A stretch of DNA of 64,000 nucleotides from the NCBI GenBank assembly GCA_965644495.1, contig CBFFSA010000006.1, positions 248,001 through 312,000 on the forward strand, in the 5' to 3' direction. The notes below the pieces were generated by a model. That model was not told the DNA's origin. It did not search any database and worked only from the letters and a program-made list of their open reading frames with translations. Shown here in pieces: positions 1 through 64,000 of this stretch. The first letter of the stretch is position 1. Each line of letters opens with the position of its first letter. The position numbers and the translations under genes were made by a program. The DNA is from Perkinsela sp. CCAP 1560/9. Its lineage: Eukaryota; Protista; Euglenozoa: Kinetoplastea.

Positions 1-1
1 A

Positions 2-325
2 TTGTTTCTGAGGGGCAATAACCTATCAGAATCACTCTGCCTCGTTGGGATTCAGGATAATTTTGATATACTGGCATTGGATGACAATAACTTTGAAGGG
101 TGTGTAGATCTAACGTCCCTTCCTAGGGCCCTTCGCGAGTTATACCTTCAGAAAAATAAATTGTCGGGTTCTGTAAGGTTTAATAACCTTCCTGAATACA
201 TTGAAACGATCGATTTGTCACACAATGAGATCAAGGAATACGAGCCCAAGGTTGTGCCACGGTGCACTGTTACTTCTTCCGAAGACGTACTAGTATTGAA
301 GGGATCTGTTGAAATGATAACATAG
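2..325 (+). CDS. Short LRR protein, 3' part (truncated by window edge)
   Basis: LxLxxNxLSG repeats; near-identical to the C-terminus of 959..1876. Confidence 0.85.
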   Translation: MFLRGNNLSESLCLVGIQDNFDILALDDNNFEGCVDLTSLPRALRELYLQKNKLSGSVRFNNLPEYIETIDLSHNEIKEYEPKVVPRCTVTSSEDVLVLKGSVEMIT

Positions 326-355
326 CCTTTGAGTCAGGATCAAAACGTAAATATA

Positions 356-704
356 CTGTCCCCCCCCTACTTATCTGTCACTACGTTTCGCGAAAGGGTG
401 ATAGATAACTAAGGGGGGGGGTAGGGGTGTGACAGATAACTAGGCGTATCAGTGTGCGACAGATAACTAGGGAGGGTGTCTGTCACAAAAAAAAGTCAGA
501 ACATGGAATTACAGGAACGGTTTATAATAGCACCACGCTCGACCATTCGCTTGAAACAGAAAAAAAAATGTATGTTTCATTTTATGATTTTTTTCGGAAA
601 AAAGCATTTTACTTATTTTTAAAAAATGACAGATAACTAAGGGGGGTAGTCGAAGAAAAAAATTCGAAGTGCCAAAAAGTGACAGATAACTAGGAGGGGC
701 ACAG
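356..704. mobile_element. TA-flanked MITE (Tc1/mariner-like), 349 bp
   Basis: 26-bp TIRs 356-381 / 679-704 (23/26 match), TA on both sides, five GACAGATAACTA-type motifs at about 400, 431, 458, 628, 681. Confidence 0.8.
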
Positions 705-958
705 TACTACAAAATTTCAAGTAAGTAGTACGTCCTTTTAAATATCCCGTACTTAGTACGGGAACCATTTGTGTATAGGCGCCAATACTTATTTTGAACT
801 GTGTTCCGGGTTATTGCACTTCGCGTTGAAAACTACTTCCCCGTTAAACGACATCCCTGTTTTTCAAAGTTCACTGTTCCACAAATTTCTTTTCTGTGTA
901 CTTTATCGAAAGTATAGATTTATTTTTTCGTTTCTTTCATTCATATATCCCCGACCTT

Positions 959-1876
959 ATGAACCCTGTGATCTCTATCACGTTGCGTCACATCCATTGT
1001 GCGGATTCAAGTTGTACCAAAAAAGGCCGCATTCGAGGCTCGTCGTTTCCTGCCGAAGTGGACCTTGCACGGCTTGTCGCAAAGATTACGAATCCACACC
1101 CTTCATGGAAGACTACTGTCCCACTGGAGAAATGGCATGGTGTCCGATTAAGTAAGGACGGAGAACTTGAACACATCTTCTGGGGAGGGTTTAGTGGAAG
1201 AAGCAAATACGGTCATAAGGAAGGTCTGCGGGGCGAGTTAATTTGGAGGTTTCTCCCGACTGAACTACAAACATTTGCTATTAACTGTGGAATGGATTTA
1301 AAAGGGATGGTGCCATTGAACGAGTTACCTGCTTCCATGACACACCTTAGCCTACGATATTGCCAGTATAGTGGACCCCTTGATTTTTCTCAAGCGCCGT
1401 CCGAAATGCGCACTATTCATCTTGACCACAATGAATTTTCGGGCCCATTGGAATTATCACAACTACCCCCTAATATGTATTCGCTGCGGCTGGAGTACAA
1501 CCGCTTTTCCGGTGAAATAACGCTTAAAAATCTTCCGAAGGATATGAACGAATTGTTTCTGACCGGGAACAAACTATCAGGATCACTCTGCCTCATTGGC
1601 ATTCAGGATAAGCTGCGTATATTGGCATTGGATGACAATAACTTCGAAGGGTGTGTAGATCTAACGTCCCTTCCTAGGGCCCTTCGCGAGTTATACCTTC
1701 AGAAAAATAAATTGTCGGGTTCTGTAAGGTTTGATAACATTCCTCAATACATTCATACGATCGATTTGTCAAACAATGAAATCAAGGAATACGAGCCCAA
1801 GGTTGTTCCACATTGCACTGTTTCCTCTTCTGAAGATGTACTTGTGTTGAAGAGAGCTGTTGAAATGATAATATAG
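959..1876 (+). CDS. Short LRR protein (LRRNT-like cap plus LRRs)
   Basis: First ATG at 959; cap W..WHGV; repeats LxLxxNxFSGxLxLxxLP. Confidence 0.9.
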   Translation: MNPVISITLRHIHCADSSCTKKGRIRGSSFPAEVDLARLVAKITNPHPSWKTTVPLEKWHGVRLSKDGELEHIFWGGFSGRSKYGHKEGLRGELIWRFLPTELQTFAINCGMDLKGMVPLNELPASMTHLSLRYCQYSGPLDFSQAPSEMRTIHLDHNEFSGPLELSQLPPNMYSLRLEYNRFSGEITLKNLPKDMNELFLTGNKLSGSLCLIGIQDKLRILALDDNNFEGCVDLTSLPRALRELYLQKNKLSGSVRFDNIPQYIHTIDLSNNEIKEYEPKVVPHCTVSSSEDVLVLKRAVEMII

Positions 1877-1920
1877 CCTTTGAATCACGAAGCGTTTGAA
1901 GCAGGATCGAGGTCTAGTAG

Positions 1921-2122
1921 ATACAACCCAGGCTAAAGTGTACGAGGGAGATACTAAAGGTACCTTTGGAAAACCACCTCAAAACTGGAACGATATCTCC
2001 CGTTAAAGACCCTTTTGTCACATCAGAATGCTCTACAAACCGGGAGATACCGTTCCAGTTTTGAGGTGGTTTTCCAAAGGTACCTTTAGTATCTCCCTTG
2101 TCCACTTTAGCCAGGGTTGCAT
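1921..2122. mobile_element. Hairpin/foldback MITE-like element
   Basis: 82-bp inverted arms 1921-2002 / 2041-2122 with 5 mismatches and a 38-bp spacer. Confidence 0.75.
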
Positions 2123-2186
2123 AGCCATTGGAACATGCTCCCTAGGACCCCTTACAGCTTCCCACGCGAGGAAGTCGTCGTCGCCG

Positions 2187-2227
2187 AGGCAAAAAGGCAG
2201 AAGACTCCGCCTTCTGCCTTTTTGCCT
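2187..2227. repeat. Perfect 17-bp stem hairpin
   Basis: AGGCAAAAAGGCAGAAG-7 nt-CTTCTGCCTTTTTGCCT. Confidence 0.85.
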
Positions 2228-2600
2228 TGCGCCTCCTCCTTCCTCTAAGGCCTTGCGTGTCACACACTTCCACGTAACGTTTGGCCTCCGTAGGTGTATT
2301 ACCGGCGCAGGGTGGAGAAATATTGAATGAAACCAAAGCGTATACTGGTATATCAGGCCCCAAACTCTCAATAAAAGGTCAATAAAGGAGTTGATTTCGG
2401 AAAAATATACTTTTTCACCTTCACCCATAAATTTTTAGTTTTTTTTGCAAAATCTCAAAAATTGCTATGATCACCCTGGTGGGGAGTGGGGAGGGGGCAG
2501 GGGGTACCCATCGGAATTGTTGAAAAACTAATTATCTTGTCACTGAATTCGATTCATACATTTTTGTAAACATTTTTTTCGCAAGCTCACCTGAAACGAT

Positions 2601-2663
2601 ATCGGGCACGAAATCGGGCCACAAATCGGGCATGAAATCGGGCCACAAATCGGGCACGAAATC
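2601..2663. repeat. 12-bp tandem repeat with alternating (24-bp) structure
   Basis: ATCGGGCAYGAA / ATCGGGCCACAA alternate, 5 units. Confidence 0.9.
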
Positions 2664-2812
2664 TGCTCTCATACGGTAGAGAGGGAGCAGTATCTCCCTC
2701 AACAAAGTGTTTAATGTACTTTGAAATACAGTAATTGATGCACTTTAAGAGGACCGACTCATTGAGCTTTCCCCGCTTTATCATATTTACATTTCGTATT
2801 ACAATACTTTAA

Positions 2813-4198
2813 ATGGCCAAAATACGTCGAACCGGATTGAAAGAGATAACGTCCACCTCTCTGGAGGATGACATTCACCGCGATCACTACGCGCATCCGA
2901 AACGCAAGCTGAAGCCAACTGCCCTTGAAACCCGACTTCGGGGCCCGAAACCTGACCTCACCTCTTCCACCTGTGGGCTCGATGGCCACGACAACGCCGA
3001 AGACAGGGAGGAGGACCGCCCGGGTATGAGTGCTAAAATGACCGCAGCATGGCTGCAAATGGCAAAGGAAGAGCGGAGCGTCGTGGAAGATCAGGAACAG
3101 AACGCCGACCAAGGCAATCTAGACGATGACAGCGACGAGGTCGCACAACTTGAGATGGACGACCCAACCTCCGTTGCGAGCGCATTCCCCGAGTTCACCC
3201 AAGACCTCTCCGGTTTCGAACTTGACCCCAAAGAGGAGGCCGCGCTGCAAACCTTCAAACCCACCGACCTCAGTCAATCCCGTACCTTAGCCGATATTAT
3301 CATGGCTCAAATTGAACAACAAAAACTGCAACACGAACAACATCAACAAGAACTCCCAAAACCCCATATTCCCCCCTCTTCCCCCCCTTCCCCCTCCACC
3401 CCCTCCCCCTCCCTCTACCCCACCCTCGGCCGCCTCCTCTCCACCTACACCTCCGGCCCCCTCCCCAAAGCCTTCAAACTCCTCCCCCAGCTCCCCCACT
3501 GGGAGCCCCTCCTCCACGCCACCCACCCCCCCGACTGGTCCCCCCACGCGCTCTACGCCGCCACCCGTCTCTTCGCCTCGAATCTTAACTCTTCAAGCGC
3601 ACAGCGCTTTTTTAATCTCTTCCTACTCCCCGCTATTATCTCAGCACTGGCCTCCCCGAAATCCGAAGCCAAACTCGCGTTACACCCACTAAGGCTACAG
3701 GCGATTCAAAAAGCGATGTTCAAACCCCAGGCCTTTATCGCGGGGTTCCTGATTCCCTTTTGTGCGACCCCCGAGGTGAGTGCGGCGCAGGCCGGGATCG
3801 TTGCGGTCGCGCTTCAACGGAGTTCCATCCCCTCGATTCCGGTAGCGCTCGGGCTGGTGAAGTTGTCCCAGATGAAGTATAGCCCCGTGACCGCTGTGAT
3901 GATGAAGACATTGCTGGGGAAACGGAATAAACTGCCCCTCCAGGCGGTGGATACCCTTGTGGGGTTCTTTTGTGGGTTTGGCAAAAAAGAAGGGGATAAG
4001 GGGGGGAGGGGGGGTCCGGGGGTTCTTCCGGTGAGCTGGCACCAGACGCTGCGGTTGTTTGTGCAGGTGTATGGGGGGGAGCTGGTGGCGGAGCAGGTGC
4101 CGCTGTTGCGGGAGGTCGCCCAGCGGCATTTTCATGCGGAGGTGACGCCGGAGATTGTGGCGATGTTAAAGGGGCTGGAGCAGGGTGGGGGGAGGTAG
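2813..4198 (+). CDS. BYSL: Bystin / Enp1, 40S biogenesis factor
   Basis: RTLADIIM, YTSGPLPKAFK, PPDWSPHALYAATRLFASN, KAMFKPQAF, LPVSWHQ motifs. Confidence 0.95.
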   Translation: MAKIRRTGLKEITSTSLEDDIHRDHYAHPKRKLKPTALETRLRGPKPDLTSSTCGLDGHDNAEDREEDRPGMSAKMTAAWLQMAKEERSVVEDQEQNADQGNLDDDSDEVAQLEMDDPTSVASAFPEFTQDLSGFELDPKEEAALQTFKPTDLSQSRTLADIIMAQIEQQKLQHEQHQQELPKPHIPPSSPPSPSTPSPSLYPTLGRLLSTYTSGPLPKAFKLLPQLPHWEPLLHATHPPDWSPHALYAATRLFASNLNSSSAQRFFNLFLLPAIISALASPKSEAKLALHPLRLQAIQKAMFKPQAFIAGFLIPFCATPEVSAAQAGIVAVALQRSSIPSIPVALGLVKLSQMKYSPVTAVMMKTLLGKRNKLPLQAVDTLVGFFCGFGKKEGDKGGRGGPGVLPVSWHQTLRLFVQVYGGELVAEQVPLLREVAQRHFHAEVTPEIVAMLKGLEQGGGR

Positions 4199-4461
4199 GG
4201 GAGGGCGAGGGGTGGGTGAGGAGGTAGTTTTTAAAATTTGGAGGAGAAAAGTATTTTTTTGGATTGTGTTAAGGGAAAGCGGTAAGGAGAATTTATGTGG
4301 AGGAAATTAAGATGTAATGTGCAACAAGTGAAATTTCCTCATGCCGGAAAAATATCAAAGTACTTCACTGCGGGAAATCAGTGCGAGATTCGTTTGCTCA
4401 ACACAACGTTTTCAAAAATGTACATCTCTTTTTTCATAGTTTTATTGTCCTCTTTAGCGAA

Positions 4462-5076
4462 ATGATAAATTCGTTACTACGCATCCTCTCCGCAGACACT
4501 CCTTCGAAACCTGCGACGCGTGCAAAGATTCGAGGTGCAGTTCTGCCCGTGGAATATGATCTGGAGCGGTTTATTAGTAATGTGACTAATCCAAGCTCAA
4601 CATGGACAGTAGCAAACCATGCGTTCAAGTGGGACGGTGTGCGAAAAAATCGTGACGAGGTAGTGGGGGAAATTGTGTGGCAGGGGCGTAGTCTCTCAGG
4701 AACATTGTGCTGGGAGTACATGCCAAGCACACTTACATTTTTTGACATTCAAGATAATCGTATGGCAGGCGAAGTGACGTTTAGCGTATTGCCCCATACG
4801 CTAAAAACATTAACACTTTCTCGCAATTGCTTTACGGGACATCTGGATATGGCATCTGTTCCGCGCACCCTGTCAGCATTGTTTTTAGTCTCAAATAGAT
4901 TTCATGGCGAAGTGAGGACGAGACAAATCTACCCAGAACTTGCTTATTTCTACATATCCGACAATCCTGATCTTACAGGGAGTATTGTTCAAGCGCAACT
5001 CGCCAATCCCGATGTAAAACTCGGCTCTATGGTTTCATCTGGGTACATAGGCAACACTCAAGTGGAAGTGCATTGA
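4462..5076 (+). CDS. Short LRR protein
   Basis: LPVEYDLERF cap, WDGV, LRRs; first ATG at 4462. Confidence 0.88.
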   Translation: MINSLLRILSADTPSKPATRAKIRGAVLPVEYDLERFISNVTNPSSTWTVANHAFKWDGVRKNRDEVVGEIVWQGRSLSGTLCWEYMPSTLTFFDIQDNRMAGEVTFSVLPHTLKTLTLSRNCFTGHLDMASVPRTLSALFLVSNRFHGEVRTRQIYPELAYFYISDNPDLTGSIVQAQLANPDVKLGSMVSSGYIGNTQVEVH

Positions 5077-5583
5077 AGATTGATGCTTCAGTAGGTGTCA
5101 TTGCTGTTATGAAGCTCAGGAGTAGAAAAGAAGACGAGGGATAAATCTTTAATTTCCACTGCACGAGAGATCTATAGAATCTGTAAATAGAAAAGATGCT
5201 TGTTGTCTAATAATTACAAACATAAAAAATGTTGGTTGTCTAAATGTTTATATCAAATGATAAGGAAAGCACATGCATCTGCTTCTTATATCCTATAACG
5301 CACTTCGTTATAGAGAAAAACCCACTGACTAGTGAAGATTAAACTATTTTTGAATAGACAACCGTATCAGAGCTGAGCATACGATTGGCTTGGTAAATTT
5401 TGTCAGTTTTTTATTGATTTTCATCCGAAATAGTGTTGTGATACAGAAAGAAGTATGTTACACAACTCATTGCCTTGTTTCATGTAGGCTTGAATTATTC
5501 AAGCTCAAATTCTAATATATCTGCAGTCGAGAGGGACCAAAGACGAACGAAGGGGCAAAAGAGTTGCTCATAGAGCTGTTCTG

Positions 5584-6309
5584 ATGTGCTACAACCATAA
5601 AAATAATGAAGACTCTAAACCGCCTTCACCCGAAAACAGCGTCGTGAATTTACCATCTCCTTCCTTACAACCTAACATGCGAGTCCCGCTGCTGGTCTGT
5701 TTTGACTTTGATCGAACCATCACGACACAACACACGCACGGCGTGCAGCCGCTTCAAAATCTAACAGAGACCCATGTTCGGCGAAACTTTCGTGATTTCT
5801 CATTTTTCTCTCATTTGTGTCATTCCTTACACAACGCGGGACATCGGCTCGCCATTGCGACGTTTGCAGACTCTCGTTTTGCGCGGCATCTGCCCGTGGA
5901 GAGGAGTCCTATCGCTGGGGCTGCCCTTGTGTTACGTTACATGGACGTAGCTTTCGGTTCTCCACGTCCTTTTCTACAAGAAAGTGACATGGCATGTTGG
6001 TATGAGTCCAATCAGGTCCGGGGAAAAAATGCGCATCTCCGAGAGCTGCGGTACAAGTTTACGAAATCCTGCAGTGCGCATGATAAGAGACGGGGCCGAT
6101 TCCCGCGCGAGAGAGTCGTGCTCTTTGATGATGACGAGAACAATATAAGAAGAGCGGAAGAGAAAGGCTACAAAGCGTTTCACTGTCCCGACGGGCTCAC
6201 CGGTCGATGGTTTCATGCACACCCAAGACTGTCTTCCACCCTATGTGTTAACCCACCAATAGCAGCATCTGATATAAGTGGCTTTTCTAAGCAACACAAG
6301 ATACCATAA
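5584..6309 (+). CDS. HAD-superfamily phosphatase (start may be 5677)
   Basis: Motif I FDFDRT, motif II IAT, motif III GK, motif IV LFDDDENN. Confidence 0.8.
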   Translation: MCYNHKNNEDSKPPSPENSVVNLPSPSLQPNMRVPLLVCFDFDRTITTQHTHGVQPLQNLTETHVRRNFRDFSFFSHLCHSLHNAGHRLAIATFADSRFARHLPVERSPIAGAALVLRYMDVAFGSPRPFLQESDMACWYESNQVRGKNAHLRELRYKFTKSCSAHDKRRGRFPRERVVLFDDDENNIRRAEEKGYKAFHCPDGLTGRWFHAHPRLSSTLCVNPPIAASDISGFSKQHKIP

Positions 6310-6576
6310 AGAGCAGAAATGCTTAGCTTTCTTGCTTGGTTACTTGATGAAATTAAAATCCATCTACAATATCAATACATATTGAATACTCAACTTTGTA
6401 TACATTGTAAATGAAGTACATATGGAACGTAGCAGACTACTACGTTTTTCTATTTGCCCGACGCAACTGTATCTAACTTTATCTAGGCATTATAAAGAAA
6501 CCGCAATAGCAGAAAAACCTGAGATTCTAGAAATGACTTCGTTCAATATCATATTCGAACGCTACTGTATTATGAT

Positions 6577-9543
6577 ATGATACGCATTGTGTCCTGTCTT
6601 TTACGGCGCGAACCGTCAGATCGACTTGATCCGGAAACGACTACAAATGATACGGAACCCGCTACGCCGACGATCCCAACCACTTCAACGGCAGATTCTA
6701 ACGGCAACAACCGCACAAGGATCGAAAGAGAACATGTCGATTCCACAGACCCCCTGTCCGGCGCCAAATCCTTAGATTCTCCAGCATCCATCGAGACCCC
6801 TCCTGACCCCGAATCCAATATTCCTTCCGAGTGTGACGAAGTTGAGACCGAAAATTCATCCAATGCCCATGAAAATTTACCTCATGCTTCTTCCCTTCGT
6901 AAAGACGCCATCCCCGATCATGCATCCCTCGACTTCTCTTCCCATGCCATGACATCCGATCGCATCGCATCCAAAACGGAAACCACAACAGAGAGTGCGA
7001 CGACAAAGATGGAAAATCATGATTGCGATATCCATGATGGTGATACGGAGAACAACCATCCCGATCTTATACATCGCGATGTGGATGCCAACCATGCTCT
7101 GGATACAAATCGAGATACAGATACAAATCGAGATACGGATACCCATCATGATCTTGATACAAATCGTGATACGGACACAAATCACAATCTTGATACAAAT
7201 CAAGATAGCGTTACCCATCATGATCTTGATACCCATCGTGCTAGCGATACCAATCCCGACCTTGATACCCATGGAGATACGGATACCCATCACAATCTTG
7301 ATACCAACCATGATCGCGGTACCCATCGAGATAGCCATAAATCGGACCGTTCCCCCTCTCCGCCCTCCGAGCCCCCACCTCGTATGGCCACAGACGATGA
7401 GATTCTCGCAGAAGTGCTGGCCGCGGAGCAAACGTTCCCGATCTCCCCCCTTGTCTACACGTGTGACATTTGCCCTAAAGTCATCTTTAGCTCCGAGGCC
7501 TCCCTGGAGCACCACGTCGCGACCCGACATAAGAGTATGATGGAGGGGATTCATGATGTGTTGGGGCGTCGGAAGGAACTGATGCAGGGGGAGGGAACCC
7601 CGAACAAGGCGAATACAGAGGAAACAGAGAAAACGAGCGCGTATGAACAAAAGGTACGAAATCTCGGAAAGCGTGCGTTCGAGATTGCCGCACGACGCGA
7701 TGCGGGGTATGAAATGTTACGTCGAGCCGCGCTGGCACGACAGCAGCTGCAGTGTGTGGTGTCGCAATGGAATGCAAACGCGGAGGTGTTTATCTTTGGT
7801 TCGAGTCTCGTGATGGGGTCCTGGGACGGGAACTCGGACCTGGATTTTGCGGTGGTCGATCCAAAGGCGTTTATGGAACGGAAATGGCCCCCGGATGAGC
7901 GTCATGCGGTACGGGAGCTTACGACGCTACTCGAGGCTGCTGGGCTGCGGACGTCCTCACTGGAGTGCGTGGACAGTGCCCGGGTGCCGATTGTGAAGCA
8001 TAAAACGCTTCAGGGGGATTTGTGGAAACCTGGAGAAGAGGGGAAGGATGAGTCTGGTCGTGAGCGTCGTAGTGTGACGGTGTCGTGCGTGGTAGTGCCG
8101 AAGGAGTTTGATGCAGAAAAATTAGAGACACACGTGCGTGACGTCGTGAGGGAGGCTGGGGTGTTGGAAACAGCTTCGTGGGATAACCGTCGTGGGTTAC
8201 GCGTGGTGTGTGCCACGACGACGGATGCACTAGTTGCGACGTTGAATTTGAATCGAAATCTGAAGTCGGAAAAGGTGGTTAAGCTCCGCGCTCGGCCCTC
8301 GAACAGCATGCGAGCGCCAGAAATTCACGGAGTGGACTTTGACCTGTGCTTGCGGCAGTTTGGTATTCGAAACTCGGAGTATCTTCGGCAGCTGCACAGT
8401 TCTTTTCCAAACAGCCCGTATCTTCGATGTGGGGCCGTCATTGTCAAGGAATGGTCAAAACTGTGGGGTGTGAATAACTCATTCATGGGGTTTCTGACAT
8501 CTTATGCGGTAAACATCATGTGGATCTACTTTTTAATGCAACGAAATGTAATTCCCTATGTAGATCCCGCGTCTACCTCGGAAGACCCGAGTAAGGCGGC
8601 AAGGGAACCCACCCATGTTTCCATACTTCCTGGCGACTTTGAGGAGCCCAGTTCTCAACTCCAAATGGGAGAGCTGCTGACCCAGTTTTTTCATTTCTAT
8701 GCCACTGAATTTGACTGGGAAAATCATGTTATCACGCTAAACCGGCCCGGAATCACAACCAAAAGTGCGCTGAAGTGGGAACCCGTCAACGAAGTCAAGC
8801 TCAGCCGGCAGAGCAAAAACGTACGCTATGTGCTGTGCATCGAGGACCCCTATGAGCCCAACCTCAACCTTGGGCGACATTTGGGCATCTGCAAGGCACG
8901 CAAAATTAAAGCCGAGTTTGTACGCGCTGCATTGTCTCTCCGAGATGAACCGCCGGAGAGCTGTGCGCTTTTTCTTGTCAAAGGCGCCCCGACGCCTCAC
9001 GTCGCGCTTCGTGATCCCCCAAACGAAGCCGTGGAGAAACTCCGCGAAGTTACTGAAGCCCATTTCAAGTCCCAGGAGGCCAATGACACTGCACAGCCCG
9101 TCACCATTGACTCCCTCCGTGACGCATTTCTCCAGGAGGCTCCGGAGGCTTTTAAAACAACCACTCAGTTCTGGAAATGGCGTATTCTAATACGTCGCCT
9201 CGGGCTGCGTCAAGTCATCGATCGTATCGAGCGTCGCACACGCTTTGCCTTCACCCCCTCCCATGGACGTGGGGAAGCCATGGTGCGCATTCCGACGACA
9301 CGAAATCGACAGGAGAACCCCTCGAGTCCAGCTACAGGCTCAGGGGTGCAGGGATCCGATAACAGTAAGAGTCCTCCTGTAATAGTAAAGGTGAGTGCAC
9401 CTGCAGGGAGGATATCCACTTTGCCATGGAACCCCACATTGGGTGTGTACTCCCGCATCGGGATGCGGAGCTTCCGAGGAAGGGAGACACTTTGGAATAG
9501 TGCGGTCCGTGTCTTTTCGAAGTGCGTTCGACCTTTAGTCTGA
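6577..9543 (+). CDS. RET1: Mitochondrial 3' terminal uridylyltransferase 1 (kinetoplastid RET1/KRET1)
   Basis: C2H2 finger CDIC..HVATRH, FGS..SDLDF catalytic motif, FGIRNS, KEWSK..GFLTSYA, IEDPYE..LNLGRHL. Confidence 0.9.
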   Translation: MIRIVSCLLRREPSDRLDPETTTNDTEPATPTIPTTSTADSNGNNRTRIEREHVDSTDPLSGAKSLDSPASIETPPDPESNIPSECDEVETENSSNAHENLPHASSLRKDAIPDHASLDFSSHAMTSDRIASKTETTTESATTKMENHDCDIHDGDTENNHPDLIHRDVDANHALDTNRDTDTNRDTDTHHDLDTNRDTDTNHNLDTNQDSVTHHDLDTHRASDTNPDLDTHGDTDTHHNLDTNHDRGTHRDSHKSDRSPSPPSEPPPRMATDDEILAEVLAAEQTFPISPLVYTCDICPKVIFSSEASLEHHVATRHKSMMEGIHDVLGRRKELMQGEGTPNKANTEETEKTSAYEQKVRNLGKRAFEIAARRDAGYEMLRRAALARQQLQCVVSQWNANAEVFIFGSSLVMGSWDGNSDLDFAVVDPKAFMERKWPPDERHAVRELTTLLEAAGLRTSSLECVDSARVPIVKHKTLQGDLWKPGEEGKDESGRERRSVTVSCVVVPKEFDAEKLETHVRDVVREAGVLETASWDNRRGLRVVCATTTDALVATLNLNRNLKSEKVVKLRARPSNSMRAPEIHGVDFDLCLRQFGIRNSEYLRQLHSSFPNSPYLRCGAVIVKEWSKLWGVNNSFMGFLTSYAVNIMWIYFLMQRNVIPYVDPASTSEDPSKAAREPTHVSILPGDFEEPSSQLQMGELLTQFFHFYATEFDWENHVITLNRPGITTKSALKWEPVNEVKLSRQSKNVRYVLCIEDPYEPNLNLGRHLGICKARKIKAEFVRAALSLRDEPPESCALFLVKGAPTPHVALRDPPNEAVEKLREVTEAHFKSQEANDTAQPVTIDSLRDAFLQEAPEAFKTTTQFWKWRILIRRLGLRQVIDRIERRTRFAFTPSHGRGEAMVRIPTTRNRQENPSSPATGSGVQGSDNSKSPPVIVKVSAPAGRISTLPWNPTLGVYSRIGMRSFRGRETLWNSAVRVFSKCVRPLV
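7075..7335 (+). repeat. Coding 18-bp minisatellite in the RET1 N-terminus
   Basis: DT(N/H)(R/H)D(T/L) hexapeptide repeats. Confidence 0.85.
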
Positions 9544-9820
9544 ATCGGGCCTCCTTGTTGAGAGTCACTTTATAAGGCATCTTTCGCTTCGGAGAGATTC
9601 TCTTTATTGGATAACCGTCATGAATTATGTACTCTAGTAAATAAAACACTCATCATGATAGTGAACTTTGAAAGGCTTGAAAGCGTTTAAATTAAAATAC
9701 TCAAGTTCAATAAGCGTTTTGTTTTCGAACATTCAAAAGCAATTTCACGTTACTCACATCTAAGTTTTATTCATTCAATCGTCTTTTTCACCCCTACTTT
9801 GTGCGTTTACATGTCGTGAA

Positions 9821-12067
9821 ATGTTCGCCAGATGGAAACGTATCCTTTTCGCGTTCCCTCCCTCACTCAAAAGGATGAACGGAGCACATTCCGAAGAAAG
9901 CGGACTACACACTCCCCTACACGCGATTGCGAAACGTGGGGATAACTATACACACCTTGAAGCTGCTTATGTTCTTAAATCATTGCGTGATCTTCCTTTA
10001 ATTGGAAAAGCTGAGGAGAAAACAACTAACGGCATTACCCCTACCTCGTCCGGGAGCGACTCGGAGAAAGATTATCTCGAATATCTTCGAAACTCTCTCG
10101 CGGTTGTACGCTCCACTCTCGCCACCAAACCCCCTTCGAGTTACTCCATGACCATCTGGTCCCACTGCGTGCAACCCTGCGAGAACGCGGCCTTTGTCTC
10201 CCAAACCGAGGCCGTGGATGTGCTCACGTCCTTGAATGTCATTGGTGCGACCTCGCTGCTCATCGCCCTGGCACGGCTCGGAGTCAACGACGAGTCCCTG
10301 CTGGCACGTATCGTCGAGACTTTTAAAAAGTATCCCCATCAGCTCTCCGCACACAACATTTCGAATGCACTCAACTCTATGAGTAAACTTGAGTTCGCCC
10401 ATCAAGAGACTCTGGACGTGCTGTGCCGGGAGGGGAGAATACGAAAAAAGGATTTCACCCCACAAGGTATTGCGACCTCTCTGAATGCACTCTCACATGT
10501 TTCAATACCTCTCGCGAAGGAGGAGTTTATAGGAGCGCTGAAAGAACACACGCGAGAGACCTGTGGGAAATTTACAGGTCAAACCTCTGCGATCGTGCTG
10601 GGTGCGCTGTACCGTCTAGGAGCCGGTAAAGCCGATCGCACGGTACAGAAAGTGTTATCCCTTGCGCCACGCAGTATCCCAGGAATGGATGCTCACAGTA
10701 TTGCCTCTATTGCGCGTACGTTATCCCAATATGAAATAACAGACCCCAAATTATTTTCGCGCATCGTAAAGCGAGCCATTGAACGTATTCATGATTTCCC
10801 TCCCCAGGGGATTGTGTTTTTATTACGATTCGCTTCGGATTATGCAAATGTCGCAGAAGTTGCCACCGAACGTTCAGCTTTGCTTAATGCCTTGGTGCTA
10901 CAAATTATGCGACAGGTTCCTTCGTATAACTGTGTGAGTGTCACGGCCTCGTTGCAAGGGTTAGCAAAATGCGGAATGGTTTCAGAGGAGGCCGTCGCCC
11001 ACGCGTTGTTTACCCGAGCGATGGAGTTGCTGGAAAAAGCGTCGGAACAACAGCCCAGTAAGTTTGTCACGGACTGTGCAATTTTTGGCGGACAATCGCT
11101 CGGCATGCTGTTCGCGGGGCTGCATGATTTTCAGTACGCCAATGAGAAGTTAAGTATTGCCGCAGTTGCGCTTGCAAAGCGTTGGCTGGGGTGGTATGAG
11201 AGTGACACGGCGGTGCACCTGTTGTGGGGGCTGTCGATGATGGATCAAATTCCCGAGGCACGAGCCGAGTTAATCTCTTTAATTTATGAAAAAATTGCTC
11301 GCGAGCTGTCGTCTAAAAGCGGGAAAATGCTCTCCTCCGTGGTCACCTCCTATGAGCGGGTGGGGCTTGCCGATGAGACGTTTCTGGAGGCAATGATAGA
11401 TGCCATCAAGAGCCAGGCTGCGAGGCTAGAGCCGTATCACCTTTCTTTGATACTTACAAGTTTATATCGAATGGGATACACCGAAGTGCGGGAGCTGACA
11501 GCGCATTGCATTGCGAGTTTCTCGCTCAAGCCCCAGGAGAAGGGGAGTACCTCCCTGGTACGTTTGTTAAACATGGCAGTAGTCACGGAGATTGATATCC
11601 TACCCACCCGTTTAAACGAGCTGATCGCTCTGATTGTGCTGCAGCTTTCCCACATGTCCTGCTTTGAGATCAGTCACGCACTGCACTTTGCGAAAGTGTT
11701 TGTGCCTCTGGAGGATACCTCTCTAGCGTTGCTCTCGGAAGCGGCCAGTGCAAGGCTGCTAGAGGCACTAGGTTACGGGCTAACGTGGCCTATTGCACAA
11801 CGCTTATTGGAGTTCTACAGCTCCACGCACACTTGTCCGCCGAGTTTATTAAATAAGCTCGCAAAAAATCTCTGTAATATAGAAATTAAGAGCGTGAAAT
11901 CAGTTACGCGCACGGTTGCTGTGCTGAAGATCTTAGGAGAGCTTAGAACGAAAGATGAAACGTTTACCGAATTAGTAAAAAAGGCTTTGCTATGTGCCAA
12001 GAAATTTGGTGTCAGGGATGCTTTACCCGTACTCGAGTCTTTAGTTCCCGAATTTTCGGCCGAGTAA
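9821..12067 (+). CDS. Helical-repeat, probably mitochondrial RNA-binding protein (FASTK/OPR/RESC-like)
   Basis: ~37-aa repeats LSAHNISNALNSMSKL, FTPQGIATSLNAL, FPPQGIV; basic-hydrophobic N-terminus. Confidence 0.6.
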   Translation: MFARWKRILFAFPPSLKRMNGAHSEESGLHTPLHAIAKRGDNYTHLEAAYVLKSLRDLPLIGKAEEKTTNGITPTSSGSDSEKDYLEYLRNSLAVVRSTLATKPPSSYSMTIWSHCVQPCENAAFVSQTEAVDVLTSLNVIGATSLLIALARLGVNDESLLARIVETFKKYPHQLSAHNISNALNSMSKLEFAHQETLDVLCREGRIRKKDFTPQGIATSLNALSHVSIPLAKEEFIGALKEHTRETCGKFTGQTSAIVLGALYRLGAGKADRTVQKVLSLAPRSIPGMDAHSIASIARTLSQYEITDPKLFSRIVKRAIERIHDFPPQGIVFLLRFASDYANVAEVATERSALLNALVLQIMRQVPSYNCVSVTASLQGLAKCGMVSEEAVAHALFTRAMELLEKASEQQPSKFVTDCAIFGGQSLGMLFAGLHDFQYANEKLSIAAVALAKRWLGWYESDTAVHLLWGLSMMDQIPEARAELISLIYEKIARELSSKSGKMLSSVVTSYERVGLADETFLEAMIDAIKSQAARLEPYHLSLILTSLYRMGYTEVRELTAHCIASFSLKPQEKGSTSLVRLLNMAVVTEIDILPTRLNELIALIVLQLSHMSCFEISHALHFAKVFVPLEDTSLALLSEAASARLLEALGYGLTWPIAQRLLEFYSSTHTCPPSLLNKLAKNLCNIEIKSVKSVTRTVAVLKILGELRTKDETFTELVKKALLCAKKFGVRDALPVLESLVPEFSAE

Positions 12068-12314
12068 TTCAGGATATTTTAAAAGTTTGTAGATGTTATA
12101 CACCTCAGTAGCATTTTAATTTTTAGCCCCTTTTTCGAGAGTTTAAAATATTTAATTGTTGTAAACTGAAAGTTATTATCAAGCTATTCCAAGGTTATGC
12201 TACACATTACAAAAACTTTTGAACTCTACGAAAATTTTCTCCCTAATCTACGCCGAAGACTATACGCTTCGTTCTATTATTTCCCTAATATTTATTGTAG
12301 TATCTCCATTTTCA

Positions 12315-15300
12315 ATGGTCGACGCTAAGAAGAAGAGAAAAATACTCAATGCTCGCCGGGGTTTAAGTCACGACCAGACTTCCTTTTCAACAAGCGACGA
12401 GGACAATGAAAGTCAACAACTCGACGAAAATTCTTCACGAAAGCGAGGGAAAAAAGTGTCCATGTCATTCTTCTTGCAGTGTTGCGCCCACTTTAGTGAC
12501 TCTTTGTCTCGGCACTCCAAAAAGGTACTAGAAAAGAACTTAGAGTTTGCACAGGAAAACATACACAAAAACGGTCAAGAGATAGCTATTGCCGTTTTAG
12601 GTCGTATTATAGAATCTGGCCCTGGTCGTGATCGACTTGGGGCTTGGTACCTTCTTGACGTCCTACTAAAAAAGGAGACGACTCAGTATCCTATTGCGAA
12701 AAAAATACTGCCGGTGATCCAAGATGTGATACGGTATCGCTTTGACATAGGAGATGATGATTTCGGAGCCAAATACAACACCTTACTTTCGTCATGGCGC
12801 GCACTCCTTGAGCCATCAATATATGCAGCTTGGTATGATGCTACACGATATGCTATGAAGCACCATGGCGAGCAGCTTGCCCTTTCAGAAGAAGTTCGCC
12901 GTTTCTTATTCTTACATAAGGCATACGTTGTAGAGCAACTTCGACGACTCCGACAGCCGGCTAAAGTGAGATGGGCCATTGGCATTTACGAAATATACGG
13001 CCTTAAATTTAGTGAAAAAGAGAATGAACCGGAGTTGCTGGAAACCCTGAACCAGAAGAAAGCGTTGGTAGAGGCGGAGGAACTGCGAAGAGCACATGCA
13101 ACTCTAAAAAGCGTTAGATTTTGCGCGAATTGTCGTGTCCCAGGACACAGGATTGGAAAATGCCCGGAACACTTTTGCAATTTATGTTTGTCTATTGGAC
13201 ATGCAATTGAAAATTGCACAACACAACATAAGTGTCCCTACTGCCAGCAGACGCTTCATCCATCCCTTGAAATGAAAACTGGGAAAGCAAAGCTTTTTAA
13301 GCATGTCCGAGAGGGTTGTGCGAACCAAACGACGTTCGCGATAGAAACTTTGCAGAAACTTGGCTTCCCGTGGAAGAAATATGTAATGAAACAATCCACT
13401 TTATTGGATGAGGTAATTAAAAAGATTCGCCAAGACCGAACTATGGAGGAGGGTCTCCGGAAAGATGCACTAAATCAATCAGCTCTCATTCTCCACAGTT
13501 TTGGGATTTTGCGGCGTCATGGTAGCCTCGAATTCTTGGAGGAAGCAAGGGATCCAATCATGTTTCTTGTTTCCAATCCTCCGCTGTGTACTCTGACTGA
13601 GGTGGAGGAAAGCGGAACTACAGCCATGATAGATGTACGTTTGACAGAGTGCGCTTCGAATCGTGAATTGCTCCGTATGCTATCTAATCGTTACAAACAA
13701 GTCATAGAGAATCTTCTTTTTTATGTGGCACATGACTCACTCACTACCGCAGATGTGGAAGCTATTGAAACTACAAAACGTTTTCAATTGTATTTGGGCT
13801 ATGCCAATCCGAAAAATGCAAAAACGTTTGACGCATATGTTGAGGCACTCTCACGTCAAGGCATCCGTCCAGAACAACTTCGAGAGGCTTTAACACGAAC
13901 CCATGCCCTCTCGGATAATCTCTGCATTCATTGCCTGAGTCGCGTTCATTTCAGTACGGATTGTCCATCACGAGTACAGGACGAACTTCGCTATGATCAG
14001 CGACTCGCGGTGAACTGTCTCACCCGTTTTGGCTGGCAGACCGAACATCAACCGAACCTGGAGAAATGGAACCGAAAAATACAACAATCAAGTGATATCT
14101 TGAGCCCCTCCCAAACCGTTGAACTTTCTATGGCAACATCAATAGTGACTGATCCACTGGATCCCGTACCCTACTGTACGGAGTGCAGAATGTATCGTCA
14201 TTCAGAATCACGATGCCATAAACGTGCACTGCAATTCCTTGAATCACATGACATTCGTCTTTGTGAAATTCTGTTCTTTCCTTGGAAGGTGTCGGAAATG
14301 CTAGAAAAATGGTATGACCGTGACAAGGAACTCTGGGAAAGAATGTACACTGCCGTAGAGCTCTATGTTCCGGAAAAAGAGCCAAACGCCTTTATTGTGG
14401 CAGCCGAACTTTTAGACGCATGTGGTCTCAAGTTACAAACGATTCAATACTACTTGTCTAGTGTAGAGCGCGCATTGCATCATCCTGGGCTATTGGATGT
14501 CCTGTCCGGGACGTACCTTAACGCAACCGGTAAGAAGCTTACCCTTCCGTCCCTGAAATACGCCTTTAGTGTAGTCACTTCATCTGGTTTCCCAACGTTG
14601 TGTTACGCTTGTGGTGATGTTGGTCATCAAGTCGACGGCTGCCCCCAACCACCACGGTACATGAAGCATCTCATCCAACGAGCTCGGGAAGTGGCACGCC
14701 ACAGTGTCCAGCTTTTAGAACGCTGCATTCGTCGGGATACCACGGGAGCAAAAGAAACAATGCCCGAGGACACACGCCGCGCAGTAGAAGACCTTTTTGC
14801 CTGTGTCCAGAATCTGCGACCCACGGCTGAGGTTCTGATCTACGGCACTCATCACATGGAGGATTTACAGGAGGCATTCTTTGTCCTACGATCCCACGGT
14901 CTTACCTGGGAGGATGTTATCAACGACGATCCCTGTGTGCATTCTCTGCTTCGTACACTCTATCACAACCGCAGCTCGCACCTTCGTGACGTTGAACAGG
15001 CGCTTGACGTTCTGCGCCACTGCCCCAACCGTCCCCCATTTTGTACACACTGTCAACATGTGGGCCACCTCCCCACGTCATGTCCTCTTTTGCAACCCCC
15101 ACCCCTCGAGCCCATCGTCCGCAGCATGGACAAAGCTCTTGAAGCTCTTCCCCTCACTGTCGATGAAATCTACGAAAGCACCCCTGAAGCCGTCTACCAA
15201 ATCCAGAAAAACGCTCGCAAGACTGCAATGAAAACCATGTCTGCCTTCCCCCCGACCCTTCAACACGCCATGGCCGCACAACAGGCTTTACTCCAGGAAA

Positions 15301-15896
15301 ATCTCCTCCAACACGTTTGCAAACTCGATCGTGAAAGTGTCCTCCTTTCCCCTTCCTCGAACAATACAACAACAACAACAAAAGAACCACAATGCACAAA
15401 GCGCCCTTTGTTGCGTCTCCCTCTCTCCCTCTCTCACTACCAAACGGCAATGCGCGAACTCACCTCTCACCAAACCCTCTCCCCCTCTCGAGTCATACTG
15501 TGTCCCTGGCTGGTGCTTCCGGGTCTAACGCGTCTCACACCCCCAAACAGCGAATCCTCGTTTTCTCCTTTTTCTCCTTTTTCTTTTTTTTCTCCTTCTC
15601 TTTCCTTAAACCTTATCCCTTCACTTTCCATCTTATTCCATGCCCGGGGCTGTTCCCGGGACCCGGAGCAGGCGAGGCTGCTGCTTCACCTCTGCGGGGT
15701 CCTGGGGAGCTACCCCGTGATCTCGTTGATCCGCGGGAGGTATGCCACCGACAGGGAGGTGGTACGGGAGGCCGAGGCGACCCTGCGTCAGGGGTTTCCC
15801 GGGGTGGGGCACCCCGCAAGGCGACTGGCGTTTGAGGCCGTCCATTTGCTGTATAGGAAAATGGGGGGAGTGGAGGAAGCGGGGGGGGGGGAGTGA
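12315..15896 (+). CDS. Large protein with CID-like N-terminal domain and six CCHC zinc knuckles
   Basis: RLGAWYLLDVLLK (CID-like); six Cx2Cx4Hx4C motifs; first ATG at 12315. Confidence 0.75.
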   Translation: MVDAKKKRKILNARRGLSHDQTSFSTSDEDNESQQLDENSSRKRGKKVSMSFFLQCCAHFSDSLSRHSKKVLEKNLEFAQENIHKNGQEIAIAVLGRIIESGPGRDRLGAWYLLDVLLKKETTQYPIAKKILPVIQDVIRYRFDIGDDDFGAKYNTLLSSWRALLEPSIYAAWYDATRYAMKHHGEQLALSEEVRRFLFLHKAYVVEQLRRLRQPAKVRWAIGIYEIYGLKFSEKENEPELLETLNQKKALVEAEELRRAHATLKSVRFCANCRVPGHRIGKCPEHFCNLCLSIGHAIENCTTQHKCPYCQQTLHPSLEMKTGKAKLFKHVREGCANQTTFAIETLQKLGFPWKKYVMKQSTLLDEVIKKIRQDRTMEEGLRKDALNQSALILHSFGILRRHGSLEFLEEARDPIMFLVSNPPLCTLTEVEESGTTAMIDVRLTECASNRELLRMLSNRYKQVIENLLFYVAHDSLTTADVEAIETTKRFQLYLGYANPKNAKTFDAYVEALSRQGIRPEQLREALTRTHALSDNLCIHCLSRVHFSTDCPSRVQDELRYDQRLAVNCLTRFGWQTEHQPNLEKWNRKIQQSSDILSPSQTVELSMATSIVTDPLDPVPYCTECRMYRHSESRCHKRALQFLESHDIRLCEILFFPWKVSEMLEKWYDRDKELWERMYTAVELYVPEKEPNAFIVAAELLDACGLKLQTIQYYLSSVERALHHPGLLDVLSGTYLNATGKKLTLPSLKYAFSVVTSSGFPTLCYACGDVGHQVDGCPQPPRYMKHLIQRAREVARHSVQLLERCIRRDTTGAKETMPEDTRRAVEDLFACVQNLRPTAEVLIYGTHHMEDLQEAFFVLRSHGLTWEDVINDDPCVHSLLRTLYHNRSSHLRDVEQALDVLRHCPNRPPFCTHCQHVGHLPTSCPLLQPPPLEPIVRSMDKALEALPLTVDEIYESTPEAVYQIQKNARKTAMKTMSAFPPTLQHAMAAQQALLQENLLQHVCKLDRESVLLSPSSNNTTTTTKEPQCTKRPLLRLPLSLSHYQTAMRELTSHQTLSPSRVILCPWLVLPGLTRLTPPNSESSFSPFSPFSFFSPSLSLNLIPSLSILFHARGCSRDPEQARLLLHLCGVLGSYPVISLIRGRYATDREVVREAEATLRQGFPGVGHPARRLAFEAVHLLYRKMGGVEEAGGGE

Positions 15897-16234
15897 AGGA
15901 GGTAAGAGGGTGATGGGGTTCCGGCAGGGAAAGGGGTAGAGAGGGATTCGGGGGGGGGGGGTAGAAACGGGGAATGGGATGGGTTAGTCTATGTTTACGG
16001 GAGGGGGATATGGATGGGATACAATCAAGCCTGTGGGATTTCGCAATTCTTTTTTTCAAAGGGGGGATTTGTACTCCCCTTTTCACCTTAAACTTTACTC
16101 ACACTGTTCTTACCCTAGTTTATAAAAATTGCCGAGCAAACATCACTATCCTCCAGTACAAAATACATTGTTTTATAGTAAAAGAAGAAGATAGCTACAC
16201 AACGCGAGCCCTCTTTTTCTTCCGTTTCCCTCCC

Positions 16235-16876
16235 ATGCAACCCACCTTCCCTCTCTTCACCCTCTCCTCCACCCCCATCCTCTCCCGCGCCCCCTCCCGT
16301 CCCAACACCGTCTGGGGGCTCAAGCCCCAGTCCTGGACGGATTTCGCGTGCCCGACACGTCTCGTGAACTGGGGCAAGCAATCCACCCCGGACTACAACG
16401 TGCGGATCGCCGAGCACGGCTTCGGGTCCTCCCCCAGCTTCGAGGGGCTCGCGGTGCTCCCGCAGGAGTTTGCCTCCCGCTTCGGGATGCTCAAAGACTC
16501 CCCCCACGGGCTACGGTTCTGCACGAACGAGACCATGGCGCTCCGGGTGTGTATGGCACAGCGGGGGGAGTGTGACGCCCAGCACAGTGCGTTAAACTCC
16601 TGTCTCCAGCGTGTCCGACCGCTGCGGAACGCCATACGAAGTGCCAAGGCGGATTACGAGGACTGGTTCCTCGCGAATACCAGTGATAATTACACCAAAC
16701 CGCTGATGCATCGTCCACAGGACTGGATGGCACAGCGTGCCGCGGAGTTTCGTACCATGCGGCACAGGACGGGGTCGCTGACGTGGCAGCGGTACCCGAA
16801 GACGTTTAAGTGGTTGTCGTACCGCACCCGGGAGGCAGGATTTAGCAAGAGAGCACGGTACCCGTGTAATGCGTAG
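16235..16876 (+). CDS. Twin-CX9C mitochondrial protein, possibly mitoribosomal mS37-like
   Basis: CTNETMALRVC...CDAQHSALNSC; basic protein; ATG at 16235 after a pyrimidine tract. Confidence 0.55.
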   Translation: MQPTFPLFTLSSTPILSRAPSRPNTVWGLKPQSWTDFACPTRLVNWGKQSTPDYNVRIAEHGFGSSPSFEGLAVLPQEFASRFGMLKDSPHGLRFCTNETMALRVCMAQRGECDAQHSALNSCLQRVRPLRNAIRSAKADYEDWFLANTSDNYTKPLMHRPQDWMAQRAAEFRTMRHRTGSLTWQRYPKTFKWLSYRTREAGFSKRARYPCNA

Positions 16877-17134
16877 GGCTCCTGGGTTGTTAGACGAAAA
16901 TATCGCAAAATGTACCCCGTCGGTGTGTGAAAACAGGTCAAGAATCAGAATTATCTGCATGTGCATAGTGTAAGAGCCAGATCATTTTTATGATGTGTGT
17001 GCAGTGTAAATGATAATTGAGATACGCGAGCAAAAGAAAATAAGGCAAAAAATCATGCCAAACCTGATCAATGAATCATGATTGAAACACTTCATCTGTC
17101 AAACACATGTTTCCCCTAACTTTTTTTACTTGCA

Positions 17135-17776
17135 ATGACAACCTCAGCTTCCTCTTCCCTACCCCGTCCTGCTTCACGCGACGCTAATTTCGATTGTAAC
17201 ATTTGTCTCGACCCTGCGAGTGACCCCGTGGTGACGCGCTGTGGTCATCTCTACTGCTGGCGGTGTCTCGCCTCGTGGCTGACACGGCAGTCGGACTGTC
17301 CGGTGTGTAAAGGGGCTGTGCGGGTTCACGAGTGTGTGCCGTTGTATGGGCGAGGGAGAGAACGGGGCCATTTGCCTCCCCATGCCTTTCACCATGATCA
17401 CCCAAGTACGGACCCCGGAAGCAGCCGTCATGGAGAAAATAATGCAGATAATGCGGAAGCTCCACCGGTACACGAGGACCGACCACAAGGGTTTCGTCGT
17501 CCGCCGATTCGGCAGAGATTTCGACCCGAGATATTTGGTGGATGGGGTGACGAAAACGGATTGGGGAGGCCGCTCCACGGGGGGCTGGCAGGGTTTACGT
17601 TCTTCTTCCTACCCTCCGTTTCGTGGCTAAGCTTTTTGCTGCTATTGGGGCTAGGATGGCAGTATTATGTACGTCACAGAGCAGGGCGGATGCACCGTGG
17701 TTGGATCGTGGCGGGTATGGTACTCGCTTTTCTGCTGTTGATGTGCTTGATCTGGTTAACGGAGTTTGACGAGTAG
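17135..17776 (+). CDS. RNF5/RMA1-like membrane RING E3 ligase
   Basis: [33 protein letters not shown]; C-terminal hydrophobic helices. Confidence 0.9.
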
Positions 17777-18304
17777 GGAACTTGTAAATAGAACGAAATT
17801 GGGATGTCTTTGATGTGTACAAAGAGTCAGTCACCGTTTACATCATCTCGTCTTAACTTGTATCGGCGGCGATGAAGATCTCACATCGTTTGCCGTGGTT
17901 TCACCTTTTCTCAGTTAAACTGAGATGCTCCGGAAGCGCGCATTGTTTCTTTTCCAGAAACCTATTTGAAACCTGTTTGGTAACTCGATTCACACTTTCA
18001 AACTTTTGACCAGAGGTACGACGGCTACCTCGCTCGGTAAGCAGCAAAAAGTACTATTTTGAAAAACCAAGGAGACTGTTCATGTCTTCATTGGTATGAA
18101 TTGGCATGAGTACATGTTTTCGCTTTTTGCTAGCCATGTTTTTGCTTTTTACTCCACTGTCCTTTTTAGTAAAACTGTATGTCCGCGTTTACTGAAAAAT
18201 ATAGCCGAGTTTGTAATTTCTACACTCAAAAACGTATTCGATTCAAATTTAAGCGTTTACTTTAATAGTTAACGTGTTGTCTTTGTCGCGCACGTTTCTC
18301 CAAA

Positions 18305-20893
18305 ATGACCGATCACACCCCAGACTCCAGTTCCCAAAAGAGTACCCCACTTTGGAACTCCAGCACAAGTACGAAATGCTCTTGTTGCAGTGAATTTGTG
18401 TGCCGAAATCAACGCAGCATCCCACGTAAGGAATCGATTCGTCAAGCACTCAAGGATCTTGAACTACACACCTCACACTATGCGATTCGACAAAAGACTC
18501 TTCTACGGCGTTGCGTCGACGAAGAAAGTCAAATCCGAGATCGTATGCTAAAAGCCACTGGGGCCTTTTTTGAAAAAGCGCACAAGATGAAACATACGGA
18601 TGAATTGCTTGTATCCAAAGTCGTTGAGGTAGAGACCTTGTTTAGGGATGAAATCATGCTCCGATTTGTTCAGAATTTGGAGAACGTGTGGATTCACTTT
18701 TCAAAAAAGCACTATGAGGCCATAATGAGAGAGAAATCTAGGAAGTTTCGGGTTCAAACGATACTAGAAGAAAGATCTGCTTTTGAAGGACTACTGGGAG
18801 CGCATCAGCAGAGAAAAGCAATCCTTAGTCTCCTTGAGGTTGAAAAATTAGCTCGTCAATCCATTGATGACGCGGAAGCAGATGAATATTGCGACCTCTC
18901 AAGCGCATTCCTTCAAATAAAGTCACTTTACGCGAAAATTCCCGAAGCTACATCAGAAGAGATAGTTCGACGTCACGAAATTGTGAAAGAAGAGGACAAG
19001 CTTAGACAATTGTGGGGACAGGAATTTCATCGTCGCAAGCTTCACATCGAGCAAATAGCTGTACGTCATCGCGAAGAGAGATCTACCTGTGAATGGCTCT
19101 ATGTTAATCAGCGTACAATCATCGAGCGCGAGGCACACCGCTTTTTCGAACGGTGCATTGTTGATTTTGCAGCTGAAAAGAGTTTAATTCTGGAACGCGC
19201 CGAGGATTTTCGAAAAATGCGAAAGGAGCTCGTGCAGCTAGAAAATCAGCACAGGAAAAGTATTGCCGAAGAAGAACACGAAGCAGTCAGCACATTAAAT
19301 CGCTTATTCAGTGTAGAAACGGAGAACGTGTGGAAACAGCTTGTGGAACGTGCAGCAAGGCACAAAGGTCAACGCGGCGTACTCGAAGCAGTAGAACAAG
19401 AAGGTCGTGCGCTAGTACTCGACGAAATGCATTTAGAGCATAAGTTTATCGAAGAGTGTATCTTGCCATGTTCACGGGATCTTATTCCCCTGTACTGCCA
19501 AATTAAAAAATTGCTCTTTACATCCTCGTGGGCCGCCTTCGTCTGTAGTACACATTTGGATCTTCCGCTGCAACACTTTGCTGCAAGTTTATCCGAATTG
19601 AAATTACTCGAACAAAAAGAGCGCGAACTCACACAGCAGCGTATAATCCAGCGAGCAAACGCTAGGCTCAGTTTGTTTGAGGAAGAGGCCAAGGTACGAG
19701 AGCAGCTAATGAAAGAGTGGGAATGGCATCACTGCAATCTGCTACACAACGAGCAAACTGTGAGAGACATGCTGCGTGAGGCTGCGGCTACACGTGTCAC
19801 TTTCATTGCATTGGAGTTCGAGCATCGCAAGGAACTTGTTAAATTTGAATGTGACTCCTTCACTTCCATAATGGAGGAAATGCTTCTCGATGCATTGCAT
19901 CGCAAAGAATGGTTGAAGGAATGGGCAGATAAGGTTTGTACAGTATCAGACGCCTACCACTCGCAACATGGCGAATTTGCAAAGTCAATTTATGAAAAGT
20001 ATGAGTTACTGCTGCAAACAGAGAAAAACGACCGAGAAGAAACTTTGCACAAATTATTTATAAAAGAGTGCAGCGCCGCGAAAATGAGCTTAGCCACGGA
20101 AGAGCATGTCAACCGCTCTGGTCTAATACAGTCGAGCGAAAAAGCTATCCAAGAACTATTCGAAGGATTAGCTGCGGCGATTCGTCAAGAAATCGAGCTT
20201 CTCTACAAGCGACATTGTGCTGAGCAGGAGGAGTTTTTACTCTACGAGGGGACGTTGCGACAAAAGGTACGGATTAGTCAAGAAAAAGAATGGAAAGCTA
20301 TACGCCACGATGCGACTACTCAACAAGAAAAGGTGAAGGCGTTGGAGTGGGAACGCCGACGAAACGAAATCATGACTCGATTGGCAGAGCAACCTCGAGC
20401 AGAACACAACCATGAGGAAGATATTTACGTTCCTCGAATCCTCACCGAGTCGCATCAAATACTCATGGATCAGTGCTCGTTGTCTCGCCCAGATGCGGAG
20501 GATATGGAGGATGAGGTGGCGCATTATATTGTAGTACTCTTGCAGCGCGCACGGAATTTCGAAAAAGATGCGAAGTCGCGCCGTGATACCCTCCAGCAGC
20601 AGTGTGAACAGCTCCGACGTGAGATTCAAAGCGTCAGTGCAATGCAAATGGAGCAGTTGGAGACCACACGGAAAGCAGAAGAACAGTCGATACTTTTAAG
20701 AGAGCGCTCGGAAGCACGACTGGATGCTGCATACGGAAACAAAAAAAAACAAGAGCAGCAGATCACTGTGGAAGAAAACCTACGGGCGGAGACCAATAGG
20801 AAATTACAAACTTTGAGATCGGAGCTGGAGGATAAAAAGGCTGAAAAGCATCAATCGATAATGAGGGTAGTTCGAGGGAAATCCGTAAAATAA
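18305..20893 (+). CDS. Coiled-coil hypothetical protein
   Basis: 862-aa ORF, E/R/K-rich with repeated EExxR. Confidence 0.8.
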   Translation: MTDHTPDSSSQKSTPLWNSSTSTKCSCCSEFVCRNQRSIPRKESIRQALKDLELHTSHYAIRQKTLLRRCVDEESQIRDRMLKATGAFFEKAHKMKHTDELLVSKVVEVETLFRDEIMLRFVQNLENVWIHFSKKHYEAIMREKSRKFRVQTILEERSAFEGLLGAHQQRKAILSLLEVEKLARQSIDDAEADEYCDLSSAFLQIKSLYAKIPEATSEEIVRRHEIVKEEDKLRQLWGQEFHRRKLHIEQIAVRHREERSTCEWLYVNQRTIIEREAHRFFERCIVDFAAEKSLILERAEDFRKMRKELVQLENQHRKSIAEEEHEAVSTLNRLFSVETENVWKQLVERAARHKGQRGVLEAVEQEGRALVLDEMHLEHKFIEECILPCSRDLIPLYCQIKKLLFTSSWAAFVCSTHLDLPLQHFAASLSELKLLEQKERELTQQRIIQRANARLSLFEEEAKVREQLMKEWEWHHCNLLHNEQTVRDMLREAAATRVTFIALEFEHRKELVKFECDSFTSIMEEMLLDALHRKEWLKEWADKVCTVSDAYHSQHGEFAKSIYEKYELLLQTEKNDREETLHKLFIKECSAAKMSLATEEHVNRSGLIQSSEKAIQELFEGLAAAIRQEIELLYKRHCAEQEEFLLYEGTLRQKVRISQEKEWKAIRHDATTQQEKVKALEWERRRNEIMTRLAEQPRAEHNHEEDIYVPRILTESHQILMDQCSLSRPDAEDMEDEVAHYIVVLLQRARNFEKDAKSRRDTLQQQCEQLRREIQSVSAMQMEQLETTRKAEEQSILLRERSEARLDAAYGNKKKQEQQITVEENLRAETNRKLQTLRSELEDKKAEKHQSIMRVVRGKSVK

Positions 20894-21202
20894 CATTATT
20901 CCTGTTGAATAACTAAACTTCTCGTCACGTTTCTGAAAGAAATAGATTACTATCCATCTAGATACAGTTTGGTCCCACTTTCCTTAGATTACTTGTCATA
21001 GATGAAAACAGGGGTGTATTTATTCGTGTAATGCAATACAATACAAAGGAAATATTTTGACTAACACGCTACACGTGTACTAACCACACTTTACTTGAGT
21101 GTACGACAGATTTTTCGTGAGTTGGTTCTAAAAAAATAGTTTCTTTAGTTAGTACCTACTGCATTAGAAAACGTACCCCCTTCATGCGTGCATTTCAATC
21201 CT

Positions 21203-21943
21203 ATGAAGAAAAAAACGGAGTCCCGGAGCGACGATGAAAAAAGCGCCCTTCTGGATGTAAAATACGCATGTGAGGCGGCGGAGGCCACTATGAAATGCTG
21301 GGAATGTATTTCTCACGAGATTTCTAAGGTACTTCACCTTTACATCAGTAGTGCAGCAAGCATATTGCCGGACAGTAAATCGCTTGAGTCAAAAGTACTA
21401 ATCAGCTTGTCCAACAACTGCACTACGACCGACGAATTTTTAAGACAGGTTTTTTCACCCAAAAAAAAGTTTTGGAAACAAATAATTCCTTCAAGAACAG
21501 AGAGAAATTCTTGTGAAGGTTCATCATCCGAAAAAGATATTTCGAGCTGCTTAGAGAAACTTGCTACTGTATGTTCTTGTTGCTTACAGATTTCTTATGC
21601 TCTTTCTCACGCAGCAGGAAACCGATTTCACGAGAATAGTGAAATCAGAGATTATTTTCTACGTCTGTTTCGCAAAGCGGACAATGTTTTTAAACGTTTT
21701 TGCGAATTACTTCGTCAAGATTTACTTGCACAACATGAACTCCTGCTCGAATGGAGTGACGTTGGAAATGCGCATCTGTGTGTAATCAATTACGAAGAAG
21801 AGTGCAGTGCAGCTGGTAATATCCAGCTTCCTGAGCATCTTATTCGTGAACGAGAAATCATAATAGAAAAGAAGGTCAGCAATATAACGAAATACAAGGA
21901 CTTGTGTAACGAACTCAAATCGTGTGTAGAATGTATGTCATAA
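21203..21943 (+). CDS. Hypothetical helical protein
   Basis: Long ORF in the run orientation; first ATG at 21203. Confidence 0.65.
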   Translation: MKKKTESRSDDEKSALLDVKYACEAAEATMKCWECISHEISKVLHLYISSAASILPDSKSLESKVLISLSNNCTTTDEFLRQVFSPKKKFWKQIIPSRTERNSCEGSSSEKDISSCLEKLATVCSCCLQISYALSHAAGNRFHENSEIRDYFLRLFRKADNVFKRFCELLRQDLLAQHELLLEWSDVGNAHLCVINYEEECSAAGNIQLPEHLIREREIIIEKKVSNITKYKDLCNELKSCVECMS

Positions 21944-22081
21944 ATGAGTTGAAGATTCGTACAACGCCGTTCGACCGAATAGAAATATACAGTACAGGCT
22001 TACACTGTATTAATGTATGCACCGTCCTTGATGATTTTCTATTGTAAACATTTTTTTCTCTACAGTTTTGCCCTTAAAGAT

Positions 22082-22762
22082 ATGCCCAAGAAGAAAACCT
22101 TCAAAGAGTACGATTTTAGTGATGACGAATCCGTTTCGGTGAAAAGACCAAGAAAACGATCTGCGAGCGACAACCACACCCACAAGTTTTCCGTTGCAAA
22201 GAAAAAACGAAAAACGCACACACTACAGCTCCACGTACCTGGGGATCCCGCATTCGCCCCTCATGCAGGGCCATGTGAGACAACCCCAATCGATTGGGTC
22301 GGCACGACTTGTCGATGTTTGCGTTGCGAAATTCTCCGACTACACCAACGTATCGCTCAGGCGTCTCATGTAGCCCTGTTCGATTTAGATAATTTGGGGC
22401 ACCAGGCAAGTTGCTTGCCTCAGGACCAGTCCCTTCCCGCTGGTTTACTCCCGTGGGGATTTAGTGGTCCTGCCTGCGTAGTGAAGGGTAAAAATATGTG
22501 GACTACACCGTGTGGTCCGGTCGATCAGGCGGCAGATTCTGTAATGGTCCAACTGATCAGCGCTCTACTGACGCGGAGGCAGCCCCCTGCTGTCTTTGTA
22601 ATTACCGGGGACAAAGGTCTACTCACGCAGGCCGGAGAAAAAGGAGCCACTCCCATGTCCGTTTCTGATCACGCAGTTTCCTCATTACGAAATGTATGGC
22701 AGGACATTCTTGCGCAATGCTTAAATACTAAAAGAGCTATTTCGCGGGATGGTCCAACATAA
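22082..22762 (+). CDS. PIN/NYN-like domain protein (ZNF451-type PIN-like) with basic NLS-like N-terminus
   Basis: FDLDN, WGFSG, CG..DQAAD, ITGDKG motifs. Confidence 0.65.
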   Translation: MPKKKTFKEYDFSDDESVSVKRPRKRSASDNHTHKFSVAKKKRKTHTLQLHVPGDPAFAPHAGPCETTPIDWVGTTCRCLRCEILRLHQRIAQASHVALFDLDNLGHQASCLPQDQSLPAGLLPWGFSGPACVVKGKNMWTTPCGPVDQAADSVMVQLISALLTRRQPPAVFVITGDKGLLTQAGEKGATPMSVSDHAVSSLRNVWQDILAQCLNTKRAISRDGPT

Positions 22763-23053
22763 ATTATTTTCGTGCCTTCTTTGAGGGGGAGGGGCGCTTA
22801 GTGCATTTTTTCAAAATACTTTTCTACAACGCGTTAATATTTAACAAAAAGAGAACAAATAGACAAAAACGTTGGTTTTCCTTCACCTGAAGGTACCAAG
22901 AAAGTATTGAACCATACTACCACTGTCTTACACTCATTCAAGTCTATCTATTCAAAAATACTTGTCCACATACAGTGCATGTTTGGGGCATGAGTCTTGA
23001 AAAACTCTCCAGAGAATACAGGAGTTTCGCCCTTATGATGCTCGGATACCATC

Positions 23054-25435
23054 ATGACCGCAGAGACTACTAAAACCGAGGTAGTGAATCCTGAAGTCAT
23101 CAAGTGGATCAACGACCACCTTAAGGATGATCCCACAGATGCGGTAAGACTTGTCCGGGAAGCAGAACAAAACCCAAGAGCAGAATTCGAGGATACGAAA
23201 CGCTCACCAGAAAATCCTTCTCAGTTTCCTGTACATTTATCTTCCAAAGCAAAAGAAATGACAAATACTTTGCAAAATTTAAGAAACGCTGCTTGTAGGA
23301 TACACTCGGATGCTAAAGAGTTGCTTCAGAAAGCTAAATCTGTTACCGACCCATTGTATGATCTTGTACAGCTTCGGAAAAAAGCTCACGCTTGTTATGA
23401 CCGAGAACGCAAATTGGGTGCTCTTCAAGAAGCTTTGCCGAGGTTCTACGAAATGTTGGAAACCAAAGATTACACTTCTCTTTTTGCGGCTATTGAAAAA
23501 TTGAGAATCGATAAAGTAGACATGGCACTAGATTATGTCCACACAGAGACTGAGGGGGGTTCCATAAAACACAAGATTTGCGATTTCTTTTCTCATTGTG
23601 CCTCCGAGATTGAGGAATCATTTCGTTATTGTATGCTCATCGACACGGTTCCTACAATAGAAATTCACGAAGAAGTGAGCTCACCAACTGCAATGCAGCC
23701 TACTGTAGACCAAAGCAGAGTGATAACGGATGCGATTGTGAAACATGGAAAAGCATTCTTCCGTCTTGCTGGTATATTTGGGGATGTATTTTGTTTTAAA
23801 ATTGTCCAGGAATTAGTTCTTACGCATCTCGACGCGTTCAAAAAAACGAGAGAGAGCTACGATATGTACGAAACTTCTCTTTACGAACGTATTTCGTGTC
23901 GCATTCAATGGTTTGAAATGTGGGCAGAATGTTATGAAAAACAATTGTCACAAATTTGTCCTTTGAGATGGGACGTTGTCCGGCAGATGGTCTACGAATT
24001 TGCTGCCTACCTGGAGCGGTACCTTCGAAAACAAGTTACTAAAATTCTGACCACAGCTGAAATCAGTTCACGCGACATCGCGGATGTATCTAGATGCATT
24101 CAAAAATTTGTTACGGAATGGGAGGCTCGCAGTTCGGTTTTGCACGATGCCTTGATTGAAGTTGCGAATCGTGTTGAGAACGCAGACCCCAAAGCCGAGT
24201 TAGCCACATACCCCCCTATTCGCAACACACTTCCTTCATTACTACATGGCTTAGAATCCTCGCTTCACCCACTTGGGGAAATATTCGTGGCCAAAGAGGA
24301 GGAGCTCTTTGCGTCTTTTATTGCAACTACTAACGAAGGATTGTTGACACAAGGAACACAAGTGGCCACAACATGTTTAGTACTGTCAGACAGCTCTTGG
24401 AACTCGCCACGAATTCTGCAATCAGCGGATAATCTTGCTAAAATGTTTTTACAGTCACTCACGGCGACGTTCGAAATAAAATTTGAAAGCTACAGCGAAG
24501 AACTCTTTCATGTTATGGACTTGAAGCTCAGCGAATACATTGCCATATTAAAAATGTTCACCGGTAAATACTGTACGAAAGAAGCAGGGAATATAGTCTT
24601 TGTGCTCTTGAATTCTTTTACGTTTCTTTTTAGCGTCATGCAACATTTAGAAGTTATGTTGCACAATCACGATATGAGTGCTTTTGGTCACGAACAATTA
24701 TGGAAGGAAAGCACCTCGCTTTTGCCACGAACGTTTTCGAAGATTTTTCAGAAGTACACTGAGCGACGTGCATCTGCTCTCGTTCAACACTTAGAACAAT
24801 TAAACAATGATAAGATGTTTTCGCAAAACATAAAAGACGGTACCCTAGGAAACAATTTTGTTCAACCGTATCGCCGATCCCTTGAAAAATTAATGACAGA
24901 GGCCCGTAGCAATCTACTCGAGACGCTCTATCGTTTTATACTTACGTCTACTGTGCGCCAATTGACCCCTCAATTGATGAAATCAATATTAGGCATATCC
25001 AGCCTCACAGTATCGCAATACCAAAGTCTCCAACTAACTACTGAATTCCTTGAGAAGGCGTTTATTGCAATCAGCGCATTGGATTCCATGGCTTCTCTTC
25101 AAAAAGAAATAAAAAAAGAGTTTAGGCCAGTTTTCCATCTTTTGCAAATATTGAAATGCAATACCGGTCCCGCACTAGTACAGAGTTACCTTGATCTCAT
25201 TCCATTGCCTAGGCGTAGCATCTTAGAATTCAGTGCAATACTCGACACAAAATGTGCTTCACGGATGGATCGACTTGCTGCAATCGAAATTTTGAAGCAG
25301 TTGAACGTTCACGAATCATCAGCAGAGGCGCCGACATTCATTTCTTCTGTGCGTGAAGATACTGCTGAAGATAATGAAAGCGGTGTCTTCATCTTAGAGT
25401 CGTGTACTTTGAATCTCCAGTCTTATTTTCTCTAA
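23054..25435 (+). CDS. VPS53: Vps53-like GARP tethering subunit
   Basis: ISCRIQWF..YEKQLSQICPLRWDV and LQSADNL resemble Vps53 motifs; size fits. Confidence 0.65.
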   Translation: MTAETTKTEVVNPEVIKWINDHLKDDPTDAVRLVREAEQNPRAEFEDTKRSPENPSQFPVHLSSKAKEMTNTLQNLRNAACRIHSDAKELLQKAKSVTDPLYDLVQLRKKAHACYDRERKLGALQEALPRFYEMLETKDYTSLFAAIEKLRIDKVDMALDYVHTETEGGSIKHKICDFFSHCASEIEESFRYCMLIDTVPTIEIHEEVSSPTAMQPTVDQSRVITDAIVKHGKAFFRLAGIFGDVFCFKIVQELVLTHLDAFKKTRESYDMYETSLYERISCRIQWFEMWAECYEKQLSQICPLRWDVVRQMVYEFAAYLERYLRKQVTKILTTAEISSRDIADVSRCIQKFVTEWEARSSVLHDALIEVANRVENADPKAELATYPPIRNTLPSLLHGLESSLHPLGEIFVAKEEELFASFIATTNEGLLTQGTQVATTCLVLSDSSWNSPRILQSADNLAKMFLQSLTATFEIKFESYSEELFHVMDLKLSEYIAILKMFTGKYCTKEAGNIVFVLLNSFTFLFSVMQHLEVMLHNHDMSAFGHEQLWKESTSLLPRTFSKIFQKYTERRASALVQHLEQLNNDKMFSQNIKDGTLGNNFVQPYRRSLEKLMTEARSNLLETLYRFILTSTVRQLTPQLMKSILGISSLTVSQYQSLQLTTEFLEKAFIAISALDSMASLQKEIKKEFRPVFHLLQILKCNTGPALVQSYLDLIPLPRRSILEFSAILDTKCASRMDRLAAIEILKQLNVHESSAEAPTFISSVREDTAEDNESGVFILESCTLNLQSYFL

Positions 25436-25438
25436 TTA

Positions 25439-25518
25439 CTGTGACCCCCCCTTTATACTTCGCTGGTCAGAACCCCCCCTTTATACTTCGTTTTTTGTGT
25501 GGCCCCCCCGAAGGGGGG
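25439..25518. mobile_element. Solo MITE-like end
   Basis: TA-CTGTG start like the 356 element, direct repeat AC7TTTATACTTCG twice, C-run/GAA/G-run hairpin; no partner TIR seen. Confidence 0.45.
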
Positions 25519-25824
25519 ACGATTTTTTTTAATTTTTCGTAATTTTTCTAAAGTTTTTAGAAAAAAACATGAACGTTCTAAGCCTTCCCTTCTAGAAATG
25601 GCAGGTGATATAAAAGGAAAGACAGGAAAACAGGATGAGCCGCGCCGCGAAACACTTATGCTTATACCATGTAATGGTAAATTTTGCGCGGATCCTATAA
25701 AATCTATGATGCATATTGATACTAAACATTAGTTAAATAGGTACTGAAAGGAGAAAAGCCTCGCTTAATAAAATAAACAACTTCGTTATTGCTAACAAGC
25801 ACTACTTGCTATAACAAGTATACA

Positions 25825-28008
25825 ATGGACAGCAGTGTACACCACCATGTTGTTCCCGATCCGTTGTGTCTCTGTATACGAATGAAAAAGTTATACCAAC
25901 ACTCGACACCACATTCTCCACCTAGTCGCACTTATTTTCTACGCGTGCGCGTGGAATCTTCGCAACAATATTCATCATACCACATTGGCTGTAATCCAAC
26001 TTTCGACGAAGAATTTTATTTCGTAGTGCCCGTAGAAAGCATCAAGTCGGAAGTTAATAAAAGAACTACCCAGAAAACTGATTTTACTAATATCAAGGAT
26101 CTGAATTTGCATATTAAGGTGTACCACTACATAAAATATGGTGTTACCGAGGAAGTAGGTCACGTGTCATTAAGTCTGTCTGCCGATTTTCCCACAAATG
26201 CAACTGACGTTGTGCGAACACGAGCTGAGGAACATGTCCTGCGGTTGCGGCGAACCAGTACTGCCCAAAGATTACGAGACATTTTTCGAAAGGCGAATCC
26301 TGCTTCGTGGTCGGAGTTGCGAAAACGAAATCTACGCAGGCCTAGTTCACCTCTTCGTGCGATACGTCACCGAAAGGCTTTCGATGAACGCGCTAACAAA
26401 TCAAATTATTCCTTTATTCGATTTACCACCGAATTCATCAAATATCGCCCAAAAACTACACCCATCATAGGCTATGTAACACTCAATATGGATAGAATAC
26501 GATTCAAAAAATGTTTAACTGAAAAAGGCAGACACGAGCCGTTGTTTTACGCTATACTGCAATATGAAAATCACTGGTCAGTGTTTCAAAAGCGTGAAAT
26601 TATGTCCGAACTTCTGTTCAAGGATAGCGTGAGTTTGGCCGTACGTGACTTAAGTTCCGATATTAGCATCGCTTTTATCTCACTAGGGAGCAATGCTTTA
26701 CATCAACGACCTGTCGGAATTTTAAGGCTCAAGCTTAATAAGTTTCGAGCAAACAAGAGATACGAATTTACAGACGTGAATCTTGGGATTCACAACCAGG
26801 ATACCCCAATAGCTGTAAGCTTTAGCATCGACATCAAACTTACAACCAGTATGTTTCGACTGTGGGAAAGGATAAGCTGTCCCATTCGTCAATACTACGC
26901 TTCTCAGTTCTCTTTAACCGAGAAGGTACGTATTCGAGATGCAGAGTCAATATACATGCAACGGTATTTACGCACTGCTCTGGGCATTCCGTCGCACATA
27001 GCCTCTATTTTTTTCGTTAGAAACAGCTCTGTTGTTGGTTTGTTTCATACTCTACGACAAACGAAGTGTAGGTTAGCCAATGCAATAGAACCTTTCAACG
27101 CAGCGCTTACTTTCTTGCACAGGGTACAACATTGGGAACGCCCATGTTATGCTGTTCTATTTCACATAACTTGGCCACTTATCGTGCACTATCCTGATGT
27201 TCTGCTCCCATTTCTAGTGAGTGCAATCCTGTTCGGCATTCTTCGCGGATATAAACCGTTTGAGTTGAAAATTACGGAAACAAAACAAAGGACTTGCCCT
27301 GTTGCGCATGGTAGGCATATGCTCGATGGGCCTGTGTCAAAGTTCCATGAGACAGAAAAAACGGACGTAAAAAGGAAAGGTATAAAAGCAAAAATATGGC
27401 CCTGTTTGAATCGTCTATTTTCTCCATGTAGGCGCGTGGGATCATTTCGATCGCGTTCGTCACCGATCGTTACGCCTTGTACCAATGCGTCGATCGAGAC
27501 GGTGACTGATACAAGTAGATTGCGAACCGAAACCTGGCGAATCTGTGATGACGACAATGCGAACATTGACGTTTCTGCACCTCCTGATGGAATGGACGAG
27601 GAGCAAAGCGAACCGAAAAATTCCTCAGAGCAAATAGAAGCCAGGCTTTCCGCCTTGAAGAAGCTTGAGCTCAAGTTCGGTTCAATTCGAAGAGGCCTCC
27701 GAATTACCAATGAAGGGGTTATTCAAATGTGTGAATTTGCGGAACGTCTCCATGCACTGTTCCTGTGGGAAGATCCTCATGTTTCCACCCTCTTTGTTTT
27801 TTGTTGTATATTGGCACTTCTTTTGATGTCACTTTTGGGGTCTCGAATGGTAGCAATACTTGCGGGATACTATGTTTTTCGGCATCCTGCGTTTCGTGAT
27901 CCATACCCGAATCGATTGGTGTCGCTATTCTATCGACTTCCCACTCGTGATGGGGACTTGCATTGTTTACGTCCTCCACTGCAGAGCAAATCATTTCATC
28001 CTGCTTGA
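25825..28008 (+). CDS. C2-domain and transmembrane protein (MCTP/PRT_C-like)
   Basis: NPTFDEEFYF (C2); C-terminal ERLHALFLWEDP..FRHPAFR..FYRLPT. Confidence 0.85.
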   Translation: MDSSVHHHVVPDPLCLCIRMKKLYQHSTPHSPPSRTYFLRVRVESSQQYSSYHIGCNPTFDEEFYFVVPVESIKSEVNKRTTQKTDFTNIKDLNLHIKVYHYIKYGVTEEVGHVSLSLSADFPTNATDVVRTRAEEHVLRLRRTSTAQRLRDIFRKANPASWSELRKRNLRRPSSPLRAIRHRKAFDERANKSNYSFIRFTTEFIKYRPKTTPIIGYVTLNMDRIRFKKCLTEKGRHEPLFYAILQYENHWSVFQKREIMSELLFKDSVSLAVRDLSSDISIAFISLGSNALHQRPVGILRLKLNKFRANKRYEFTDVNLGIHNQDTPIAVSFSIDIKLTTSMFRLWERISCPIRQYYASQFSLTEKVRIRDAESIYMQRYLRTALGIPSHIASIFFVRNSSVVGLFHTLRQTKCRLANAIEPFNAALTFLHRVQHWERPCYAVLFHITWPLIVHYPDVLLPFLVSAILFGILRGYKPFELKITETKQRTCPVAHGRHMLDGPVSKFHETEKTDVKRKGIKAKIWPCLNRLFSPCRRVGSFRSRSSPIVTPCTNASIETVTDTSRLRTETWRICDDDNANIDVSAPPDGMDEEQSEPKNSSEQIEARLSALKKLELKFGSIRRGLRITNEGVIQMCEFAERLHALFLWEDPHVSTLFVFCCILALLLMSLLGSRMVAILAGYYVFRHPAFRDPYPNRLVSLFYRLPTRDGDLHCLRPPLQSKSFHPA

Positions 28009-28431
28009 ACTGCAGCACTCCAACACATACATACAGTATACAACCATGTACATATACAAACCTGTGTCAAACACTTGTTAAACGTTCTACAGACCTAGGA
28101 TCAGACGATACCTAGGCTCTACAAAACCTAGAATAAGCCGTACCTGAAAAAATTCAAGTGCTTTATCCGTTTTTACTCATTTTTTCCTTGCACTCGACAA
28201 CTCTTTTCCTTGCACACTTTCCCGTACAAAACTTTCTCGTACACTTTCCCGTACCCTGCCGCCAAAATGAGCACAAACGGATAAAATATTTCGGGCAAAT
28301 TTACTGAGTGAGGAACATTGGGGGGGGGGGGGGGCGCAGCTCGTACGAAATGCATTTAGAAAATCAGTTCGTAACCTCTCGCTTTAATCCACTATTTTTT
28401 ACTCACACACACGACTCTGACCCTTTAATTC

Positions 28432-29529
28432 ATGTCCAAAACGTCTCGCCTCAACCGTTTCCTCAACCTCCGGCACTCCCACCCCTCTTCCTACCCTCCC
28501 CCTCACCACCCCCTCTCCCCTTCCCCCCTCCAACCCCCCACCACCCCTTCCCCCCCCCTTCTCCACACCCCCTACCGCTTCCTACGCACCACCCCCTCTT
28601 CCTCATCCTCATCCCTAACCCCTCCCCCTCCCCCTCCCCTCAGCAGCCGTAACCCCTCCGCCTCCCTCCGTACCTCTCCCCCCTTCCCCTTCTCTCCCTC
28701 TCCCCCCCCTCCCCCCGAACACGACTTCATCTTCCCCTCCCCCTCCGCCTACACCCAGCCCCATGCCCTCTACGACGGCACCGTCTACCGCGAGAGGACC
28801 CTTTCGGAAGCTCAGGAGCTCTCCCCGCTCCTCCACGAACCCCTCACGCCCCCCCGGCACGGGTCTGCTCACCCCCGCAGCTCCTCGCGTGAGCTGAAAC
28901 GGGAAAGCGTGGAGGGGAGGCACGGGGGGACTGTCGAGTCCGATCTCCACGCCCTCCCCTCCCCCTCGGGGCTCCCTTTCGAGGATGGGCGCATGGCGGA
29001 GGGGGTGCTGGAGATGGATGTGGAGGGGCAGATTGGCGCGTGCTGGCAGGACACCGCGACGGCCTATGGGGAGGATGTGGAGGGGCTGCTAAAGGTGCTC
29101 CAGGAGACCCAGGCGTGGGATCCCGTGGTGGTGTGCACGAAGGATAAGACCTACGCGTTTGATTATATTGTGTTTGCGTCGTGTCACGGGGCACGGCATA
29201 TTAGCTTGGTGTCGTGGGGGTTGCAGGAGGCGAATCGGTTTGTGGGGTTGGCGAGGGCGAATAAGAGGTTGAGAGATACGGAGTGGGAACCGATTCCGGT
29301 GGGACGGATCGTGGTGAATCTAATGACGGAGGAGTTTAGGAAACGGGCCCAATTTGAGAGGAAGTGGATTTTGACGAGTTCGTGCGACCCGCTTGATTTT
29401 TGCCACAATGCGGTATGCGAAGGGCGGGGAATTGCCTCCCATGGGTTGTGGTCACTCACCCTCAACCTACAGGACCTGGAGGACTACGAAATCGATTACT
29501 GCCGCGAAGCTTTGCTGCGCCAAAGTTAA
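28432..29529 (+). CDS. RsfS/Iojap (MALSU1-like) mitoribosome factor
   Basis: FDYIVFASCHGARHI, GRIVVNLMTEEFR..FERKW. Confidence 0.8.
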   Translation: MSKTSRLNRFLNLRHSHPSSYPPPHHPLSPSPLQPPTTPSPPLLHTPYRFLRTTPSSSSSSLTPPPPPPLSSRNPSASLRTSPPFPFSPSPPPPPEHDFIFPSPSAYTQPHALYDGTVYRERTLSEAQELSPLLHEPLTPPRHGSAHPRSSSRELKRESVEGRHGGTVESDLHALPSPSGLPFEDGRMAEGVLEMDVEGQIGACWQDTATAYGEDVEGLLKVLQETQAWDPVVVCTKDKTYAFDYIVFASCHGARHISLVSWGLQEANRFVGLARANKRLRDTEWEPIPVGRIVVNLMTEEFRKRAQFERKWILTSSCDPLDFCHNAVCEGRGIASHGLWSLTLNLQDLEDYEIDYCREALLRQS

Positions 29530-30022
29530 TGTATACATAATCCCATATGTAATTTGTGGGCATTGAAACTTGCTACATCATCGAAAAAATGAATTTTTTG
29601 TTCTGATACCTCCTCTTTTAGTAGCCGATGAATCGATGATTATTCCTAGCAAAAAACTATTGCATGTTGCAAATGAAGCAGACCCGTCATCCAAAGTGCT
29701 GTCCATGTACTTCCGATTTAATGTTATAGAACGTGTTGTATTTCAACTTCCGCATGAAAAGTCATCATGAAAAAAACATGCCCGTTATTCAAGGCAGGAC
29801 TTTCTCAGAACCAACGTTCCTATTGAGAAAAATCCGATCGAATGGGCTAGATTATCCACATTCATGTTCTTTAATCTGTTTCTTCCCCGATCAAAAAAGT
29901 ATTCTACCAACTTTCCAAACTCCTTTTCCACCATTCTCATCCACAAAACAATGCGTCTCTTCCCGTAGGCATACTCCCTTCCAGAACTCTCCCACGTCGT
30001 TACGGCTCTCTACTCCCCCCAC

Positions 30023-30781
30023 ATGCCCCCCGCTACGCCTCTACCCGCACACCAGCGTCGTGGCATTCCCACCCCTGTGGTACAACTCGGGCCCCGCACG
30101 GTGCCTCGATACGCAGGGGGGTGGATGTTTCAGTTTGCCCACATCTACGCGCTCCACCAGGAGATGAGTCGTCCCGGGGTTCACTGGTTTCGTGCCATGG
30201 AGCTGTGGCACGTGGCCCGGGATGAGGGGGTGCCGTACAACACACAAAACTATGCCGGCCTACTCCGCACGTGTAATCGAGACGCGCAGTGGGCACAGGC
30301 GCTGCGTGTGGTGCGACAAATGGCCCGAGAGGGGGTTTCCTATGACCAGAGTTGTGCACAGAGCGTGCTGGCGGTGTGTGTGAGGGGGTTGAGGTGGGAA
30401 AACGCCTTGCAGGCTTATAACCTGTTTATGCAGAAGAAAGGGATAATGCCAGATGATATGTGTGGTGTTTCGCTTTTTCGTGCACTTCGGATAAAGTTTG
30501 AGAAGGCTTCGGATCGGGATACGCAGGTCAAAGAACTCTGCAGTGCTGTATTGTCCATAGCCAAGCGTCATCCGCTACTGCTTCAAGTTCCGCACAGCGC
30601 CCAGGAGGCCGTATTACTACTTGAAGCGATTCCGGCATCTGATGCCCAAGAGTCGAAAAGAGACATTGCCCTTGAGTATGTACGAAGGGGCATGAAGGCG
30701 GAGAAGCTTCTCGTGGTTCAACATAACGAGGCCTTGATTGCCGAAGAGGAACTAATCGATAGAGATTACGTAGCTCCATAG
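30023..30781 (+). CDS. Small pentatricopeptide-repeat protein
   Basis: YAGLLRTC..WAQALRVVRQMAREGV; WENALQAYNLFMQKKGIMPD. Confidence 0.8.
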   Translation: MPPATPLPAHQRRGIPTPVVQLGPRTVPRYAGGWMFQFAHIYALHQEMSRPGVHWFRAMELWHVARDEGVPYNTQNYAGLLRTCNRDAQWAQALRVVRQMAREGVSYDQSCAQSVLAVCVRGLRWENALQAYNLFMQKKGIMPDDMCGVSLFRALRIKFEKASDRDTQVKELCSAVLSIAKRHPLLLQVPHSAQEAVLLLEAIPASDAQESKRDIALEYVRRGMKAEKLLVVQHNEALIAEEELIDRDYVAP

Positions 30782-30973
30782 CAGTTGTACGTTTTCTATG
30801 CATTGCTGTATCAAATCTTACTCTTGTGACAGAAAGACGATAAATAATCTACATACAGTACATATAATATTTCAAATAATTTGGGATGGTCCGTTCTCCG
30901 AAAGCTACTAAAAGTACATTACGTACATTAAGCTTAGCGTAAAATTATCAATAACCTTTACAAAGCGCTGGAT

Positions 30974-31690
30974 ATGAATACACAAACTGTTGCAGAGCGT
31001 TTCACGCGACGTGCAGGGAAGGTCAGTGGAACGATTGTACCTCAAGAATATCGCTTGGCTAACTTCATTCGTAACGCAACGGCTGTTTGTGCCTCGTGGA
31101 ACACCCACACCCCTGCTTGTGAGTGGTTCGGGGTTACGTGTAATAAACAGAAAAAGGTTACTAATATTGACTGGAGTGAGCGGAACTGCGGGGGTGCCCC
31201 TCAATGGGATGCGTTGCCTGATACCGTCCTGGATTTAGTTATGAACAACAACAAATTAAGCGGCCCGCTATCCGTATCACACCTTCCACCGAAACTTGAA
31301 AACATTAAGATCAGTTTCAATCATTTAAGTGGAACATTTCAATTGTCGGAGCTCTGTCCTTCCTTTCTAAAATTTGACGTTGCACACAATGACTTCACTT
31401 CGATGGTAGATTTATCGCAGTTGCCGGTAGCTATGGAAGGAGTTGACGTATCACAAAATCAATGCTACGGGGAACTTGAGCTGCGGTATCTACCAAAAAC
31501 AATGATATGGCTATTTTTATCAAACAATCGCTTTACTGGTGAAGTCATCTTGTCTGAATTACCAGAAAAATTAAAAGTCTTATTCTTGGACCATAATCCA
31601 GAGCTGCATGGACAAGGATCGATATGTCACTTCAGAAAAGAACTGTATTTGAGGAGTAAAGGAACGCGAATTAAGGCTATCGGTTTATAA
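30974..31690 (+). CDS. Short LRR protein
   Basis: VPQEYRLANF..TPACEWFGVTC cap plus LRRs. Confidence 0.9.
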   Translation: MNTQTVAERFTRRAGKVSGTIVPQEYRLANFIRNATAVCASWNTHTPACEWFGVTCNKQKKVTNIDWSERNCGGAPQWDALPDTVLDLVMNNNKLSGPLSVSHLPPKLENIKISFNHLSGTFQLSELCPSFLKFDVAHNDFTSMVDLSQLPVAMEGVDVSQNQCYGELELRYLPKTMIWLFLSNNRFTGEVILSELPEKLKVLFLDHNPELHGQGSICHFRKELYLRSKGTRIKAIGL

Positions 31691-32050
31691 AGAAAATCTA
31701 ACTTATTATTTGAGGCTACTTCTCAATGATTACCATAAGACGCAGATGAAGAATACAAATATATTAGTGGTGGACCGGAACAAGGCCTTACTCGGTGAAT
31801 GAAAGAGGAGAAAGATCGCAGAGCAATAACATCCCCATTTCTCGTGTATCCGCTCGAAAAACGCACGTCACACCTTTCATGCCCTTCAAGTTGACGTGTA
31901 TTCGAACCTGTCTTCAAATGGCGTGGACTTCGAATAAAATCTTATAGTTGATACCTCGTATAAATATATTATTTTCTCCTTTACCCGCTGCTGCGGAATT
32001 ACACGAGAATATATTTAAAAAAGTGTTTATGCGCATTTTAATTTTCCAAG

Positions 32051-32617
32051 ATGAGACGTTCAGCACGCTTAGCTGCTCGGCGCGACGATTCAGAAAACCT
32101 TAGTGTTCAGGGACGAACAGCTTAGCTTCCAGAATGTAATCAAGTTAATCACAGGAAACGAAAATCACGCCACAGTATGGCGAGAGAAAAAAGTGTGAGT
32201 AAGCAAAGTATGGATGTCAAAGTGCCCGACACGAGCATCAAAGAGAAGGCCTCGCAGGGTACCGTCAAACCTCACAGTTCGCTACCTTCTCTGAGTTACG
32301 AACACTGGGCGCAGTGTTTGGACTGCTCCGGATGGCAAAGAGTCCATCCGGATGCTACAAAATTACAGACTGCTCGCAGCCGAACTAGACCTGGAAGACC
32401 GTTTCGAAATTCTGCTACATCGTCAGACGCATCCAGTGCATTTCATTCTTCTCAGCCTTTTTACTGTGGCTGTCGAATTCCTTCTGGTAAATTCCACAAC
32501 GCTCCTTGCTATTTCACGTTTTTGCCACACACTACTCCTCCCACGATGGAGCTCTCTTTTCGAAAAGAAATATGGGAAGGAGCTTGCAGAGCTGTGAAAG
32601 AACCACAGGTAAGATAA
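32051..32617 (+). CDS. CW-type zinc-finger-like protein; in-frame TAG at 32123-32125 (or shorter ORF from 32177)
   Basis: WAQCLDCSGWQRV..FYCGC; upstream in-frame MRRSARLAARR following TTTTCCAAG. Confidence 0.5.
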
Positions 32618-32786
32618 ACTTGAGAGTAGACTGCAAGTCGTATGCCACTTCGGGTCGAACACGTTGAACCTCAGTAAATTGTTATTGGGAGGGGATTCCC
32701 TTCGAAAATTAATTTACAGGTCTTATATTCGTAATAACTAAATATTTTTCTGCACATTTTATGCTCGTTACACGCATTAGACACGT

Positions 32787-33074
32787 ATGTTTCGTCTTAA
32801 TCCTTCTTTTCTAATGACAAACGTCGCAGTCACAACTGCACACATTCGTGATAAACTAATATCACAGCTTCCTGCGTCCCAGTGTGAAGTGGAGGACACC
32901 TCGAGTGGATGTGGCGCTTTTTATCGCATTACCGTAACCAGTGCGAAATTCAGAGGAATGACGTTAATTCAGCAACACCGCTTGGTGAATGAAATTCTTA
33001 AAAACGAAATCCCAAAACTACATGGTCTTACAATTTCGACGCTTTTACCATCCGAGGAAGCAACTCAGCCGTAA
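32787..33074 (+). CDS. BolA family protein (BolA3-like)
   Basis: EDTSSGCG..F.G...IQQHRLVN..LHGL. Confidence 0.92.
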   Translation: MFRLNPSFLMTNVAVTTAHIRDKLISQLPASQCEVEDTSSGCGAFYRITVTSAKFRGMTLIQQHRLVNEILKNEIPKLHGLTISTLLPSEEATQP

Positions 33075-33315
33075 CATTCATATTTTAGGACAATTGGACG
33101 ACATGGACAATGTATTTCGTCGATCGGTTAAGTACAATTCGGCACCTTTTACATGCTTAAAGTGCCATTCTTAATGCAAAGTTAATGTATTCACAACATG
33201 GGAAGTAGAGTGTATACTCGATGGAACAGAATTACGAGAATACGATATTTGACTGTGATAGCATTCAACGAATTAATATAGTTATAATAATAGTTATTGT
33301 CTTGATGGTTTTTGC

Positions 33316-35715
33316 ATGACTTCCGGATGGGAATGTGATTTGCAGGATATAACACTATCTGAGACACTTAAAGTCCACGAGATACTTGACAGCTCTCTGC
33401 CACAATCCTCGTCTGATTCCGAGCATGACGGGGAAAAGACGTCACCCCATGTTCCCGCATTGCTTCGAAAAGATGGGCCCCCGGTTCAAAATCTGAGTTC
33501 TAATTACAGCCGTCAAGCAGACCGCGAAAGAAATCCGACAGAAGAAGCAAACGAACTGGATGTAGAACTTGTTGGCGACAAAGAAGAATCATTGCTAATT
33601 TTGAATTTACAACCAATCTTGGAAAGATTGCAAATACATAGCAACGCTCAGCCCACCACTCTAAAGAAAGGCCTAGAAGAGCTTGAAGTATTTAAATGTA
33701 ACCACAGTGCTGAATTTTCGATGATCTTCCGAGAATCAATTCTTAAAGTTTTGAGGAACGTGATTGCTAGTCGCATTCGGTTGACGAGTTGGGGCACTGT
33801 AGAGATTAGTAATTTTGAGAATGCAGCTGAGGAATCAAACTTGATCCTATCGTTTTCGAATTTGTATGGCAATTTAAAATCTGAGGCTCGCCCTAATGAT
33901 TCTTTTAGGGATGACCCATTGACCCTGATATTGGCTCATTCCCTTTGTGCCATATTAGCAAAATTATTAGAAAAAGAACTAGAAACGCCACTGGAATATT
34001 TTTCTATGTGCTCCAGAATAATGCAAGAGCATTTTCAGCTTTTGGAATTGCTATTTACCCCTGCAGCCTGCCACGATTTGTCTATAGGTGTTATAGATAA
34101 CACGATTTCTGAGCTGTCCAGTAACATTAACCATAAACTAATTTTGTGGACCGATTGCATGTCACGGGGTAAAAATGATACCAAACAACAACATACAAAT
34201 AGTGAAGGCACACGTGAAACAACTTTTGAGCAACTCGATACGGCAAAAACTATTTTTTCCACCTATGCATCAGCTGTTTTTACCTTTGAAGAGCACCTTT
34301 TTCCGCACCTGGATTTGCAAGTACGTCCCATCCAATGCTTGACGAGAAGCGGTGAACTTAAACAATGGTGGATTGAATCTCAACGTGACACACTGCAATT
34401 ACTCTGCTCTTCCGTTGCGAAGGATTTATGTCCAGTATTTTACGTCTCAAGAAATCATAACTTGATTGGATATTTCTTCGATGGTACAGATGCATCTGTT
34501 CTAGATAATGCTACAGCTATCACGAGTTGCATTAACTATTCTTTGTTTTACGCTACGCAATCCGTAAATCAATTCGAAGGTGCTGTTGCTTATTTTTCAG
34601 AACAAGAGCTGGAATTGGTTTGGGCATCCACGTTCGACACTGTTTTACGTCCGCTATTTGCGATTGGTGAAAACGTACTTGAAGGTGCAGAGCGTTTTGT
34701 CGATCAACTTGAGCAGGGCGGCAAGCTGTACGAAAAATTGAATGCGTACGTCGCCAAGAATATACGTCCCACAAAATCCAAGGAACACGAGATAATGGAA
34801 ACGAAGTCGTCAATGATGCCAAGGAAAGTGCACAGTCAGACAGAAAGTTCTCGTCAGCAAACTCGCACGAAAAGCTCACAAGTAGTTAACGAACTCATCG
34901 ACCGATCGCATAGCGCACTGCACACCGCTTCAGCGTCACTGAGCGCGGCAACATCCTTGTTCAAGAAATCGGCTGGTCTTGCTCTTGTTGAAAGGCGCGA
35001 AGAACCGGAAACAAATATTAATGCAGTGAGTAGTGTGTATAAAAATGATGAAACGCGAGAAATGCAAGACAAGGTAAAGCAATTTGAAAGAACATTTGTT
35101 CCGGATCACATAGAATTCTGGGTTGCCCTTCTGGTTGATCTTTTGAATGCAACTAATGCTGCAATCAGTCAGATTCAAGGAGTGCAGGATCGTGCGCCAT
35201 TTAGCTTGCTCTCAGAGGCTTCGCAAGTATGCGAAGAGACGTCTATACGACTGGAGAAACTTTTATTTTTGGCGGAAACGAGACTGACTCGACTCATTAC
35301 ATTTGCACCTGTGGCATACACCCTTCGACCTTTGCATTGTGTAGTCTCAATGTTAGATGTTACGTGTGAGCCACACGGTTCACGAGTACAGGTGCAAACC
35401 TGCGATCTGAGTTCTCGACTATGTACGAAACTCGACCAGTCCATTGCTTATGCCCTCGTAGAACGCCGCCACGCAAACTTCGACGATTATGGGACATGCC
35501 TACAAAACCTGTCCTCAGATTTTACACGCCTTCCTCGTTGCGGCTTGGTCCATTATTTACTCACTAAGAAGAATCAAGTGCCCATGAAAAAGCATGAGAA
35601 TTTTATTGCAGAAAATTATTTTATTACGCACTTACTTATGGCCAATCCGGATATCGATGCAGAGGAGGTGAGACGGTTCATAAAAAATGTAAGCGAACAA
35701 CATGTGCCACCTTAA
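33316..35715 (+). CDS. Hypothetical helical protein
   Basis: 799-aa ORF; no family recognised. Confidence 0.8.
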   Translation: MTSGWECDLQDITLSETLKVHEILDSSLPQSSSDSEHDGEKTSPHVPALLRKDGPPVQNLSSNYSRQADRERNPTEEANELDVELVGDKEESLLILNLQPILERLQIHSNAQPTTLKKGLEELEVFKCNHSAEFSMIFRESILKVLRNVIASRIRLTSWGTVEISNFENAAEESNLILSFSNLYGNLKSEARPNDSFRDDPLTLILAHSLCAILAKLLEKELETPLEYFSMCSRIMQEHFQLLELLFTPAACHDLSIGVIDNTISELSSNINHKLILWTDCMSRGKNDTKQQHTNSEGTRETTFEQLDTAKTIFSTYASAVFTFEEHLFPHLDLQVRPIQCLTRSGELKQWWIESQRDTLQLLCSSVAKDLCPVFYVSRNHNLIGYFFDGTDASVLDNATAITSCINYSLFYATQSVNQFEGAVAYFSEQELELVWASTFDTVLRPLFAIGENVLEGAERFVDQLEQGGKLYEKLNAYVAKNIRPTKSKEHEIMETKSSMMPRKVHSQTESSRQQTRTKSSQVVNELIDRSHSALHTASASLSAATSLFKKSAGLALVERREEPETNINAVSSVYKNDETREMQDKVKQFERTFVPDHIEFWVALLVDLLNATNAAISQIQGVQDRAPFSLLSEASQVCEETSIRLEKLLFLAETRLTRLITFAPVAYTLRPLHCVVSMLDVTCEPHGSRVQVQTCDLSSRLCTKLDQSIAYALVERRHANFDDYGTCLQNLSSDFTRLPRCGLVHYLLTKKNQVPMKKHENFIAENYFITHLLMANPDIDAEEVRRFIKNVSEQHVPP

Positions 35716-35732
35716 ACTGCTTTTTTCATGGG

Positions 35733-35835
35733 GCTAAAATATTTATAGTACAGACTGTACTATAAATATTTTAGCTCACACTAGAATACACTTAGAATAC
35801 ACCACTTAGAATACACACTGTAACAGTGTGTATTC
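35733..35835. repeat. Two perfect palindromes plus TAGAATACAC x3
   Basis: 21-bp arms 35733-35775 and 13-bp arms 35809-35835, each with a 1-nt centre. Confidence 0.9.
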
Positions 35836-35938
35836 ATACATCATATTCGAAAACGGGAGCTTTAGGCTCCCAAAGTATATTTAATTTCTGCATCTCGAAA
35901 ATCTGTTAAATTCTACAGTAGTGGTAAAGATTTCTGCG

Positions 35939-36799
35939 ATGTTTATCCACCTTAGCGATGTCCAAGAGCCACCGCTGAAGCGACTAAAACAAAGTGACAA
36001 CGCCGTGTTACATGAAGGGGATGCCTTAGTATCTTCTCCCGTGCACCATTCCCCTAAAGCGCTGGGCGCCAAGTTAAAACAAGAATACGAGCTCGCACGT
36101 TTCGTCCAGAATATATCAAAATTGCATTCGTCCTGGAACACAGCGACACCTGCGTGTGACTGGAAAGGGATAACGTGCAATAATCAAACGGAAGTCACGA
36201 GAATCGATTGGAGTCTTTTGCTTGAGGGCTATGTGGATTGGAACCTTCTGCCACGAACAGTGGTGAGATTCGATGGGTATGGAAACGACAAGCTGACTGG
36301 GACTTTACCTCTCGATTCTCTGCCGTCACAATTCGATTATTTGATGCTGTACGATTGCGCGTTTCAGGGTATATTGGACCTGTCTCGCATGCCGGCTTCC
36401 ATGACATCTCTGGGCGTAGGCAAAAATCAGTTTCACGGAACGCTCGACTTGACGGTCTTTCCGGCGGGCATGCAAGTGTTCACTGCACCTGAGAACCAAT
36501 TCACAGGTGAGATTGATCTGAGCCAGTTGCCCTCCAAAATGATGAGCATTGCATTAAGCCGAAATGGCTTCACAGGTACTCCAGATTTGGAACATTTGCC
36601 ACCAAAAATGGAAATGGTTTGTCTGGATTACAATGAATTTAGTGGAAAAAGTTATTTGAATTCGCTCCCTGAAAGTATGTGGATGCTTGATTTGGATTGT
36701 AATTACAATTTGACGGTCGAATATGACGATTCCAAGTTCCGAGATGAAATAACTTTGGCGTCTCATGGTGTCAAATTTATTGTTCATGAAGATGAATAA
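35939..36799 (+). CDS. Short LRR protein
   Basis: QEYELARF..TPACDWKGITC cap plus LRRs. Confidence 0.9.
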   Translation: MFIHLSDVQEPPLKRLKQSDNAVLHEGDALVSSPVHHSPKALGAKLKQEYELARFVQNISKLHSSWNTATPACDWKGITCNNQTEVTRIDWSLLLEGYVDWNLLPRTVVRFDGYGNDKLTGTLPLDSLPSQFDYLMLYDCAFQGILDLSRMPASMTSLGVGKNQFHGTLDLTVFPAGMQVFTAPENQFTGEIDLSQLPSKMMSIALSRNGFTGTPDLEHLPPKMEMVCLDYNEFSGKSYLNSLPESMWMLDLDCNYNLTVEYDDSKFRDEITLASHGVKFIVHEDE

Positions 36800-37270
36800 G
36801 CATTTTTTTGATCCGCAAATTTATAGACAGTGATAAAGTGAGTAAACCGCCAGCTACGTTTCACGTTCTACACTATAGGCAGGCACTTCAAAAGCAAGGA
36901 AGAGAAATAAAGAATAGAAGACGAGATAATACGAATAAAATACCAAAAAAATCATTGTATGTATTAATCTTCTTCCGAAATTTGAATATCACTTAAAAGA
37001 ACCATATCTTTATATTGTATCTATCAATTAAGTTTGAAATGACTCTGGACATACATGTATCTTCTAATAGTGCATGTTTAATAATGCATTCTTTATGACG
37101 GATAAAGAAGAATGTGTAAATAAATCACATCTAAAACAATACGGCCAATTACCGCATGATGTATGCTGAATAACATGCTGGACAACACACTATTAATTTT
37201 TAAAGCTCGCTATCCAACTTCACCCACATGAAGAAAACGCACTATTTATTTCTCCTCCTTTTCTCTTACC

Positions 37271-38614
37271 ATGAATGTGGATTCCGTTCAGGAGAACATC
37301 TCTCAAAACCCATCGCCCGATTCATCCCCTGACGCAACCGATACCGATACCCAGTTCCTGGACGAAATCCGCACCCTCACCCTTCCCGCCATCCAACAAC
37401 GCACCCGCCTTATCGAAAACGAGACCTACATCCTACGACAATCTGAAAAACAACTCAAAGACGAACTTAAACGCATGAAAGAGCAGCTCCGTCTGAACAA
37501 AGAAAAACTCAAACTCAACAACCAACTCCCCTACCTTGTGGCGAACATTATTGAAATCCTTGACCCTGAGGTCGCCGCCTCGGGGGACTCCGAGGAGGAG
37601 TCCGGGGCGCATCTCGATCTCGATGCCACCCGCACGGGCCCCACGGCCGTGATTAAAACCTCCACACGTCAAACCATCTACCTCCCGGTGCTGGGCCTCG
37701 TCCCCGCCTCCTCTCTCGCCCCCGGGGATCTTGTCGGGGTCAACCGGGACTCCTATCTTATCCTCGACACGCTGCCCCCGGACTACGATCCCCGAGCGAA
37801 AGCAATGGAGCTTGAGGATCAAACCCGCAACCCGTTAAAAGAGAAATACGAAGACCTTGGCGGGCTGGAGAAACAAACACGGGAACTCGTGGAGGCCGTG
37901 GTGTGGCCCATGACGAAAAAGGAAAAATATAAAACCATTGGGGTAACCCCCCCGAAAGGGGTGCTGATGTATGGACCCCCGGGGACGGGAAAGACGATGC
38001 TCGCGAAGGCATGTGCCGCCCAGTGTGGGTGCTCGTTTTTAAAACTTGCCGGGCCCCAGTTGGTGCAGATGTATATTGGGGATGGCGCGAAGATAATCCG
38101 GGATGCGTTTGCGTTGGCAAGGAAAAAAGCCCCCGCGATTGTGTTTATTGATGAGTTGGATGCGATTGGGACGCGCAGGGGGGAGGGGGATAAACATGGG
38201 GAGAGGGAGGTGCAGCGGACGATGCTGGAGCTGCTGTCGCAGTTGGATGGGTTTGCGTCCTCCGATGAGGTCAAGGTGATTGCTGCCACGAACCGGATCG
38301 ATGTGCTGGACCCCGCGTTGCTTCGAAGTGGAAGGCTGGACCGGAAAGTGGAGTTTCCGATGCCGGATGAACCAGCCCGGGAGCAGATCTTGCGTATCCA
38401 TGCGCGTCGCATGAATACTCACCCTGATGTAAATTTCGAGGAGCTTGCACGCAGTACGGAGGATATGAATGGGGCACAACTAAAGGCGGTGTGCGTAGAG
38501 TCCGGGATGTTGGCGTTACGTCGCGAAGGTGTTACAATTCATCACGAGGACTTTATTGAAGGTATCGGTGCTGTATATTCTCGAAAAAAGAGTGATCTGA
38601 ACTATTACGCGTAA
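37271..38614 (+). CDS. RPT5: 26S proteasome AAA-ATPase subunit 6A
   Basis: [41 protein letters not shown]-terminal YYA. Confidence 0.97.
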
Positions 38615-39713
38615 ATCAACGACATACTTTGCAATGCGATACTGTTTAGCAATAGAAGCGGAAACATGTTCTGGAAAAGGTGGGTGTTCTTTCCTTCTCA
38701 TTGCATGCGAAGATTAAAGTCTTCCATAATTTTCAATGGCGATATCGACATAGATACATGTAGATCACTTTCGGTAAAGGACAAAGGGATAAATACATTT
38801 TTTTGCATGTAAGATTCCAACAACAAAGAGTATAGTACCTTGCTGATTGATACATTGTACTTCAAGATTTTGCTCCGTGATATAACGATACGGAAGATAG
38901 AAATCTAGGTCCGATAAAAAAACTGAGATATGTAAACTTTGCTTTTATGACATTCCGATAAGTGTGTCCGGACAAGCTAGTACAGGAAGCCATTAAGGGC
39001 GATGATATGTCTGTCACCTTTAATGTCCCATCGAATTATCTTCGCAGCAGTGCCTGCGCTGTATATTGTTACTGCAGCTCATTTTTTTCGTGATCGAAGC
39101 ATTTTGCTGATAGCATGCACTATGACAGGACTTCTGGGTTGGGTTTTACTACTGTTACATGATACTGGTTTGACCTGTATCCTACTCCGCGCTACTAATC
39201 CCGACTACAACAACTCGGCTACGTTAAGCGAGAAGCAATAAACTTCAACTAGATTAATCAGCATTCCCGATCGAAGATGCGCCTAGCACATCCGCCCTAG
39301 CTGGTTGACTTGAAACAAGAAAAAACTTCTGTTGCACCTCGTACTCCCCGTTTCAATACACATCATACTCACATACCACAATAATTTGTACGAAGGAACA
39401 TACAATGACTTCGATCGTACAACTTGTACAAAGTAAAAAGGTTGTCATATTGACATCTCCCTCAATAATTGAGGGAGATACTACTCCCTCCCTATCCTGT
39501 ATCAATAAAATTTGGCCCAAAATTTGGCCCGACAAAACATTTACCGGAAAATGTTTTTTCGCAAAGAATCAAAGACAACACCATAAATTGATAGTTTTCT
39601 CCAATGGGAAACATTAAAAACACTGAAATGGTTGATTTGATATGCACAACTTTCTCAAACAAGACAAATTCCACAGGAGCTGTGGTATTCGCTCATTTTC
39701 GTATTTTTATTCA

Positions 39714-40310
39714 ATGTTCTGTCGTATTATGCGAGTTTCTAATAAAGACGTAGGCTACACTTCTACACGATTAGGACGTGTCAGCGCTTCATTGCCACAG
39801 GAATATAAACTTTTGAAGTTCATCGAAAACGTATCTAATCGGCATACATCGTGGGATGCTGATATTCCGGCTTGCGAGTGGGATGGAGTAATCTGTAATG
39901 AAGAAGGCAAAGTTGTGAAAATTGATTGGTCATTGCGTAACTTAGGAGGCACACTTGAATGGAAACACCTACCCGATACGCTTCTTGAAATAAGAATGCA
40001 TTCAAACAAACTCTTTGGGAGTATTGTGTTAGAAGATTTACCACCCGGTCTTGAGTATCTCAGTGTAGGCACCAATTGCTTCACCGGATGCGTTAATCTT
40101 CAAGCTATGCCAAAGACGATGAAAAAGCTTTTAATTGGTAACAATGAGCTTGGAGGCTCCGTTAGCTTTTGTCACCTGCCAGATAAATTATTCTTTTTAT
40201 ATTTAGCGGACAATGCAAATCTTTCCGGTACTCTGACGCCTTCAGAATTGTCTTCAAGGCTAAAGAAGTCTGTGTATACGACCCGCACCAAAATAACAAA
40301 GCATCCTTAG
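39714..40310 (+). CDS. Short LRR protein (RLGRV subfamily)
   Basis: TRLGRVSASLPQEYKLLKF cap plus LRRs. Confidence 0.9.
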   Translation: MFCRIMRVSNKDVGYTSTRLGRVSASLPQEYKLLKFIENVSNRHTSWDADIPACEWDGVICNEEGKVVKIDWSLRNLGGTLEWKHLPDTLLEIRMHSNKLFGSIVLEDLPPGLEYLSVGTNCFTGCVNLQAMPKTMKKLLIGNNELGGSVSFCHLPDKLFFLYLADNANLSGTLTPSELSSRLKKSVYTTRTKITKHP

Positions 40311-40580
40311 TACAATAATCTTACCAATGAAAACGGTATCGTGCTTTTGATTCCACCCAAAGATTCTTTACACGGCAATTTAGGCTTATTCACTTTTTAT
40401 CTTCCTGTACCTTTTTACATCCTCGACTTGTATTAGTTTGCTTGATTGGTAACACGTTTTCTCACTTTCCGAGTCTTTGGCAGCGCCAGCTCCAATATGA
40501 TTCCACCTAAATTGTTCTCTATTAGGGCTTAAATACTTGCAGCATATCTCTCCACCATTCTTTCACGATTCTCTTTTGGG

Positions 40581-41171
40581 ATGCTCTGTCATTTTTTTAA
40601 TGTTCTTAACAAAGACGTAAGCCACACTGCTACACGATTAGGACGCGTCAGCGCCGCACTGCCACAGGAATATAAACTCTTACAGTTCATTGAACACGTA
40701 TCTAACCGACATGCCTCGTGGGAGACTGATACCCCGGCTTGTGAGTGGCATGGAGTAACCTGTACTGAAGAAGGCAAAGTTGTGAAAATTAATTGGGCAA
40801 TGTACCAGTTAGAAGGCACGCTAGAATGGAAGTACCTACCCGATACGCTCCTTGAATTGCACATGGAATCGAACAATCTCTTTGGGAGTATTGTGTTAGA
40901 AGATTTGCCACCCCATCTCGAGTATCTCAGCCTAGGCACCAATTACTTCACCGGGGGTGTTAATCTTCAAGCTATGCCAAAGACAATGAAAGACCTTTTA
41001 ATTGGTAACAATGAGCTTTCCGGTTCCGTTAGCTTTTGTAATCTTCCAGATAATCTAAGTTTTCTATATTTAGCAGACAACAGAGAACTTTCGGGTACTC
41101 TGTTGCTCTCAAATTTGCCTACAAAGCTAGAAAAAGTCTATATAAATCGTACCAAAATTTTAGTAGACTAA
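40581..41171 (+). CDS. Short LRR protein (RLGRV subfamily)
   Basis: Close paralog of 39714..40310. Confidence 0.9.
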   Translation: MLCHFFNVLNKDVSHTATRLGRVSAALPQEYKLLQFIEHVSNRHASWETDTPACEWHGVTCTEEGKVVKINWAMYQLEGTLEWKYLPDTLLELHMESNNLFGSIVLEDLPPHLEYLSLGTNYFTGGVNLQAMPKTMKDLLIGNNELSGSVSFCNLPDNLSFLYLADNRELSGTLLLSNLPTKLEKVYINRTKILVD

Positions 41172-41469
41172 AACTTCCAGTTCCATAGGGAGTTTGTAGG
41201 CCAGTGACATTAAATCCCCTTCTTCAACTTTCTTCAACTCTTGGAATTTAACAAAAAAAAGAAAAATTCTTAAACATACATGTATTATGTGGTCCAGAAT
41301 CTCGAACCAAAATTGTAGGGTTAAGGGAGACATCACCGAATGTCAGAGACGCCATTTCACTCAACATACCTCAACATCACCTACCTCTTTCCCCACGCTT
41401 CATCCTATACATAACTAACTCTTTATCACTAACTCTTTATCCCCACCACACACAACCCCCCCCCCCGAA

Positions 41470-42678
41470 ATGCCCACCCCCCACAAGAAGAAACGCGCCT
41501 TCCCCCGAGGCACCGGCACGCGCTACGTTGTACGCTCCCGTCCCTGTGAGGACCTGATCCACATGGACGCGGGGGAGCACCCAACAAGTGAGACCACACT
41601 GGTCCCGGTTACCCCGCACGGGTCTTCGTCCCATCCCCTGCTCTCTTCGAATACCCCTCCCCCGCTCTCCTCCCTCAGCGGGATCCACTTCGGGGAGGGC
41701 TCGGACCCGCTCGCGGAGGCGCTGTTCGCGGAGGACGGGGACTCATGCAACGGGAGTGAGCTCGGCACGGTGCAGGGGGATGAGATCGACCAGGCCTACC
41801 TGCAGCAGCTCATGGCCCCGGATCCGGATTACCAATACACCACGGCGTTTGATGCGCTCCCGGCACGGAGGCAGGCCCGGGAGCGGGATGTGCTGGAGGG
41901 GCCGTTTGCGTACGCGATGCGGGAGATGGAGGGGGCGGGGGGGTTGGGGGGGAGTGGTGCCGGGGGCTTGGGGGGACCGCCAAGGTGGGATCCGATGAGC
42001 CGTGAACCTGGCGTAGAGGGCTCGGAATGGTCCCTTCTGGGGGCGTTCCCGAAGAAGGCGGATAGGATCTATCAGGATTATGTGGAGAATAAGAAGGAAC
42101 TTGCGGAGGTGACGAAGGAATATCTGCGACGGCAACATGATCTGCTTGACCAGGACGCGATTGCGATTGAACAACCGATTAAGGAGACTGAGGTGTACGA
42201 CGTGATACCGGTGAGGGGGAAGAATGAGAACTGGGACTGTGAGACCATTCTTACGACTTACAGCACTACATGCAACCGACCAGCGGTAATTGTCCCTGAG
42301 CGCCAGATGCGTCCCACGCGCCGAACGCGGGTTCGTCCACCCAATCAAACTATCCCGACTCCCCTTTCCACCCAAGATGAGGTTCGAGAAAAAAGGGCCG
42401 CGAGCAGAGCTCCGCTATCCGCTTTTCGTGATTTTTCGCAACTTCCGGAGGATACATCATTAGAAGCAGAATTGGCCAATGATTCAACGCTATCTATCCC
42501 TTCCGAAGTTCCCGTTCGTGATCCAAACGAGAGTGCGGCGGAGAAAAAAGAAAGAAGAAAAATGGTGAAGGAAATACAAGCGCAACGGCGACAAATGAAA
42601 CGTAAGGTTACCTTACTTTATCGTGCTGAAGGGATTCGACAGAGACAAACTCAGAAACAAAATTCAATGTTACTATAA
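41470..42678 (+). CDS. LTV1: LTV1 40S biogenesis factor
   Basis: WDCETILTTYST..NRP; ES..EKKERRKMVKE..RR..KR. Confidence 0.88.
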   Translation: MPTPHKKKRAFPRGTGTRYVVRSRPCEDLIHMDAGEHPTSETTLVPVTPHGSSSHPLLSSNTPPPLSSLSGIHFGEGSDPLAEALFAEDGDSCNGSELGTVQGDEIDQAYLQQLMAPDPDYQYTTAFDALPARRQARERDVLEGPFAYAMREMEGAGGLGGSGAGGLGGPPRWDPMSREPGVEGSEWSLLGAFPKKADRIYQDYVENKKELAEVTKEYLRRQHDLLDQDAIAIEQPIKETEVYDVIPVRGKNENWDCETILTTYSTTCNRPAVIVPERQMRPTRRTRVRPPNQTIPTPLSTQDEVREKRAASRAPLSAFRDFSQLPEDTSLEAELANDSTLSIPSEVPVRDPNESAAEKKERRKMVKEIQAQRRQMKRKVTLLYRAEGIRQRQTQKQNSMLL

Positions 42679-42869
42679 AAGGGAACCGCATATGGACGAA
42701 ACAGAATTTAAGATAGATAAATACACAACATGAGATACGCCTGCGGTCCATGAAACGTACACCTCATTTGCTACCCAAGGAATCGCACTTCTAGACCATA
42801 TTTTACGGGATTTCACTCAGTTTTTTAATCCGAAAGTCCCGTATAGTTTTTTTATCCTCCAGTAAAATA

Positions 42870-42960
42870 CTATTCCCCCCTGTCCTAGCGTTGCCTCGGT
42901 ACCCCCCTCGTAGCGTTGCTTTTTCCCAAAACCAGGCAACGCCAGGATAGGGGGGGATAG
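42870..42960. mobile_element. 91-bp TA-flanked MITE
   Basis: 27-bp TIRs (24/27 match), TA at 42868-69 and 42961-62, internal extra TAGCGTTGC. Confidence 0.8.
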
Positions 42961-43109
42961 TATACACTAAATGATCATTTTTTACCTGGAATGATGATAT
43001 TGAGGACGACTAAAATTTTGAGTATTTCTTCTCAACGTGACGATCTAGTATTTCAAGATCTCCAGCTGCGGCGTATGCCGTTTCACCACGGTTTTTTATT
43101 TTAAATTCA

Positions 43110-43697
43110 ATGTTTCGTTCGACTTTCGCGTTTTCCACAAAAGACGTAAGCTACACTTCTACTCGTTTAGGACGTGTCAGCGCTGCATTACCACAGGAAT
43201 ATAAACTTTTGAAGTTCATCGAAAACGTATCTAACCGACATACATCGTGGAAGGCTGATACCCCGGCTTGCGAGTGGGATGGAGTAACCTGTACTGAAGA
43301 AGGCAAAGTTGTGAAAATTCGTTGGGAAAGTCGCTTCTTAGAAGGTCCACTAGAGTGGAAGCACCTACCGGATACGCTTCTTGAATTACACATGGAATTG
43401 AACAATCATTTTGGGAGTATTGTGTTGGAAGATTTGCCACCCCGTCTCGAGTATCTCAGCCTAGGCAACAATCGCTTCACCGGAGGTGTTAATCTTCAAG
43501 CTATGCCAAAGACAATGAAAAAGCTTTTAATTGGTAATAATGAGCTTTCCGGTTCCGTTAACTTTTGTAATCTGCCAAACAATCTAAGTTTTCTGTATTT
43601 AGCGGATAATGCCGTTCTTTCGGGTACTCTGCCGCACTCAGGTGTCTCTTCAAGGCTTATGATCTATGCGGGTCGCACTCGAATTGGAACACTTTGA
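43110..43697 (+). CDS. Short LRR protein (RLGRV subfamily)
   Basis: Close paralog. Confidence 0.9.
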   Translation: MFRSTFAFSTKDVSYTSTRLGRVSAALPQEYKLLKFIENVSNRHTSWKADTPACEWDGVTCTEEGKVVKIRWESRFLEGPLEWKHLPDTLLELHMELNNHFGSIVLEDLPPRLEYLSLGNNRFTGGVNLQAMPKTMKKLLIGNNELSGSVNFCNLPNNLSFLYLADNAVLSGTLPHSGVSSRLMIYAGRTRIGTL

Positions 43698-43965
43698 TAC
43701 AATACTCCTGCAAATTAGTATAAATTAGTACACCGAAGACTGATGATTCAATAGAGCAAGTTCGTTGCATGTTGTGATACAGTGAGCATTTACGTTGTGA
43801 TAACAAAAACGGGAAAAGGGAATTGAAATTCTTTCGGTTTTCATTGAGTCTTTGCGCGGAGAGTTGTAGTTCCACTAGAAAAGCAATCGTGGTGAGATCA
43901 AAGGTACAATTTCGAAGCTGAAAAATTATCTTTAACACTAGTAAGGGAGCAAGTGCAAGTGACAT

Positions 43966-44170
43966 GTAAAGTTACCTTACTTTTTCGCGCTAAAAAAATT
44001 CGACATAGAGAAACGCAGAAACCGAATTCAATGTTACTTTAAAACTGCATGGGTCATGCGTGAAACACAATATCGCATAAAGAATATGAGATACATGTTC
44101 GTCGCGATCCACGATGGGCCTCATTTTCTTTCCCAAGGAATTGCGGCTCTAGAAAATAATATTTCACACG
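43966..44170 (+). pseudogene. Degenerate copy of the LTV1 3' end and downstream spacer
   Basis: GTTACCTTACTTT..AATTCAATGTTACT..ATGAGATAC..CCCAAGGAAT aligns with 42602-42810. Confidence 0.75.
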
Positions 44171-44411
44171 ATTTGGCGGTTAAATCACCTATCTCTACAG
44201 TAAGTTCTCTACCGTACAGTGTACATGAGTTTTGTCAGTCAGTAATGATGAGCGAACACTACATATTGAATTAATAAAACTATTAAACTTTAATAATGTT
44301 ATTTTTCAGTAATGATACAGTGTACTATTCAGGAGGAGTAACTTTGAATTTTCATCCTTTCCTTTCAACACTGTGTCTTATATTGAGATATCCGAATAAC
44401 CACATTTTAGC

Positions 44412-45029
44412 ATGTTAAATTTAGTGTTCCGTTCTACGTTGGAATTTCCTACAAAAGACGTAAGCTACACTTCTACTCGTTTAGGACGCGTGCGTGCTGC
44501 ATTACCACAGGAATATAAACTTTTGAAGTTCATCGAAAACGTATCTAACCGACATACATCGTGGAAGGCTGATACCCCGGCTTGCGAGTGGGATGGAGTA
44601 ACCTGTAATGAAGAAGGCAAAGTTGTGAAAATTCGTTGGCAAAATCGCCTTCTAGAAGGCTCACTTGAATGGAAGAACCTACCCGATACACTTCTTGAAT
44701 TGAGCATGCATTCAAACAATCTCTTTGGTAGTATTGTGTTAGAAGATTTACCACCCCACCTCGAGTACCTCAGTCTAGGCACCAATCACTTCACCGGAGG
44801 TGTTACTCTTCAAGCTATGCCAAAGACAATGAAGAAACTTCTAATCGGTAACAATGAGCTTTCCGGTTCCATTCGCTTTGGTGATTTGCCGGATAATTTA
44901 TGCTTTTTGTATCTAGCGGATAATGCCGATCTTTCGGGCACTCTGATGCCTTCAGAATTGTCTCCAACACTTGAGGCTTCAGTTTATACTGACCGTACCA
45001 AAATAATAACAATGCTTAGTACAATGTGA
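44412..45029 (+). CDS. Short LRR protein (RLGRV subfamily)
   Basis: Close paralog. Confidence 0.9.
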   Translation: MLNLVFRSTLEFPTKDVSYTSTRLGRVRAALPQEYKLLKFIENVSNRHTSWKADTPACEWDGVTCNEEGKVVKIRWQNRLLEGSLEWKNLPDTLLELSMHSNNLFGSIVLEDLPPHLEYLSLGTNHFTGGVTLQAMPKTMKKLLIGNNELSGSIRFGDLPDNLCFLYLADNADLSGTLMPSELSPTLEASVYTDRTKIITMLSTM

Positions 45030-45405
45030 ATGGCACAAACAATTGTGATAAGCTTCGATTAAAACTTTCTGATTACTCATTTGAGCTGTTTATGTTTGAA
45101 CTGCACTGGGTAGAATGGCCGATTTTTCAACCCATAGCGCTATGGATTCTTTGTTTATACAAAGTATTATACCGTCGTAAATTTATGGAAAACTGTGTGC
45201 GAGTATGAAGAATTGAGAACAGAAGTATCGTAAGGCTGGACTTTGAAATAAAGTCTTCGTTACTGGTTTTTCATTTCCCTTGCATTTTTTCATAACCATG
45301 CTACAAGGGTGCAGTAATGTTTACATGCTGAAAATCATATTTTGATGAACCACATGATTGCTTCGATGATATATCAAGTATTGTGGCATTGGTGAAAATG
45401 CGTCG

Positions 45406-46701
45406 ATGTTCCATCGCTACTTTGCTTTGTTTGCTGTCCTCTGGTCAATAGCGTCGTTCATTCACGTAACACATTCGCGATCTGTCTGTATCACAGAAAA
45501 AAGGAGCACCGTAGGTGCATATTTCTCTGTTTGCGAAAGCGGTTCCATTATTCGATCACTTTCAAGAGAGTCCAAGACTTTGTGCGTTACTGTCATCCGA
45601 AATCTACCTTTATCCACTTTTAACATAACCTTACCTTTTTTAAACGTTCATGGTCAGAAGTCTCTACTGTACATCTGCTATACTCGTTCCGGCGGCGCAC
45701 ACTTTCCGTCGAACATTGAAATAAGTGCCTTTCCATTCGGATATGACCGAAATCACAAATTGCTCATCGAGAAGCAAACTTTTGAATCCAATGCTGGCGG
45801 ACTAGAAGAAAAGACGCTGTATATTCCAACACGAGCCTTGAAGCATGTGTATCGTTCTAAAAGTCGAATTCTTTATTCGGCCTTTACCATTTTTCGCTGT
45901 AAATCAAAGTGCCGCAATGTTTTGGTTGGTAATTCTTCAAGGGACTTCAGAATGCAACGAAATGCACATACCTCTATGCCATACATGTATATGAAAAAAG
46001 TGCATCGGAATAATTGCTGGATAGCACGGACATCTCGAATACGCGCACCACGTGAAGTGCTTCTGCACTCTTCAGCCAAGTTTCGAGAGGAGTTTCTGAA
46101 TCGGAGAACCAAGGCGTTTGCAATAGAGACACGTGAAAAGTCAGCACCGGGTGCTATGACATCAACGCAGTCATATTTAAGCGATAGATTGCGTCTGCCC
46201 CAGAAGTCCAGTTACTATCCTACAAATCGCCCGATGTCAAAAAAGGAAAGCTTGATGATTTGCACTTATCCTATTTATCGAGCACAATTGTTGCGTGTCG
46301 CTAGAGGTAAACCTGTGAGGTCCAGTAAACTTTTTCTGAATGCACGCATCTCACCCTGCAAACTAGAAGTATTACAGAAATTGAAGAGTTTCACGCAATG
46401 TCATCGTCATGCATCATCGGAAGACTCTACATTGAGAACTCATAACCGTTCGACACGCTATGCTACGATATACCCTTGCACTTTTTTTCAGGGAAACAGA
46501 GAAAAGTTTGTTTCAAAACACGCACAGGACCCGCATTTTCAAAGTGGCGTTAAATCTAAGTCTTATCCTGATGGGAGATGTCCACATATCATATTTACAC
46601 TTCTCAGTTTGTTATTACTTCTAATTTTAATATCTTCGGTGAAATATGAACCATGCCCAAGAGAGCTCGACGGGCTCATTATTCTGCGATCCAAGTTATG
46701 A
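45406..46701 (+). CDS. Orphan basic protein with signal peptide and C-terminal TM segment
   Basis: Hydrophobic N-terminus; IIFTLLSLLLLLILISSV near the end. Confidence 0.6.
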   Translation: MFHRYFALFAVLWSIASFIHVTHSRSVCITEKRSTVGAYFSVCESGSIIRSLSRESKTLCVTVIRNLPLSTFNITLPFLNVHGQKSLLYICYTRSGGAHFPSNIEISAFPFGYDRNHKLLIEKQTFESNAGGLEEKTLYIPTRALKHVYRSKSRILYSAFTIFRCKSKCRNVLVGNSSRDFRMQRNAHTSMPYMYMKKVHRNNCWIARTSRIRAPREVLLHSSAKFREEFLNRRTKAFAIETREKSAPGAMTSTQSYLSDRLRLPQKSSYYPTNRPMSKKESLMICTYPIYRAQLLRVARGKPVRSSKLFLNARISPCKLEVLQKLKSFTQCHRHASSEDSTLRTHNRSTRYATIYPCTFFQGNREKFVSKHAQDPHFQSGVKSKSYPDGRCPHIIFTLLSLLLLLILISSVKYEPCPRELDGLIILRSKL

Positions 46702-47318
46702 ATGTTGTATGACTGCTGTTCGACAGAGCCACTTAAATTATTTTTACGTATTAAATATCAAAAACCTCTTTTATATCGCGATATTTTTATTTTTAATTTC
46801 TGTGTGCTATAGTGATTACTACTACCTTGCCTACATTACCTGCTCGCATTTAATTTCTTGCTATTTGCATCCGTATTGCCTCACGTATTTTCACCATCCG
46901 TGTTATCAGTTTTAGACTAGCTTTCTACTATTTTTTCACGGATTTTGCCAGTCCCTTTGAAAGCACGTTTGTCCGGGTTTTGGGCAAAGTTACCCTTCGT
47001 TTTATAAGTTACCCTACGTTGTATAAGTTACCATAAATTGTATATGTTAAATTTTGAATTTACGCCCTTTATGTGACATTGATGGAAAATGCAATTTCAG
47101 TGATATGATATCGAAATTGGTAATGTAAACTATTCTTTGCTTGACTTTTATAAGCACGTTCGACAGGGTATAAAATTGTCAGTTTTTGTCGAAAACACTT
47201 TAGAAAATGGGGGCCACACTTACGTTCCGCTCGTATATTCGAAACCAGACCCAAATACTTATAGCCAAGCCCTCAATATACCTTCCCAGAGCTTTTTCTT
47301 TCGGAGAACTACATTTCA

Positions 47319-47432
47319 GTATAAGGGTTGACCCCCTCAAAGTGGGCTAAAACAGGCAAAAATGATGATTTTTGCCCCGAAACGCCCATTTTTGGGCAAA
47401 AAATGCCATTTTCAGGGGGGTACCCCTTATAC
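47319..47432. mobile_element. Nested ~114-bp inverted-repeat element
   Basis: GTATAAGGGTTGACCCCCTCAAAGTGG ... CCATTTTCAGGGGGGTACCCCTTATAC. Confidence 0.5.
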
Positions 47433-47792
47433 ATTAAATCCTCGTTTGTGAAAAAAGTGGTACAGGAAGAGTCTTTGAGGCCTAGTCTCGCTCGTACATG
47501 GGACTTTGAGTCAAATAAGAACTTGGCTTAAAAAGCGTGCAACTTACGAAAAGTGTTTTTTCCAGGCACTTTCAGGGGGTGTGCAAGCCATGAGAAAGTA
47601 ACCATAAATTGCATAAGTTACCCTAAATTGCATAGGATGAGGCCACAAAACGATGACCTCTATAGCGGGTCACTCCAACACTCATGACACATAAATGCGA
47701 GTGGAACACTGACAATACTGAGCATCACGTCATCTTCCCTCTTCCGCATGACTGTGAATCGTATGCTGTGTGACTGTTCACTTGCCACCACT

Positions 47793-48255
47793 CGCACATT
47801 GATAATGTTTAGTTAAGGAACCCAATAAATTCACCTTTGCTCCCGGTGAGGCCCCGGAGTTGCGTGAAGGCCTCCATACCCCACAACTACCACCTTCCCC
47901 CCCTATTTAGCGGGAGTCGCGCGAGCGACCCCTGATAAACGGGGGGAAGGTGGTAATTGTTTTGGGGGAAATGAGAGGCCGAACGCACGGAGGGGACGGC
48001 CGGGTCAATGAACCCAGGCCTTGTTTTTGTGCTACAAATGTGGTATGCATTATTAATGTGCTATATGCATTATCAATGTGCGGGCGCCGTCTAGAGTCAA
48101 GGCCCAACTGTGAGCGTAGCCCACTTCTAGAAGCAAAAGCCCCCGTTTGCGAACAAGGCCCAACTTCGAGCGTAGCCCTGGGACAGAATTATATTTTTCA
48201 GCGCCCCCGCGCGCTGGAGCGCGCGGGGGCGCGCACTGAAAACCTATGTCTGCCC
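47793..48255. ncRNA. Candidate structured RNA/ssDNA core of the foldback element
   Basis: ~290-nt bulged rod capped by a GCGA loop, 25-bp direct repeat pair, 15-bp GC hairpin. Confidence 0.4.
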
Positions 48256-48577
48256 TTTCCGCAGGATTGTGTATTGTTTTACTATGCGGTGTGACCATGC
48301 AATTTTAGGTAACTTATACAATTTGTGGTAACTGATACAATCTATGGTTACTTTCCAAAACCCTATTTTCGCATACAATTTGTGGAAACTTATACAATTT
48401 ATGGTAACTTATACAATTTATGGTAAATTTCCCCCGGGTTTTGACGGATTTTGATGACATAGCGCGGTACGTATACGTGTGCACAAAATTTCTCAAATTT
48501 ATATTATTCCAACGATCCTTCACCTACGACATGAGATTCATATTTCTTTGATTCCTATTTCACATCTTTGCACAACC

Positions 48578-50365
48578 ATGGAAGAACTCAATGAAATCAA
48601 AGAGCTATTCGCCGGGGTGTGTCCCCGTGTCCAGTGGAGCCTTATGGAACCCACAACTCGTATCCCGCCCATGATGGTTCCCCCTATTTCCATTAGTGAG
48701 AAATATGCCACCTACACGCGAAATTCCCTGGATGACGAATATCTCCGCGCCCTGCCGAAACGCGTGTTTAACAAGATTGATGTTACGGCAATGCTGGACA
48801 CGGACAAGATGGAGCAAAACTACACGTATTTCCCGGAGGGACAACATCCACCCCCTTCTCTTCGAGATATTCTTCACCGACATTGGGATGACGCGCCGGT
48901 CCCCGAGGTGTTCTTGTGGGAGCCCATCTACACGGAGCTCAAAGGGGAGGATAATGAGGGACTCGCAGGGGTGGTGACATCGAATGGAAGTCCACGAAAT
49001 GTTTCCTATACCACCTCGACGCGGCCCATAAGTGCCGCGCAGGATTTGACGGGGCTGGAGGATAGGGCGAAGTGGATAGACAGTGGTGAGGAGTGGGTTC
49101 GAGGCGTTAATCGTACGTTTCAGAGAGCAGCCGCAGTGGATAGAGAGTGGCGCTCCTATTTGACGAATATTCGTGAAGACCGGTTGGGTATAACACAGGT
49201 CTCCAGTTGCGCGGGAAATTCTAGTGAAGAAATGGACAATGCAATCGAGAGTCTCGTACACGACCTGAATAACAGCATGACCTCACAAAAGGAAATCAAT
49301 CCTTCGGAAATGAAAAGTGGAGCTGTGGAAAATGTCTCTGGTGAAACCCCATCGGATATCTTACTGGAACCATCTCATCACACAGCTCTACGTCTAGCAC
49401 GGCGTATGAAATCGGAAATTGACCAATTTGGACGTCCATCTGAAGCATTTTCTCGTGATCTAACGCTGTATTACCTTCAGTGCTGTATAGGCCTCCCTAA
49501 GAGTGTACACATTTGGCTGCCCTTCATAAATCCAGACACACTTCCCTTAATTAATGAGAGGAGCCCAAATACAGGCGCAATAACACGGTTTCATGTGCTT
49601 TATAAAACGCTTATGAAGTTGAATGACCTACATTCCGAATGGTATACGAAGCAATGTAATTTAGCACCTCTCGGTGATTTCGTCAATGAAACTCCGTCTG
49701 TAGACTCACAGCCTACGCAGCCTATGTCCCTGACACAGACTCAGACAACATCTACATCCGCTACTACTACCTCCACACCACAGACTTTGAATTCTCAAGC
49801 AACAGATGCAAACATTGTGAGCGCGACCCCCTTCAAAGATTTCCGCTATCTCAGGCATCCCTCTGGGTCGCGATCCATCAAGCCTCTCTCCGTGCTTCCC
49901 ATCCATGTCCTCCCAGAAGGGGAGCACGATGTTGTGCTGCGGGTAGCTAACCCGGAACTCCTCCCCCTGCGTCGTATGCTACAGGGCTCCGCGTTCGCCG
50001 CAATCGAACGGGCTGCGGTTGGAGGTGGCACGTTGTTAGAAATGTTCACTTCCCAAACAGAAGAGTCGGAAGAACCAATTTCAAACGAAGCGGCAGAGTT
50101 CGAGCAAAGTGCTATTTCGGATTCAGTCACAGGCGCGGCGACCCCAGGGATGATAGAGACGCACACCGTACGGTCAATGCGGTTGTTTGAGTCACACACG
50201 GTGGTGAAACCGATGCCGTTACACGAGCGGGTCCGCTACATGGCAATGGCGCCGAGTCCGGAGGGTAAATCCATGCTAGCGTGGAACGTAGGGTCCGCCG
50301 CAGAGGTATCGCATTTTACAAACCAGGAGGCGCGCGATATGGTTCGCACGCTAGTTTTAGAATAG
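48578..50365 (+). CDS. Putative divergent Paf1-like protein
   Basis: Colinear Paf1-like motifs KYATYTRNSLD, VNRTFQRA, RHPS..IKPLSVLPI. Confidence 0.5.
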   Translation: MEELNEIKELFAGVCPRVQWSLMEPTTRIPPMMVPPISISEKYATYTRNSLDDEYLRALPKRVFNKIDVTAMLDTDKMEQNYTYFPEGQHPPPSLRDILHRHWDDAPVPEVFLWEPIYTELKGEDNEGLAGVVTSNGSPRNVSYTTSTRPISAAQDLTGLEDRAKWIDSGEEWVRGVNRTFQRAAAVDREWRSYLTNIREDRLGITQVSSCAGNSSEEMDNAIESLVHDLNNSMTSQKEINPSEMKSGAVENVSGETPSDILLEPSHHTALRLARRMKSEIDQFGRPSEAFSRDLTLYYLQCCIGLPKSVHIWLPFINPDTLPLINERSPNTGAITRFHVLYKTLMKLNDLHSEWYTKQCNLAPLGDFVNETPSVDSQPTQPMSLTQTQTTSTSATTTSTPQTLNSQATDANIVSATPFKDFRYLRHPSGSRSIKPLSVLPIHVLPEGEHDVVLRVANPELLPLRRMLQGSAFAAIERAAVGGGTLLEMFTSQTEESEEPISNEAAEFEQSAISDSVTGAATPGMIETHTVRSMRLFESHTVVKPMPLHERVRYMAMAPSPEGKSMLAWNVGSAAEVSHFTNQEARDMVRTLVLE

Positions 50366-50595
50366 TGAGAAGGATGGTCACGAAGGCAGCCAACGTTCTC
50401 TGCATGGACTGTATGGAGTTCTCTTGTTACCACAGCTCTTTTCTCCTTGCTGGAAAACTATGCCAAACACCAAAAATACTGTAATATCGTTTGATGTGAG
50501 TATTATTCACTTTAAGTCCCTACTGAGCTTTGAAAACCAGAAACTCTCTTTAAAAAACACAAAACACCCTTTGCGTTATTTCAAATTTTCTTCTC

Positions 50596-51687
50596 ATGTC
50601 AACGGACAAGACCCCCTCCTACCCCTCCCCAACCCCCCCATCTCTCCCCTCCCCCCCGTCCCCTACGCCCCCTCCTCCTCACCCCACCCCCCTCCACGAC
50701 CTCACCGACCCACTCCACCACCTCCCCTCCCTCGATGCCCCCCCTCCCCACCCCCCACGCACCACCACCACGGGATCCCCCGTAATCCCCCCCTCCCCCC
50801 CTCCCCCCCTCCCCCAGCTCCCGTACCTCACCTCCCCCTCCCCCCTCCCCGCCGCCACCACCGGCGGCTCCCTCCTCCCCCTCACCTTCTCCGCCCCCCT
50901 GGACCCCGGCCTCATGCCCTACTGCCTCCGCCTCGGCTCCCCCACCGGGCGCCGCCTCCTCCCCTGCTCCGTGCTCAACCCCTCCACGCTGCTCTTCGTG
51001 GCCCCCGCCCACCCCCTCGGGTGTGTCAGCCTCACCGTGCTCTGCGGCCCCGGCCCCGCGGTCCGGCCCTACCCCGGAGGCCGCAGTCTGTGGCTGGAGT
51101 ACGGTGCCCCGGTCCCGGGGGACCCGGAGCGCCGGAACGAGGCCGTGCTGCGGGAGCTGCAGCAGGTGGTGAGGGTGCTGACGACGCAGAGTGGTGGGGG
51201 TGGGGGTGGGGGTACGACTACGGTGGAGACAAGAGAGCCGCCCTCGAGGTTAACCTGTCATGAGGTGAATTTCATCAACTCTTTGACGTATATTGACCGT
51301 CCCGCGGCGTCGGTTTCGCAGATCTCGGAGATGGGGGAGAGTAAGGGGGAGGAGTGCGGTGGGGATGATCTGGCGAGTCTGGAGGAGGAGATGGGGGAAG
51401 GGGGGGAGGTTAGTCGGGAGCCGTGGGCTCGAGGAAGCTCACCGGTTTCGTCGGGGAGAACGCCGAATGGGGGTTCTGCGCCGTTGTCGTTGACAAAGGA
51501 AATGTTAGAGCAGCTCACTAAAGCGCAGAATATTTTCTTGCAACCACTGATGCGGACACCGTACATGAGTACACAAACACATGACGTTCCTTCGGGGGAT
51601 GTGGACGACAATTCCAGTCGGTACACGTACACCAATAGCGTGGTGCCTCCGAGTTCGCCGCGTGACATACTTTCTTCAACAATGTAA
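50596..51687 (+). CDS. IPT/TIG-domain protein with Pro-rich N-terminus
   Basis: SP..A.TTGG..L....VLNPSTLLFVAPAHPLGCVSLTV. Confidence 0.7.
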   Translation: MSTDKTPSYPSPTPPSLPSPPSPTPPPPHPTPLHDLTDPLHHLPSLDAPPPHPPRTTTTGSPVIPPSPPPPLPQLPYLTSPSPLPAATTGGSLLPLTFSAPLDPGLMPYCLRLGSPTGRRLLPCSVLNPSTLLFVAPAHPLGCVSLTVLCGPGPAVRPYPGGRSLWLEYGAPVPGDPERRNEAVLRELQQVVRVLTTQSGGGGGGGTTTVETREPPSRLTCHEVNFINSLTYIDRPAASVSQISEMGESKGEECGGDDLASLEEEMGEGGEVSREPWARGSSPVSSGRTPNGGSAPLSLTKEMLEQLTKAQNIFLQPLMRTPYMSTQTHDVPSGDVDDNSSRYTYTNSVVPPSSPRDILSSTM

Positions 51688-51961
51688 AAAAGAAAATTGC
51701 TTGCTAGTTTGTTCTGTATATTTTAGGGGAATGTCATTGGGAGTGATTTGTCTTCTAAGAATCCGCAAGCATGCATACTGCTTGCCGATGAATTTAGTAA
51801 AGAGTCGTACACATTTCCATTCTAGAGCCCGAATAACTAAACCGTTAGTTACATAACCGTTACATAAACCGCATTCTTGGAACGTAAGTGTGGCTTTTTT
51901 TGTAAATGTTCTCGTCGTCAATGCGCTTGCCTTATTTCTTTCTGAATGTCGTTCTTTCATC

Positions 51962-52438
51962 ATGAATTTTAGCACTCGTCTCCTTAAAGAGTGTCGCGAG
52001 GCTTCACTCTCCACCGATACGGATATTGTGCTCCGTTGTACCAGCAATGACATGTTACAGTGGGAAGCGAAACTCCGGGGTCCTACGGACACCCCTTATG
52101 CTGGAGGTCAATTTCACCTTGTGCTTCAACTTCCTAAAGACTATCCCATGGCTCCACCCCTTGTCCGGTTTCGCACGCTCATGTTTCACCCAAACATACA
52201 CCCCATCCACGGGGAGGTCTGCTTAGATATTTTGAAATCTGACTGGACCCCTGTGTGGACACTGCGTAGTGTATGTCGGGCAACACAAACATTACTGGCC
52301 CACCCGGATCCGGAGAGTCCGTTGAACTGTGATGCAGGCAACGCACTGCGAGCAGGGGATGAGGTTGCTTTTCATAGTTTAGCAAGGTATTACACGCTCA
52401 CCTACGCTACCGAGAAAGGGCAAAAAGAAGGGAATTGA
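51962..52438 (+). CDS. PEX4: Ubiquitin-conjugating E2, PEX4-like
   Basis: FHPNIH..GEVCLDILK; WTLRSVCRA..HPDPESPLNCDAGNALRAGD tail matches PEX4/UBC21 type. Confidence 0.75.
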   Translation: MNFSTRLLKECREASLSTDTDIVLRCTSNDMLQWEAKLRGPTDTPYAGGQFHLVLQLPKDYPMAPPLVRFRTLMFHPNIHPIHGEVCLDILKSDWTPVWTLRSVCRATQTLLAHPDPESPLNCDAGNALRAGDEVAFHSLARYYTLTYATEKGQKEGN

Positions 52439-52619
52439 AATTTCTTGTCCTGCAAAATAATACGCATCTTGTATGCTTTCGGAAAATACTGTATAAGTTT
52501 GCACCCGATTTATCTCCACAGTTAGATGCAATATGGAGGGATTTTGAATACAACCATCGTATTTATCGAACCTTTAACAACTTTGTTTTCGTCATAATAT
52601 TTTAAAACCTGTATATATA

Positions 52620-53557
52620 CAGGGGTGCGAATCTAAAGGTGGGGGGGTCTAAAATTCGTAAAAATTGTCCAATTTTGGAAAATAATAGCGCATTGGATAG
52701 CTCTCACAGAGTTGTATGTTTTAGGACAGGTAGCTTCCGGGGTTTGGGGGGTACCCCCCTTTCATGTAAGGGTCAAAAACACATATTGCAATGCTTTAGT
52801 GGTGTCAATAATTTCTGTAATTTGGATTGCAAAAGACAATTAGTAACCACAGTGCCCCCCGTTCCGACTAATAACAATTTCACAACGCTTCCTGAAACTC
52901 TTCAACGTTTTCTGAACCGTTGCAGAGTGGGTCTGTTTCAATTTAAGGAAAGACCCCTCAATAGCGGCTTCCAGTTGCTGTCGATTTCGGGGTCGAAGAA
53001 GATTTTTGTCTGTGTCCATCACAGACCAGAAGATCGCTCCAGCTCTCTACGCCGTAAACAAGGTCATACCCCTCGTCGACAAGCTTAAGATCCACATCCA
53101 GGAACGCAGGGGTAACCACCGTCGAAACACGCTCTCGGGATGCCGTTAACACGTCACCCGTAAGGGTAAAACGTTCAATCCAACGTTTTACAGTGTTCTC
53201 ATGAACACCAAAGTGCTCTGCCGTAGCGGAGTACGATCCTGTGCGCTCGTATTCCGCCACCAAAAGCATGCGGTGGCGCTCTTTGACGGGGCGGGGGAAG
53301 AATACGATCTATCGCTCAGTACTCCACGGGAAGTCCTCGAGCGAGCGCGCTTTTGGGGCATTTTCTAGTAAAAAATGTAATTTCTGCAAGGGAAAAAAGC
53401 GAAATATGGTATCAAAAATATGTACGTTAAAATCGCAGGATTTTAATGCGCCTAAAACATACAACTCTGTGAGAGCTATCCAATGCGCTATTATTTCCCA
53501 AAATTCGACAACTTTTACGAATTTTAGACCCCCCCCACCTTTAGACCCGCACCCCTG
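52620..53557 (-). mobile_element. Internally deleted Tc1/mariner (IS630-Tc1) DNA transposon, 938 bp
   Basis: ~106-bp TIRs (52620-52725 / 53451-53557) starting CAGGGGTG, TA on both sides. Confidence 0.92.
52840..53361 (-). pseudogene. Transposase remnant: HTH plus C-terminus, DDE core deleted, frameshifted
   Basis: SYSATAEHFGVHENTVKRWIERF..TGDV; FWSVM..PRNRQQLEAAI..SFRKRCEIVISRNGGHCGY. Confidence 0.88.
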
Positions 53558-53605
53558 TATTTTTTACTGGTTCCACAACATTATTAGGAGAGTATACGAG
53601 TCAAA

Positions 53606-54535
53606 ATGGAGACCATACGGCCCGCTTGCTCACGTGTGCAATCCATGACCAACCAATCCATGACACAGCTATTACAAGGTGTGGGTGAGGTCGAGAATCG
53701 GGTGCGAGTGATTACGGCGCAGCTCGTGGAGGAGAATGCGCGGCGAAATACTCATAGCAGAGACCTTCAAGCTCTGCAAGCAGAGGTGAAACAATTGGAG
53801 TATCGCGAACGTGACGCTAAACATCACTTAGAAAATGCGATCACGAGTCAAAAGCAATAAGAAGAGGAAGTAGCCCGGATGAAAACGTTACTGGCAGAGG
53901 TGAAACAACAGACCCCAGTTCTGATCTCCTTTGAAGAGGCACGAATAGAAAAACTGGAGAAAGAAGCACAATCGTTGCGCACGCAAGCAGAAGAGCTACA
54001 ACGTCTTCCTGAGACGTGGTCTGATTTTGGGGATTCCGCAGATCGTGAACAGCTTGTAACGGTGGAACGCAAGCTTGCGGAAGCCAAAGAAAAGCTGCAA
54101 CGAAGATTGGAACAACAAATGGCCTGCACAGGATGCACTGCACCATATGAAAATTCGGTGAACCCGTTAAACCTTGATGAAATGCAACGTAGAGCTGAAT
54201 TAGAAGAGAAGATTGATAGTGTAAAAACAAAACGTGCTTTAGACACTGAAGCCCACAAAAGAAATATGAGCACTGTTTCACGAGAAATTATGATTCTGGA
54301 AGCTAACCTCAAACGAATGGAATGTAATGAACTTCCCGCAGGGAGTGAAAATGAATACGAGGGGTCACAAAATACCCGACAGTCGAGTGTTGCCGACAAT
54401 TTGAAAAACGTGGAAAACCAGTTATCAAAAGATAAGTTGCTTTTGGAGTCTCTGCACAAACAATTGGCCATGAAGAAGTGCGAATCTTGCATGCAGAATG
54501 AAGAGAGCACGGTAAATATGTCAGCAAACGTATGA
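53606..54535 (+). pseudogene. Coiled-coil gene interrupted by an in-frame TAA (53858-60)
   Basis: ORFs 53606..53860 and 53879..54535 share a frame; coiled-coil character continues across SQKQ*EEEVAR. Confidence 0.6.
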
Positions 54536-54999
54536 CTCTAACAAAAGCTCTTTGTATGTGTAGGGTAGGTAGATAAAAAAAGTTCCTTGTATGCATAGGA
54601 CAGGAGCCTAAATAGAGAAATTATGGTGGAAAAAAAGACGAGCATATTTATTGAACTTGCACCTCTTTGGATGACCCGCCGCTTTTTTTTAACGCGTTAT
54701 CTTGCCAATTTCTTTTTTTATATTGCATTACAGGACACTTTTGAAATACATCTGGTTTCTTTTTTTCTAAAACAGTCAATTCGTTTGCAAACCTTTATTC
54801 CTCCTATTTACCTTTGCTTGATAATTTTTATTGAACAGGGTCCAACAGAATAGAGCGACACAAGACACATTACTTTGACATTGCTATACAGTATCGTACA
54901 TTGCAAACTTTGAAGTCGCTGAAAGAATTGGTTTCACAAACTACTTAATGTAATTCACAAACTACTTAGTAATATATATTTTTTACTTAAGCTACTTAC

Positions 55000-55827
55000 A
55001 TGACAGCTGAAGGCAAAACCTCACGTTGGAGCAAAGAAAAATATCCCACACATGGTGTTCCGACTTATTTGCCACAAGAGATGTTACTGGAACATGATGG
55101 AAAGGCCACGCGAGCGGTGGTATTGCGAGCGCAACTGCAGGATATGGAACGGCTTCGCGAAGCGCAAAATATTGATATCTACTATGCGCGACGTCGGGAA
55201 TGTTCTCCTAATGATAAATGGGACGCCAAAGGACATCGAGTAAATGTGAAAGAGAAAATGTTCCTTGAACGAATGAACCAAATCCGCGCTGAGATAACAA
55301 ACTTAAATGCGGAGGCACATGGTCGAATTCCTGATGCCCAGACGAAGGAGATTGTCCATAAAATATATTTCACTCGTAGGCAGATGGAGGAAAGGCTTCA
55401 TGGAGCGTTGATCGGCGTTCGTGGCAAGACACAACAAGAACTGGAACGGGAGACCAATTGTCGCATTTTACTTGCTGGAAAAGGAATCTCTAACAATGCC
55501 CGACACCACGCATCGCCGGAAGATGCGGGCGATAAGCCACACTGTAAAATTCTTGCACCAGATGAGGAAACGCTGCAGCGTGCCATTGCAAAGATACAAT
55601 TTTTGTTGAGCGATGATCCGGAGGCTGAGGCCTTGCGAGATGAAAATCGTCGCCGTCTGGCTATTGCGAACGGGACCTATCGAGAGGATTTATGGCGTGC
55701 GCGAACTGTGAAGTCTAGCATAACGTCGTTGGATGGAAATTCTGCGAGAGACACGCACCCAGATGTCGGAAAGAAAGGAGAGGAAACAATGGACCAAGAT
55801 GTTAGGGAATTTCTTAAACAAGTGTAA
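55000..55827 (+). CDS. SF1: Splicing factor 1 / branch-point binding protein
   Basis: RECSP..WDAKGHRVN; KH motif GALIGVRGKT..LERETNCRILLAGKG. Confidence 0.88.
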   Translation: MTAEGKTSRWSKEKYPTHGVPTYLPQEMLLEHDGKATRAVVLRAQLQDMERLREAQNIDIYYARRRECSPNDKWDAKGHRVNVKEKMFLERMNQIRAEITNLNAEAHGRIPDAQTKEIVHKIYFTRRQMEERLHGALIGVRGKTQQELERETNCRILLAGKGISNNARHHASPEDAGDKPHCKILAPDEETLQRAIAKIQFLLSDDPEAEALRDENRRRLAIANGTYREDLWRARTVKSSITSLDGNSARDTHPDVGKKGEETMDQDVREFLKQV

Positions 55828-56395
55828 TGGGTGGAATGAAATAGACTGTAGAGTGAATTTTGGGAAGATGTCTACATGAATCCTATGCATAAACAAAGAT
55901 AGGGTTTCTTGCCTTGTTGGTACTTAGCCTTCGCTCATCCTTTCTTTCCCCGGCAACGGGCATACTCTTACTCTAAATTTTTATACCCGTTGCCGGCAAG
56001 CGCTCCTCTACTTTGCTCCACCTCTATTTTGCTGAAGCAGGGGCCGTGTGATATAGGGATTGCGCTTCCGGTTTTCTGCACCTACACATGACGACTGAGC
56101 TCTGTGCGCCTGGGACCTCAGCTCTGCGCGCCCGCAAATCATCAGCGAGGGCAATCGCTCACGTTGTCCACCCGTGCTGTTGGGACAAAGACATTGTGGG
56201 TAAAGCTCTGTACTATAACTGATTGATAATATATACTTTCATATACAGAATTTTTTGTAGGTGCATTACTGTATCCAATACACGGTGTAGTGCGGACAAT
56301 TACGGATAAAAGATTAGAATAATTTTTCATTTAGCAAAAGTGGTACGATTCTGTACAATGTACACACCGACGGAACCCTTGGAGAGTAATTCTTG

Positions 56396-58357
56396 ATGGC
56401 AAGGAAAAAGAAGAAAGTTGCTTCACCACAAGCATCCATATATCATCATCTGGCTCGCGATGTTGAGAATCCCGGCGATGTACATACAAAGTCTAGATCC
56501 GTCCACGTCGACAAACAGAATTCCCCGACTCAAAGTGAACGCAAAAAAATGCTTCAACGCATTTATGGCCGCAAAGCGGCTCCAATTTTGACATTCAATC
56601 TACAAAGACGAACTTCTTTGTCCATACCTGATATTTCACGAACTCTGTTGTGTTTGCTCTGCGATGATGCAATCATGCCGAACTGGTTTATTGTCCGAAA
56701 TCGCCCGTTCATTCATACCGTCTGTCTAATTGCAGTAGAAGGCTTTACAATTGAGGACAAATCGCACGTCTGTGAACTAATCTCGATGACTAGTCCGCAA
56801 CCTGATACCGCAACTCTTGATGGCCACCAGCACTCTCCAGGCACAGCCGAAATACTTCAATATGTGCCAGTTTATTGCGACGGTAAGGATTGCACAAGCC
56901 AAGACGACGTTTATCGCAAATTCTTTCTACAAAAAATTAACCGACAAAACCGAGCTACCGCAACTCTCAATAACGAAATTGTCACTGCTACACGACCGGA
57001 TCTCGTACACCACAGCAGCGTCGCTAGCGCCATGCAGTTCCTTGAGGCGGACGCTGAAACCTCTCCGGCAATTGAAGAAGTAAAACGGCATCTCTGCACC
57101 CCACCTACAAACTGGAAATGCCAACCCTTTGACCTTTTGCTTCCCCACAGTGAACTCATCGTACACGGCTATCCCCTGAACGCAACTTCACACTCTCTAC
57201 CCACCACGAATGCAACCAATCCCGTCCCCACCGACACTCTCCCCCCTACTACTTCTCTCTCTCTCCCCTGCTTCTCCCCCTTCCGCACCGCTCCCCCACG
57301 CCCTGACTCCACCCCCTCCCCTCCCTCCATCGTCGCCATCGACTGCGAGATGTGTCTCACCCCCTCCGGTTTCGAACTCACCCGGGTCTCACTGATTGAC
57401 TTCTTCACCCACTCCGTACTCTACGACACCCTTGTCCGGCCCCGTGGTACAATCACCGACTACCTTACCCAATACAGCGGCATCACCCCCGCACGGCTAT
57501 CGAACTGTGATGTCACCTTAGAAGGGGATGTCCATCCCACCCTGTTTTCAAAATTCTTGTTTGAGGACACCATTGTGATTGGCCACTCGTTGGAGAATGA
57601 TTTAGCCGCGCTCAAGATTTCGCACGCAAACGTCATCGACACCGCTGTGGTCTACCCCCACCCCGCGGGGTTACCTCGGAAGAACTCCCTACGCTATCTG
57701 ACCTATCGACACTTAAAACGGTATATTCAAAACGGCGATGCGGGCCACGACAGTGTGGAGGACGCCATGGCGTGTGTGGAGTTGGTGAAGCTCAAGCTGG
57801 TCCATGGGGAGCGGTATGGGATGGAGGCGGGCATGCAGCCCACGGAGAGTATTCTGCGGCAGCTGGTAAAGAATGGGGTACGCTGTGCTGTGGTGGATTC
57901 GACCGAACGGGTCGCGGGGTTTATTCCGATTCCGTGTGCCGTGGGCGAACGGAAACGGGGGGTGGGTGCAGGGGAGGTGGGCGGTACGAGCGCAACAGGG
58001 AGTGTGGATGTGGTGGCGGCGTCAAATGATGAAAGGCTGGTGAAGCGACTGGTCACATTGTTACAACGGAAATATGATGTGCAGAGCGATGAGGAGGAGG
58101 GCGATGAGAATTCAGGGAAGGATCGCTCATCTGACAGGTATTTCATTTGGGGTGGGTTATCCGGAATCTGTCCAAGCGACCTACCGAAAACACTTCATCC
58201 TGTAATGGAAGCTGCGTCGAAACATACTGTTTTTATATTTTTTGGGTATCCTGACAATGCAAGTGCGCGTGAACAGGATTCGGACGATATGAGTGAAGTT
58301 GACTTTAAATCAGTCACAAAACCTTTAGGAGTCTTGGCACTCTGGGTTAAGCCCTAA
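56396..58357 (+). CDS. REXO1/Rex1-like DEDDh RNA exonuclease
   Basis: AIDCEM, ITDYLTQYSGIT, IGHSLENDL, GHDSVEDA. Confidence 0.92.
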   Translation: MARKKKKVASPQASIYHHLARDVENPGDVHTKSRSVHVDKQNSPTQSERKKMLQRIYGRKAAPILTFNLQRRTSLSIPDISRTLLCLLCDDAIMPNWFIVRNRPFIHTVCLIAVEGFTIEDKSHVCELISMTSPQPDTATLDGHQHSPGTAEILQYVPVYCDGKDCTSQDDVYRKFFLQKINRQNRATATLNNEIVTATRPDLVHHSSVASAMQFLEADAETSPAIEEVKRHLCTPPTNWKCQPFDLLLPHSELIVHGYPLNATSHSLPTTNATNPVPTDTLPPTTSLSLPCFSPFRTAPPRPDSTPSPPSIVAIDCEMCLTPSGFELTRVSLIDFFTHSVLYDTLVRPRGTITDYLTQYSGITPARLSNCDVTLEGDVHPTLFSKFLFEDTIVIGHSLENDLAALKISHANVIDTAVVYPHPAGLPRKNSLRYLTYRHLKRYIQNGDAGHDSVEDAMACVELVKLKLVHGERYGMEAGMQPTESILRQLVKNGVRCAVVDSTERVAGFIPIPCAVGERKRGVGAGEVGGTSATGSVDVVAASNDERLVKRLVTLLQRKYDVQSDEEEGDENSGKDRSSDRYFIWGGLSGICPSDLPKTLHPVMEAASKHTVFIFFGYPDNASAREQDSDDMSEVDFKSVTKPLGVLALWVKP

Positions 58358-58448
58358 CCTTGTCTCCAATTTTTGGCCGTTTTCTCTTTGAGAAAGCACG
58401 GAAAGACCTCTCACACAACTCTGCTAGAGCTTTTCAATGTACTACATA

Positions 58449-58497
58449 TACATGTAATGTTACATTACATGTAATGGACATACATTATGTATGTCCA
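58449..58497. repeat. Two adjacent TTA-centred perfect palindromes
   Basis: TACATGTAATGT-T-ACATTACATGTA and TGGACATACAT-T-ATGTATGTCCA. Confidence 0.9.
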
Positions 58498-58627
58498 AAT
58501 TTGGGATATTTCCATGTGCTTCGCCCGATGTAAATATTTTATAAAGGCAAAAAATACTTTACATCCTTTGATTCCTAGCGCGTAGTTTTTTCAAAGAACT
58601 TGTAAAATTATTATCATTCCGATTTTG

Positions 58628-60571
58628 ATGACACGCGAAAAAAACAAAGTAGTACCACCCAAGGCATCCGCCACACATCATCTGATGCGCGCTATTGAGA
58701 ATCCAGAGGATGAGAATGTACAGTCTACATCATCTACAGATAATAGCGAACGTAATTCTCGGACGAAGAGGGAACGTACGAAAGTATTCCATGAGCTCAT
58801 TTTTAATAACACTATTTTGGCAATATCTGATATCTCGCGAGCACCTTTGAGCTTGCTTTGCGATGCTACAATCGCGCAGAACTGGCTTGCTGATCGAAAC
58901 CTCCCGTTCATACAAACCGTCTGCCTAATTGTAATGGAGGGCTTCATAACTGATGAAAAATCTTATCTCAGTGACCTAGTTTCAATGATCAGGCCGTCAG
59001 TGAATAGCGATGCTACTATTGGCGATGCCGAACACTCGTCCTCCAATATTGACGACTTACTGATTTATGAATCTGTGCACTTTGACAGTAATGCTTGCAA
59101 AAGTCCTGATGATATTTATCGTAACTTCTTCTTTCACAAGTTTGCCAAAATTCAAACCAAAGTACTTCCAAGAATTGCCAATGTTAAATATTTATCTGCC
59201 CAGTATTGCCCAATAATTGGGCAGCCCCGTCCTGCGTTTTTGTTTCAATCGCTTGAAGTAGAAGCTAACACCTCACCGACAACTACAAAAAGTGCAGGAA
59301 AGATATCTAAGTTACCAACGCTCTGGCAGTGCCATCCTTTCGATCTTTTGCTTCCCTACAGTGAATTAATAAATCACGGGTACCCCCTTGTATCCACTTC
59401 CTCGTCCCAGCTTCTCGCCTCACAGGTGGAAAATCTTTCTCTATCAAACAGTTCGCTCCTTCCTATGTTCTCGCGATCCTCTTCTCCATCTGTTCTCCAT
59501 ACCGCTTCCCCACGCCCTGAATCCGCACACTCTCATTCCTGCATCGTCGCCATTGACTGTGAAATGTGTGAGACTGAATTTGGTAAGGAACTCAGCCGAA
59601 TCTCAGTCGTCGATTTTTTCACCCACTCCGTACTCTACGACACACTCGTCCGGCCCCGTGGTACAATCACCGACTACCTTACCCAATACAGTGGTATCAC
59701 TCAGCGTCAAATTGCGAACTGTGATGTCACCTTAGAAGGGGATGTCCATCCCACCCTGTTTTCAAAATTCCTGTTTGAAGACACCATTGTGATTGGCCAC
59801 TCGCTGGAGTATGATCTCATCGCGCTAAAGATAGCGCATGAAAAGGTGATTGACACCGCAGTGGTCTATCCCCACCCCGTTCGATCTACGCGAAAGCAAT
59901 CCCTGCGGTCACTCACTGAAAAACACTTGAACCGGAAAATACAACAGAGCGCATCCGGCCATGACAGTGTGGAGGACGCGATTGCATGTGTGGAGTTGGT
60001 GAAGCTGAAGCTCATCCATGGGGAACATTATGGGAACAGCTCCGTTCATCGGCACAAAGGAACCATTCTGCGACATTTGGTGCGAAATGGAGTACAGTGT
60101 AGTGTGGTAGATTCGCCAGAACGTGTGGCAAAGTTTATTCCATCCTGTTCACTAGGAGCGCGGAAGTCGGAAAATAGTGCGAGAGGAAGCGAAAATTCTA
60201 CCACCGTGCGAGGCAGCGTGGATGGGATCGCCGCCCCTAACGATGCACAAGTGGTTCAGCAACTTGCTGCCTTGCTACGAGGATGTTGCAGTAAGGATGT
60301 CAAAGATGCGGAAGGAGAAGACAATTCAGGGATTCAGCGTCCGGGAGACACACATTTCATCTGGGGTGGAATACACGGAACCAATCCAACTGATATACCT
60401 CAAACTTTATACCCTGCATTAGAGGCTGCACCAAAAGATACTGTCTTCATGTTCCTTGGATATCCTGAGAATTCAAGTCTACGTGAACAGTCTTCTGTTT
60501 GCAGTACTAAAAGTGAAGGTGATTCACCGTCGAAGTCGTCAGGGTTCTTAGCGTTTTGGGCGAAGCCCTAA
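58628..60571 (+). CDS. REXO1-like exonuclease, tandem paralog
   Basis: Same DEDDh motifs; colinear with 56396..58357. Confidence 0.92.
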   Translation: MTREKNKVVPPKASATHHLMRAIENPEDENVQSTSSTDNSERNSRTKRERTKVFHELIFNNTILAISDISRAPLSLLCDATIAQNWLADRNLPFIQTVCLIVMEGFITDEKSYLSDLVSMIRPSVNSDATIGDAEHSSSNIDDLLIYESVHFDSNACKSPDDIYRNFFFHKFAKIQTKVLPRIANVKYLSAQYCPIIGQPRPAFLFQSLEVEANTSPTTTKSAGKISKLPTLWQCHPFDLLLPYSELINHGYPLVSTSSSQLLASQVENLSLSNSSLLPMFSRSSSPSVLHTASPRPESAHSHSCIVAIDCEMCETEFGKELSRISVVDFFTHSVLYDTLVRPRGTITDYLTQYSGITQRQIANCDVTLEGDVHPTLFSKFLFEDTIVIGHSLEYDLIALKIAHEKVIDTAVVYPHPVRSTRKQSLRSLTEKHLNRKIQQSASGHDSVEDAIACVELVKLKLIHGEHYGNSSVHRHKGTILRHLVRNGVQCSVVDSPERVAKFIPSCSLGARKSENSARGSENSTTVRGSVDGIAAPNDAQVVQQLAALLRGCCSKDVKDAEGEDNSGIQRPGDTHFIWGGIHGTNPTDIPQTLYPALEAAPKDTVFMFLGYPENSSLREQSSVCSTKSEGDSPSKSSGFLAFWAKP

Positions 60572-61407
60572 AAATTGTCTCCGGTTACGAGGTTAGCTGG
60601 GCGGGGGGTTAGAGGGAAAAATCTCAGGTTTCTTTATATTTTATTCGTACTCTTCCGACACTACGTAATCTCCGTTCATACTGCTGATGTGACACAAAGT
60701 TTATCTCAGTATGTTCATAGGTTTTGAAGAAGTCAAGGGTGCTTTTTTCTAAGGGTAGATACATTGTACGTCACACATTTCTATATGTTACATTGGAAAC
60801 GTGCCAAGATAGCCCAAATTAAATGGGCCAGTGTCGTATGATGTACTTGGTCAAAGATTATTAAACATTCTTGCTGAATTGGAATAGTTGCTTAACGAAT
60901 CATTTACGATTTCTTTATGAAACATATTTTTCTTATTTTTCCGAATTCGGAGATTTGGTCTTGCTGTTTGTTTTTCTGTCTTGCTCTTTGTCAGTAAAAC
61001 GTTTTTTGATTCATTTTGTTAGGAAATATTTTTCCAGAACCTTGTTTTACCAAATTTTCATCTGATTAATACCAAAGCAGAAAAAACTGGATCCAGGAAC
61101 TGAAATCTGAAGGTGATCAAATACTTTATTTACTTTCGTGTACCATTGTAAACCTTTTTTTCTATTAAAAACTCTGAAATGATTTTAAGTTCCAACATTC
61201 ACTCTCCTGAGTTTTAGAAGATGATTTTGAGAGAAAAAAACTTTTATTTCTCAGAAAGTGAGCTTGCGTTGTGCATCTGTAAAGTAGTAAAACAAGGGAA
61301 AAATAAATTCATGACTATCTGAGAAAAACAAGTACTTGCTCTGTGACTGGTATTCCTAGACTTCCTTCTAGACTCATTGATTAAAACAATAGCATTCCTT
61401 ACAGTAA

Positions 61408-63126
61408 ATGAGTCCACCACCGAGAGAAATTTTAACTTGCAGTTTAGGGGTCCTGGGTTCGTTGAGCTCTGTGCCTTACTGGAATGCACTCACCACGAGA
61501 GATCAAGAAAACTCAACGCTTTATCGATGCGACGGGAAAGCATGTCGCCCAAGATTTATGGCGCTTTATCCCAGGCATATGCCATTGGAGAATTCTCCGG
61601 GCACCCAAAAGGTTTCATCTAATGAATGCGCCGATCGTGATCCTGAGCGTGATGCATGTAAAATTAGTAAGCCCCACGACAGTACTTGTTTTTCTACACT
61701 TCGTTCAAATTTTCATAATCATGTCCATTTTGAACTTGATCTCCAGGAGAACTCAGATCAATTTGGCGGTCATTCAGCTACAGTCCAACAATTATGCCGT
61801 ACAACTTGTGGTTCAGAATCATCCGAAAATGCGCGCAAGGGAAAGGAGCTCTCAAGATGGCATGAATGTATTACTTCACAATACGGAGACCACTGTGGTG
61901 CACCACATGGTCTTCATTCTCGAACTTTGTTACCTGTTACGCTACCTGCTACGGCCGAACTAAGCTCAATGCCTAACCAGTTGGCCAGTCAGTCGCCTTT
62001 ATCTATGTATGGTCTTGGAAAGGAGCTGTTTGCAAGTACCCGTGAGGTTGTACTAGACAATTTTCGATATTTTCTAGAAGAATGTGAACATCCTCAAGGC
62101 ATACAGTTCTTTACAGAGGCAGACTCGATTTTTGGCGGTTTGCTCCCCGCCCTGACTGAAGCGGTTCAGGATGAAATCGGTCCCCTTGCCTTTATCGTGC
62201 GCGGTTCGATTAGGCCTTCTGTCACAGAGGTGTCTTCACATAATATTGTCTCGGAGATTAACGAGAGAAGTCTCATGCAGACTGAAATCGCGCGGTGGAT
62301 GAGTGCTGTTGAAATGAATAACTGCTCCACTCTGTATATGCCGATAGATCTCACAGCTTATGATGGGAAGATAGATGTGCTTCCCGGGTATACAAATCAC
62401 ATGATTGACACTACCCTGTCCAATGAATGGTTCTTACCATCGCTACTTGCTATTCCCTATCAAGTTGCGATGGATTGTAATTTAGGCCGGGAGCGTGCGA
62501 CCGTACTGACACCTGGCTTGCCGAGCCGCCGTGTTTCATGCTTTCACGAGGTCGCTCATCAGTTGCAGTATTCTTCCAGCACTCGTATTCTACATTTGGA
62601 CATGGCTTTTCCTCATCCTCGTGATTTATCTCACATTCGCCATGGTTCGAGAAAGGCAGAAGACTTTTTTCATTATTCATCTTTCAACTGTAGACCTAAA
62701 ACAGAGCAGACATACTCTCAATTGTGGTCAAGTAGGGGAATTGAAACATCTGTCATGGAAATAGAACATGTCCTGCGATCGCGGCAATATGCACAGACTT
62801 ATAGTCCGAAACGAGCAATATACATTTCTGCACAACCCTATCCTTTGCATCCACTAACCCCTTCGAAGTTTTTGGGTCTCGAATCAAATGCAGATCTCTC
62901 GTCCCTGAAGTTCAGTGAAGTTCCAGTTGCAGTCTGTGGCACAATGGGTTCCCAAACTGCTACATGGGTGAAAGAGTTGGCCGATGCTATCAATGGTTTG
63001 AGAAAAAACTCTTCTTTGCGGCGTAGCATCACTGGTCGAACGTACCCATATATGGAGCACGATGATTGGGTGGGATTGTTTGAGCACAGTGATGCGCTTA
63101 TTGATGACTACAGTTCTACACATTGA
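61408..63126 (+). CDS. MSTO1: Misato/DML1 tubulin-like protein
   Basis: REILT..G, YWN, RPR, FRYFLEECEHPQGIQF..FGGL. Confidence 0.85.
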   Translation: MSPPPREILTCSLGVLGSLSSVPYWNALTTRDQENSTLYRCDGKACRPRFMALYPRHMPLENSPGTQKVSSNECADRDPERDACKISKPHDSTCFSTLRSNFHNHVHFELDLQENSDQFGGHSATVQQLCRTTCGSESSENARKGKELSRWHECITSQYGDHCGAPHGLHSRTLLPVTLPATAELSSMPNQLASQSPLSMYGLGKELFASTREVVLDNFRYFLEECEHPQGIQFFTEADSIFGGLLPALTEAVQDEIGPLAFIVRGSIRPSVTEVSSHNIVSEINERSLMQTEIARWMSAVEMNNCSTLYMPIDLTAYDGKIDVLPGYTNHMIDTTLSNEWFLPSLLAIPYQVAMDCNLGRERATVLTPGLPSRRVSCFHEVAHQLQYSSSTRILHLDMAFPHPRDLSHIRHGSRKAEDFFHYSSFNCRPKTEQTYSQLWSSRGIETSVMEIEHVLRSRQYAQTYSPKRAIYISAQPYPLHPLTPSKFLGLESNADLSSLKFSEVPVAVCGTMGSQTATWVKELADAINGLRKNSSLRRSITGRTYPYMEHDDWVGLFEHSDALIDDYSSTH

Positions 63127-63677
63127 TAGATTTCACGTCATACGAATGTATCAAACTTGTACAAGCATAAAAAAATTACTGTTTTGCATAATACAACGTT
63201 ATCTTATTCACTAATGCACAAGCATGCGATCTAGGCAGCATAGAAATAGTACATTTAGACGTGCATCATAGAGTAAAAGACTATGATAAAATGATGAATC
63301 TTTTTGTGTGTTTTATACTCAAATTCGTAGATTTTAGAATAGTTGAGGGTTTTCAAGCTTACGTTATTTTGGGTATGGAATGAGTCGGAGCATTGCCCTG
63401 AACCTTGGGACACTAGGTGTCTGCTTGATTAGTCATCTGTTATCATGTGGTGTGTCTTGCGCGGAAAATTATAAAAATATCTTTGAAACACTAGAGGGCT
63501 TCCATACGACGCACGAAACTTTGGATTCCACGCACGAATTCTTACATTCCGATGCAGCAACGGGTCGTCATACTTCATTGCGATACAATGTCACGAAATG
63601 CGATTCGCAGCGTTATCATACCCTTGTTGACGTTGAACGACTCTATTGTCATCATTCAGGACACGCAGAAATTCAAT

Positions 63678-64000
63678 TTAAAAGCCAGTCAAGTCTTTCA
63701 AATTTTCTAGAGCAAGTATCTCCGGGCACAGTTTTGATGTCTCATCACAGTCTGAAGTGTCAATCAAGTGGTGATCATGTCTTATTCCGTGTACAGAGTA
63801 TCGAGCTTCATCCAGAAAAGGAATGTCAAGTAGAGGTAATCGGGAACGAACTGCAGCCATTTGAGATCTTTCGGCACGCTGAAGTTGAGTTCGCCACCAA
63901 TATGGCACATGCGCCCCCAAGTTCACAGCGTAAAGTCGAAAGCAAGTGTGGAAATCGTGCAAATTGGTACATGCCTGAGTTCCTAAGCGCCAATCCAATC
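63678..64000 (-). CDS. 3' end of a hypothetical minus-strand gene (truncated by window edge)
   Basis: Frame open to the window end; no + strand ORF listed here. Confidence 0.5.
   Translation of the reverse strand, partial: LDWRLGTQACTNLHDFHTCFRLYAVNLGAHVPYWWRTQLQRAERSQMAAVRSRLPLLDIPFLDEARYSVHGIRHDHHLIDTSDCDETSKLCPEILALENLKDLTGF

Follow-up and report, generated by a model that had tools for sequence, protein, structure and literature searches.

Paired Segments and Their Folding

Does the elaborately folded stretch at positions 47793-48255 of our window (the whole piece of DNA analysed, 64,000 nucleotides from Perkinsela sp. CCAP 1560/9) encode a structured RNA or a single-stranded DNA signal, or does its pairing stem from the DNA out of which it was built? 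The initial annotation had described a rod of about 290 nt (47793-48082) followed by a second arm. It had interpreted the bulged helices and the tetraloop at the tip as selected single-strand structure, for example a guide or scaffold RNA, a ribozyme or an ssDNA origin. The pairings themselves were all found in place and lie well above chance. All 15 positions of the outer stem pair (47793-47807 with 48068-48082), and the 20-nt inner stem (47883-47902 with 47941-47960) is 95% paired. In the second arm, 48201-48215 pairs with 48218-48232 at 15 of 15 positions, and the TTTTCAG/CTGAAAA extension pairs as well. The stretch is indeed free of genes, as it contains only mechanical ORFs of 66-114 aa, none of which matches a Pfam family. 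Also borne out was the view of the stretch as cargo of a foldback element: it includes a discrete conserved module that is carried within a foldback transposon.

As RNA, the plus strand of the rod (47793-48082) folds at -144.1 kcal/mol (z -10.1), an energy reached by none of 200 shuffled sequences, and the minus strand folds at -138.9 kcal/mol (z -9.8). Folded as DNA, positions 47787-48088 give -75.5 kcal/mol (z -8.2). The consensus of the conserved central part, hereafter the core, folds at -121.7 kcal/mol on the plus and -113.1 kcal/mol on the minus strand. Since the two arms of the rod are 80-84% complementary, its folding energy is roughly that of a decayed inverted repeat.

A Miniature Transposon of an IS30-Type Foldback Family

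Very probably, the rod is DNA palindromy of transposon origin, with positions 47787-48088 representing a miniature deletion derivative of an IS30-type foldback family that is nested in a second foldback element, probably of Merlin type. An initial DNA search of the 21-Mb genome returned 247 matches. Judged by its termini, its arms and its match to the family, the interval 47787-48088 forms a complete, non-autonomous element of 302 bp. Its left end reads ACCACTC-GCACATTG... and its right end ...CAATGTGC-GGGCGCC; sister copies of 1.1-1.3 kb (L005, L016, and L020) are bounded by the matching termini CCCACTC... and ...GGGCGCC. The autonomous copy L036 has ends and arms related to those of the window element, the arms being ~82% identical.

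The left arm (47793-47807, plus strand) is a single, partial copy of the 20-nt arm unit GCACATTGATAATGCATA and provides the 5' half of the outer stem. The right arm (48044-48082, minus strand), recognizable by direct and inverted repeats, consists of two inverted units. Genome-wide, this unit was found 468 times (249 forward and 219 reverse); a control pattern gave no match. Full copies carry 9-25 units per arm, and the window copy retains just arm units and core. The outer stem of the rod is formed by the terminal arm repeats of the family, reduced here to a single left and two right units, and the inner stems are a ~170-nt imperfect palindrome; of the family's sequence, the element has retained only these two constant features.

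Longer copies had been suggested as a possible source of a nuclease, a Rep protein or a reverse transcriptase. Coding copies do exist, but their product is an IS30-family DDE transposase. L036, L037, and L038 are built alike, with an arm array, an intact ORF of 328-362 aa, the core and an inverted arm array. Their ORFs match the IS30 family model NF033563 with 253 bits (cut-off 80) and contain HTH and rve domains. Altogether, 96 IS30 matches were counted in the genome, and many are intact. L027 corresponds to L037 without positions 894-2056, which comprise the transposase gene, and is 97% identical to it on either side of the deletion. Judging from such sequence comparisons, the miniature copies of the family derive by internal deletion. 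Compact IS30 copies of 1.4 kb with simple inverted ends of 31-33 nt (L041, L039) are present in the genome too.

Copy L016 has inserted into a hairpin that L043, L029, and L150 possess in unbroken form, and the insertion is accompanied by a 3-bp duplication, AGA. IS30 elements generate target duplications of 2-3 bp. The triplets flanking the window element, GCC on the left and GTC on the right, differ by one base. An empty site for the window element does not exist, as the insertion is already present in the one sister copy of the outer element. We propose that the element would be mobilized in trans by an IS30-type transposase that binds its arm repeats.

Between L036 and L037, transposase identity is 57% at the protein and 66% at the DNA level. 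The genes of L037 and L038 differ at 11, 14, and 12 sites in the three codon positions, an even distribution that indicates decay without selection.

The Outer Element and the Second Arm

The miniature element lies within a non-coding foldback element of 1.45 kb (46983-48433), which was delimited by its arms and inverted repeats. The left array of 19-nt arm repeats occupies 46987-47049 on the plus strand, with a second short array at 47596-47634, and the inverted right array occupies 48297-48434 on the minus strand. A 10-bp direct repeat, CCGGGTTTTG, can be read directly on both sides of the element (46973-46982 and 48434-48443, plus strand). The sister copy at C6:230458-233439, which is 91% identical, is flanked on both sides by CGGGATTT, an 8-bp repeat of similar sequence. 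Together, the 10-bp and 8-bp repeats point to a duplication of 8-10 bp with target preference, which fits a Merlin-type element. Merlin-type elements make target duplications of 8-9 bp. A relative with 73% DNA identity adjoins a 341-aa ORF (L062) that has 117 relatives in the genome. This ORF matches DDE_Tnp_IS1595 with 24.2 bits, below the Pfam cut-off of 27 (E 3.7e-5), and has no NCBIfam match. The assignment of the outer element to the Merlin type, based on this sub-threshold Pfam match and the 73% DNA relative, is therefore given as probable.

Merlin is the DNA transposon that has been reported in Bodo saltans and Perkinsela (PMC8101967). The outer element resembles the kinetoplastid Merlin/IS1595 group in the 8-10-bp flanking duplication and perhaps in its transposase, given the sub-threshold DDE_Tnp_IS1595 match of the ORF beside its relative. 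It differs in its arms of 19-nt repeats, which a term search of PMC8101967 did not retrieve ('foldback', 0 occurrences).

In the second arm, the perfect 15-bp GC palindrome (48201-48232) with its TTTTCAG/CTGAAAA extension, detected as an inverted repeat and by folding (48194-48243), is part of one unit of a separate repeat module of 178-217 bp, defined by genome matches and copy alignment (48089-48296, plus strand). The unit also contains 25-nt direct repeats at 48098-48122 and 48154-48178. It has 106 matches in the genome, among them head-to-tail arrays at C3:120885-124467 and C49:23664-24862. Apart from the GC stem, the region 48085-48300 folds only modestly better than shuffled sequences (z -2.1). 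Among copies of the palindrome, the 2-nt loop switches between GG and CC, and changes in one arm are mirrored in the other, including a mirrored 1-nt insertion. Loop flips and mirrored changes of this kind point to turnover of the palindrome as DNA. The second arm is one unit of a satellite that contains a hairpin and is carried along in these foldback elements as well.

A Conserved Core Behind the Transposase Gene

The inner part of the rod (47840-48000, with the apical hairpin at 47916-47929) is an imperfect palindrome of about 165-170 nt that is common to several transposon families, as established by a covariance model and alignment. With a threshold of >100 bits, the model found 63 full-length cores in the 21-Mb genome. 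Their mean pairwise identity is 95.6% versus ~54% in the unalignable 100-nt flanks, and a given type of left flank is not tied to one type of right flank, the combinations being shuffled. The cores of L036 and L037 are ~97% identical except for one 25-nt deletion, and, outside the transposase gene, the core alone aligns between these two copies.

Thirteen full-length cores have a transposase ORF no farther than 3 kb away. Each of them follows its ORF on the 3' side, and in each the minus strand of the window corresponds to the sense strand of the gene. Eight stand beside IS30-type and five beside Merlin-type ORFs. At least two IS30-type families, and perhaps also Merlin-type elements, carry the core. 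All five Merlin-type cases may go back to a single ancient nested insertion. For L008 and L017, one lone IS30-type arm unit borders the core segment. We also considered that the core of the L037 family might be a nested miniature element of the window's family and rejected this, as no window-type arm units flank that core. For the Merlin-type elements, such nesting is a candidate explanation.

The weak covariance-model matches that we inspected are truncated halves rather than divergent homologues. Further weak matches adjoin other IS30 subfamilies (C5:713319, C70:23169, C20:87825, and C2:1440993). Beyond this genome, an exact two-arm core pattern had no match in the metagenome contigs searched, and nhmmer found no core beside 80 environmental relatives of the transposase (43-49% identity). 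The ENA contigs reached through a protein search apparently stem from this organism or one very close to it, and they add no divergence.

We infer that the core would be a portable cis module and not a trans-acting RNA. In this model it would be kept behind the transposase gene, on its 3' side, adjoining the right arm and in a single orientation, and would provide a homology block at which internal regions recombine.

A rival account holds that the core is a decayed inverted duplication without any role, conserved merely because all copies are young. Such a history agrees with arms that are 80-84% complementary, with the neutral-looking pattern of substitutions among copies and with the even spread of L037/L038 differences over codon positions. 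Youth alone, however, cannot explain why 170 nt are shared across families with 57% identical transposases when nothing else outside the gene aligns. It also leaves unexplained the 3' position and orientation, fixed in 13 of 13 cases, and the retention of the core in the smallest derivative. We regard this account as questionable.

The Core as a Proposed Structured RNA or ssDNA Signal

The proposal that the rod is a trans-acting structured RNA borne by the transposon, either an omega-RNA-like guide or scaffold or a ribozyme, draws on its very stable fold with conserved bulges and a GNRA-like cap. It can also invoke a conservation that is sharply bounded and far exceeds that of the neighboring transposase gene, as well as the fixed orientation relative to this gene. 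The patterns of change within the core speak against it. For 65 pairs in 34 distinct copies, the covariation score was 0.023 compared to 0.022 in shuffles, 117 of 500 shuffles reached the score, and a double-sided change was seen in just one cell. As the copies are young and ~96% alike (~4% divergent), this test has low power. The result is no evidence for a selected fold, not evidence against one. In paired columns, 49 of 50 distinct substitutions break the Watson-Crick pair and none of the 50 is a compensatory double change. Stem and loop evolve at similar rates, with 0.385 substitutions per paired and 0.344 per unpaired column. Changes that yield a wobble pair on one strand only number 11 for the plus and 17 for the minus strand, and the reverse strand folds equally well.

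The apical loop gave a mixed result. The predicted GTCGC-GCGA-GCGAC is present at 47916-47929, but its GNRA identity is not kept among copies: most of the 35 aligned copies have GCGA, three have GCCA and two have GTGA. GCCA is found in the copy that adjoins the intact L037 transposase, and the opposite strand of the loop reads UCGC. A conserved T-run terminator is likewise lacking, since TTTTT at 48026-48030 is unique to the window copy.

Database scans provided no partner or family either. A permissive Rfam scan of 44000-52000 returned only mir-1260b with 22.5 bits (gathering threshold 81, E 0.88), which is not a credible family. The TnpB/Fanzor zinc ribbon PF07282 has no match in the genome, although control genomes respond, and the DDE transposases that accompany the core need no guide. 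The resemblance to TnpB/Fanzor omega-RNAs and to the end hairpins of IS200/IS605 consists in a structured non-coding segment carried by a transposon near its end. The differences are that this genome has no TnpB/Fanzor match and a lone Y1 match on an unrelated small contig, and that the core shows neither covariation nor strand asymmetry. A trans-acting RNA is thus very unlikely in our estimate. With no covariation in the aligned copies, equal rates in stem and loop and both strands folding alike, the idea of a selected single-strand structure found no support.

The same locus could in principle serve as a replication origin or as a hairpin recognized by HUH/Rep or rolling-circle enzymes. The DNA hairpin is stable, and the genome encodes Helitron-type Rep genes, one of them ~1.4 kb from a core (C10:713217 and C10:711643, respectively). 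Yet of 17 Helitron matches it alone comes as near as 3 kb to a core. What regularly surrounds the cores are inverted arm arrays and genes for DDE transposases, of IS30 or Merlin type, rather than Rep or HUH genes, and a sister copy shows a 3-bp duplication in the style of cut-and-paste transposition. Given the single Y1 transposase match, on its unrelated contig, and the sparse linkage to Helitrons, we reject an ssDNA origin, which appears extremely improbable.

Candidate Roles of the Core

If the rod is a product of transposon palindromy, as we favor, what could its core do? It could act as a 3'-side signal for the transposase transcript, in end formation or stability, in a genome that is transcribed in long one-way blocks. 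We put this forward tentatively, as one possible role. Near the apical loop, each strand of the core has an AG preceded by a C/U-rich tract; the core could thus steer both polyadenylation of the transposase mRNA and downstream trans-splicing, in either orientation of the element. The core adjoining L037 counts against a 3' signal, as it lacks, unlike most copies, the AG after the pyrimidine tract at the apical loop. Trypanosomatids offer a partial parallel in the SIDER elements of Leishmania, retroposon-derived 3'-UTR elements that are not palindromes. The analogy may be functional only, in that a repeated sequence of transposon origin would act towards the 3' end of transcripts where genes lack promoters of their own. 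In its broader form, this idea would make the palindrome a portable 3' cassette that DNA transposons of this protist acquired and kept as an adaptation to polycistronic transcription, which we judge to be on the unlikely side. Alternatively, such a cassette could dose the transposase via small RNAs derived from the hairpin.

The core may instead be a functionless, recombination-prone passenger that is homogenized by gene conversion, and we consider this possible without leaning towards it. A pure passenger does not explain why the core is so sharply conserved compared to the transposase genes, unless exchange between families is frequent. A third candidate, an aid to transposition at the DNA level through a cruciform or a host-factor site, seems rather unlikely. 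Some weight, of a similarly small order, is left for other roles.

Argonaute/Piwi genes, represented by Piwi-domain ORFs, are present in the genome, which makes small RNAs from the long hairpin of any core transcript a plausible side effect. Such RNAs could also be the point of the core. Read-through of gene-less copies would then yield double-stranded RNA and small RNAs directed against the 3' regions of transposase transcripts, taming the transposons to the benefit of the host or of the elements themselves. In favor of this, both strands give a long, near-perfect hairpin, the same core follows transposase ORFs in at least two IS30-type families, and the window copy, located as it is between genes that form a one-strand cluster, is probably transcribed through. 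On the other hand, silencing would follow from the structure, and the origin of the core is left unexplained. A palindrome triggers silencing both ways round, which does not account for the fixed orientation, and this role alone would not preserve the sequences of the bulges. We view a silencing role as rather unlikely.

The object in the window is in itself ordinary, a gene-less miniature transposon nested in another transposon, and this removes the case for a new class of RNA here. What is unusual is the family, with a bacterial-type IS30 transposase in a eukaryotic nuclear genome, ends that have grown into minisatellite arms, and a sharply bounded palindrome that has persisted while the transposase genes diverged and that always follows the gene. 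If the core turned out to act on expression from the 3' side or to assist transposition, it would illustrate the adaptation of cut-and-paste elements to genomes whose genes lack promoters of their own. Should it be a passenger, it would be a clean case of a palindrome that spreads between transposon families by recombination and seeds tandem arrays.

Relation to Known Transposons

The family shares with bacterial IS30 the transposase family (NF033563, HTH and rve core) and, in sister copy L016, the 3-bp target duplication. It differs in its host, whose nuclear genome is kinetoplastid-like and has its genes in one-strand clusters, in ends expanded to arrays of up to 25 repeats of 20 nt, and in the 170-nt palindrome 3' of the gene. 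Our literature search for a eukaryotic IS30 lineage found no paper describing one.

Like a MITE, the window element is small (302 bp), non-coding and hairpin-folding, has ends in common with an autonomous partner and originates by internal deletion. Unlike MITEs, which run to thousands of copies, the window family has only tens, and its interior is a specific conserved module instead of an arbitrary remnant.

Drosophila FB elements have a MULE-related transposase and produce a 9-bp target duplication. In the genome studied here, the MULE domain PF10551 has no match, the transposase superfamily differing from that of FB, and the inner element makes a duplication of 3 bp, not 9 bp. We know of no FB counterpart of the conserved internal palindrome. 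With these foldback transposons and with Tetris of Drosophila virilis, the family shares inverted arms of short tandem repeats, copies that are mostly non-coding and a modular, rearranged architecture. The internal repeats of Tetris TIR-220 also form satellite arrays of kb size (PMC4079207). Similarly, the 178-bp unit forms satellite arrays here, and the core is also arranged in tandems of 225-290 bp.

Rod and second arm: a nested miniature transposon and a satellite unit

The rod-like fold at 47793-48082 (~290 nt) and the GC palindrome to its right, the second arm (48201-48232), are explained as a nested miniature IS30-type transposon and a satellite unit. Both lie in a 1.8-kb intergenic gap between the ORFs at 45406-46701 and 48479-50365. 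The assembly comprises 21 Mb in 110 contigs. In the window, 25 of 25 ORFs of at least 250 aa are on the + strand, including those for a Cid1-type poly(A)/uridylyl transferase, a FAST-kinase-like protein and a Misato-type tubulin-domain protein, an arrangement that we read as the one-way gene clusters of a kinetoplastid-like eukaryote. Downstream of a 628-aa ORF, overlapping mechanical ORFs contain an extended C-rich low-complexity tract (50644-50850) that repeats at periods of 7, 8 and 14 nt.

The outer-stem 15-mer of the rod is a portion of a 20-nt unit (GCACATTGATAATGCATA plus two bases) that occurs 249 times in forward and 219 times in reverse orientation in the genome; a control pattern gave 0 occurrences. 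Sister copies carry 9-25 such units per array, inverted around a non-coding centre, and the sister elements at loci L005, L016, L020 and L012 measure 1.1-1.3 kb each. In the window copy the left arm is down to one partial unit and the right arm to two units. Seven bases outside the 15-mer the element ends in CCCACTC and GGGCGCC, termini common to L005, L016, L020 and the window, which therefore define the mini-element as 47787-48088. At L016, the element splits a hairpin that is uninterrupted in L043, L029 and L150, and an AGA triplet stands on either side. This is a 3-bp target duplication, and arms and centre therefore moved as a single unit.

The hairpin into which the L016 element inserted is a module of ~110 nt (L043:2941-3043, L029:1297-1407, L150:5797-5899) that recurs near IS30-type elements; its arms measure 37-41 nt and its loop 29 nt. 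It has the motif AACTACCACC / GGTGGTAGTT in common with the long stem of the palindromic core described below, and TCTGCCACCA, the 10-nt repeat in the arms of the L150 element, is similar to this motif. In a repeat island on contig C3, short CCCCTGGACCCC-type repeats lie on both sides of foldback elements (L005:858-885, 2240-2286; L005:2567-2608), which seem to have inserted repeatedly into one recurring repeat context.

IS30-type coding partners

The initial annotation had suggested checking whether longer copies encode a nuclease, Rep or RT. The genome holds no TnpB/Fanzor matches, and the coding partners proved to be IS30-type transposase ORFs: a search with NF033563 gave 96 matches, many with intact frames of 315-362 aa. 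At loci L036, L037 and L038 an arm array is followed by the transposase ORF, the core and an inverted arm array; their ORFs score 253 bits (cut-off 80) and have HTH and rve domains. L027 is L037 minus the transposase gene, a clean deletion. At L041 and L039 there are compact IS30 copies of 1.4 kb, whose ends are simple (31-33 nt) and which lack the core. The L036-type family thus has its smallest deletion derivative in the window element, which would be mobilised in trans via its arm repeats.

The compact element at L041:1235-2623 (1.39 kb, 33-nt inverted ends) has a 315-aa ORF of equal length and position in at least six loci, the family being present also in L042, L043, L044, L046 and L047; the ORFs of L041 and L043 are 100% identical. 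Its layout looks bacterial, yet it sits on large contigs of the genome. The transposase genes at L037:825-1808 and L038:1429-2412 are 95% identical, their 37 substitutions being spread evenly over codon positions (11, 14, 12), and the 310 nt from stop codon to core are nearly identical. The uneven divergence along the element suggests gene conversion. The ENA assembly ERZ24900291 seems to come from this organism or a very close one; on one of its contigs, a 356-aa gene carrying a PIF/Harbinger DDE_Tnp_4 domain (L151:1832-2902) lies ~1.1 kb upstream of an IS30-type transposase. For Y1 (IS200/IS605-type) transposases the 21-Mb assembly has a single match (145.8 bits, G000:C83:5698-6060), which is on a small contig and may be bacterial contamination.

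A conserved palindromic core

The centre of the mini-element, an imperfect palindrome of 165-170 nt (47840-48000), is a true peculiarity of the transposon family. With a covariance model based on 35 copies, 63 core copies above 100 bits were detected in the genome, about half of which, like the weak matches beside other IS30 subfamilies, are known by coordinates alone. Scans of metagenomes found no core. Copies are single or in 2-4 tandem units of 225-290 bp. The block is sharply bounded: mean pairwise identity is 95.6% inside it, and the adjoining 100 nt on either side are unalignable for most pairs (~54% in global alignment). The types of left flank and of right flank are found in shuffled combinations. 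L036 and L037 differ in their arm repeats, and their transposases share 57% identity in protein and 66% in DNA; yet their cores are ~97% identical, apart from a 25-nt stretch missing at the apex in L036. BLAST finds little beyond the core to align between the two outside the gene, and by eye a 23-nt motif and a small hairpin upstream of it are common to both. The core haplotypes GAAATG and AATATG are each present in both arm families, which points to exchange or gene conversion rather than co-divergence.

Folding and covariation

All pairings listed in the initial annotation are present: the 15/15 outer stem, the 20-nt stem (95%) and the GC palindrome, perfect over 15 bp, together with its extension. 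The rod folds at -144.1 kcal/mol (z -10.1) on the + strand over 290 nt and almost equally well on the reverse strand (-138.9 kcal/mol, z -9.8); folded as DNA, 47787-48088 reaches -75.5 kcal/mol (z -8.2). The second-arm region as a whole is only modestly structured (z -2.1).

In 34 distinct copies, the 65 pairs of the core form standard pairs in 96.4% of cells, and only one cell has changed on both sides. The covariation score was 0.023 against 0.022 in shuffles, 117 of 500 of which reach 0.023. The 130 paired columns hold 50 distinct substitutions (0.385 per column) and the 32 unpaired columns 11 (0.344 per column). Forty-nine of the 50 paired-column changes break a Watson-Crick pair, and compensatory double changes are absent among the distinct stem substitutions; changes that create a wobble on one strand only number 11 (+) and 17 (-). 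The apical loop is mostly GCGA, with GCCA in three copies and GTGA in two. An Rfam scan of 44000-52000 gave no credible match. Because the copies are young, the covariation test has low power; even so, nothing in these data asks for a selected RNA structure, and reading the rod as a non-coding RNA, ribozyme or replication origin is not supported.

Position, orientation and possible role of the core

All 13 full-length cores within 3 kb of a transposase ORF lie 3' of it, with the window minus strand in gene sense. Eight are beside IS30-type ORFs (C10:694069, C48:948, C12:81968, C50:26630, C1:1722610, C19:157815, C10:710637, C13:122745) and five beside Merlin-type ORFs (C19:147775, C11:481795, C19:108610, C4:751454, C11:137956). 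In L008 and L017, a single IS30-type arm unit bounds the core segment, and the five Merlin-type cases may therefore share one old nested insertion. Six weak or partial cores also follow the rule. The exceptions are three weak cores, C6:235272 and, relative to adjoining Merlin-type ORFs, C70:23169 and C7:500404; C70:23169 is consistent with it for an IS30-type ORF on the opposite side.

The core would act in cis. That its 3' position and its orientation are fixed speaks for a function connected with the transposase transcript and also fits a role for the element's right end. Close to the apical loop, both strands have a C/U-rich tract followed by AG, resembling a kinetoplastid trans-splice/polyadenylation signal; however, hairpin formation would leave the tract paired, and in the intact L037 copy CG replaces this AG. 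Since Piwi-domain genes are present in the genome, small RNAs from the core hairpin would be feasible. Three 973-aa Piwi-domain ORFs, identical in score, follow one another on one strand at distances of 11-13 kb (G000:C7:656178-681371); an Argonaute-type gene seems to have been triplicated in tandem recently. Two more Piwi-domain ORFs, of 926 aa, are on C11 and C21.

The satellite unit and the probable Merlin-type host element

The second arm belongs to a repeat distinct from the mini-element, of which 48089-48296 is one unit. The genome has 106 matches to this repeat, some of them in head-to-tail arrays of ~20 units (C3:120885-124467, and on C49), and the module also lies beside the core within other elements (L004, L029). 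Internal repeats of the foldback element Tetris of Drosophila virilis likewise form satellite arrays (PMC4079207). The GC palindrome is perfect across copies, its 2-nt loop alternates between GG and CC, and changes in one arm are mirrored in the other, as is a 1-nt insertion in the window copy. Such flips and mirrored changes are the product expected of arm-to-arm templating of DNA palindromes; these seemingly compensatory changes are therefore not evidence of RNA selection.

The mini-element is contained in a 1.45-kb foldback element (46983-48433) with 19-nt arm repeats, flanked by a 10-bp direct repeat, CCGGGTTTTG. A sister copy at C6:230458-233439, which also contains the mini-element, has CGGGATTT at either side; the similar flanking repeats therefore indicate a duplication with target preference. 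A 73% relative adjoins a 341-aa ORF with a weak DDE_Tnp_IS1595 match and 117 relatives in the genome. We read the outer element as probably Merlin-type and not Mutator-type; the genome has no MULE match. Merlin has been reported from Bodo saltans and Perkinsela (PMC8101967).

An internal hairpin of the outer element (47319-47432; 27-nt arms at 81%, with a nested 24-nt pair) is found again in the 19-nt-arm element of L017 (about 1930-2060), and Merlin-type elements therefore share a hairpin module of their own. Two loci 12 kb apart, L015 (G000:C11:467034-470216) and L014 (C11:479070-482252), each hold three cores, 19-nt arrays and a Merlin-type gene fragment; their match patterns are identical and mark a recent segmental duplication of a transposon cluster.
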